DNA of 64,000 nucleotides, taken from NCBI RefSeq assembly GCF_964204865.1, contig NC_135264.1, positions 6,820,001 to 6,884,000 of the forward strand, read 5' to 3'. Numbering within the stretch: the stretch's first letter is position 1; each line of letters begins with the position of its first letter. Positions 1-64,000 of the stretch are shown in pieces. Under the pieces are notes generated by a model. That model ran no database searches and was not told where the DNA came from. It saw only the letters and a program-made list of their open reading frames with translations. A program made the position numbers and the translations under genes. Source of the DNA: Styela clava (Eukaryota).

Positions 1-2327
1 ACCGCATCAAACCTGCATTATCACTAAATATACTTTAACATAAAGTTCAGTTGGCCCTGAAATGTAAAAAAAAAACATGGGGAAAAGCTGAGAATATAGT
101 AGTGTCTGATACGGGTACCGGTAACCTCCAGGAGCCTGTTAACTCTTTTCCAACGGAGTATTGAGAATGAGGAATAGTTAGCAGCCCTTTTTCATGAACC
201 GAAAAATAGAGATGTTGATTCACAAGCTGAGCAGTCTACATCGAATTACACTCAACAGTACAGACAGACAGAATTATTCTAAGTTAGAATACCGGGGTCT
301 AGTATAGTTTAGTACCACAAGTACTTCCGGTGGGCGTAGCATAACGAATTTTGCATATGCTATTCCTAACCCCCACCTGACTATGCCATCCAAAAATTAC
401 GTCACTAGGACGTCACCATCACGTCATTGGGATTGCCAAAGTATAATTACGATCGTCCGAAATGACATCTGCGCCGCCGATAACGAACTTGCTATACCAG
501 ACCCGAATACCGGTACGTACTGGTGTACAATATACATTCTGTATGCTGTCAATTCAGCAATTTATTTTGGTATGATATCAGAATATTAGTATACTGGAAA
601 AACTGGTTGGTCTATTACTATACTAAGAATTAAAAAACGACAGCAGCAAAGCTATTTTACTTAAAGAATTTTCCGTCTTTGGATTTCAAACAATTCTGTC
701 ATTTCAAGAGTGCTAACTTAATCCAGTAACTCAAGGAATTGCCTCGCTTTCAATGCTACCTTTCAATTCATAAATCTGTCTAACACTACCGCCAATATCA
801 TTTATAAAAGAATTAATAGGAAACTGCAATCCATATGGAATTAATAACTACCGTAACTTATAAAACTGAAATCAACCGAACGCCCAACGGAACTGGCAGC
901 CATCAGATAGATACGTCATACCACTCGAACGAATGAGCAGGGCGTGCCGCGTTACAAAGAGAATAAAAGAAACAAAGAAGTAAGCGTCGCGAGAAGAACA
1001 TCGCGCCGGCGTGAAAGAGATCACGTGACTGACCAGAAAGATATTTTGGTGAGAGACATGGTGAACGATGTCAAATTCAGGTATCTTGGCTAGCGAGTTT
1101 CGTTTTCGCAGCGGTCTGAATTTCGCTAACACGGAAAGAGTTACATCTACATGAGGAATTACAGCCGCGAATTCATTTCCTACATTGATCGATTATGAAC
1201 GCTTCGTACTAGGTTCAAGGAAATCGCGTTTATAATAAACTTCAATCTTATTTTAGTTTGCTATGAACCTTCTATTTAGGAAATTCTCCTAACGAAAATA
1301 TTTATGGCATTTTAGCGAAGAAATTTTCAAACATATTTATACGCGTTATTATATTTTTCCTGTATCTTACTTATTGACATTTTTGGGTGATAAAAAATGA
1401 ATAATTGAAAGGGCATATCAACCCTCGGTAACAATTCGATATATGAGCCTCAATCAAACGTATGTAGGGGGTGGCAAGCATTCGAGATGATTCTAGGTAC
1501 TATGCTGCAATCCCCCTGACTATTAGTTATTTAATTTGGCAGAGGAGACCCTGGCGACAGGGTAAAATTTACTTCAAAATACGCGACGCGAGGTCAAATA
1601 TTCGCGGACTGGTAATCTATATTTACGATCACACGAATCATTACAACAATATCATTTTTGGACTAATATAGGGGGTGGGTTATAAGCATCATTGCCAGAA
1701 TTGAAACAAACTTCGTTCGCATGAGTTTTAATTTGATTAAGTACCAATAGCTAAAGTTAGCTACAAACCATATACGACAGAGCATAATTGAACCATTAGA
1801 TTATGACTGACTGAGCGCCTTGCGGTAAAAAGCTTTGTAACAAATGACTGTTGTAAACTCACTAAAGTACACTTGTGGTACGACGCCGCGGGCGAATAGT
1901 TTCGACGGAGAAACGAAGCAATCCCGGAAAAAAGAAACAGCGAAGATAAACCTTATCTCGCTGAGCGGAGAAATTTCTGCCTTTTCTAATTTTCTTCAAC
2001 TGACTATATTTGGGTATAACATTTGACCGCAGAGGTATCGATTTAACAAGATGGTGTCTGGCACTTATGTGACAACAAAATTATTTATTTAACCCGATTA
2101 ATAAAAAATTGTCCCCGACAGGACAAAACATTACATGGTATTGTGTGATCTTTCAGTGAACGATATTGTTGTTTGTACAGTATTTTGGGCGGAGGCACTG
2201 ACCGTGACAAATGCTAGCCAGAAAAACATTCGCACTTAGTCGTTACTTAGTTAACACAGACGACCGTGTTCGTTCGGTAGCACATATCGAATTGAAAAGA
2301 CAACGAAGTCCACTATGCATACATATC

Positions 2328-2507
2328 TAGTAGTGGGATTCAGCCGCTTGGCACCGGTTCTATAGAACCGTCTCACGGAATTTTATTAGATCAGCGAACC
2401 GGTTAGCATTACTGGTTACTGTCAATGTTCTGTTTGTAACAGAACCGGCTGAAAAATATGACTTTTGTGAAGATACCGGCTGACAAAAAAATTGAATCCC
2501 ATCGCTG
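2328..2507. mobile_element. Non-autonomous hAT-type MITE
   Basis: Imperfect TIRs tagtagtgggattca / tgaatcccatcgctg, internal gaaccgg repeats, 8-bp TSD tacatatc / tatatatc (7/8). Confidence 0.7.
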
Positions 2508-4181
2508 TATATATCCACAAACAATAAGCTTCTGAATATATTTTTGTGTTCACGTGACGAGAGATAGAGTTATCGTCTTTGGCAGATGGCCGATATCACC
2601 ATTAACACATTCTTTGGCCGATTCCAACAGTTCATTCCTTTGCGGAAAGCATCGAATAGCTCCAGGGTAAATGCAATTTAATAGATGCAATGTAAGTATT
2701 GCCCACTAGACATGAATTGTTACAATTTAACTGATAATGCCCATAGGTCAAGTCGCAACATAACGAAGATTGCATCGTGTCCAGCCTCGAGTGTCTTTTT
2801 CCATCCCTTCGATATAATTATGACGATCGTATGAAACGAAATAAAAAAATATCGCCTTACAAAACGTCTATCAACTAATATTGGTCGTTATGCACTGACT
2901 GAATGCAGCGAATTTGAATGAATTAATATTAAGTAAACACGAACACTTTGACGGGAGATAAATTCATTCTGCAGTACAAAAGGACATACGGAATTGAATT
3001 ATATTCCAAATTCCGATACAACGCGACCATATAGTGACAAAATCTTGTTTAATGGATTTATTGCGTATGACATAGAAGATTAGTTTTGTTACGCGGACGA
3101 GCGTAGTCATCGACGAAGCCAGCTCATAAAATTAAGAATCAATCACGTCGGGAAATCCAATAAATATCGTAAAGAAGAATATCTCATCACTACTCATTCA
3201 TCCTCCTTTGTATGTTTATTTTCCCACAGCTAAGTCAGTCAATTTGTTGGTCATAAAATATGACGTCACGCAAACTCTTAACCCTAATAATACTTGACTA
3301 CTTATACTAATGAAAAAGACAACAGTACGAGAATGAGCTACTGTCAAAAAAGTCAATTCAGAAAACTGACAACCGACTTCGAATTCCCCTTTATCTTTTT
3401 AGATTTATCCGAAATATAAACTTACTTTCATAATACCGCTCGTTCATTATATACCCCAAAACGCACCAATTACAACATTCCAGACCGAATAATGAAGTGC
3501 TATTTGGGAGAATGTTTCAAACCACACAGGCCCAAGCAGACATTAGGCCAAATATGAAGTCTGGTATGTATGCCAAGTCAAATCATGTTCTTGCTCGATT
3601 GCGAGAAGTCAACAAAATATTACCGACCCTATACATTTTTTTCTATTCCTGACATAACTTCTGTTTTAATGACAGTGGGTCAGTCCATACCACAACACTC
3701 GAGATGTTAAGAGTTCCTATACCTCATCGTACTTATATCAGCCTGTCATCAAAACATGACAAAGAGTCTCTTATTGAGAAAACAAAATTTAAACCTTTGT
3801 ATTATGGTTGGAATTTTTACGAGTAATCTATTTGCGCAGCCGCAATGACGTCATGCATATTGATATAATGATTATACATACATGACTTCTCGAAATTTAA
3901 AATTACTAAAATACCATGCCGATTTGCAAATCGATTCTAATGAAATCGAAATTCGTCGTGTTATACTTTTATCAATATTAATTACCTAAAATTACAAAAT
4001 TTGATTGACTCATTTATAAGCGTTGTTATGAAATGTTTTATGATGGCGATTTTGTCATACAGTCATAAGCTAAAATAAGTATTCCTCTGGGCAGAACAGT
4101 CGATTTGAATAATCTAACGTAGACCACATATATTCAATCCAAAAATTTTAGTTACGTAATTACAGTTATTAAGTTGCTTAC

Positions 4182-4627
4182 ATCTGCAAATTCTAGTTTC
4201 AATTCTTCGTATTGTCTTCTGGCATCATCACGCTCACTCGTTGCTTGGTCGGCCTCGTCCGATGCAACCTTCCATTTGTTTGTCATTGAATCGCATTCAG
4301 CCTGTATCTGAACAATGAATTAATTGAAAAAGTTATTTGTTTGGGTACGGAAAACCCCCAAAACTTAGCAATGCAGTCAAAATATTCCGGATGTATTCAC
4401 GAAAATGTTGTCCGTTGAATACACGTAGTAATTTCGAAAATATTGCATTTTACTTCAATATTTAAATAATGTGCTCAATAACAAAAACTAGACAATAAGC
4501 ATTGCAGTCATACTTCATCTATCTCTGCTTCCAGTTTTTTCTTTTCTTCTAAGACTTCGTCATATTTTTCCTCAGCCGCATCGGCACGATTACGGAGATC
4601 CGTCATCTTCTTTTTAATTTGATCCAT
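4182..4627 (-). CDS. TPM: Tropomyosin-like protein, first two coding exons (5' partial gene; remainder not recognised in the window)
   Basis: Exon 4627-4514 (114 nt): MDQIKKKMTDLRNRADAAEEKYDEVLEEKKKLEAEIDE then gtatga. Exon 4307-4182 (126 nt): IQAECDSMTNKWKVASDEADQATSERDDARRQYEELKLEFAD with ttcag / gtaagc. The MDxIKKKM start, coiled-coil heptads and phase-0 exons of 38+42 codons match tropomyosin exons 1a and 2. Confidence 0.85.
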
Positions 4628-5192
4628 TTTGATATTTTATGGTAAGCTATACTAGGTTTCAACAATTAAAGCAGATTCTAAAAGATCTAAATGCGCAGTA
4701 ATTGCAATCGGTTAGAACTTTGGGTAAGGATCTACGAACCTCGCGACGCTCGACCCACTGAATGTTTTTCGATCGACATACAAAACACACAGGCTATATC
4801 AGACAAAAATCATAGAGCGAAGAAGGCTAGTAAAAAGAAGAGTAGCGAAAAACGGTGAATATATCTTCTCAAACGATGCGTGAACTTTTAAGTACGTCGT
4901 AGTCTCTTAACTCTTCGACGCGAAAAACTATATCCATAAACAGTCTTTTTACGAGTGGGCTGTGATATCATCCGGGAATAACTAATAACAACAAATTGTC
5001 GAAACGTGTTATCAGCCCGAAATAAGGAATACAATATTAAACAGTTTGTGTGCTATTTTAGTTTATATACCTACAAGGCATATCGATAATGCATCAATAA
5101 AAATGATTTTGGTCGGTGTTCGCAATTACCGCTTTCTCGAAAAATAGCCACGCTTTTGCGAGAGCATGACTTCGTCATGCACCAGCGCCTTG

Positions 5193-5202
5193 CCTTATAA
5201 GG
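5193..5202. promoter_or_regulatory. Perfect CArG box (SRF site) upstream of tropomyosin
   Basis: CCTTATAAGG matches CC(A/T)6GG, about 570 bp upstream of the tropomyosin ATG. Function is inferred. Confidence 0.5.
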
Positions 5203-6652
5203 TAGTTTAAACTGTTCTTTTATGGTGTGAATGAGTGTCGGGGAACGCAAGGAATGTTTTTAAACGTCACTCTATGAGGTAGAGGCGCTCGCCTTGAATT
5301 GAATATTTTTTATTGGTCTGACGACTGTCTGCTTGATCCAACAATTTTTGGGATTTACGCAAAATACACTTCAAGTAGGAATTTTACTGGTATCGAAAAT
5401 ATATATAACAGCATGAATAAAATAGTAATGCCCCATTCAAATTAGGCAATAATTAACAAATAAAGTCATAAAAATACTCTGACCTCTTAGAAATGCAAAT
5501 GCGGAGATGGCATAACACAGTTGCGTGTATTTGGTATACACTCTTGATAAATTGAGTAAATATTTACATTATTTAAACCACATTTTGTTTTATACTTGCT
5601 AATTCTCAACACTGAGTGAAAATGGCATTAACGCAAAGTAAACATAGGAATACAATTGAAATCGGGACACACTTTCAGGTTTGCACATATTTACTTTATC
5701 CTCATAAATGACCTAATTAGCTACTCTTACACTCCAATGTTTTCAGGCCGTAAAGTTCTGTAGTCGTATTTCCATGTTGTTATACTAGGCGGAGTACGTC
5801 TTTTTCTTCTGAGTCATAACGCCCACTAAACTTCAGTACGCTCCAGCAGTACTAATCGAACTTTAGATTGACCTGCTTGACAGATATTTAATTTTTAAGT
5901 GCTCCACGAAAGCTGAATTAGTAGTTAGTACACATTTCCATGCAAACACAAGGACCATGGCCAGTTTACCCATTCCTTTTCGATGTAAGTATATTCCTTC
6001 TATTTCAACTATCTGATCTATGAGCTACTCTATTTCTTTACTACATTTGAAGATCCATCACGTGAATCCAGAGACAACGGTTCGAATATTTCCTCATTCC
6101 TCGATCACATTATGTTGAAAATCGACTCGATGAAATGCTGCGATCGTTTCCTACAACACAGATCACATATCCCTATATGGTTCTTCAGAAAAAAATACTT
6201 AATTTTGGACTTCGGTGAAGGTGCGCACGATGAGCGCTTTGACGTACCTTTAAAGATCGGCTGCGTTTGTTGTCCTCAAATGCAAGCCAAAACCTATCAC
6301 GTACTTGACTTGCATTAAATAACACATATCAATCATGTTTAACTGCAAAAAACGTTCATTTTAGTTATGACATCATGTTTTTTTCTTCCAATCATCACGC
6401 TCGCCGAGACGTGATGACGTAATAATGCGTCCATCACCTTCGTTCCGGAACTGAAATCAAAAACCGTGCACAATCTTATTCAAATGAATAGTCATTTCTT
6501 TAGCGCATTGAATTGTTACATCCGCTGGATATATTTATGACATCACACACATCTTCGGAAATCGTTGGTGTGGTTTTGTGGATTATGATTACATTGATTA
6601 CTTATACGCTGCTATATTTTAAAATCACTTCGTGAGAACTATATTTTGACGA

Positions 6653-6865
6653 GGGGCTCACCAGTATGGAGGTAACCAATTTTGTTCGCCTTCTTCACAT
6701 CAAGTTGTTTAAAGGGATGGAAGACTATGGGCGGGTGTATACTAAGAGGATATATTCACTTGGCCAACACAAACAGTCCCCGAACTTGTAATAGAACTAA
6801 AATAAGAAATATCGGAATAAAACTATGGCCTAACCCTTACCTGGTACACTTACAACGAGAGTACC
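6653..6865. mobile_element. Short dispersed MITE-like repeat (same family as the element at 44843-46512)
   Basis: Shares ggtaaccaattttgttc...aaataagaaatatcggaataaaactatggcctaacccttacctggtacac...gagtacc with the two halves of the interrupted copy in gene D intron 4. Confidence 0.7.
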
Positions 6866-7553
6866 TCTTCGACTCAGCATGAAAGACACGAAAAATAAAT
6901 ATTGGTTATCAAAATGAAAGAGCTGTTAAGTTTTGTACGAAATATTATGAATACTTATTAAAGATAATGATCAGGCGAATAAATCTTCAAAAATGACTGT
7001 ACATATTAATTGATCATGTGCGATTATCATCTTCATATTGTAATAAAGAGTGAAATAGTATTGCATATGAATATATGCGAGATATGCTAATTCAGTTTAT
7101 CTGGCTACGTATGAGTATCTATCAAAATCTAAAAAAAAATTCGAATAATTCTGAAATTGTGATTGAATACCAATATTAAACTTTATGTATGAAAAAAGTT
7201 GGAAAAATGTGACACAATGAATTAATACATTAACTACATAGATAGAGGATATTAAATTTTATTACGTAGAGGTACTCTCAGTTATATTTACTTACAATAC
7301 AATTTTATTTCGATCTTTGGTATACAACACAGAACACGGACAAAAAACACAGTGCGACGGAAAGTTTGAAAAAATAACCAAAACCAAGGTTTATAACAAG
7401 TGCTGTAACTAGCGTTTGTGCCCATTCACCCACACTCACATAAGTAACAAAAAAAAACGACAATCTCAGCGAAGAGAAAGAATAAAGTCATTAGGCATAC
7501 ACTGTGAAGGCGACATTGTCGTCGTGCAATTACCTTGTGTTATTTAAATTATT

Positions 7554-7663
7554 GGACCTCCAGAAGTATGCACACCGAGATGGCGCACAACCGAACATAG
7601 TATGTGTGTACCGATTAGGATTCAGGTTGTGCGACATCTTGGTGCGCATACTTCTGGAGCACC
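7554..7663. mobile_element. Palindromic mini-MITE
   Basis: 35-bp arms ctccagaagtatgcacaccgagatggcgcacaacc / ggttgtgcgacatcttggtgcgcatacttctggag (3 mismatches). Termini are related to the element at 44843. Confidence 0.75.
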
Positions 7664-7682
7664 AAATTATTATTATTTTTTT

Positions 7683-7772
7683 TGAATAGAATCAAGCCGT
7701 TTTTTTTTAAATTGCTCTGAAATGATGTTGATTCGAATCGCTACGATTCGAAATTATGAAAATTACATCCTC
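7683..7772. mobile_element. Right-end fragment of the hAT MITE family at 39745-40484
   Basis: tagaatcaagccgttt...ttcgaatcgct...ttcgaaatt.tgaaa...acatcc matches 40403-40484. Confidence 0.6.
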
Positions 7773-8669
7773 TCAACTCAAAACTGCAAAAATAGAAATT
7801 CAGATAATCTTAGGCTGTATTAAAGTTTGCGTATTCAATTATTTCTGCTATGAAGACTCTACATTACTCACACTGTATATCTGTTTATAGTTTAGCTTGT
7901 TTAGTTTAGAAAAACATGTATTTTAACTATTTGGATCATTTAATTTTTTTCACCCGATCCCAACTTTTTGTTCGGCTTACCGGTATATGATTTTGCAGTC
8001 AAAAAACGTGTTTTAGAATTTAATTTATAAGTGAATCTGAGTGCCAATCAACATATTTGATATGAGCTTTAAAATGCAAAGTAAATTATAAAAGGACGCA
8101 GAAGACGGGCATTCCAATCGAAGTAGAGTTTAGGTTTTCGAAAGATTTGACAGCCGTTAGCGGACCTAGAACCGGCCTCCTAGACATAGGTAGTTAAAGC
8201 TTTAGGTGCCTGCTCGAGTAATATATATACTAACAAAACGATTAAATTTATTAACCATGGTTGGCTTAAAATATAATAATCTTCTATTGGTGGGCACTGA
8301 TATCTGTTCAAAGAATAAGACAAGATTTTTTACACCCTGCTAAAAAAAAATACGACCAACGTGTGGCAATCATATATTTCATGAAAAAGAAAAACAAAAT
8401 ATGCAAGGCAAATCAATTCATGCTCATATGGGCAATTCTAATTATAAGATAACAAAAAGATTATAATTACAATAAAATGAATATTGTTGAAGTATGTAAG
8501 TGATCAAATTTTCCAGCTGTTACACAACAAATTTCAAGAATGTTGGGGCAGTAACGTGTATTACGATTTATGTGTGGCTTAGTTGGTCCCAATTCCATTA
8601 ATGCACTTGAACAGTATATCTATAGCATTGTGATTACAATAACATAAAAATATATTTTAACCTATGGCA

Positions 8670-9012
8670 CAGGGTTGTGCAACAGGCGGCATGGCACGCA
8701 GACCCCATCCTGGCCCGCCAAGCCATTTAGTGTGGCCCTTGTCAACACTCAGATTTTCCCCATAAAGTGTCAAATCGTAATCCAACAGTTTATGTTCAAA
8801 AAGACGCTCAACATGGGTAAAAATGCCTGGTGCCTTTATTACCGGACACTCAAGCGGTAGCCGCATTCTCTACTTTTGCCTCCCCCAGCGCTCTGGTTAT
8901 TGCTAATTTTTTAAATTGTTGTGTACACGATAAAACTTTTTTTTTGTATGGCCCAGGTCAATGTCTGAAGTTGGTTATATGGCCCACCGACAAAAAATAT
9001 TGCATACCCCTG
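8670..9012. mobile_element. hAT-like MITE
   Basis: Imperfect TIRs cagggttgtgcaa / ttgcatacccctg and repeated tggccc subterminal motifs; TSD degenerate. Confidence 0.55.
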
Positions 9013-9213
9013 CTCTACCAGAAGCTTGGAACCCTTTTGAGGAAACTCTCATCAATAAATTCATAACTCATTCTGAGTAAGGTAGGGTATTGCATAAGGC
9101 AGGCGGAATTGGTCAGAAAGCGTTTGTTGAGAAGTGAATAACCTATTATATTCCACTGCAATTCAAAATGAAAAAGTTGATAAAAGCACCAAAAAGTGGC
9201 TCAAAATGAATAT

Positions 9214-11912
9214 TCATATTGGTTTGTACAATAAAGTTGTTACAAATTTCTTCTTGTATCTGTGTGTAGCACTGAGTGCCATTACTCCATCTTTTATTGA
9301 CAATGCGTACATATGGTTTAACATTACATGTTGTGGTTCCGGGAGAAGTGAAGGTTCACACTATAAAGTATAAATATAGTATTATTAAAACAAAATCTGG
9401 TTTTACATTGAGATTCAAGACTCAACACCTTAAATCTTTACAATTAGTATTTACTGGTAACTGTTGCTTACTGTAACGCAAGTATAAGTATTTTGAAATC
9501 ATGCACCAGAGGTTCCCAGCCAAGGCAGTCGGAGGGGAGCCATCAGTGCTTGAAGCCTAAAGCGCCGCAAGCAATGAAATGTTGGGAACCACTGTACTAC
9601 ACAATGAAGCATACAGGATCAAGATAATCCAAAACAAACTTTTCAGAGTCTCTATAAGTAAAAAAAATATTCACACTACTAATAGTACTTACCGCAAGAT
9701 CAACATCTTGATTTAATAATACTTTATTTAGTAAATGAGGAGGCAATGTTGGTGGATGAACATTGGAGTCTTCTAACATTTCTCTTGGAATATCCTGATT
9801 GTAACTGCCTGGTGGAGAGTGTGTTATGTCTAAAATAAAAAAGGTTGAGTGAAATGAAAACAGCCTGCCAAACACCTAAGATCCTTAAATTAGTATAAGG
9901 TCTGAACACAATCAACCAGTGTAGCTCAACTCATGTCCATTTATAGGTTGACATTAATAAAGCAATAGTTTCCATTCTTATAATAATAGCTCCATTTGGG
10001 TGAACATTCAGATAGGATGCTATTTTAGGAAAAGAATGATATAAATATTTGGTCAAAAATGGGACACTTTGGCGAAAAGCAAACACCAAACAAAACTTGC
10101 TATTTCACCTAGCAAGAATTAGATTTGAAAGCTGTTCTAGCCCAACCCAAAAGGCCAGAGTACCTACCCTCCCTCTGACCTACTATGTATTTTCAATAAA
10201 ATTTGGTTTTACTTATTCCCTATCGTTTCATTTCTTAATTTACGATTCAGAAAAAATCCCACCTCTCACATTTTCCAAAGAACTTGAATCTCTTGCTAGT
10301 GCTTCAAATACTTCAAAATCGGAATCTTTTACTTCCAATACATTGTTCATTATTCCTTCAGCATTCAATTTTGTTGGCTTTAAAATATAAAATTACTTAA
10401 CAAACATTCTTTTATGTATTAAAATATTAGGGACAAAGCGGAACAATATAAATAGGGCCAATATCAGAAGTTAAATTTCATATGTAGACTGGTGATTAAT
10501 CTTATACACCTTATTGAAGACTTTCAAATGATTAGCTGACAGCAAAAACTGAACCATCCATCAAACATTGATACAATATGAACATATTGCAAAATTACAC
10601 TTCTAATTTTTTTTTAAAAACAACAGTCCAACTAAGTGGTAATTACCTAGTAAATGTTTAGCGCTTAAATATATGTATCATATTATGATACATATTTTGA
10701 TACACATATATATAAAGTTTAAAAAACATGATTGAGTTTGAGTGCTTTTATTAAGCGAGACTTCAAGTCATGGAAGCCATTAAATGTAACAAAACCAAGT
10801 AGATACCAATATTCAATATATCTCAATAAAATTTGTATAATGCAATAATGATATCAGGCTGACGTCACCTCATCTTGGTTAGTTTTCCACTGTCCGTCAA
10901 CCATAAATTTATACTCGTGTTCTCCAGCTGGAAGATCAACAATACCATAAAAATCATCACGACTTCTAGACAAAGGTATTCTTGCTTTCCATTGATCATA
11001 GGATCCCGCCAAAAAAACCTGCAAAAACCTCTCGTTAACCAAAGGTGACTAAGAAAGTAATGAAAAATCAATCAGGAACTTGAAACAGAACAGAACCTGT
11101 GAGATTCGTTTAAATCCTAATGTATTTGTTCTGGAGTTGACAATAATTATTGGATGAAATAAGAGAGCAATGCTCAAATATAAGAACACAAATGTAGTAA
11201 CTAAAGGTAACACTATTATTTGCAACCTAATAAATGATATAAAGCAATATGTGGTTGTACTCTCTACTGACCTCTTTTCCACCACCTTTCCATCGAAAAA
11301 CAGCAGGTACTTTTGCTACTCCACCCGAGTGCATAATATGAGTTTGCTTTAACCCAGCCGCTTCATCCTAAAGAAATATATTTATAATGTTCATGTCCAC
11401 AACCATTAGAATTTGAGCGAGAGCCAAAATCAAATATTTTACTATCCCGACTACTTGCTAAAAATATTCTTGAATATCGAATGTATTTAAAAAAAAACGA
11501 GTTAGTCTTAATACAGAAATTTAAACATCCGTATACTTTGATGGGGCTCATTGCATTACTGTGACAGAATTTTTGGTGACATAGTCAGGAGGGGTTAGGA
11601 ATGACATATGCAAAAATTGTTGAGCCAGGCCAACTAGAAGTTATTGTGGTATGAAACTACAAGAGACCCCCATAATCAAAATACGGACATATTGCATAAA
11701 CAGCATAAAATTAAATTATTAAATGACAATTTGCAGGTTTTGTTTTGCATCCCCACAATCAGACAATGCTACCCTCTCACATGTAATAGATCATGCTGAT
11801 GTCCAGGAAAAACAAATCCAGATTCTTCCATTGGTGAACCAACTACTAGATCACTTCCTCCTTGACCTTCTGCAGCTCCTGATTCTCTCTTTATCGATGC
11901 GTTATTCCCCAT
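9214..11912 (-). CDS. PRKAB: 5'-AMP-activated protein kinase beta subunit, complete, 6 coding exons, 258 aa
   Basis: Exons 11912-11781, 11367-11272, 11018-10869, 10377-10263, 9829-9693, 9360-9214; all GT-AG and in phase. Myristoylation start MGNNAS; CBM (PAVFRWKGGGKEVFLAGSYDQW...PLSRSRDDF...GEHEYKFMVDGQW); DFEVFEAL; PPTLPPHLL; C-terminus CEPSLLPEPQHVMLNHMYALSIKDGVMALSATHRYKKKFVTTLLYKPI*. Confidence 0.97.
9507..9594. mobile_element. Short hAT (Charlie-like) MITE in the last PRKAB intron
   Basis: TIRs cagaggttcccagc / gttgggaaccactg. Related cagtggttcccaacc ends recur near 12126, 31127 and 31198. Confidence 0.55.
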
Positions 11913-13685
11913 GATTAGATATTTGAAGTTGCAATATTTATAAATTATATTGTAAGGCTATACCATATACCAGTATACAAGTAATAAATCTGACTAAAAG
12001 AGTTGAAAATTTTTCAGTTTCTTTATTTGTAATCAAGTGAAGTTATAGATGTACTTTTGTGTGAGTTATGTTATGAACTGAACTTATACTGAACTACAGA
12101 ACTAGATATACTGATAAAATTAGACCAGCGGTTCCCAACCTTTTTTCGATAAATTCCTCTCTTCGCCTATTTTGAAACTCTTTATTCCCCCTTCAATATG
12201 CAGATATGCATAAAAAGTAATTATTTGTTCATATTAAATGACAGAATAGAGATTTAGCTAGTATTACAGTATTATGAATATGTGTCAGTAGCACTCAAGC
12301 CTTTGTGCAGTTTACAGGTTTATGTAGTCTAAGCATAAATTAGAATATAGTAATATTAATTACTACCGATATCCGTATATGCCTGTATGCTGATGTGGCT
12401 AACCACTGCTAGATATAGCAATAGTTCATTTGCCAATTCTCGTCTGATTGTTCCAAATTCAGAAATTCATGGACTGGGAGATTCGTGTCCGTGAACCAGG
12501 GTTGCCAGATCCCAGTGTTGAAAATAAGCCAAATCCAGACAGAAAAAGCCAACAGTTTTACCAAGTACAAAAGCATCATGAGTTGAAACTCCTAGCACAA
12601 TTTGACAATAGTGGATTTGTACAGTTTGCAATATGCTGATTTAGAGCCATCAGTTGATTTGATGAGCCACGCCAAATCCCACTAAAACTGTAAAAGTTGT
12701 ATTGGTTGCTACCACCCGATCACTGTATCATGACGATTTCCACTTAAGCACGATCAAGGGTTAAAAACTAAGACAGTAAGAAGGATTATTGGAGTGCAGA
12801 ATTAAAATCTAGTTACTCTACAGTCTACACAGTGCTGCAGTGAGACAGTCAAGCTGAAAAACAGCAAAAAGCCAGAAAAGGAATATTAAGCGGACAGCAC
12901 TATTTTTTTCAGTTCAATATACAGATACGGTATATACTGATATATGTATACTGCAATACACCATGTATACCGCTTTCAGGCTTTAGTATGTGATAAATCA
13001 GTAAATGTACATGTTTCTAGACTACTTAAACTTGCGATATACCGTAGCCTACATATACATGCCTCAGAAAATTCTCCCGATATTTTACTAGGCTATTGAA
13101 AAAATTTTATGCTTATTTTGAGATTGTTTTTAAAATATCCAACCACGTGCCGCTTACACAGGTAGTCTACTGATAGATAATTTAGTTTAGCTAAATAAGC
13201 TAATCACGTTGTTCGCGAAAATTTTGATTCCTGCAACCAAACTAAAGGTCCTCGGAAGGCAAAATGTCAATTACCGTACTGAATTAACCCATACAGATAT
13301 TTTTATTTAAACATACTAAAAAACTGAAATAACACTCAAAGCTATGAAACGAGGCCTGCTTGAACATCTGAGCGGCTGCAAAAACTGCAATTGTTATGTC
13401 ATTGTTGGCTTATTTTTGATTGGTTGTGGTTAGGGGAAAATCTAAATGTTGAGTACCGGTATTTTAAATGATTTAATAATAGACAGTAGAATGAACATAA
13501 AAAAGTCGAACGGAAATTCTGATGGCAAACGTGTTTCAAAAAAGCCAAAATTGTGAAATTTGGCGTTAAAAAGCCAACGCTGTGAATCAGTGCTCAAAGA
13601 CAGCGACGAGTTCAGCAGAATAGGTTTCGTTGAAAGTGCACGCCCGAGGGCGCTAGCGATTAGTAAGGTACAAAGTGCACTTTGG

Positions 13686-13898
13686 TGAGGCAATGAGGCA
13701 ATGAGGCAATGAGGCAATATATATATGCTCATTGGGTGAGGTACAAAGCCCGTATATACCAAAGTGACTATAAACTTTAACAATCCTCTTACACATAACC
13801 ATACCCGCATGGGATGCGAAGTGCGAACCCATGCATAGTAATCCGAGGGTGCCGTAGAGAGCGAATTCCTAACGATTAGCACGATGAGCCACACAGCC
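13686..13898 (-). mobile_element. tRNA-derived SINE relic with an adjacent (TGAGGCAA)4 microsatellite
   Basis: Minus strand begins ggctgtgtggctcatcgtgctaa (A-box-like) and has gggttcgcac (B-box-like). Related ggttcgaatc...atgtgcg...gattactggact fragments occur near 26030-26105, 59700-59770 and 62828-62895. Confidence 0.55.
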
Positions 13899-14200
13899 GC
13901 GCCTTGATTGTCAGTAAATTTCGAGACAAAGGTGATCCAGCCCGGGACGCGGCACGCCGGACGTCAAATGCGGGACTGTCCCGGTCATTTCCGGGGCGGT
14001 TGGAAGCCCTAGCATCAGCACGTCTTGGATAATTTTAGATTTTGCCTACTTTCCCGATTTTACGTAGGCTATATTTATGTATGTGTTGACTTGCATTGCC
14101 TATTTGTTTTAGTGTTACGAAAAATCGAAATAAACTATAATTTACTAATAGTGGGTTGTGTCTATATTTTGTTTGTTACCGAGCGGCGTGGGTTGTTAAT

Positions 14201-14917
14201 TAGGGTGACCAAATTTCCAAACCCTAAAAGGAGGACACATTGTTTGGTAGAACCGTAAATATAGAACCGCATTTCATCTGTGTATGAGATATACATTATA
14301 ATATATCTACTAAATTCCCTAGAAATAAATATAAAAGTGACAATAGACGAAATGACGACAATGAAATAACGCATTTTTGTTGTATTAAAAAAATATGCAG
14401 GACAATCGATTGATTTTCTCTTAGACCATGAGTATTTAGCAGTTCCTTTAATCGTCGTCAACATTGCTGGGTTATTTATTTTAATATCGTAAAACTGGGT
14501 ATATTGGCGTAATTTTCTGTCCAAATCTGAATTTTCATAAATTGCGATATACGAGGTGAAATGGCGTAAAACCTATTTGTGAAACAAAACGATTTTACGT
14601 AGTAAACGAGTAAGCATAAGAAGTGTGCATTTAATTAGAGTAAACCCGTCTGCATGCTATCACCAGAGTCATACTCTGCTATCACATCGCAATGCATTGC
14701 TTGTCATGTGTATAATGATAATTAGCCTACAAGTCTCTACTGACTTTGGAATTTTCTTAACATATCAAAAACTTTCGATAATATAGGAGAATTTTAAATA
14801 TTTTATCCCGTGAAAAAAAGAGGACATTTTGACATTTTGGAGCGTCCTCGGAGGACACAAATTTTTTAACGAAAAAGGAGGACAAATCCTCCAAAAGGAG
14901 AACGTATGGTCACCCTA
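14201..14917. mobile_element. Non-autonomous hAT element (TAGGGTGACCA termini)
   Basis: TIR tagggtgacca / tggtcacccta; perfect 8-bp TSD ttgttaat (14193-14200, 14918-14925); subterminal aggaggaca repeats. Confidence 0.9.
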
Positions 14918-15386
14918 TTGTTAATGTAAGTGTCCCATATGGGTTCGATACCGATTGAGACGCCTTATCGGATTTCTGCGCTTAGGAAGATAAATACTGA
15001 TTTGAATCTGCCCCAATAGCCTTTTAAAATTACTAAAATTAGGCTTGTATGAGTTACACTAGTCAAGCCTGATGATCGAAAATGGCGTCCCTACGATGCA
15101 ATGATGGAACAAGTTAGTTGCACGGGTTTGCTCTCACTCAAAGCCCATGTCCTCTCTTTCAAAGTGTGTGATTCATGAGAAATACTCCTACCAATAAATT
15201 TTAAATCTCCTTTTTCAATGGATAGATACTTCTCAATTTTTCTTTATACTTTTTTTGAACTTTCGAGATACCGAATTAAGGTATGTCTACTATGTTTAAA
15301 TTGACTTTAGTAATGTGATTTTATTGTATATATAGCAATACTCGATCGCTACACCTGCACAAGAAACGTTCTTGTCCACTCCCTTG

Positions 15387-15584
15387 GCCCATACACCAGA
15401 ATTAAGAAAGTTCATGGATAAAAGATTGGATTTAAAGTTAAATGGTGGACGATCTGATCGACGAGGTTTCGATCCTTTTATGAATCTAGTCATGGATAAT
15501 TGAACAGAGCGCAGAAAAGACGAGACCACTGCACCTGTTGGAAATTCGATATGAATATTGGAAGCATTGGAACGAATACAATGA
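15387..15584 (+). pseudogene. SNRPG: Sm protein G (snRNP G) intronless pseudogene, probable retrocopy
   Basis: Translates [63 protein letters not shown], matching SmG ([22 protein letters not shown]...[10 protein letters not shown]...GNSIIMLEALERV). No ATG, two stops, two in-frame deletions; aataaa near 15693. Confidence 0.88.
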
Positions 15585-16268
15585 TTTTAAATTGAACTAA
15601 TCGAAAACGACAAAACAACCCGATACCTCAATCCATGTTTGTACATAGACTGTTATAAAACATTCAATCTATTTACAGAGTTTTTTTTTATTAATAAAAT
15701 TTTTTTGTCACTGTGTTATTTTTGCAATGGAATTGAACTACAGCATTTTACGTCAACGAGTGTTTTTTTTTATTCCATATTCCTGTGGGAAAAGCACTGT
15801 TGACTCGTTGAGATTCACATACCATAGCCACGCATTCCATCCTATCAAACCCACCGAGTGTTCATGTTACACAAGTTTGACGCCCGAACGATATCCGTTC
15901 ATTTCTTTGTCTTTTTTTATTTTGAATATATGTTTGTGTGTTGAATGTGGGTAAACTGGCGCATGTATATTTACATTATTAAACCTTTGTAAAGGTTTTG
16001 CCAGTTTCCCCGATTTTCCCAATCTTCTGTGTGTTCATTGTTTGTGTTTTGTGTATGATTTTTTTTGTGGGAAAATCAAAATAAATATACTTATACTTGT
16101 ATCTTTCATGTCGATAGCAAATTGAATCAGACTGTATTCGGATTATAAGTATTCAGGCATGTATTAATATTAGAGTAAACATGAAAAACAAAAGTTTCTT
16201 TACGTCTATCCGTTAGTATTGTATATATATATATATACATTTTTAACTTTTGTGCTGTTTTTCTTTGT

Positions 16269-18740
<2,472 letters not shown>

Positions 18741-20512
18741 GTTACTTTCAATTTATCTGGAAATCGGAGTATATTTCATTCAATTGAATAATAGGTTTTG
18801 TGCAAATATAGTTAACGATATAAAGAGGTAGTCTAACTAGTGATCCATATTTAATTGTAATATTCTTGTAGAATTACGCCTGTGTACCTTCTGCTATACA
18901 CCTATTGCTATTTAAGATATCATGAATATGAATTTAACTTAAAAGTCTGACCACTAATTCTTTCACACGCTCTCAGATATTTTGAGAAAGTTGTTAATTC
19001 AATTTTTGAATGCCTTTCATTTGCTTAGTCTCTCCCCAGGGAGGTAAATGAATATACGATGTCGTCATTCTAGTCGTTGTATTTTCGTTATTGAACTGAT
19101 TCCTGTATAATCGATTTATGGATAATTTATTTCAATTACGAACTATTTCTGAACCTATCATTATGGCATTACCATCTTCAGCAGTCATTATTTTCGCGAT
19201 TTGTATTTGTTAGATTTTCTCGGTGAAGTCCATTCGTTTTCTTATTTCGAATTAAGGACCCCAACAGAAAACGTGTACGAATTAATAAATATTGGGTAAG
19301 TGTGAAATAGAAAAGGGAATACTACCTGGAATGGCAGTCGACCGCGGAAATGAAATGCAACTCGACACCATCTAAGAACGCTGTACTGATTTCCAACTCC
19401 CAGCCCTAGTTCCAGATTGAAACTATTTTTGAAAACTATATTTTTTCAAATCTACTGTTTCTCCTCTGATGAATTTTTGTTTTGTTATTAAGCTTCTAGT
19501 GTTTTTGGCTGCTTGTCCAGATCTTTGTTTGAAAAAAATGAACATTTTGTTTACAAAGGCTGTGATGAAATCGAAGTAGCCCCACCTATCGTGGCATACG
19601 AAGCACAGTCAGTATGAGTCACGTGGCCAAGTGAGCCATTTGTTTATGTGCATTATGGTTGCGACCTCTCATAATTGTTGTTCTCGTGTTTTTTCATTCC
19701 AGGCATGGAATTGTTCAAGTCAATAAGAGACAAGATATCAGTATAAAGATATCGCTATAAAGACTGAGTTTATTCTAAAAAAAATCCGAGCTTTTGTGAA
19801 AGACGACACCATGTGTATAGATGCGCTTTGCCTAAATATAAATTATTTCTTTCTTCAAAAACTCCTTCAGTAATTAAACTCTGCTCTATCTAAATAGATT
19901 GCATTTTATAGTTTAGGGCTTACCAAATGTTTTTCATGAAGAGTCGGATAATACGAGGACTTACAATCGCGATGAAATCATTATTAAATGGGTGAATTTC
20001 GTTACAATCGTTGATTGCTTTTGTTGGCGTTTTGTAAATATTTAGTCTGTGAACTACTTTATATATATCGGTTCCTCTACTTTTCCCTATCTCACAAGTC
20101 TGTCGACTTAGTTACGTACGCCTTGGGCCACGAGGACATGGACGATGGATGTCTCTGCTATAATTTATCAATAAACTCTCGTCGATAATATCATTTCTTT
20201 GAGCTATCAAGCGAACGGTACCATTTTAAACGGCGATGCTTTTCCAAATAAGCTATGCTCTTTGATGTCATTAAAGTTTTTATCAGATCACCGATAAGAC
20301 GAAACATAAAGACGCCACTTAAACTGGATATCTTTATTAAACAAGCCAAGGTATTCCAAAAATAATTTTTGTCTGTTATCAAAAGCCCATTGCTAGTATA
20401 TGATCATCATAAGAAATTCTAGATTTGTGTAAGATATTATTAATATTGCAAAGTATATATTTTACAAACGCTGAAAAATGTGAACTCTATGTGAACTTTT
20501 TATATAATTCGG

Positions 20513-22642
<2,130 letters not shown>

Positions 22643-24598
22643 GTTACTTCTAATTTATCTGTTTTAACCAAAAAGTATCATATTCATTAATTCGAAGCAT
22701 ATTTTATCAAAGACATATGTGAAAAAATACTTGGCAAATTTGTCATCCATATTTACTTGGAATATTACAGTTAAATTTTTGATTTTATTTTCCTTATACA
22801 ACTGATTATATTTTTTACAAACCCAAATATCAGTACTCTTAACGTAGTGTTTTTTTTATTACTGCATATCTTTCGGTCGTTTTTTGTGAATGCCACCCAT
22901 ACTGGTAACATTTAATCTTGATCCAGTAGAAATTTTTAACGCTGTCCAAATTCCTACAATTTTTGACAACTTTGAACTAAATTAATAAAAATGTTACCAA
23001 ACGTAAATTACGCATTTTTTGCGTTATCTTCTAAGTTGGTTTTATACTCTCTGATTCGAATACTTTATAATCTGTTAACTATTTCAAATAAAACTCAAAA
23101 CCGCTAGTCAAAATGTAGCCACATAGTATTTAATATTGGACAAAAAGAAATCGGAAGGTTAGGCAAAATAATTCTAAGTTTGCTTTCCATTATTTTTCTC
23201 CCCTGTTATTTTTTGTTCAGAATAAAATTTCACACAAACGCGTCTTTCTCGTCTATTTACTCGTTTTAAGCAAGCAAGCTAAAGTCTTTATAATCTAATC
23301 CCAAGGCATCAAGTACGCCCTGATACAATCTCAAAATCAACCGATGCCTAACATAGTGTTCCTGGTCATGTGAAGCAGACAGCCTCTGCGATATATTTAT
23401 ATTTGTTTACGACTTACTGGAATTGATGTCAAAGATTGCATGAGTATGAAACAATAACTTGAAAAAAATTGTAACTTAACTATAATATATATAAAAAAAT
23501 TGGATCTATGTTCTTTAATAATTTAACAGCAGGCGCCACAGTTCGGAAGAAATTCTTAAAATATGATGGCGGATGGCGCCAGTGAATAAGCAATACAATA
23601 CGAATGCAGACAAAATGCGATGGGAAAAACATAGTAGGAATTGTTCAAGAAGTTTAATATTGTCTGATATGTCCAAGCTTCCGTGCTATGCAATAAAGTT
23701 GAATTAGCACAAATTTTATTTTTCATGATGTCAAATATCGGAAATTGTTTATTTTCTTAAGTATACAGTTCATTCACCATACCTGCGTAATCGCCCTGAA
23801 CTCATTGCTTCCGCGATTAGTGAAAAAACAGAAAAAGAACAGTTGATTTTTAATATAAACTGAAAAATTGCACAATTCAGAAAGTTATTTGCTTTTTTTC
23901 GATTTGTTGCGTCTTTTCAGGCCCCATTATCAAATATTGCAGTTTTCTTGTTTATTTATATTAAAATTAAATTTGCAGTATAGCCCATTCTCGTTCATAA
24001 TTTCAAGAGTTAGACCTACTGGGTACTAGTGGTTTGAGATAGCGAGGCCCATACCAGCAACCATCCTATCTCAAATGCCAATCAGACTCAATTTGGAGCA
24101 AGTAAGCAACGCCACGCTGTATCGCGACGTCAATTGTATCGATCGAGCGCCAACTGTCTAGCAAACACAAATTTAATTGAATGCAGCATAAGTTATCATT
24201 TATTTGCAAGTGTAGACCAAAGCAAAAATTGATTTCTTAATATGAAATTTTCGATATGAGAATTGGTCCAAATATGCCATATATAGTGAGTAGTGAGAAA
24301 GAGACCTATATGTAGCAGTTAACATATTTGAATTCCAAATCTTACTTTGAAAAACATTTTGCAATTTGCGAATGATGAGTACGAATTTGTTTGTTTGCTT
24401 TGATGCGACGTCGAATCTCATTAAAGGTTCGATAATGATATCAATCAGGAAAAGAATTGTCAATGCCCAATAATTCAGATACCTTTATATGTGAATATAT
24501 TTGGATGCCGTGTATTCATTTCGTAACGATGAAATAATGTAGCTAAATACAATGCTTGATGAAGTGAATACACTGAAAGAAATGGCTTCTAATCGAAT

Positions 24599-25141
24599 TT
24601 ATTTCGTCAGGTAAAGCCCATATCTTCCCAACCTATATTATACATTATATGATTTCGGCTTGCGCCACGAATCGTTAAGCAGGGAACATTAGTCAATTTT
24701 TTGAAAACATAGGTTGTGTATAAGAAGAAAAAAACGCAAGTGTACAAGTGAACGTGCAATAACATTATGTACTTCAAAATCGTATATTTGAAAAACAACA
24801 ATTATCTGAAGATTTTTGTAAATATATTGTCGAATTCAACTTCTAAAGTCGTCAACTATACCATGAGGAATGTCCATTTAAATTTTAAAATAAAGCTGGC
24901 TGACTCCGGTTGTAATCGTATCATCTTGTTATGGCTATTATTATAGTTCTACTCATTTTTTTTCAAATGAGACTGATGTGTGACTTCTTCATTAATTATT
25001 ATAAAGACAGAATTCATTTTTTGATATTTTCCCAACAATGCTTGATATTGTTTTGTTTTTGTGAAAAGCTGGGAAGTTGCGGCTTCTCTCAGAAAACCTA
25101 TATAATACAGTCGAAAATATTTAGATCGTTATTCCGATCAT
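24599..25141 (-). pseudogene. Collapsed lipocalin pseudogene, head-to-head with L1
   Basis: Exon 1 relic ATG ATC GGA ATA ACG ATC TAA...gcaacttcccagctt...aatatcaagc, intron-1 homology, then the end of the last exon (IGWEDMGFT) and 3' UTR homology. Exons 2-5 are absent. Confidence 0.75.
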
Positions 25142-25199
25142 TCTTTTACAAATATGTCGCAGGTTTACTGTTCCTGAATGCGACCCATAAAATTTTGTT

Positions 25200-27390
25200 A
25201 CCACTTTAAATATTTTTTGGAACGCCGATATATTGCCGATATATTTACGGTAAATTAAAAAATGCTTTTCAAAGTCAACCGTCTAAGGAGCAAGGGCTAA
25301 TACTATATGACCATATTTCCACAAGGGAACAATTTATTATATGTGAACAATGCCTCAAATCCAATGTTGCCGTTGTTGTTTCATATGAACACAAAAGCAG
25401 AAGGCTAATAAAAGTGAAATTTTTGACATTTTAAGATATTTGGTAAAACACGAAATGGTAAAGTTGTCAAGCAGTGAGGGTTGGACAATAACTAACGGTT
25501 TATAATTTGAATATTTAAAATATGAAATTTGAATTACCCGACTGTTCATCGCACTGACGTTATTTATTTTTGATTTTAAAAGGTCGCAAAAATTTGCAAG
25601 TAATTTTTTGTAAAACCTGGTTAATGTAAAGGCCATGTGCGAGCATGTTTGGTAACTCACGAAATGCTAAATTCATCAAAACAATACGTTTTGAATAATT
25701 TTTCAACTGTTTATGGTAATTGACTTTCCAAATGTTATCTATTTTTGCCTGTTGCATGAATTGGCAAATATAATATATGTCGCACCGTTAAATGTGAACG
25801 TCAAGCAACATATTTCTGAGCTATTTGTCAAGAACGGCACAACGCGCCATTTACATTTGCTCTGGCGACTATGTGCTTTGCACCAACGTAAATGATCTCT
25901 AGTAAGAATGTTATTTACAGTAATTCAATATTTAGCGAAGAGATGTTTTGGTATAGTCCGAGAAATTAGTAATTTCATATTCGCGCGGGACATGAACGGC
26001 CCACTACTCGCAAACTCAAATCGAACAGCAAAGTAACCGCGCGACGCGAGTAGTCCAGTAATCCTATCGCACATTATCACAATCTTCACGTATTTCGAAC
26101 CTACGTAGGAACCTGCTTAGCTTGCCACCGAGAGCTTAGCTTGCCAGATTTCGAGATATCTCGAAAAAACATTGCGGTTAAAATCGTGTGACTTTGGTGT
26201 GGACAGCCTAATAACTTGACGATAAAGCTACGCGATAAAAGTGGAAGTCGTAGAAAAATATTTTCCTATATTTTCAAAATTATTATTTTGACAGCGTGTG
26301 CAGCTGCTAAAACGCACCGTCTCGCTCTAGTTTCAAGACGTTTCAAGGGGTATTTGAAATGAATCAATGAAGGAGATAAAAAAGTTGATTTAAAATCAAA
26401 CCTGTAATGTAATTATGCATTCATTGCATTCTTTTTTTCAATCCTGTACCAACTTCATATTAAAAAAGGCGTAAAAAATGGCACCAGTACTAGCAAAAAA
26501 TAATGGCGCGTAGTAAAAACATTTGAATTGAGACTAGTCTCGCTAGCTGGCGAGTAGTGGGACTACACGCTTTTTAACATGAACAAATATAAAACCAATA
26601 ATTTCTCGGAATATACAGAACACCTTTTTGCTAAATATTAAATTGCTAGAAACTACATTTTTACTAGAGATTATTTACGTTGGTGCAAAGCATCATGGTC
26701 GCCGGAGCAAATGTAAATGGCCCGTTGTGCCGTTCTTGACAAATAGCCCAGAAATCCATTGCCTGACTGACGTTCACTTTTTTGCAGAAAAAGTATTTAC
26801 AAATTTATGCGACAGGCAAAACTAGATAACATTTGGAAAGCTAATTACCATAAACCGTAGAGGTTTATTCAATCTTTACTGTTTTAATGAATTTAGCATT
26901 TCGTGATTTACCAAAAATGCACCCACGTGACCTTCACAATGACCGGTTTTGCAAAAAATTACTTCCAAACTTATGCGACTTTTTGGAATCAAAAATAGAT
27001 AACGTCAGTGCGCCGAACAGTCGGGGGATTTCAATTTCATATTTTGAATAATCAGATATTATAAACCGTTGGATATTGTCCAGCCCTCACTGCTTTGACA
27101 TTTCGTGTTTTACCGAATATCCCTAAATGCCAAAAATTTAACTTCTATTAAATTCTTTTTTGTGTGCACAAAATCAATGGCCACATTAGATTTGATGCAT
27201 TGTTTATATATATTGAATTGTTCATTTGTGGAAATATGGTTATATAGTATTAGCCCTTGCTTGGACGATTGAAACTAAAAAACCTTTTTCTTCATCTAAA
27301 TATATCGACATTCATTCATACCATATATAAAGTGATACCAAGTTATCATGTGCACATTTGAGAACGATATACCTGCGACATCTTCGTGCA
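25200..27390. repeat. Inverted repeat of about 800-bp lipocalin upstream regions (arms ~25200-25990 and ~26585-27390)
   Basis: For example gcaagggctaatactatatgaccatatttccaca vs tgtggaaatatggttatatagtattagcccttgc. The same unit recurs at ~57920-58560, ~59820-60600 and ~62950-63760. Confidence 0.85.
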
Positions 27391-27393
27391 AAA

Positions 27394-29980
27394 ATGGTTG
27401 GAATAAAGATCTACTTATTTTTGACTGCAATATGTTTTTTGGGAGAAACCGCAACTTCCCAGCTTTGCTCAAAAACAGAAGAATATCAAGCTATTGATTG
27501 GGACAGGGTAAAAATCTTGGAAATTTATCAAAAACTTTTTTCGTTGTCATAATATTTTGACGAAGTCGCACATTAGTCACTTTAAAAAAATAAAAATAAA
27601 AATATTTGCGCCCTTTTTCAATGTAATAACGCTAACCATTGTGTTAATAAAACAATAATTACAAGCTGATTCGATTACAACATGAGTCGTACAGCTTCAT
27701 ATTAAATTGGCATTTCTCATGGTAGTTGGTGACTTCAGAAGTTTCAGAATTCGACAATATACTACACAATCTTCATTTTTAGAAAAATTAGCTGAAGGAC
27801 CCCGAATAACGATCGATTTATGGCGGTACATTCAGTCTAATTCATATAATTTTCAAGTGTGTTTCTATTTCAGTTTGGCAAAATAAAAGGAACATGGTTT
27901 GATGGACTTGACATCCCGAATCCTGGTAATACTGGTAAATTTCCGAGAACATGTCATGATATACATCATTTCAAAGCAACAGAAAATGGAGTTATGTTCA
28001 ACCTAACCCTGAGCGTTCGCGGGTAAACTAGCAGTAATCCTATTTAAATATAGACTGTTTGGTTTGATCGCTTTCTGTAAAATGTAGAATTCATTTGAGT
28101 GCATTCGACAAAGCATATCAGGCAGCAGTATTTTTTGTTTATTTGTTGGTCTAATTTATTATTTTTGGTTAAATAAAGACTATTCAAGAAGAATACAATG
28201 GATTTCCGGTTACACTTTATCCGAAGAGAGTACAAAACATACGTAATAGATCAACAACTCAGTGAGAGCAAATTTATATCATTTGAAATATGACCAATAA
28301 AGTGACACATACATAACATATACAGAAAAAAAATAGTTCTAATTGAATTAATTTTGTAGTATTTCTAAAAAATCATTTTATAATTTCTTATCCTAGGCAA
28401 GCGGTCATTGCACCAAATCGCAATTCCAATTTGTTTCTGAAGAAAAATTGATAACGACGTTATTGGTATTTTTAGCAAAGTTCTCAGCTATACCATTTAT
28501 CGAATTGATTTCATTTGCGAAAGTGGGCATTTGAACTCAAATCCGCATTAGCAATATATTATTGAAAAGGCAATGTACTATTTACAGAAACACTCAAATT
28601 TGCATCAAACTAGAGTATCGAAAATCTGCTGTTAGAAGAATAACACTTACATCGTATTCTCAGCATTAATGAACGTAACTGATATTTTTCTTTCAGAACC
28701 TTCGTTTCTGGCAAAACTCAAGAAGTTGTATTTTGATACCCCAGGTGGTGGCGCAACCAATGCAGAGTTAGAAAATTGTAAGTAAAAATTGTCGGTTTGA
28801 TTGTGGATATATAATAATATATTGCTCCAATACTTGCCTTATTCTCGCTATGACCGTCTAGAAAAAAAGGGGGCTTTCAAACCAGGCCCGTTTTCCAGGC
28901 TTTATTATCTGTATCCCATGTCGCACTCGGAGAGTAACCGAAAAATAGCATTTAGTGTTGTTCCGTCATAAAATTAACCAGAAAAATATTTTGACGCATT
29001 GTTACATCACTAATGTCACTGAATTGGCTGATGTTATGGCTGGCTGGGGCAACTAGCGAAGTTGAATGATGTTCTTGGCAGTATTAATCAATTGTTATAT
29101 GGCTTTCTTGTTTTTTTGGTCGGGAATATATGCTAACAATTTTGGCCTCACAGAGAAATGAAAATTGAATGCGGATTCTATTAGCCTAGGTTGGCTATGC
29201 CTGATAACTTAATATTAATGTTATGGTCTAACAATATAATTCATGTCGGGGTTTTTTTGCAACTAGCCTAAACATAATTACAAAAAATGCTGCCTATATA
29301 AAAAACTACCTTCGATGTTCGGAAGCACTTACATTTGCGGAAGCTTTTTTTCCGTTTAAAAGACTAAATATGAATATAGAAAGACTTTTGCATGTTTCAG
29401 TAAGTTTTTTGCATGTTCTATCTTGATAAATGACGAATACTGATCAATGTGTTTCCACAATTAAAGTGTTTGTTTTGTATTGAACTATTTACCTATTCAT
29501 GGCCCTATTGTGGCCCGCAAGCAATGCGAAAATAATTGTGTGCCCCCCAGTTGACAACCTTGGACCACCCTGGATGGTCTAGAAATTCAAATGTTGTTAT
29601 TTTATTAAGTATTCCCGTGCTTTACTACCTTGCAAATTTGAACCAAGGTTTACATTTATTAGCTCCCGCTTACAACTATAATTTCAGATGCAGACAACTT
29701 ATTCCGAGGGGAGTATTTCTTCATGACAGATTACGACACCTATTTTGTCATGGGATTCTGCACACCAAGAGGTAAATTTAATAGTGTTACATCGTGATAT
29801 ATAGAATCAGTACATGCAATAATATTGCTTTAACATTTTTCAGGATTGATGGGATTTTCACACTTCAGAACCATAACTCCGACGGCAAAGGCAATTTATA
29901 ATATGTGGAATGTATTTGCCAGTCACAATCAAGTAACAAGTATAGGATGGGAAGATATGTGCTTTGCCCGACAGAAATAA
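27394..29980 (+). CDS. Secreted lipocalin L1 (ApoD-like cysteine pattern), intact, 6 exons, 215 aa
   Basis: Exons 27394-27507, 27874-28022, 28179-28261, 28697-28777, 29688-29771, 29844-29980 (648 nt, phases 0,2,1,1,1). Signal peptide; IDWDRFGKIKGTWF (SCR1 GxW); FMTDYDTYFVMGFC (SCR2 TDY); FRTITP (SCR3). Every exon boundary is conserved in L2. Confidence 0.85.
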
Positions 29981-32247
29981 ATCCGTTTTGATGTATTCAT
30001 ATTGTTCAGTGTTGTATTTTGATTCATCTATTCATCGTTTTAAAACAAACTCAAGACATCAAACTATAATTGCATAAACAAGTAACTGATATATAAAAAA
30101 CGTCGAATTTATTATTATTAGTATCAAGCCTTATGAGATTCAATGTTATCAAAGTAAACAAATAAATGTGTACGTATAACTCGCAGATTGCAAATTGTAC
30201 AGATTCGTGATTCTTCGAAGAATAGAAACTCCTTCATCGGTACATTTTTAAGTTCACTATATATCATTGAATTTGAATTCATAAATTGAACTTTCCATAT
30301 GAATCATTTGAATCTTTTTTTTCACTTGCAAATAAATGACAAATCATACTGCATTCAACTATTTGGCTCTTGATTGTTCCAATTCTTTGTGATTATTCGC
30401 TGTTCAATATAAGATATACAGGTTTTAAATCTACTTCATGATAGCCAATAGTCTTAACTTAACAAGCATCAATGCCAATTTATAATCTATATCATCGATA
30501 TCTACCCCTCTAAAACAGACATGGCTGTGTTCAACTACATCGTAAAACCAAAGCCGAAATTGCGTCTACGCAGAATCTCACCGGGCCCTGGCCTGTCTCC
30601 ATGAAGTCCCATTTTATATTAGCATGAGGGACCTTCTAATTTCCAATAAAATATTCAGCACGCTATTCAAAAACAGATAGAAATACAACTACCATCTTTA
30701 ATTGCCAAGTGTCTCCCAGATAACCTTAATCCGAAAAATCTCACATCAGTTTACCTTTGAGCGCGGGGCTTGAAAAATGCATGGCAGACCAAATGCAATC
30801 CTCAAAGAAAAAATAAAAGTAGGAAAAGAATTTCAATTAAGGAATCCCAGAATTTCCTATCGGATATGTACGATAATTTATCCGCAGGGCAAAAATCGAT
30901 GAACGAAAAAATCACAAACTATGTTGAATGAACAAGAATGTAATGCTCAAATATATGATGGATACGAAAGCCAAAACTAAATATTTTACCGACACTGCCC
31001 AAAATCATATTCTGACCGAAGTTGGATGTATGAAAGAGCAAGTCATTTATACATTTACATTTCGATGGGTATATTGACGATAAGAATCGATTGGGCAAGT
31101 TTCACATTCACTTTTTGTTTTAACTTAGTGGTTCCCAACCTCCCAGCTGGTTCCCCCGCTAATCGTGATAACTACGTTATTTACTCAATCTCTAATGCAG
31201 TGGTTCCCAACCTCGGTGCCGCGACCCACAAAGGGGTTGCGAAGCACTATTCGGTTGGTCGCAGAACAAAATAATTTAATGTACGACTTGTTGCTATAAA
31301 ATATATCATATAAATATATATATACTTACGATAGAGATCAAATTTTCAAAGTGTAAAATAATGTTGAAATAACAAAAAATAATAAATATTTAACCATTGA
31401 AAATGACGTAGTTAAAAAAAAACGATTGTTTTCACAACAACAAGAAGTAACTACAAAGAAGAATACAACAACAATGACAAATATCATTAATAAGAAAAAG
31501 AGAATATCGGTCGGAGACCGAAGACTTATCGATCGAAACTGCGGTGTCGATTCATGACTCTATAGTGACACCGCGTGTCCCATCACTATATAATTAATAA
31601 CTCGCTAATTATACGACATAACGGATAGCGTTTTAAAAATATTTCATATATTATTGTATTACTATTTGTTAATCTCAGTCACCGCATCGAATCAGGCCAG
31701 GCTATATTTGATCGATCGTTCTGTTGCTTATTTGTTCGTTATCGTGCTGTGAGCTTTTGTGGGGCATCATAACAGCATATAATCGAGAAACATTGATAAT
31801 TCGAGCGATAAAACGCTTAGGTAGACTAACTTTTTTCTGTGATGCAGCTGCGATCAAACGACTCGTTATTATCATATCTTCCTGATGTTGTGAAAAGCCC
31901 ATTTTATTTATGTTGTGTAGCATACGGTATGCACTTCAAAATAACACTTTATCAGACTTGCTTGTATTATTGGTTAGTGCGCAACGCTAGCTTTTCTCCC
32001 AAGCAAGACCATAACAACCATTCCTCATGGTTTACACACAGCATTGCAAAACGTCTAAAATTGCGCAAATGCGCCAAGCTCATCAGTGGTCGGGAATCTA
32101 TCTGATCAATCTTTTTTAGAAAACTCAAGAAAGTAAACTTAACAACCCATGGAACAGTGTCAAATTAAAACTATCACAAATCTTTGTAAAATTAAAACTA
32201 AATCGATTTTAATATAATTAAAACTTGTGTAAAATGTTTTTACAAAG

Positions 32248-32870
32248 GTATTTCAACGTCAAATGAATGGCTTTGAAGACTTTTATCGTGGATGGAATGG
32301 ATTTGGAAATACGATTGGAGAATTTTGGCTTGGTGAGTTTTTTATTCATTTGAATGGCATGAACCTCATCATGCTGCAACATGTTCCTTAAAATGTTGTC
32401 AATTGAAAAATGCTATATTTTATCCCCATATTTTAAATACCCATATTACTTATTGTCATGCAACCATCAATGGAAATACTCTTGTTGATAATAGTAAAAA
32501 AAAACATAAAACTTCATCAAACCAGAAACCGGATGACGATGTTCTATAGAATCTATACAATCTGGTAAAAATGAAAATTAACTCTCCGCAACTGCTAGAC
32601 GCAAAGACATCAGTCGATTACGTGAAGAGCACCATATATAGCTATGTGGACAACAATTTTAGAAGCCCGTACTTATGTTACTGATATACATTATGAAGCC
32701 AGTACTTTCATTTTTAGATTTAGAAAATATCTATCAGAACTTGAAAAAAAAAAAGACATATGAATTCAGAGTAGACATGGAAGACTGGGAAGGAAACAAA
32801 GCTCATGCAAAATATGGGTATGCATGGTCATTACAGTGGGGATGCTGGAGACTCCTTAGTCGTCCATTAA
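32248..32870 (+). pseudogene. Truncated fibrinogen-related pseudogene (exons 4, 5 and a piece of 6)
   Basis: Exon 4 at 32248-32332 has a 12-nt deletion; exon 5 at ~32718-32817 has a poly-A slip; then a fragment reading GHYSGDAGDSLVVH*. Confidence 0.85.
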
Positions 32871-34137
32871 AGAGCATTTATTTGCTAGGTTTAACTATCC
32901 TAATATTTCTGCAAATCATATAATTAAATTAAATTAACATAAACTTCCGCCAGCAGATAATTTAGTAGAAACCCGAGCTCGTACGACTCAAATATCGTTC
33001 TACTATTGTAAAAGTATAGCAAGGTGCTAGCAAAAACATGTATGTAGCGCTGGATTAACCATAAAACAATATAAGCACGTTCTTACGTTTTCTCTTCAAC
33101 TATTGGACTGTATATACAATTTCCTACCTAGCGAAATTCCTTTAAAATATCACAATCTGACCCATAAAAACTCAAATTCAACTTTCTAATAAAGCCAAAG
33201 TTAATTTCAACAGGATGCAATTAACTTCCAATTAACTACCCATCTAACCCATGTCAAAGAAACTTCAGATTTTGCTGTACTTGTTAGCATTGCACATCTT
33301 GTTTACAGTTATTATTGCTCATTTAGTCAGTACTAACTTTTGCAACGTGAAAGCGTAAGTACGTCTGAAAATATGAAAGAACACATATATTGAAAAACGC
33401 CATTACGGCCTTACCACATACCTTCAAATGACGGTGTCAGTGAAAAACGAATGAAACGTGTAAAAACTTGAATATAACATCACTCTAATAGTTGGGACCG
33501 AGATCGTGTAAGTAAAATAGTAAACAGGCTCATAAATAACCTTCCAGGATAGAGCAAGATGAAAAATTCAAATATTTTCTGGTTTGATATTAAATAAAAA
33601 AGCAAATCAGAGTTATGAAAATGATTGGATGGTGCGGTTTCACTGTCTAATCTAGATATATGATATTTTGACAATAAGAAGAGTGTGGGAGTATTCGTAA
33701 GATTTCAAGGCTGAGCAAATTTCGAAAGCGTAGCGAGAATTGGGAAGTCTTCCGGCGCTGTGTAAAGTGCCGGAGACAAATTGAAGAAATCAATAAATGT
33801 TTCGGCGCATTCTCCAAACTTTTGTCAATTTCATATAACGACTTGCTGACGCATCGTTTATCAATTATCGCAATTAAACTATAACGAAGCTCATTAAAAT
33901 CGGGTATAATTTTTGTTAAGTAATCTAATTTTCAATTCATCTCAGCGTCGTCAAAGAATGATAGTCTGTTATTTGTGTATCATGGTAAACTAACCGAAAC
34001 AAGTGATAAGCTTTGAATTGAATGAACAACAATGAAAACCTTATTTTAGACTGATGATTTATTATTACATTTATACGTAAAACCATACTAACACATATAC
34101 ATATACATTTTCCGTTAGCAGTTAAATTAAAAGTAAC

Positions 34138-34336
34138 ATGAGCCAGTACAATAATTTTTTAAGTTTAGAAAAAATCTATCAGATCATGAAAGGTAAGACG
34201 TATGAACTCAGAGTAGACATGGGAGACTTGGAAGGAAACAAAGCCTATGGGTTGGGTTTGACATCGAACCTCTAAGTTACTAAAGTCGCAGATCATGACA
34301 CTTCATCTGGCAACAGTGCTGAGACAAAAACTGTGA
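34138..34336 (+). pseudogene. Extremely condensed fibrinogen-related gene relic
   Basis: gtaacATGAGC start context joined to the exon 5 acceptor, exon 5, part of exon 6 (TKxADHDTSSGNSA) and the terminal gagacaaaaactgTGA. Downstream sequence matches the gene A 3' flank. Confidence 0.8.
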
Positions 34337-34999
34337 ACAAACTCAAATAGCACAACAGTTGATATAATTGAACTTTTGAAGATTGAACTTTTCATTTTCA
34401 TGATTTCTTTAATAATAATACATGCTTTACGACTTTAAATTTGAATACAGCCTGATTCCATTATCTAATTTGCCATCGGCACGAAAAGGGCCAAGAACGC
34501 TTTTCGTGTAGGTGTGGCGATTGAGTATTGCTATATATACAATATAACTACATTCCTGAAGAAAACTTGGACCTTCCCTTAATTTGGTATATCCGACAAA
34601 AGCACGAAAAAAAGAGCAAAAAAATAATTGAGAAATAACTGAAACTTAATATTAGTACGTTAACACGAGTAGATCTCATGAATCACACAAAGTTATACAA
34701 ACCGCGATTTTAATTTTTATGACATCATCACACAAAATTCTATTTTGAAAACCGAATCCCATAGAACTGCAGAAATTTGCGAAATAGGTAAAAAGAGACA
34801 ATCTTGTGGCGACAAAAGCAGTGTTTTTTATCGATGAATTTTTACAGCAATTGTTCCAAAAGTAACATAAATAAAAGCAAAACGACTTTCAGGACCCCAT
34901 CGTATGAAAAAAACTTATCGTAAACGACACAGTTCGATGATTGGGCATATATATTGACTTTGGGAGAAAGAGGTCAGCAGCGACATAAGTAAATAACTT

Positions 35000-35840
35000 G
35001 CATGGCTGTATGAGTATATTGAGTTGTCTATGTTAGCATTTTACATTGTCTGTTCGTGTACATTACTTGGATAGCCGTATATGTATATTGCTTTGATTGT
35101 GTATTCATATGCTATTGGCAATTCTATGTAAATAACTTAATTGTGTGTTTATCAAATTAACTATATACAAACGACATTGTCTGTGTATGTACGTTAAATA
35201 CACAGACAATGTCTATATCTAATTGGATGCATATGCATATGACATTCGCTCTGTATGTACATCTCCCAAATTGCTGCATATGTATATCAGGTTGTCTGTT
35301 TATGGATATTTCATTGGCCGTGTAAGCATATTTGATTGGCGCTGTATTTATATGAGTTGGCTGTATGTTCACATTTTGGCTGTATAGGTATATCGCGTGT
35401 CTAAACTCACCCGCTCGAATGCACGTCAGCCCGTTAGTGTATTTATTATTAGCTAATTTCTATACATTGATTGCAACGCAACAATTTATTACACGAGCAT
35501 GTGATAGATTTTTATTGCCCAAAAATGAAGGTAAAGTTCATGTTGATATTATTAATGGCTAGTTCATCATACACGTTTCGTTTCCATTCCAATATGATTG
35601 GTCTCGCAATGTTTGCAGCAGTTCACGCAAAGTATTGGACGATGACGTGATCGCGGGCATCGTGCGCCTTGTAGGAGAAATCTGATATTTAACGACGGTA
35701 ATAAATTTGAATACATATATATGCTCTGCAAACATTGAAGTCTTGAAAAATTATTTGCGTCTGGCCGATAATCTTTCTTTGTATATTGCATAAAGACCAT
35801 GTCACATTACTTTGGTGTCACAACAAGCTACGTTTCCTAA
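35000..35840. repeat. Duplicated segment containing a degenerate ~21-bp tandem array (second copy 42004-42680)
   Basis: Repeated ttggctgtatgtgtatat-like units; shared ccgttagtgtatttattattagctaatttctataca and ctttggtgtcacaacaagctacgtt in both copies. Confidence 0.7.
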
Positions 35841-36193
35841 ATTGCTGTGGAATATGGTATAAGAAATGAAGGATATCAACTAGGCCATGTCGAATTGGAA
35901 TGTCACATTTTCAATCCATCAAACGTAGGAGGACTGTAAGCAGTTTTAAGAGAAAAACTCCAATACTTTTCTATATACTGACAGGCAACTTATAAATTGC
36001 GTTACAGAACTATTTGACATCTCTGATTGGTGTCGGTACCGAAACCAATAATACAAATAGGCATCGGCAAAGGCAATCGGAATATGCAATACATCGACGG
36101 AGTCTGCTAAATAACTATATATATATTTCCAGACATTATTGATTGATTGAAGTCTGCCAAAATGTATCGAGAAATCTTTCCACAAAAAAGAAA

Positions 36194-36577
36194 ATGACTT
36201 TTTCTCATTGGGGACTTTCAAGATATTTATTATAAATCACGATTAGTTTTGAATTGGTCGTATTAATGCAGATTTTATTCGCCGTAATACACTGACTTTG
36301 CAACAAAATTGAGGACATTCAAAACCTGTTTTGGCTGTCTCCTTATTGGTGGGAACTGCATTTTCACTTCTTTGTTGAAAAACAGATGACTTTTTCTCAT
36401 TGGGGACTTTCAAGATATTTATTATAAATCACGATTAGTTTTGAATTGGTCGTATTAATGCAGATTTTATTCGCCGTAATACATTGTCTTTGCAACAAAA
36501 TTGAGGACATTCAAAACCTGTTTTGGCTGTCTCCTTATTGGTGGGAACTGCATTTTCACTTCTTTGTTGAAAAACAG
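36194..36577 (+). repeat. Near-perfect 192-bp tandem duplication
   Basis: Units 36194-36385 and 36386-36577 differ by about 2 substitutions. Confidence 0.92.
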
Positions 36578-36606
36578 AAGAATATCAAGCGATTGACTGG
36601 GACAGG
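36497..36606 (+). pseudogene. Isolated lipocalin exon 1 relic
   Basis: Ends LC*KTEEYQAIDWDR|gtaaga like L1/L2 exon 1. ATG lost, in-frame stop, splice donor intact. Confidence 0.8.
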
Positions 36607-36975
36607 GTAAGATTGTTACCAATTTTATAAAGAAAGTGCTGCATTACCAGACAGATATAGGGCCAAAAAAGTTATATATATATATTCATATTGCGAGTAT
36701 TCAAGTGCTTGGCAAACCATTCACAAAAAAGACGGAAGACATGCACTCTGAACAGTAATAAAAAAACAACACTACGTTCAGAGTACTGATATTTGGGTTT
36801 AGAAAAACATAATCAGTTGCAGAGAGAATATAAAAAGCAAAAAAATTAACTGTAATATTCCAAGTAAACATGGACGACAAATTTGACAAGTGTTGATTCA
36901 TCTATGTCTTTGATAAAAATATGCTTCGAATTAGTGAACATATACTTTTCCGTTAACAGATAAATAAGAAGTAAC

Positions 36976-38914
<1,939 letters not shown>

Positions 38915-39744
38915 CCGATTTATATAAAACGTTTACATACAATATCCATTGGTCAGCATCTGTAAAATATATACTTTACAACAATTATAATATTAACTTA
39001 CACGAATCCAGATTTTTTTTATAAGGATTATAAATTAACCATGTGATTTAAATAATAGACAAAGATTTCCTTGAAATACCTAATCTTGTTTAATAAAGAT
39101 ATTCAGTTCAATGGCGTCTTTATGTTTCCTCTTATCGGTGGTCTGATAAATATTCCAATGATATCAAAGAGCATATCTTATTAGGAAAAGCAACGCCGTT
39201 TACATTAAAATGGTATCGTTCGCTCGATAGCTAGAAACAAGGATCTTATCGACGATACTTCATTGATAAACTATTGCAGAGATCACTTTCGTTAAGAGTT
39301 TTTAAATGAATCAACATAATGTAAAGCAAAAATTTCACATTTTACGGCGTCGAAATTTCCAAATCACTTTACGTTAGCGCATTTTCCTAACGGGACCTTT
39401 GACTGGGAAAAGTATATCCTATCGATGTCTTCGTGACCCAAGACGTACGTACCTAAGTCGACAGACTTGTGAGATAGAGAGAGTTGGCAAAACCGAATTA
39501 AAGATTGCAACAACATTGCCCTGGAGAATACCCATTCTTTATAGAGCTTTCCTGACTGCTCCTTTGATTTGGCCTGCGATCGTAAATCCTAGTATCATCC
39601 GACTCTCTATGAAAAAAGTTTGGTGACCCCTTGCAATGTCTTGGGGATTTTTAGGTCATCACTATTGTCTTTTGTTTATAAGTTTAATTCTTACTTACAC
39701 ACTTCATCAATTTATTCAGACACTGTATTGGAACGGTTCATGAC

Positions 39745-40484
39745 TAGGGATGTAAGTTTCGAATATTTTATTTTCGAATCGAATTGTTCCGATTCGAATA
39801 TTTCCGAATCTGATTCTATTTAGTATAACATCATATTTTCGTTAACTTTCCTTAAATTTGGAAGAACTATAGCATAAAGTGTGTTAAGATATCAATAATG
39901 AACTTGAAGAATGAATATTGTTAGTAGAAAAACACATTGAATGATTGCATCAACTATCTAATATATTAGAGAAGTTTTGTGTAGTTTGTATAGTGATCGT
40001 TTCTTCTAAAATTAACTTTCAATATTTACCCAAATGATAAACGCAAGTGAAACATGCGTTAGTATCGTTTGCGCCGTATTTTCAGGGGAAAGCAAATGAT
40101 ACCGAGGGAAGAAATCGCAGACCTATGTTTTAAATGAGGAATAATGTTATTATTATAATGACATTACATAGATAATTAGTAGGAACGTTTATATAATGTT
40201 AGATTTGTAAAACTTCTTAACATTTTAAATAGTCTAAAAAACATGGTTTCCTCTAAAGCTGCGACCCATGTAAAATACTCATAGTGTTCCGACTCGGGAA
40301 CGCTGCAAACATTGGGGTAATAAACGCTTTTGGTCGATGTTGAGACCCGCCCCTGCATTGTGCAATCGCCGCGCGTTATATAAACTATAATTTTTTTTAA
40401 AGTAGAATCAAGCCGTTTCTTCTTAAATTGCTTCGAATCAAACTCAATTCGAATCGCTTCGAAATTCTGAAACTCACATCCCTA
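39745..40484. mobile_element. Non-autonomous hAT element
   Basis: TIR tagggatgtaagtttc / gaaactcacatcccta; perfect 8-bp TSD ttcatgac; ttcgaat subterminal repeats. Confidence 0.9.
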
Positions 40485-40744
40485 TTCATGACATCTATTT
40501 AATACTGTCATTTTTTAAACATAATTTGAAGTAACACCAGACCATTGTGTTGGTTGTGGGACAGTTTCTTGGGCTTTCCAGGTTTCAGTGAGTGCAGGAG
40601 TGAGTTAAACGACGGTTATACACGGCGGAACATACGACTGCAAGTCTGCGACAAAAGATCTTTGAGATTCAATTTTACTTGAGTTGTTTGAGCTTGCTTT
40701 CAAATTATTAACAGAACGCGAAAACTTCTTTTGTTTTAGTTTCT

Positions 40745-41355
40745 TACAAATCTTCGCAAAATGACCATAATTATTTCAATCGAAACATTCTCGGCGTTAC
40801 CTGGACACTGTCCTTTATGTGGAAACGAGCCGCAACAATAAAAACTAATTTTCAAGTCATTGTTTTTCTTGCGTGTTTTGTTTCGGTCACTGATTTGATC
40901 CGATATGCGTTCTCTCTTCTTCAGTGTTTCCTTCCATCAGAGACAAGTGAGATTTTGCCAGTTCCACTGTTTCACCAGTGTCGAGTAGTGATTTAAATAC
41001 ATCTTTTTGCTCAAACATTTTTTTCTTAATTCAGAAGATTTGCATCCCTGGATTATTTGACTTTTGATTGCCCCTTCTACCTTTCCAGGATCGAACTCAC
41101 AGTTTATTGCCATTTTCTTAAATTTTGTACAAAATTGATCGAGTCATTCACATTCATATTGCTTTGTGTTGCGAAACAGATAAATTTCGTACTCACTATT
41201 GGCTTTGGAGACAAAATATTCGGTCAATTTTCTTCTGGTTTCAGCAAATGAATCATTTTCTCCCTTCAGGGTTTCATAAATGTCGTAACATTGCTAACCC
41301 ATGTAGTGCAACATTAGAGATTTCTCCCTTAGCTTGTCTTCGTCAGAATCGTTGA
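40745..41355 (-). mobile_element. Decayed Gypsy-type LTR retrotransposon gag
   Basis: LMLHYMG*QCYDIYETLKGENDSFAETRRKLTEYFVSKANSEYEIYLFRNTKQYECE*LDQFCTKFKKMAINCEF, and a zinc-knuckle relic FYCCGSFPHKGQCP...CFD*NNYGHFAKIC. Confidence 0.8.
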
Positions 41356-41683
41356 TATTCATTGCGAGTGCCACATGACACACGATTATAGCAGATAAAA
41401 TAACAAAGCGACAAAATACAGTGCTTACTCAGCGACAGCCAGAGCTCGAAGGGAAGACCGTGCAAACCGCAGCATAATTTACATATGCAGTGATGGTGGT
41501 TGGAGTCGAGAAGCATGGTCTGACATTGAGCTAATTAAGGCTCAGACTCAGCATATGCAATAACTAAACAAGAAATCCAAATGAAATATAAAACAATAAA
41601 AAATAGGACAACTCCAATCCCGCCACAGCAGCAAGTTGTTTATGGAAAAAATATATGCGGAACAGTTGCAAAATTATATTTAG

Positions 41684-42003
41684 ATCGGTATTACCCGAAT
41701 AGTTGTCGAGGAACTCATTTCTCTTTCTTGGAATGAAATCGGAGGAATTTTTGAAATCTATCCTACCCAGGTTTCTGAAACGATTGAAGTTTACTGTGAT
41801 CTCATGACAGATGGAGGAGAATGGATTGTGAGTTGAATCGATTCACTTAATTAAATTAGAATTTGTTAAAAAAATATCTAAAATATTCATGTTTAATAAA
41901 AACAAAACAAACTAGACTTGAAAGTGTAATGTTTTTACACGTCGAATGGATGGCTCTAAAGACTTTTATCGTGGATGGAATGATTATGTAAATGGATTTG
42001 GAG
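41684..42003 (+). pseudogene. Fibrinogen-related pseudogene fragment (exon 3 and partial exon 4)
   Basis: Exon 3 has a frameshifting ~8-nt deletion; exon 4 lacks its acceptor and is cut at 42003 by the duplicated repeat segment. Confidence 0.85.
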
Positions 42004-42680
42004 TATGAGTGGCTGTAACATACATACGACATTGTCAGTGTATGTGGATTACTTGAATGGGCGTCTCTGTATATCTAATTTGCTGCATATGCATATGACA
42101 TTGGTAGTGTATTTATATCACACAAATTGCTGCATATGTATATTAGGTTGTCTGTTTTTGGTTATTACATTAGCTGTATATATGTACACTTAGTTGGCGC
42201 TGTATTTATATAGGTTGGCGGTGTATTCATATTTTTAGCTGTATAGGTATATCACGTTTTCAACCTCAATTGCTCCAATGAACGTCAACCCGTTAGTGTA
42301 TTTATTATTAGCTAATTTCTATACATATATCTGTAACGCAACATTTTATTACAAAAAGCATGTGATATATTTTCATTGCCCAAAAGTTTAGCTGGAGTCT
42401 TTATCAAAAGTTAGTTCGTCGCACATCGTTTTGTCTCTCTTCCAATACGATCGATCTCGCAATGTTTGCAGCAGTTGAAACAAAGTAATGGACTATGACG
42501 TGGAATCTGGAATGGAATCTGATATTCAACGACTGCAATAAAAAATTTGTATATATATATATATATATATGCTCTGCAAACGATAAAGCGAAGTTTCTCA
42601 AAATTATTCGCGTCTGGCAGATACCCTTTCCCTGTATATTGCATTATGGTCACGTCTTTGGTGTCACAACAAGCTACGTT
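42004..42680. repeat. Second copy of the 35000-35840 segment
   Basis: Direct similarity along its length; paralogous ORF-track peptides MVFMQYTKKDYRPDANNF / MTIMQYTGKGYLPDANNF. Confidence 0.75.
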
Positions 42681-44914
42681 AAAGGACTATTTGTCATCCC
42701 TGATTAGTAAAGGTAAAGTTACAGAACGGGTACTCAACCAATAATACAAATACTGTATATATATATTGCATACATCGATATAAGCGTGGAACCTTACTAC
42801 AAATCTATTACGGTTATCACTTGTTTCGTTTCTTTTTTATTGATTTTTCTCAACGCTCGCAGGGTTCAAGTTTAATCAGCTATATTCTCCTGTCTATTAA
42901 CCAGAAATGTTCCATTCAAGTATTGCATACTTTCCTTTTAAAAATTTGTGAAATCAGTGCAAGCAATCGTGACGGGACATTATATGCTCTTTTTATTTAC
43001 CTATACAGTATTACTTTAGGGACGTGTACAAGAGTGTTGTAAGCCAGAGTCATAATATATAGGGATAATTTTTCCACTAGAGTAGATTTTGGATATTCTA
43101 GTTCGACCCCGAACACTCATGTCCATGTGGCCCTGTATACCATTAAGCCATCTCATTCTGTATTACTGATATTAGGGTTGGTCGTGTTTTTGTTGACCTG
43201 TATTTTATCTAATCAATCCATTTCTGCTGGATATTAAAGTTTACTCTTGTGAGCGAAGAATCGAACATATATTGTGCGGTTTTGTAGCACACCAAATCTA
43301 AGAGGGTTTTACTTACTTGGCATTATTGCGTACTTGTGACACTGCATGGCCGCACAATATTTGGTTCCACTGTTGTTGCAATATTCATGGCTAGATTGCA
43401 CATAATTTTGAAAATTTTGTCCGCCTATGTTTCTAGTGTGTACTTACTTTAATTATCTTTATTATAAAATAGGGAACTTCGTGAATATTAATCGAAAGGA
43501 TTTTGTCCATTGTCTCTTTATACAAGCGCCGTTCTAACGCTACGTCTGTCTCGACCTATTTTCTTTACTTTCATTTCATATTTGTTTATATTAGTATATC
43601 TTATATTTTCGAGACTATCATCACGCTCAAATATGTTGTTTTTAGAATTGTAAGAACAAGCATTACACAGGTCTTCACACATTTATTACCATTTTTAATT
43701 TGGGCAACTTTTACATAAAGCATTTCACTTGATTGGCAGTATACTCCTTGTTCAGCTTCCATGAAAATGAATCCCGATATCTACATGACAGCGATAAAGT
43801 ATGAACAACATTCTTTGGGTGGCTATACTCTTTGTAAACAGACTATCGGATTTCCAAAAAACATTGACATTTTCTAAAATCATTTATATGACCACTGTGC
43901 CCAATATAGCTGCGTGAATCGTGAAGATATAACGTACGTATTTTACAAATGCTGAATAAAGAAATATTGTATGTGAACTCATAGTATAATTCGGCTACTG
44001 CTTTTGCCTCATTTTCATTTCAACAAACTTCAAAGAATATTCATAGCCTTTCCAATGATACCACACTACAGAGATTGCGTGTTGTGCCTTTCCTCCTTCG
44101 ATATACAGCCCATTCAAATTTGTTGCATGACAAGCTCCGTACCAGAACGCTCCCTTGTACTTAACAGCACAGTTTTCGTCAGATGCTGTGTCGTGATCCG
44201 AGTCTTTAGTTGTGAAGGGTCGTCCTTGATGTTGGGAATGTCCAAGTGAATCGCCAGCATTTCCACTGTATTGACCAACCGTTAAACGATAATTTGTTGA
44301 AGAATCGCCGATCGAGAATGCTCTAGAAATAATATATATATATGAAAAGAGCAATTATGAAAATACAATTATAAAAAGCAACTATAAACTTGATTCTAAA
44401 TTAACGTGAAGGTTCGAAGTCCTACCCATATTTTGCATAGGCTTTGTTTCCTTCCCAGTCTTCCATGTCTACTCTGAGTTCGTAAGTCTTGCTTTTCAAG
44501 GTCTGGTAGATATTTTTAAACCTAAATATATTTTGTAGTCTTTCTCATATTGAATTAAAATATAACTATAAATCATGGATATGCCGATTGAGGATCTTAT
44601 ATTAGATCAATTCTTTGTAAGGAGTAAAATCTCCCAAATTATTGATTTTAAATCGATATAACCAGATATAAATTCTCTGAGTAGCTGTAAACGCTTGAAT
44701 CTTAAGCATATGACATTTGTCATCACTCAACAACTCAGCAATCATATTTCAAAAAATCTCCCAGATTAGTGAAATTCCCAAGGGAATGGCACTTCGTGAC
44801 CAATTCTGATTAATCGTGCGTCGATGTGGGTAAACGGAATCAGTTCCAGAAGTATGTGTACCAATATGGAAGTAACTAATTTTGTTCTCCTACTTTACAT
44901 CATGTTGTGTAGAG

Positions 44915-46365
44915 CAGTGGTCGGCAACCTTTTTCAAGTGCCGGACCGGTAAAGCCTGAACAAACTTTTGGCGGACCACCTTTATAGAAACGAACTAAGC
45001 CTATGCAATAAATTATACGCATTAGGAAATTCATGTTGACAATATACTAAAAACGACGGTAATTCTATTTAATGCGATATCTGTATTTGTTTGATGGCCA
45101 ATGTTCCCATATTCGAGATATAGTCGACATTGACACACGTAACGTGTGTTTCTTACATCCAGCCTACTTCGATATTTCGTTTTTGTAGTTATCAATATTG
45201 AAAACCAGGTCTCACATTAATAAAATTTCGGGGAAGTTAACAATGACTGTATCATTTTGTTGTGGAGATCTTATTCGGACTGATGAGAGACATTCTTATA
45301 TGGGCGTATAGAAAACAATTGACCCAGCATTATTGCGACATACTGATATGACAATTGTTTATGAAGTCAGACATGCTGCTCAGTAGTGTTGTGCGGTGGT
45401 CGGCAAACTTCATGTTCTTGCGGGCCAAATATACACATTTCCGGTAGCAATATTTCCGCCTTGAAACAGTCCCTACATTAATTAAACTTCAAATTATGGC
45501 GCATTCGCATTGCTGACCTTCTATTGCTGTGTTGAAATCCTGTCCCAATGAGATGTGTATGTGGCGTTTTTTTTAAATATATTATCCAACAATACATTGT
45601 TTTTATTTACTTATTATCAATGTGAAAAATGATGTTTTTATGGCAACTTTTGTTCAAATGATGATCTGACAAGCGAGTACGAAATTTAATCTAAGTGTAA
45701 TGCATTTTAGATGAAAGTGCTCAAAGCTTTATGTTCTTCCGAACGTGCACATTACACGTTTTGCAATGTCGCACATATGAGCTGTGGCGCAGTCCCGGGT
45801 CTCGGGGTCAAAATTTCCGACGACTCGTTTCGAAACGAGTTTAACATTGAAACCCTTAACAACTGCGATGCTGACTGGGCATACCGAGCAGACTGGTTTT
45901 GGAATGCGCAAGAAAGAAAAATATTTTTCCGTTCAAGCACTTTGGAATGCTCGATCCGCGTCGCTCCGTTTCCCAGACATTTTCAAATTTTAAAAATCAA
46001 AATTAACTCGAACGACATACAACTGACGCTACTTGTTACATAACAAGCGCCGTGCAGCAGCACTCGTCACCACATAAATCCGTGTAGAGACAATAATATA
46101 TTTGGGATCAAATTTTTGTTTTATGTATTAACATTCGGGTCTTTCGAGGGCAGCAACAAATTAGCTCGCGGGACGCCTGTGGTCCGCAGTTTGCCGACCC
46201 CTGGTTTTGTATTTGTTTGGTTTACTGCTGGGTGCTGTTTTTTAGTCGTAGGGTTTGTGGTTAGATTGTAGAGGTTTTATAACAGCCTTGTCCGTTTTTG
46301 TGTCACCGGCAGTAACCTTTCCGCGGACCGTCGATGGGCCGCGGCCCGGTGGTTGCCGACCACAG
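44915..46365 (-). mobile_element. Charlie/Buster-type hAT deletion derivative (middle layer)
   Basis: TIR cagtggtcggcaacc / ggttgccgaccacag; TSD gtgtagag / gtgtaaag; transposase C-terminal relic CETWFSILITTKTKYRSRLDV at ~45155-45215. Confidence 0.85.
45394..46203 (-). mobile_element. SPIN/GTF2IRD2-type hAT deletion derivative (inner layer)
   Basis: TIR cggtggtcggcaaact / agtttgccgacccctg; TSD gtgttgtg / gttttgta (6/8); relic MSGKRSDADRAFQSA*TEKYFSFLRIPKPVCSVCPVSIAVVKGFNVK fused to C-terminal-like AKRVMCTFGRT. Confidence 0.78.
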
Positions 46366-48004
46366 GTGTAAAGGGACTAAAACCTATGGGAGGAGGTTAC
46401 ATTCACTTGTCTAACACAGCCAGTACCCGAACTCGTAGTAGAAATAAAATAAGAAAAATCGGAATAAAATTATGGCCTAACCCTAACCTGGTACACATAC
46501 CACGGGAGTACCGATTTTTTTGCACCCAGATGCTCATTATACATGCCTTCAAACGAAAAAATTGCACTACCGAGATATTTGAAAACTTTTTAACACAAGG
46601 CCATCGATGGTATTTATGTGAATAAAACAACTCACCAAGCCAAAATTCTCCAATCGTATTTCCAAATCCATTTACATAATCATTCCATCCACGATAAAAG
46701 TCTTCAGAGCCATCCATTCGGCGTTGAAATACCTTTGTAAAAATATTATACTTTCATGTCTTTTTTTTATTATACATAAATATTTTAGATAATTTCTAAC
46801 AAATTTTAATTTGATCATGTGAATCGATTCAACTCACAATCCACCCTCCACCATCTGTCACGAGGTCACAGTAAACCTCAATCTTTTCAGAAACAGGGGT
46901 AGGGTAGATTTCAAAAACTCCTCCGGTTTCATTCCAAGAAAGAGAATTGAGTTTGTGTAATCCACGACAACTATCCGGATAATAACGATCTGAATAAAAG
47001 TTTGCAATTATTAGGCGTATATTTTTTAATGTCATATTGTTTTTTCATGGAACAAATTTACATGCCACTTTTTTCCGACAAAATTTTACTCTATGGTAAC
47101 TATGGACGATAAGGAAAATGGGAATCGAATGCACAATCCATTCGTGTCTAATATTCAGATTTATTGTTATTTTATTTTTTCATACTAAATTGCTTGAATC
47201 AAAATTTGCCAGAGCATATATTTTATCGATGTCAGAGACCAGAGGCAAACTGGAATCTAGTAGGCTATTGACCAAACAATCATCGTTCAGCATATTTTCA
47301 CATTAGTGTTTCTAATTGATTTAGCTATGTCAATACGTTGCTGTTTTGTCGATTAAAACCCGAGAAAATATTTGCGTCATCGACATATGTGCTAGATTAA
47401 AACAAGATTCTATGTCAGGAATTAAACCCCAATTGATGAATATATATATTGATGAGATACTCACAAAACATAGAGTATTCAGAGGCGTAATGGGGACAGC
47501 CTTATTAGGCAAAACCAAGTTCGGCCAACTCGGGATCGCTTAATGACTTATGACATACGATTTGAATATTCATTTTTACCTCTTTGCAATGCTTCTTCCA
47601 TCTTATTGTATTTCTCATTCAGACGCATTTCCACTTCTGCAATGTTAAAAAGAAACTATTTGCTAAAACCAATTTACAAATATTACATATGGATAAGTTG
47701 TGTGTTGATCACAAGTGCCGCAACATCAGAAGCTTGAAAATGTGTGGTTGATTGAAAGCAACTTGATTCTGTACTTGACGTTATCAAAAGGTCAAAGTTG
47801 AGTTTTCAGAGGTCAGTTTGTAATATTTTAAAAAGACCGCGCTAGCTTAGCAATCGTATCCAAATAATACTAAATTAAAAAAAAAAAAAACAGTTCACTC
47901 ACATCCCTCGACTCTTGTAGTGAGATTGTTGAATCAAATATTGTATTGTAACAGCCCTATGCATGTTCCAATTTTATGAGGCAAGATGTGTTTACTTATA
48001 CAAG

Positions 48005-48147
48005 ACAATCACCAATTGATCGTCTGCATCCATGAAAATAAAAAAGACCAGGGCAAATGTATGGATTTAATAATACAATCACCAATTGATCGTCTGCATC
48101 CATGAAAATAAAAAAGACCAGGGCAAATGTATGGATTTAATAATACA
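48005..48147. repeat. Perfect 70-bp tandem duplication in intron 1 of gene D
   Basis: acaatcaccaattgatcgtctgcatccatg...atggatttaataat occurs twice; single in gene A. Confidence 0.9.
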
Positions 48148-49837
48148 TATTATAGTACCTGAAATGTCATTTGATATTTTGGCATTGACACGATTGTAAT
48201 CAACGACACCAGATTCTCCTTTTTGTCCCGGCATACCACGTGGACCAGTTTTTCCAACACGACCCGGTTCTGAGATCTGATCGGCACATGGCTCACTCTG
48301 TCCACCACTCGTTTGCTGTAGTTTGCAATATTCGTACATCTTTGTACAGAGTCTGATGTCTTCTTGACCTACGACTGACCGACTGTACAATAAAAGTACA
48401 AGAACGATGTATATGTCGTATAAGTTCATGTTATTTTTAATTTTAATAATCTGGAAATCGAAGTATATTTCCATTAGATTGAATAATAATTTTTGTAGAA
48501 ATGTAGTTAACGATATAAAGAGGTAGTCTAAACGCTAAATGCTCCATATGATTACTCTTGTAAAATTACGCCTGTGTACCTTCTGCTACACCTATTGCTA
48601 TTTGAGATATATATCATGAATATGAACTCAACTTAGAAGTCTGATTACTATTTCTTCTAAACGCTCTCAACTATTTGAGAATGTTGTTAATTCGAGTTTT
48701 ACATTCCTTTCATTTGCTTAGTCTCTCTCCAGGAGGTAAATAAATAAACGATTGCGCTCTAATCGATGTATTTCGGTCATTGAACTGCTGCAAGGTATGT
48801 CAAATTTGTTTGGAAAAATATTCTTAGAGCTGTCAATGAGAGACATCAAGCGCTTGGGTGTACCTCCGTATGGCCTCAGGGTCGAGGTGAATTACCCATT
48901 TATTCTATTGTAGCCATATTTTTCGATGCAATTCTGACATACGGTATGTTTTTTTTCTGTAGTGAGTTATCGATAAATAAGCGTTTTGTTATTGTGTGTG
49001 AACGCTCCGCAATTACAACGAGTGACATACAATTACATATCTCCCATTGACTCCCCAAGTATTCGAAATCACCAGGTAATCGAAAATGCCCTGCCCAGCC
49101 CTTTTAGTCCTTGCCATTGTGACATAACAATGGATATTTCGACACGGCGTATTGCTATCTAAGTTTGCACCGTAATTTTCAGAGTGGTTCAACGTTTTTT
49201 TCCTCCAAAAACTCTTTGCAACTCCGAGGAGTCTTTTTCGTGAAATAAGTCATTAAAGAACTTGGTCTGATGACAATGTGCAGTATGGCTTTACCTGCTC
49301 AACTGGACGGGACTCCAATGCAAAACGTCATGAGAATTGTTCAATTTGAAACGAAGCCACGTATCTCTCAGTTGTTCACAGAGAAACAGTAGCAGAAGTG
49401 TCACTAATAAATCTAATGAATGTATAAAGTTTACTGTGGTATTGCAATTTATTCTGCTACAACCAATGGCGTAACCAGCGGTTCTTTCGGCGGTTGATAC
49501 TCTCTTGGTCTTGACAAAGCATGTTCTTTGAATTTTAACCCGAAAAAACAACCTATGCTCAACAGTAAGGCAACAAGTTCATATTCTATCAATTGAAGTC
49601 GATCAAATTTTCTATAAATTTGTATAAATCCGACTTCACCTGAATAAGTTCAGGTTGCGCTCTTAGTTCAAAAATTTTGGGTTCAACAGGAGCTAACGGA
49701 ATAGCGTAGGGGTTCGGCAGGCTCACAAATGTTAAGAACCACTGAACTAAATAGAACGTAAAGCTAGATTCAATATATATAATGGTCCTATGAAAGTGAC
49801 TTCGAAGGCCGCTTAGAGACAGTTAATAAATTGGTCA

Positions 49838-49942
49838 TTACCTTTCCAAGTTTTCCAACAAGCAAATATTCTATATTACTCATTTCCTCTTTCAAATGTA
49901 GCCCGTGTTGCATGACAAGCTCCGTACCATAACGCTCCCTCA
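49838..49942 (-). pseudogene. Small fibrinogen-related exon 6 fragment
   Basis: agggagcgttatggtacggagcttgtcatgcaaca = [11 protein letters not shown], plus ggaaaacttggaaagg (WKTWKG). Confidence 0.7.
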
Positions 49943-50739
49943 AGTTAAATTGTTAAAATAACAAATAAAGGCCTACAAAGTGACTTTATAAAACTTTCAT
50001 GTTGATGTTGACATTAGGATATTAGACAGATTTTCACACAACAACAGTTCCTGATGAATGAAAAGTACTGGCTTTTTTGGCAGTGAGGGCGGCATCAAAT
50101 GGGACCTACAACAATGTTAAATTTAAAATTTGCCCTTTTTGCTGTTTTTCGCGGCATAATTAGGTTGTGAATGACCGTAACCGATGACAGTACAATGAGT
50201 AAACGATGGTGACTACATAGGGGGCCTATTCGTGAAATCTACTGCGACTACCGTTGGAAATTTGGAAAAAAATACTTATTTTGATAAATTTCGAATCATC
50301 TAAAACGCTAAAAAATTAAAAATGGGTTTGTATTAATTTCCTCAAAATTTATTAGATAGAACACAAGCGAGAACCGAAATCCATAGGGTATCCTACACCA
50401 AGCTGAACAGTGAAACTAACTACCAGTATCCGTACCCAGTACGGCACAGTTTACCTATTTCCAAAAAAGCCCCCATATTAGAAGACATTAATTATAACTG
50501 TGACTATAGGCCCATCTCTCGAGAGACTGTGCCCCATATTGAAAGACAGTGAATATAACTGTACGCCCCGCTTACAAGAGACTGTCTGGGCTTCCATATC
50601 GTCAAAGCGGCACTGTTACAGGACAGGTACTTTCCAGGTTCTGTGACAATTCCGTTTCAACGTGAATTAAAATACCAACTGACTCGAGTAATATCTTTCT
50701 GGAGAAAAATTCCATCTTTAACCACTGAAAATTTATTCT

Positions 50740-50910
50740 CATTGCATGACATAATATGAAAATTCAATTTCATCTTCAGTTCAACTTTGACGGGATTAAA
50801 GTTAGTTTTTTCTACTATTGGTCCAAACCGCATTCATAATACTGAACACTCTTTCACAATTCGCGTTTGACACTCGAATTGGCAGGACAAATGGTACAAT
50901 ACGTAAGGTT
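50740..50910 (-). mobile_element. hAT transposase C-terminal dimerisation-domain relic
   Basis: LRIVPFVLPIRVSNANCERVFSIMNAVWTNSREKTNFNPVKVELKMKLNFHIMSCNE. Confidence 0.8.
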
Positions 50911-50999
50911 GTGTATCGTCTGGCTACTGAGTGGCAAAGATCTTCACTCTATCTGTTTGAAACGTCATCTCTCGTTTAAACGGAATGGTCATCGCTGAC

Positions 51000-52263
51000 A
51001 CTCTTCACAAATTGACGCTATTGGTCCTGCTTCAGCGACAGTTTGAACAATTGAGACATGCTGAGGTCTGCTATGTCCTCAACATTGTCTGCATCCTTGT
51101 TTTGGTTCGTCCACGATTTCATGTGCCAGGTGTGGTGCCAAAGTGCAGATCTTTTGTCACACCGTCCGTTCTTGCGATGTGTCCCAGAAAACGCAGTTTC
51201 CTGTCGTTTATTGCTTTCTGAAGTCTCTGTAGAGGTTTAATTTTCCTCAGAACCCTTTTGTTATTTCACTTATCTACCCAGCTCACACGAAGAAGTCTGC
51301 GGTAGCACCATAACTTAAAAGTTGCAATTTTTTTCACGTCGTCTTTCTTCAATATTCAACATTCTGATACATGTGTTGCTATTGAGAAAACGGGAAAACT
51401 GATCTGTCTTTCCAGATATTGCTCAGATAAATCATTGAAGCTTTCGCCATTGCTATGCTTCGTCTTACCGCTTTTGTCTCGTCTACTTTGTTTGTTAGAA
51501 CTACACCTAGATATTTGAATCTTTCTACATTTTCAACACTCTGGTTTTCCAAAATTAAGTTTTCCTCATTTGTAACCTTTGTAATTTTTATCACTTCAGT
51601 TTTCTTGATAATGAACAAGAGTCCTGCTTCAGAACTACATCGTCGGCTTATCTCAGTCTATTAACTATCCGTCCAACTAGTTGCGGCCCATCCACATGAT
51701 GTTGAGAGTTTCTCGCATGACTTGCTTGAAGAGGTGGGGTGACACCCTGGCCAATGTCAAAGAAATCTGTCATCCCGTGAGCCGATCTTACTGCTGCCTT
51801 TTGAGAGTCATAAACAGATAAAGGTTCTCTAAAAGATCAATTATATGCATAGGTAGGCCCACTACACGTCCCGATTTAGTCGGGACAATTCTCGTTTTTG
51901 CAAGTTTTTCCGCCGTGATGACAGTCAAAAATAATTTTTCAATTTGATACTATTACAAAATTGCTTTTTGAACCGTTACGGATGTCCGTAACGAATGTCC
52001 GTAATCTACCCACAATGGTGTGGAAAATGTTTAAACTATAACTAAGCCTCTTGAATTGAACCGATTTTGGCCTGTCCAATTCGCATCGACCCGGTTTTTT
52101 ACTTCAGATATTTGGTAAGCATAGGGGACCCCATGTTTACCATCGCATTCCAGAGGACATCGTGTACTACAGTCTCGAAAGCTTTTCTATAATTGATGAA
52201 ACATAGGAAGATGTCTCCTCTCAACTCCCTGATCTTTTTAAGAATCATCTTTAAACTAAGTAT
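51000..52263 (-). mobile_element. Decayed RTE-like LINE reverse transcriptase
   Basis: FLCFINYRKAFETVVHDVLW; FDIGQGV; VERFKYLGV...RRSIAMAKA...IWKDR; FKLWCYRRLLRVSW; KLRFLGHIAR. Interrupted by a MITE at ~51854-52119. Confidence 0.85.
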
Positions 52264-52271
52264 TTGGCCAC

Positions 52272-53873
52272 TAGGCTTGCACGTAATTGACAAAAATCAA
52301 TTCCGTAATTACGGCCAAATCGATTACGTAATGACCCCGTAATTGCGATATTTTTTCACACTTTTAAACCTATCATAACAACCAATTTAATCCACTTCTA
52401 TTCCGAATGGGACATCGACAGTTGGGACAGTTTGGTTTCCATATTTCCGCCAGTACTACACGCCGGCGACAGATGCTAAAGACAAATATCAAGGAGTGAA
52501 TTCAAATTAATTTTATTCTGATTTTTATCTTTTGTGTTAGCTTTGATTTTTCTTTATCAACTTTATCACCCAATTTTATGGGATCAATTTTATCATTACC
52601 AACACTGGTAAGTGGTAATATATTTATGAAACGATAGTTGACTTTTTTTAAATCGTATTAACGTATTAATACGAGTTTCGTATCAAATAAAAATTCCGGG
52701 TTTCTAATTTATAAATCAACGACGAGCGTATTCTCTCGTTTGATTATACTTGCGCTTGCCTTGCGACGAAGACTTGTTATTGTACCGTTTTTTTACATTA
52801 TCCGACTTTACTACCTAGTTAGCATTTTATAATAATTATTGATGCCGACTTATTGACAATTTTCCGATTACCATGCTTCATTTTATATTAAATCATTTCG
52901 CGGCCTAAATGTTATAACATTATTTGCGATAAATTTAGATCAAATATTAAGTATTTGCGCATAATTTAAATACCGTACTTATATGACATGCCTTCTCCGA
53001 AAATACAAAGTTATATCGCAAAACAATGCATTTGGTGACATTTATTTTGCACTCACGAAAATATTAATTTACTTTTCTAACTCAAGTCGACAATCCTATC
53101 GGCTAAGATTGACACAAGTTTGGTCGAGTGCCGGTGGTATTTGAGTCGACGATAAATCAAAATAAGTTGCCGCATTTGGTAAAGACATATTTGGCCGAAA
53201 TAGCGCGAGGCATTGTGAAAACAAGGCCAAGTCCGGACAGATATATAACGATAAAACCGGTAACAGAACATCAAGATTTTGTAATAGAAAATGGATCTCG
53301 CGCAGAATAAACATGAGAAATCCCGTCTTTTCGTTGTTTCTCTGCCGTCTGAATCGCTTTACCGATGCCGAAAAGACTAAGTTGCGTTGGTTCATTACGC
53401 AATTTCTCTTCCGTCGTCATATTGCTGTTTGATAAGCGCGACATTAATTATCACGGCATTTACAAATAGACCATGTTTGGTAAGTTGATCTCTTACATTC
53501 TTTAGTCATTACACCCGAAGAAGTTGAAACCAGGTGTGTTGGCATCCATCGGTCTCAACACAATTCTATCCCATATCTACGCTTAATATGTACATTTGCC
53601 ATGCTAGATAAGTTGATAATAGGTTAGTAAATGGCAACGCGTTATGCCTTCTCCATCTGCGTAACAAGAGAGAGAAAAACGGCTGCGAATACCGGAACTC
53701 TAACTTCTTCTACTTATTAAACTTTAATTTTTTACAATCGACGGAATTGACTGCTCGTTTCAATCGCGAAAGCGCTCCACCAATAATTACGAATTTACGT
53801 AATTCGTAACTTCGCTTCCGTAACTCGAAATAATTCCGTAATTCCGTAAATCCGTAAATTACGTGCAAGCCTA
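52272..53873. mobile_element. 1.6-kb non-autonomous hAT element
   Basis: Perfect 17-bp TIR taggcttgcacgtaatt; perfect 8-bp TSD ttggccac; subterminal ccgtaat arrays. Confidence 0.92.
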
Positions 53874-55428
53874 TTGGCCACCAGTTGGGCGTAAAAGTTC
53901 ACTGCAAACCTTTCTCAGCGCACACTTACAGCTACGGAACCGTTTTAAAACTACCTGTATGTAATAATACCATCCATTTTGCAATTGTTTAACTTATTTG
54001 ATTGTTTTGTCACCAGGAAGTCACGGTTGGCGAAACATGTCTTTATTTGAGTGACACCTACAGACGTAATTTTTATTTAAAAAAAAATTCGCGTGAACAA
54101 CATCCGTTTCCAGTTTTGAACGAATCCGATGTCCTTCTATTTTAAAACCTTTTTTTCAGTAAATTCCGGGACAACCGTAGTCCAGTCCGGGACACGGGAC
54201 GACAGACATCAATTCCGGGACTGTCCTGGTCATTCTGGGTGGGACGGATGGTAAACCTATATATAAACCTGATTTTCCTTAGGGACTCGTTAAAAAAGAT
54301 TTGTTTTAAAACAATTGATTTGAATCATTTTTTCACCTGTTTTGTTCTGTTAAAATTGCTGTATTATTTGTTTCTTTTGTATTGAATAAGTTAAAACAGA
54401 AATATCCTCTTCAAAAACCAACAAGTATGAATGACTTGACCGTATACGCCTTCCTAACATGGAGCGTACCGCTCGTGTCATACCACATCACCACGTGTTG
54501 GACTTACGACCCGCCAAATTTCCGAGCGCCTACAATTTCGGCTTTAATTACGCTATGTCGTGCCAAAGCGCCAGTTTATTGAAATCAGTGATGGGTACTG
54601 TAACGAAGTATTTACTGTATTTCTGGCAGAAAAGAAGTTGCATAAAGTCTCTCCATCGCAAAATTCTACCCGATACAGGAAAATATAGAAAAAGGTTGGG
54701 AACTACCCCGGTTAAAACAAAAAAGTGAATGTGATAACCTGCCCAATCGATCCTTAACGTCAATATCCTTCGGAACACCACAGATATGATTGACTTTCCC
54801 GTACACGTTCTCTCACGCTGAGCAAAACACGTCAACAAACGTGGTTGGCGAGAAGGCCGCAACCGACTAGCCGTTGCAGCGATGCTTGTTAGGTTAGCTA
54901 TGGACTATTGGCTATTACGGTATATAGTATATATATTTTGTAAACCTGTAGATCTTGCATTAAACAGAGAATAATCACACACAATTGTAACGACCAAGAG
55001 ACAAATAGTTTAATGCAGCATGAGTTGTCATTTATTTGCATGTGTAAACCAAAGCAACAAATGATTCATATAAAAAGTTCAATCTATGAATTAGGTAACA
55101 AATACCAGATATATTAGACTCTAAAATGTACCCATGTAGGAGTTTTTAATGTTGCCGAATTTCGAATATGTACTTTGAAAAACAGTTTGCAATCTGCGAG
55201 TTATACGTACACATTTGTTTGTTTACTTTGATGACGTTGAATCTAATAAAGGTTTGCTACTGACATGATATTAATAAATTCGTCGGTGTTTATATATATA
55301 TCAATAACTTCCATATTCAAATATAGTTTTATGTCGTTGAGTTTGTTTTATAACGATGAAATATTGAATCAAAATACAACACTTTATAAAGTGAATATAT
55401 CAAAAGAAGTACATTTCAATCGAATTTA

Positions 55429-57904
55429 CTACTGCCAGGCAAAGCACATATCTTCCCATCCTATACTTGTTACTTGATTGTGACTGGCAAATACATTCCA
55501 CATATTATAAATTGCCTTTGCTGTCGGAGTTATGGTTCTGAAGTGTGAAAACCCCTTCAATCCTGAAAATATTTAATGCAAAATGCAATATCATTGCATG
55601 TACTAATTTTATATATCACCATGTAACATTGTTATATTTACCTATTGGTGTGCAGAATCCCATGACAAAGTAAGTGTCGTAATCTGTCATGAAGAAATAC
55701 TCGCCTCGAAATAGGTTGTCTGCATCTGAAATGATAGTTGTAAGTGGGAGCTAATAAATGTACCTTGGTCCAAATATTGCAAACTTTTGCAAGGTGATAA
55801 ACCATGGAAATACTTAATAAAAGGTTGTCGGCTCTGGAGGCCGCAAAATTATTTTCGCAGTGTTCGCGGGCCACAATAGTGCCAAGAATAGGTAAACAGT
55901 TCAATACTAAACAAACACTTTAATTGTGGAAACGCACTGATCATGATTTGTCATTTATCGAGCTAAAACACGCAAAAACCACCGAAAACTTACTAAAACC
56001 TCCAAATGTGTTTCTGTATTTATATTTAGTGTAAGATTTCAAACTCTTTCAAACGGAAAAGGTGCTTCCGCTAATGTAAAAACACCTTGCATGAATTATA
56101 TTGTATATATTAAGTTAACAGGCACAGCCAATCTAGGCTAATAGAATCCGCATTCAATTTTAAGTTCTCTACGATGCCAAAATTGTTAGCATATATTCCC
56201 GACCAAAAAGATAGAAAGTCAGATAACAATTAAGACTGCCAAGAACATCATTCAACTTCGCTAGTTGCCTCAGCTAGTCATAACTCAGCCAATTCAGTGA
56301 CATGAAACAATATGTCAAAAGCTTTTTCTTGTAAATTTTATTACGAAACAACATTAAATGCGATTTTTTGATTACTCTCCGAATGCGACGCGGGCCACAG
56401 ATAATGAAGCCTGGGAAAATAGGCCTGGGTTTAGACCACCCTGTTCTGGACGGTCAAAGCAGAATGCGGCAAGTCTTGGGGCTATATATTAGAATATATC
56501 CACAATTAAACCAACAATTTCCACTTACAAGTCTCTAGCTCTTCATTTGTTGCGCCACCACCTGGGGTATCAAAATACAACTTCTTGAGTTTTGACAGAA
56601 ACGAAGTTTCTAAAAGAAAAATATTGGTTATGTTCATTAATGTCGAGAATACGATATGTTATATTTCTAACAGCAGGTTTTCAATACGCTACGTCGATGC
56701 AAATTTGAGAATTTCGGTAAATAAGACATTGTCTTATCAATAATATATTGCTAATGCGGAAGCTTAAATGCCTACGTTCACAGATGAAATCAATTCGATA
56801 AATTGTGTGGCTGAAAACTTCACTAGATACACAAATAACGGCGTTATCAATTTTAAAAAAAATTTGGTATTGCGATTTGGTGCGATGAGCGCTCGCCTAG
56901 AATAAGAAATTACAAAATGCTTTTTTAGAAACACAACAAACTTAATTCAATGTAGAACTGTTTTTTTCTGTATGTTGTGTATTTGTCACATTGTTGATTA
57001 CAATTCACAATGATACAAATTGCGCTCACTGAGTTGTTGATCTATGATGTATGTTTCGCCCTTTCTTCGGATAAAGTGTAACTGGAAATCCATTGTATTC
57101 TTGTTGAATAGCCTTTAAAAAAGATAATAAATTAAGCAAACAAATGAACAAAAACGCTGCTTCATGATTTGCCCTGTCAAATGCACTCAAATGAACTTTA
57201 CAGTTTACACAAAGCGATCAAACTGAACAGTCTATATTTAAATAAGATTACTGCTAGTTTACCCGTGAACGCTCAGAGTTAGGTTGAACATAACTCCATC
57301 TTCTGGTGCTTTGAAATGATGTATATCATGACATGTTCTCGGAAATTTACCAGTATTACCAGGATTCGGGATGTCAAGTCCATCAAACCATGTTCCTTTT
57401 ATTTTGCCGAACTGAAATACAAATACACTTGAGAATTATATGAACTAGACCGAATATACCGCCATAAATCGATCGTTATTCGGGGTCCTTAGCTAATTTA
57501 TCCAAAAACGAAGGTTGTGTAGTATATTGTCGAATTCAACTTCTTAAGTCGTCAACTATACCATGAAAAATGCCAACTCAATATGGAGCTGGACTACTCG
57601 TGTGATTTAATCTTATCAGCTTGTGATCATTGTTTTAGCTATCACAATTCACAATAGTTAGCATTATTACATTAAAAAAAGGTTAAAATATTTCATTTTT
57701 ATTCTTCATTTTAATAGTGACTGATGTGCGACTTAGTCAAAATATTATACCAACAGAAAGAGTTTTTGATAAATTTCCAAGATTTCTTACCCTGTCCCAG
57801 TCAATAGCTTGATATTCATCTGTTTTGGAGCAGAGCTGAGTAGTTACCGTTTCTCCCAAAAAATATATCGCAGCCAAAAATATGTAGATCTTCATTCTCA
57901 CCAT
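55429..57904 (-). CDS. Secreted lipocalin L2, intact, 6 exons, 214 aa
   Basis: Exons 57904-57791, 57411-57263, 57112-57030, 56609-56529, 55725-55642, 55562-55429 (645 nt, in frame). Near-identical to L1 (GTWF, TDYDTY, GWEDMCFAWQ*). Confidence 0.85.
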
Positions 57905-59154
57905 TTTTGCACGAATATGTCGCAGGTATATTGTTCTCAAATGTGCCCATAATAACTTGGTATCACTTTATATATTTTTCGAAATAAATGTCGAAAAAAA
58001 TGCTTTTTTAATCTCAATCGTCTAAGCAAGGGCTAATACTATATAACCATATTTCCATAAACGAACAATATATAAAAACAACGCATCAAATCTAATGTGG
58101 CCATTGTTGTTCTTGTGCGCACACAACAGTAAGTTAATAAAAGTAAAATTTTTGACATTTGAGGATATTCGGTAAAACACGAAATGCTAAAGTTATCAAA
58201 GCAGTATAGGTTGGTCAATATCCAAAGATTTATAATATTTGATTATTCAAAATATGACAATCGAAATCCCCCGACTGTTCAACGCACTAAAGTTATTTAT
58301 TTTTTGAATTAAAAAATCGCATGAATTTGCAAGTAATTTTCCTGTGAAGCCGGTAAATGTAAAGGTCATGTATGTGCATGTTCGGTAAATCACGAAATGC
58401 TAAAGTTGTCAAAACAGTAAGGATTGAATTATTTTATTCGGTTTATGGTAATTCCTTTTCCAAATACTGTATGGTCTATTTTTGTCTGTCGCATAAATAT
58501 GCAAATATTATTTCTGTGACATCGTTAAATGTGAACGTCATGCAAAACATTTATGGACACATTTCTGGATTACCACTATGGAAAATTAGTGGTTATATAT
58601 CCGTTCGTGTTAAAAGGCGTATGATCCAACTACTCACCAGTTGGCGAGACAAGTCTCAATTGAAATGTTTCTACTACGCGCCATTTCATTTTTACGCTCA
58701 TTTTCAATTAACTTGGTACAGGATTGAAAAAGAGAATGCAACGAATGCATAATTACAGTTCGGGTTTGATTTTAAATATATATATATTTTATTTTTGTAT
58801 CTTTTTTTTTTAATTTTTATTGTAATATCCCTTGAATCGTGGTGAAACTAGGGCAAGTCAGTGCGTTTCAGTAGTTGCGCACGCTGCCAGAATTATGATT
58901 TTAAAAATGTAAGAAAAAATTTTGCTCAGACTTCCAATCTTATCGCGTAGCTTTATCGCCAAGTTATTAGGCTGCCTGCACCAAAGTCATAAGATTTTAA
59001 GAACAATGTTTATTCGACATATTAGAGAGAAGTTTTGATTGAAAAAGGCAAGATAAATCATGAGAACACAGTCAAAAGCAAGTTTATAGAAGACCCGCTA
59101 TTCGCCTAAATCTGGTGTGTTGTTAATTAATACAACATCGGAGGATATTCTTGA

Positions 59155-59666
59155 TGTCACGTCTTTTGATAGCCCGGAATCTATATAGACGAGACACAAT
59201 GGAAACGTATCGAACGCGCCACTCTCAGCCCCTTTATCCACAAATAAGACACATGCATAAACCAGCTTCTTCTTATACACTTGGCAAAGAACAGCGGTTT
59301 TCTTAAATGAATAAAACACAATTGATTAACTTAAGTCACAGAGCATTTATCAACAACAAAAGGCTAATTTCTTACCAAACGTTTTCCGATCCGGGTGGCT
59401 TATACAATTACAATATATATATATATGTAAAAGATAAGTAAACAGTCAACAATACGGACAAATATCTTCGGCTCTTACACGACGAATACGTAATGCGGAA
59501 ATGACGGAAAGGAAAACGCTAAACCAGACAACAGATAAAATTACTAATTTACGCTACAAGCAAAGGGAATAATAATAATAATGGTTACAAGGCAGCGCAC
59601 GATGCACTGCACACAGAGGCAAAATGTACGATAAAATTGTAAACAACGTACGTTTACAACGTAACA
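59155..59666. mobile_element. Solo LTR (512 bp)
   Basis: TG...CA ends with short inverted repeat tgtcacgt / acgtaaca; 5-bp TSD cttga / cttgg; internal aataaa; empty site in the paralog near 62805. Confidence 0.75.
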
Positions 59667-60569
59667 CTTGGATAGGTGGCAAGCAACGCAGCTTGCTACC
59701 TAGGTTCGAATCTCACGAAAAGTGTGACAATTTGCGGTAGGATTACTGGAATACTCACCGTCGCGGGGTTACTCCGATGTTCGATTTGAGTTTGCGAGTA
59801 GTGGGACCGCAGGTTCATGATCTGCCCGAATATAAAATCACTCATTTCTCGGAATATTCAAAAACATTTCTTTGCTAACTATTAAATTGCTAGAAATAAC
59901 ATTCTCACTACAGATCATTTACGTTGGTGCAAAGCAGTATAGTCGTCGTAGCAAATAAATGTAAACGGCCAGTTATGACGTTCTTGGCAAATAGCCAAGA
60001 AATATGTTGCCGGACGTTCACATTTAATGGTGTCATAGTTAACATTTGCAAATTCATGCGACAGTCAAAAATAGATAACATACCGAAAGTCAATTACCAT
60101 AAACATTTGAAAATTATTCAAAACGTATTGTTTTGATGAATTTAGCATTTCGTGATTTACTAAACATGCACGCACATGGCCTTTACATTAACAAAGTTTT
60201 ACAAGAGATTACTTGCAAATTTATGCGACCGTTCAAACACAAAAATAAACAAAGTCAGTGCGGTTAACAGTCTGGGTATTTCAAAATTCATATTTTGAAT
60301 AATCAAATATTATAAACCGTTGGGTATTGTCCAACCCTTACTGCTTTGACGACTTTAGCATTTCGTGTTTTACCACATTTCCTGCAATGTCAAAAAAATT
60401 ATTTTTATTAGCTTTCTGTTTTGTGCCCGTGTAAAACAACAACGGTCATATTATATTTGATACATTGTTCATAGATATTGAATTGTTTATTCGTGGAAAT
60501 ATGATCATTTAGTATTAGCCCTTGCTTCATCGGCATTTTTAAATCTAATTATATCGACATTCGTTCCAG

Positions 60570-60940
60570 AAAATATTTAAAGTGATACCAAGATTTTATG
60601 GTCTCATTAGGGAACTGTATAAAAGAGAGTGGAACTATAATGATAGCCATAACAATAATAACAAGATGATACGGGTATTCCTCATGGTTAAACTTGATTT
60701 CAACAACATATTTACAACAACCTTCAAGTATTAATTCAAATTCAATTTTTTTTTTCAAAAACACGTATTCCGAAGTATATATGTTTTCTACGTTCACTTG
60801 TACAATCTCATCTTTTTTGTAAACAGCCGACGTTTTCAAAAAAGTTGGCTAATGTTCCCTGCTTAACAGGTAATGACACAAGCTGATTCCATATAATATT
60901 TAATTGAATGGGAAGATATGTGCTTTACTCGACGAAATAA
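60570..60940 (+). pseudogene. Collapsed lipocalin pseudogene, head-to-head with L2
   Basis: Upstream arm, intron-1-like sequence, then gaatgggaagatatgtgctttactcgacgaaataa (WEDMCFTRRK-like end) and 3' UTR homology. Confidence 0.7.
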
Positions 60941-63763
60941 ATTCGATTAAAAGCCAATTCCTTCAGCGTATTCACTTCATCAAGCATTGTATTTTGTTAC
61001 ATTATTTCATCGTTACAATATGAATACACGACATCCAACTATATTCACATATAATGGTATCTGAATTATTGGGAATTGGCAATTTTTTTCCAGATTGATA
61101 TCATTATCGAACCTGTAATTAGATTCGACGTCGCATCAAAGCAAACAAACAAAATTCGTACTCATCATTCGCAAATTGCAAAATGTTTATCGAAGTTCAG
61201 ATTTGGAATTCAAATATATATTTTGTGTTTGCTAGACAATTGGCACTGATCGATACAAATGTTTATGAGAAATTGAGTTGTTTGACGTCGCGATTGGTGT
61301 GGCGATGCTTACTGGCTCCAAATAGAGTGTGATTGGCATTCAAGATAGGATAGTTGCGCCCATGTACCTCGCTATCTCAAATCACTAGTACACAGTAGGT
61401 CTAATTCTTGAAATTATTAATAAACGAGAATGGGCTATACTGCAGAAAGATGTAGACAAGCGGCGCAAACTGTTTTGGAGCGCCCACAAAAACATATTAC
61501 GGGGTCTGGTAAAAATTAAAAGGCAAACGTTACCAAGAATGCTATTATTTTTATTTTTTGGACGTGGACTTGCTGTTTTGGACGCTGGACTTTTTTGCTA
61601 GCTCATTTTCACCAAACTTGGGTATTTTTCCTGTACCTGCATTTAAACCTTTATTTTACATATTGGTGAATTAGGAAATTTTTAAGTTTATATCAAAAAT
61701 TAACATTTCGTTTCCTGTTTTCTAACAAATCGCGGAAGCAATGAGAAATCCTAGAGTTTCATAACAATTACTCAGGTACGTGAATTGTACTTGTGAAAAT
61801 AAACAATTTCCTATATTTGACATCTTGGAAAATAAAATGTAAGCCAATTTATTAATTTGATGGCGTATCAAGGAAGCTGTTGTACATTAGACGGATATAT
61901 CGGACAATAATAAACTATTTGAACAATTTCTAATATGTTTCTCCTATCGAATTTTGTCTGCATTCGTATTGTATTGTTTATTCACTGGCACCATCCGCCA
62001 TCAAATTATAATAATTTATTGCGAACTGTGGTGCCTGCTGTTAAACTTTTAAAAACAGAGATCCAAACTTTCTATATATATTATAGTTAAGATAAGATTT
62101 TTTTAAATTTATTTTTTTATACTCATACAATCTTTGAGCTCGAAGGCAGTAACCAGACAAATATTTGTCAAGAACGGCATAAATGACCGTTCACATTCGC
62201 TCCGGCGGCCATGGTGCTTTGCACCAACGTAAATGACCTTTATTATAAGAATGTAGTTTCTAGCAATTCTGTTTTTAGCAAAAAGATTTTTTTTTCTAAC
62301 TAGTGGTTTTATATTTTTTCGTGTTAAAGTGTTAAAACGTGTGTAATCTCACTACTTGCCAGCTGGCTAAGCAGGTCTCAATTCAAATGCTTCAACTACG
62401 CGCCCCCTTTTTTACGCCCTTGTTCAATATGAAATTGGTACAGGATGGAAAAAGAGAATGCAGTAAATGCATAAGTAAAAATAGGGTTTTGTTTTGAATC
62501 AGATTTATTTTTTTATCTTTTTTTTATATTTTTTCATTGAAATACCCCTTGAATCGTCGAAAACTAGGGCTAATTTTAAAAATGTAAGAAAAACATTTTG
62601 CTCCGATCCTCACTCTTATCGCGTTGCTTTATCACCAAGTTACAACAATGTTTATTCGACATATTAGGGAGATGTTTTGATTGAAAAAGGCAAGATACAT
62701 CATGAAACATAGCTCACTATCTTGCTGAACACATTCTCAAAGCAAGTTAATAGAAGACTTCGTCTAAATCTGGTAATACCAGAGTGTTATTAATACAATA
62801 TATACTTGAATCGGTGGCAAGCAACGTAGGTTCGAATCTCATGAAAAGTGTGACAATGTGCGGTACGATTACTGGACTACTCGCCGTCGCGGGGTTAGTT
62901 TGCTGTTCGATTTGAGTTTGCGAGTACTGGGACCGCACGTCCAAAACATGAACGAATATAAAATTACTAATTTCTCGGAATATACCAAAACATTTCTTCG
63001 CTAAATATTGAATTGCTATAAATAGCATTCTTACCAGAAACCACTTTCCTCGGTGCAAAGCACATAATCGCCAGAGCAAATGTAAACAGCCAGCTGTGCC
63101 GTTCTTGAAAAGTAGCCCAGAAATATGTTGCCAGACGTTCACATTTAACGGTGTCGCATATATTATATTTGCAAATTTATGCGACAGGCAAAAATAGATA
63201 ACATTTGGAAAGTCAATTACCATAAACAGTTAAAAATTATTAACACGTATTGTTTTGATGAATTCAGCATTCCGTGATTTACCAAACATGCACGAGCATG
63301 ACCTTTACATTTAGCGGTGTAACAGAAAAATTATGCGTCTTTTTGAAATCAAAAATAGATAACTTCAGTGCGATGAACATTCGGGGTATCCCAAATTTCA
63401 TATTTTGAATAGTCAAATATTATAAACCGTTGGTAATTGTCCAACCCTTACTGCTTTAACAACTTTAGCATTTCGTGTTATACCAAATATACTCAAATAT
63501 CGAAAATTTTACTTCTATTAGCCTTCTTTTGCACACAAAAACAACAACGGCCACATTAGATTTGAGGCATTGTTCATGTATACCAAATTGCTCACTTGTG
63601 GAAATAGGGTCATATAGTAATAGCCCTTGCTTAGACGGTTGACTTTGAAAAGCATTTTTTAATCTAAATATATCGGCATTCATTTCGGAAAAAATATTTA
63701 AGTAATACCAAGTTTTCATGGGCGCATTTAAGAACAGTATACCTGCAACATATTTGTACAAGA

Positions 63764-64000
63764 ATGGTTGGAATAATCAGTCCCATATCAGTCTCCTTAG
63801 AACAAAAAAGAGAGTAGAACTATAATCATAGCCATAACAATAATAACAAGCTGATACGGGTAATCCTCATGGTTAAAATTTGATTCGACAACATCTTTAC
63901 AAAAATCTTCAAATAATACAATTTTTTTTTCAAAATATGAAATATTGCGTTTTTTTTCTTGTAAACAGCCTACGCTTTCAAAAAAATTGACTAATGTTCT
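63764..64000 (+). pseudogene. Further collapsed lipocalin relic (runs off the window)
   Basis: ATGGTTGGAATA start as in L1, immediately deleted into intron-1-like sequence; collinear with 60620-60860. Confidence 0.65.

Follow-up and report, generated by a model that had tools for sequence, protein, structure and literature searches.

In beta-lactoglobulin, the calyx is opened and shut by the E-F loop, which, like that of L-PGDS, is short and non-helical. FABP, a ten-stranded cytosolic fold, has its ligand-binding barrel capped by two helices of the A-B loop that form a helix-turn-helix portal. ApoD is encoded with intron phases 0,2,1. The E-F loop of L-PGDS is described as opening and closing its cavity (PMC2755957), and in plant fibrillins a helical insert between strands E and F, next to the mouth of the barrel, is described as governing lipid-droplet docking and altering fatty-acid binding (PMC13409515). 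In a review of chordate lipocalins, a single lipocalin was reported as detected in Ciona, and the expansion of the family was placed in the vertebrates (PMC8420045). Among the papers listed by our literature searches, none describes a tunicate lipocalin family, and the main text of the Styela clava genome paper does not use the word lipocalin, although its supplements may list these genes among the expanded families (PMC7540406).

The DNA analyzed here is a stretch of 64,000 nucleotides from S. clava (NC_135264.1, positions 6,820,001 to 6,884,000; hereafter the window), which lies on contig C19 of the 377-Mb assembly that was searched. All coordinates below are those of the window unless a contig is named.

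Results

Gene structure and RNA contigs

The lipocalin-like gene at 27394..29980 consists of six coding exons on the forward strand, whose ends are all canonical AG/GT and which together give an open frame of 215 aa.

27394..27507, + strand: exon 1; likely signal peptide, Cys25, and the start of SCR1; phase 0 at its end
27874..28022, + strand: exon 2; SCR1 Trp46, predicted strands A-C, and Cys65; phase 0-2
28179..28261, + strand: exon 3; predicted strands D-E and the opening turn of insert helix 1; phase 2-1
28697..28777, + strand: exon 4; 81 nt, residues 116-142, which form the middle part of the helical hairpin predicted between strands E and F; phase 1-1
29688..29771, + strand: exon 5; last part of insert helix 2, followed by strands F-G, TDY motif, and Cys167; phase 1-1
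29844..29980, + strand: exon 6; strand H, which carries Arg179 of SCR3, then the C-terminal helix, Cys210, and stop

The intron phases are 0,2,1,1,1. The first three agree with the lipocalin-type series 0,2,1 that a sequence-only reading of this locus had recognized, and the 1-1 phases of exon 4 bear out its description as a symmetric 81-nt exon whose removal is frame-neutral. Within intron 4, at 28860-29590, lie repeats of high copy number that are covered very deeply by contigs, and a related element is present in the same intron of another copy, L035.

Contigs from four runs of two studies join the exons of this model, including both the exon 3-4 and the exon 4-5 joints, and three of the four runs show a joint on one or both sides of exon 4. 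No run is recorded as RNA; the contigs were read as such because of their spliced GT-AG joints. The long spliced contigs match the letters of sister copies and not those of the gene at 27394..29980, and they likely come from the following copy in the window.

55426..57904, - strand: sister copy P0005 (NCBI LOC144411873); intact, inverted; exon 4 at 56529-56609

One 124-nt 3' contig has 4 differences to the gene at 27394..29980 and at least 19 mismatches to each of the six other copies compared. Since the long contigs match the sisters, it is for the sisters that they demonstrate splicing, whereas this one short contig does no more than hint that the gene itself is expressed. Among the joints listed for two loci (the gene with its sisters, and the P0027 locus), all include exon 4 and none runs from exon 3 to exon 5, in contigs, which drop rare forms; the earlier idea of exon skipping is thus not supported. 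NCBI model P0027, which lacks exon 4, was considered as an insert-less member and rejected. Its locus holds a 78-nt exon 4 (L056:2941-3018) that is included in RNA contigs of four runs from three studies, and the model is an annotation miss. NCBI model P0024 likewise misses exon 5.

Lipocalin motifs and sequence searches

The 215-aa protein has cysteines at positions 14 (within the likely signal peptide), 25, 65, 167, and 210. In the family profile, Cys25, Cys65, and Cys167 align to cysteines of ApoD and Cys210 to the last cysteine of crustacyanin A2, and the four are kept in 39 of 40, 41 of 42, 42 of 43, and 39 of 41 rows, respectively. The profile alignment and these counts confirm the proposal of four mature cysteines spaced as in ApoD/Lazarillo, which would form two ApoD-type disulfides. 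All three SCR-like motifs noted earlier were likewise found and aligned to ApoD: Trp46 of SCR1 (36 of 43 rows), the TDY motif of SCR2 (Thr156, Asp157, and Tyr158 in 38, 41, and 39 of 43), and Arg179 of SCR3, which is present in this gene and in 18 of 42 family rows. The three-residue insert described in SCR1 is real, with an Asp35-Trp46 spacing of 11 against 8 in the ApoD row. Across 42 rows, the spacing is 11 in 14, 10 in 2, 9 in 13, and 8 in 13, so the insert marks one subclade only. The N terminus is hydrophobic and forms a helix (2-20) in the predicted model of P0005, and the protein is likely secreted via a signal peptide.

Single-sequence Pfam searches with P0001, P0005, and P0007 gave no match, the best hit of a single sequence against the PDB sequences had an E value of 0.67, and an exon-by-exon search of the genome with PF00061 and PF08212 found nothing. 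Six family rows match PF00061 below the curated cut-off, the best at 21 of 23 bits. The 44-row profile matches crustacyanin A2 (E = 9.8e-9) and ApoD (E = 2.3e-8), each in two stretches split around a gap of ~26 positions, and also matches Per a 4, sandercyanin, and bilin-binding protein by sequence. The missing Pfam match (PF00061/PF08212) is a detection limit for divergent members and not a structural criterion.

Predicted fold

The protein that was folded is the sister copy P0005 and not the product of the gene at 27394..29980. Predicted from the 44-row alignment (pLDDT 87.8, pTM 0.82), the P0005 model has eight strands, A-H, and a C-terminal helix, with two further helices (113-129 and 137-149; pLDDT 89-98) between strand E (109-111) and strand F (151-156). 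Folding with only six near-identical rows gave a pLDDT of 42, and a Foldseek search on that model was discarded as meaningless. For the 44-row model, the best match by VIA is ApoD (2hzr; Z = 13.6, RMSD = 2.9, 146 aligned), with C8-gamma, RBP4, VDE, and crustacyanin within ~1.5 Z of it. All 38 VIA entries listed at Z ≥ 8.8 are what we take, in part from their titles, to be lipocalin-fold proteins. Foldseek returned 263 matches to this model at E ≤ 0.001, and an independent Atlas model of the distant paralogue P0013 matched ApoD, RBP4, and MUP at TM 0.57-0.59.

The sequence-only reading had called the protein an atypical lipocalin with an extra exon, a call against which the lack of an eight-stranded barrel, or an exon 4 that proved to be a normal lipocalin strand, was to count. 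Neither occurred: the predicted P0005 barrel has eight strands and matches ApoD best, the P0013 model agrees, and exon 4 falls in an E-F helical hairpin of the P0005 model. By its predicted fold, motifs, and cysteines, the protein is a lipocalin, nearest the ApoD clade.

With that clade (ApoD, crustacyanin, sandercyanin, bilin-binding protein, and Per a 4), which supplies its best structure and profile matches, it shares the predicted eight-stranded barrel and C-terminal helix, the four-cysteine pattern, the SCR1 tryptophan, the TDY motif, and a likely signal peptide. However, identity in the structural alignment is only ~14%, the Styela E-F loop is ~26-29 aa longer, the SCR1 spacing of the Styela subclade is 11 instead of 8, and there is a large family instead of one gene. 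Chordate ApoD is described with four coding exons (PMC8530192), whereas the Styela gene has six. Because of this difference, and because the tree contains family members only, the gene is not filed as an ApoD orthologue.

The E-F insert

Exon 4 corresponds to residues 116-142. Helix 1 of the hairpin begins in exon 3 and helix 2 finishes in exon 5, so the earlier notion of a self-contained exon module is not supported. The E-F loop is enlarged by ~26-29 residues, and the span from the strand-E tyrosine to the TDY aspartate measures 41-49 aa in each of the 42 rows, compared with ~19 in the ApoD row (hand count). Mean identity over the exon-4 columns is 11%, against 20-30% for the other exons. 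Hydrophobic positions are kept at 119 (91%), 127 (88%), 140 (64%), 147 (81%), and 148 (70%). The triple glycine occurs in one of 42 rows, the charge of helix 1 ranges from -4 to +8 (≥+3 in 8 of 42 rows and ≤0 in 24), and helix 2 is often acidic across the family. The description of exon 4 as helix-GGG-helix therefore stands as regards two helices outside the barrel strands, but the cationic-GGG-acidic design is not conserved. On the same counts, the antimicrobial-like reading falls as a conserved design. The pattern is what one would expect of a structural hairpin that buries one face and leaves the outer one free to vary, and it is at odds with a conserved antimicrobial helix.

The helical moments of P0005 are 0.50 and 0.62, with a family median of ~0.4 (author's scale). 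Helix 1 of the gene at 27394..29980 is amphipathic and rich in Lys and Phe; a 70%-identical paralogue has lost part of the hydrophobic face and has a moment of 0.37. Exon 4 compared with that of copy L031 gives pN 0.24 and pS 0.21, on 14 and 4 changes; in three of six pairs, another exon changes faster. When whole copies are compared, pN/pS ranges over 0.31-0.70, and no positive-selection test was passed. The rapid change of exon 4 could be relaxed constraint.

Local copies

On C19, the interval 5.35-6.92 Mb contains 22 matches to exon 2, the intact inverted copy at 55426..57904 among them, and a homologue of exon 4 is kept in all 22 of these copies (the last, broken one was read by eye). Six copies look intact and 16 damaged: six are without exon 1 in the fetched stretch, five have a damaged exon 1 and exon-6 acceptor, three have lost the exon-4 acceptor and have exon 6 interrupted by an insertion whose ends are inverted, one has a frameshift in exon 4, and one has stops. 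Given these 16 damaged-looking copies, part of the repertoire is debris. The three copies with both an exon-4 acceptor loss and an exon-6 insertion (L032-L034) were considered as lid-less genes and rejected; they are read as pseudogenes. Their insertion is ~830 nt long and looks like a non-autonomous DNA transposon. At 5.35-6.07 Mb of C19 (L017-L029), near-identical copies recur every ~93-100 kb, one on the + and one on the - strand per unit, in an array that is either a recent large tandem segmental duplication or an assembly artefact.

The local lipocalin copies are interleaved with fibrinogen-domain exons (5 of 9 frames tested). Between 16272 and 48534, at least four ficolin-like fibrinogen-domain genes lie on both strands among the lipocalin copies.

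16272-16619, - strand: Fibrinogen_C
18384-18752: short collagen-like exon, seen by eye
20516-20881, - strand: Fibrinogen_C
38534-38911, + strand: Fibrinogen_C
43998-44354, - strand: Fibrinogen_C
46406-46753, - strand: Fibrinogen_C
48079-48534: short collagen-like exon, seen by eye

The annotated model P0002 (NCBI LOC144411816) fuses the 3' part of a lipocalin to a ficolin-like signal and collagen exon, and is probably a gene-model artefact.

The wider family

A search with exon 6 reached seven distant places on C1. In nine of nine more divergent paralogues (eight on C1 and one on C19), the splice candidate that scored highest in the interval from exon 3 to exon 5 was a 75-78-nt phase 1-1 exon, and its splice score was reached by 0-6 of 100 shuffles at eight loci and by 23 of 100 at one. 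In three distant clades, too, the insert is covered by an exon of its own in the corresponding place; the exon boundaries were picked automatically, and the exact 1-1 phase was recovered for one of the three. Exon 4, present in all 22 local copies, all nine divergent paralogues, and these three clades, is thus not peculiar to the gene at 27394..29980, as had been supposed. Because intron positions are shared in all intron-bearing clades examined, the exon appears to predate the family radiation, and we infer from the sequences that it arose once, before the family radiated. An origin of exon 4 by duplication of a neighboring exon was rejected as unsupported: of four comparisons, a single one came out borderline (45%, 4 of 300 shuffles), and it did not recur in L031.

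Intronless members, too, have retained an insert of similar length. They (L044-L054) have full open frames of 197-265 aa and form tandem groups on C1, C2, C5, C13, and C19. Eight of them make up a well-supported branch in the family tree, which was built without an outgroup and with six partial rows left out; this suggests an old retrocopy that later expanded.

In total, ~120 matching places were counted by hand on 14 contigs of the S. clava genome, a figure that combines 29, 44 last-exon, and 51 matches, includes broken copies and weak matches, and scores best candidates only. A profile of seven full-length members gave 47 matches among 1.84 billion representatives, 43 of them family-like. 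Of the 26 family-like matches that were checked, 15 are named S. clava, ten others have close matches in the genome, and one is P0048. Every named family member is annotated "uncharacterized," in line with the expectation that such a gene would carry no other label. P0048 (224 aa) has a best match in the assembly of 31% and may come from another organism, in which case the family would extend beyond S. clava. Repeat-driven matches (P0020, P0049, P0050, and P0058) were left out before alignment A5, and P0024 and P0027 were left out of the row counts.

Discussion

We propose, with a probability of roughly 0.6, that the gene at 27394..29980 encodes a secreted ApoD-type lipocalin whose predicted two-helix E-F hairpin serves as a variable lid on a pocket that holds small lipophilic ligands. 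From the loop topology, the hairpin would sit at the open end of the barrel, where it would gate the pocket in a manner differing between paralogues, and the protein would carry small lipophilic molecules. Birth-and-death duplication would then likely yield a repertoire with different lids and pockets.

A lid role for the exon-4 hairpin is plausible, and it would lie at the site where L-PGDS has its calyx gate (PMC2755957). Plant fibrillins and temperature-induced lipocalins (TILs) share a lipocalin-type barrel with an E-F insert, which is helical and amphipathic in fibrillins; the fibrillin insert is described as 16-27 aa and mostly one helix (PMC13409515), whereas the Styela protein, which is likely secreted and bears cysteines, has a longer insert predicted to form a two-helix hairpin. 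Fibrillins are plastid proteins and match the P0005 model weakly (rice FBN5, Z = 6.3), and the two inserts are probably convergent. FABP matches reach a Z of only ~5. Since E-F inserts have this plant precedent, the Styela insert is best regarded as a variant of a known arrangement and not as a new category.

It seems unlikely, though worth weighing, that the hairpin serves mainly to attach the lipocalin to membranes, lipoprotein, or lipid droplets, in the way that E-F inserts dock plant fibrillins and TILs, with gating secondary. The insert occupies the same loop as the fibrillin insert of 16-27 aa and the proline-rich insert of TIL (PMC13409515), ApoD is described as binding lipid surfaces through patches on the pocket rim (PMC8530192), and both P0005 helices are amphipathic (0.50 and 0.62). 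However, the family median moment is only ~0.4, the helix-1 charge spans -4 to +8, helix 2 is often acidic, and a single conserved hydrophobic stripe per helix would be what hairpin packing alone requires.

We give similarly little weight to the hairpin as a protein-binding surface (for self-oligomerization, a receptor, or a microbial target) in a variable recognition repertoire. The exposed hairpin is the most variable part of the protein, the ~120 matching places come with much gene decay, and local copies are interleaved with genes of the fibrinogen-domain group, reported as expanded in S. clava (PMC7540406). Yet no positive-selection test was passed and overall pN/pS is 0.31-0.70, and the fibrinogen neighborhood can reflect shared segmental duplication, other clades being on other contigs.

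An optional cationic antimicrobial-like module added to the gene at 27394..29980, to which the symmetric exon and the Lys- and Phe-rich amphipathic helix 1 had pointed, is very improbable and as a family property largely refuted, given that the whole family has the exon and every listed joint includes it, that its helices run into the adjacent exons, that cationic charge and GGG occur in 8 and 1 of 42 rows, and that a 70%-identical paralogue loses part of the hydrophobic face.

Under the preferred reading of a lidded ApoD-type lipocalin, the insert shows with unusual clarity how a new symmetric exon can turn into a fixed structural element, and a single-exon in-frame deletion would be a simple test of lid function, of relevance to engineered lipocalin scaffolds. 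The main interest lies in the hidden family more than in exon 4 alone. A large, sequence-cryptic ApoD-like family in a tunicate would mean an independent expansion missed by standard searches. It is possible, although we hold this only tentatively, that Styela and perhaps other stolidobranch ascidians have a hidden repertoire of at least 100 lidded lipocalins in which the exon-encoded hairpin is a hypervariable specificity element. If so, a lineage credited with a single lipocalin would possess an invertebrate-chordate analogue of the expansions of urinary and odorant-binding proteins in mammals, or else a naturally occurring recognition system resembling anticalins.
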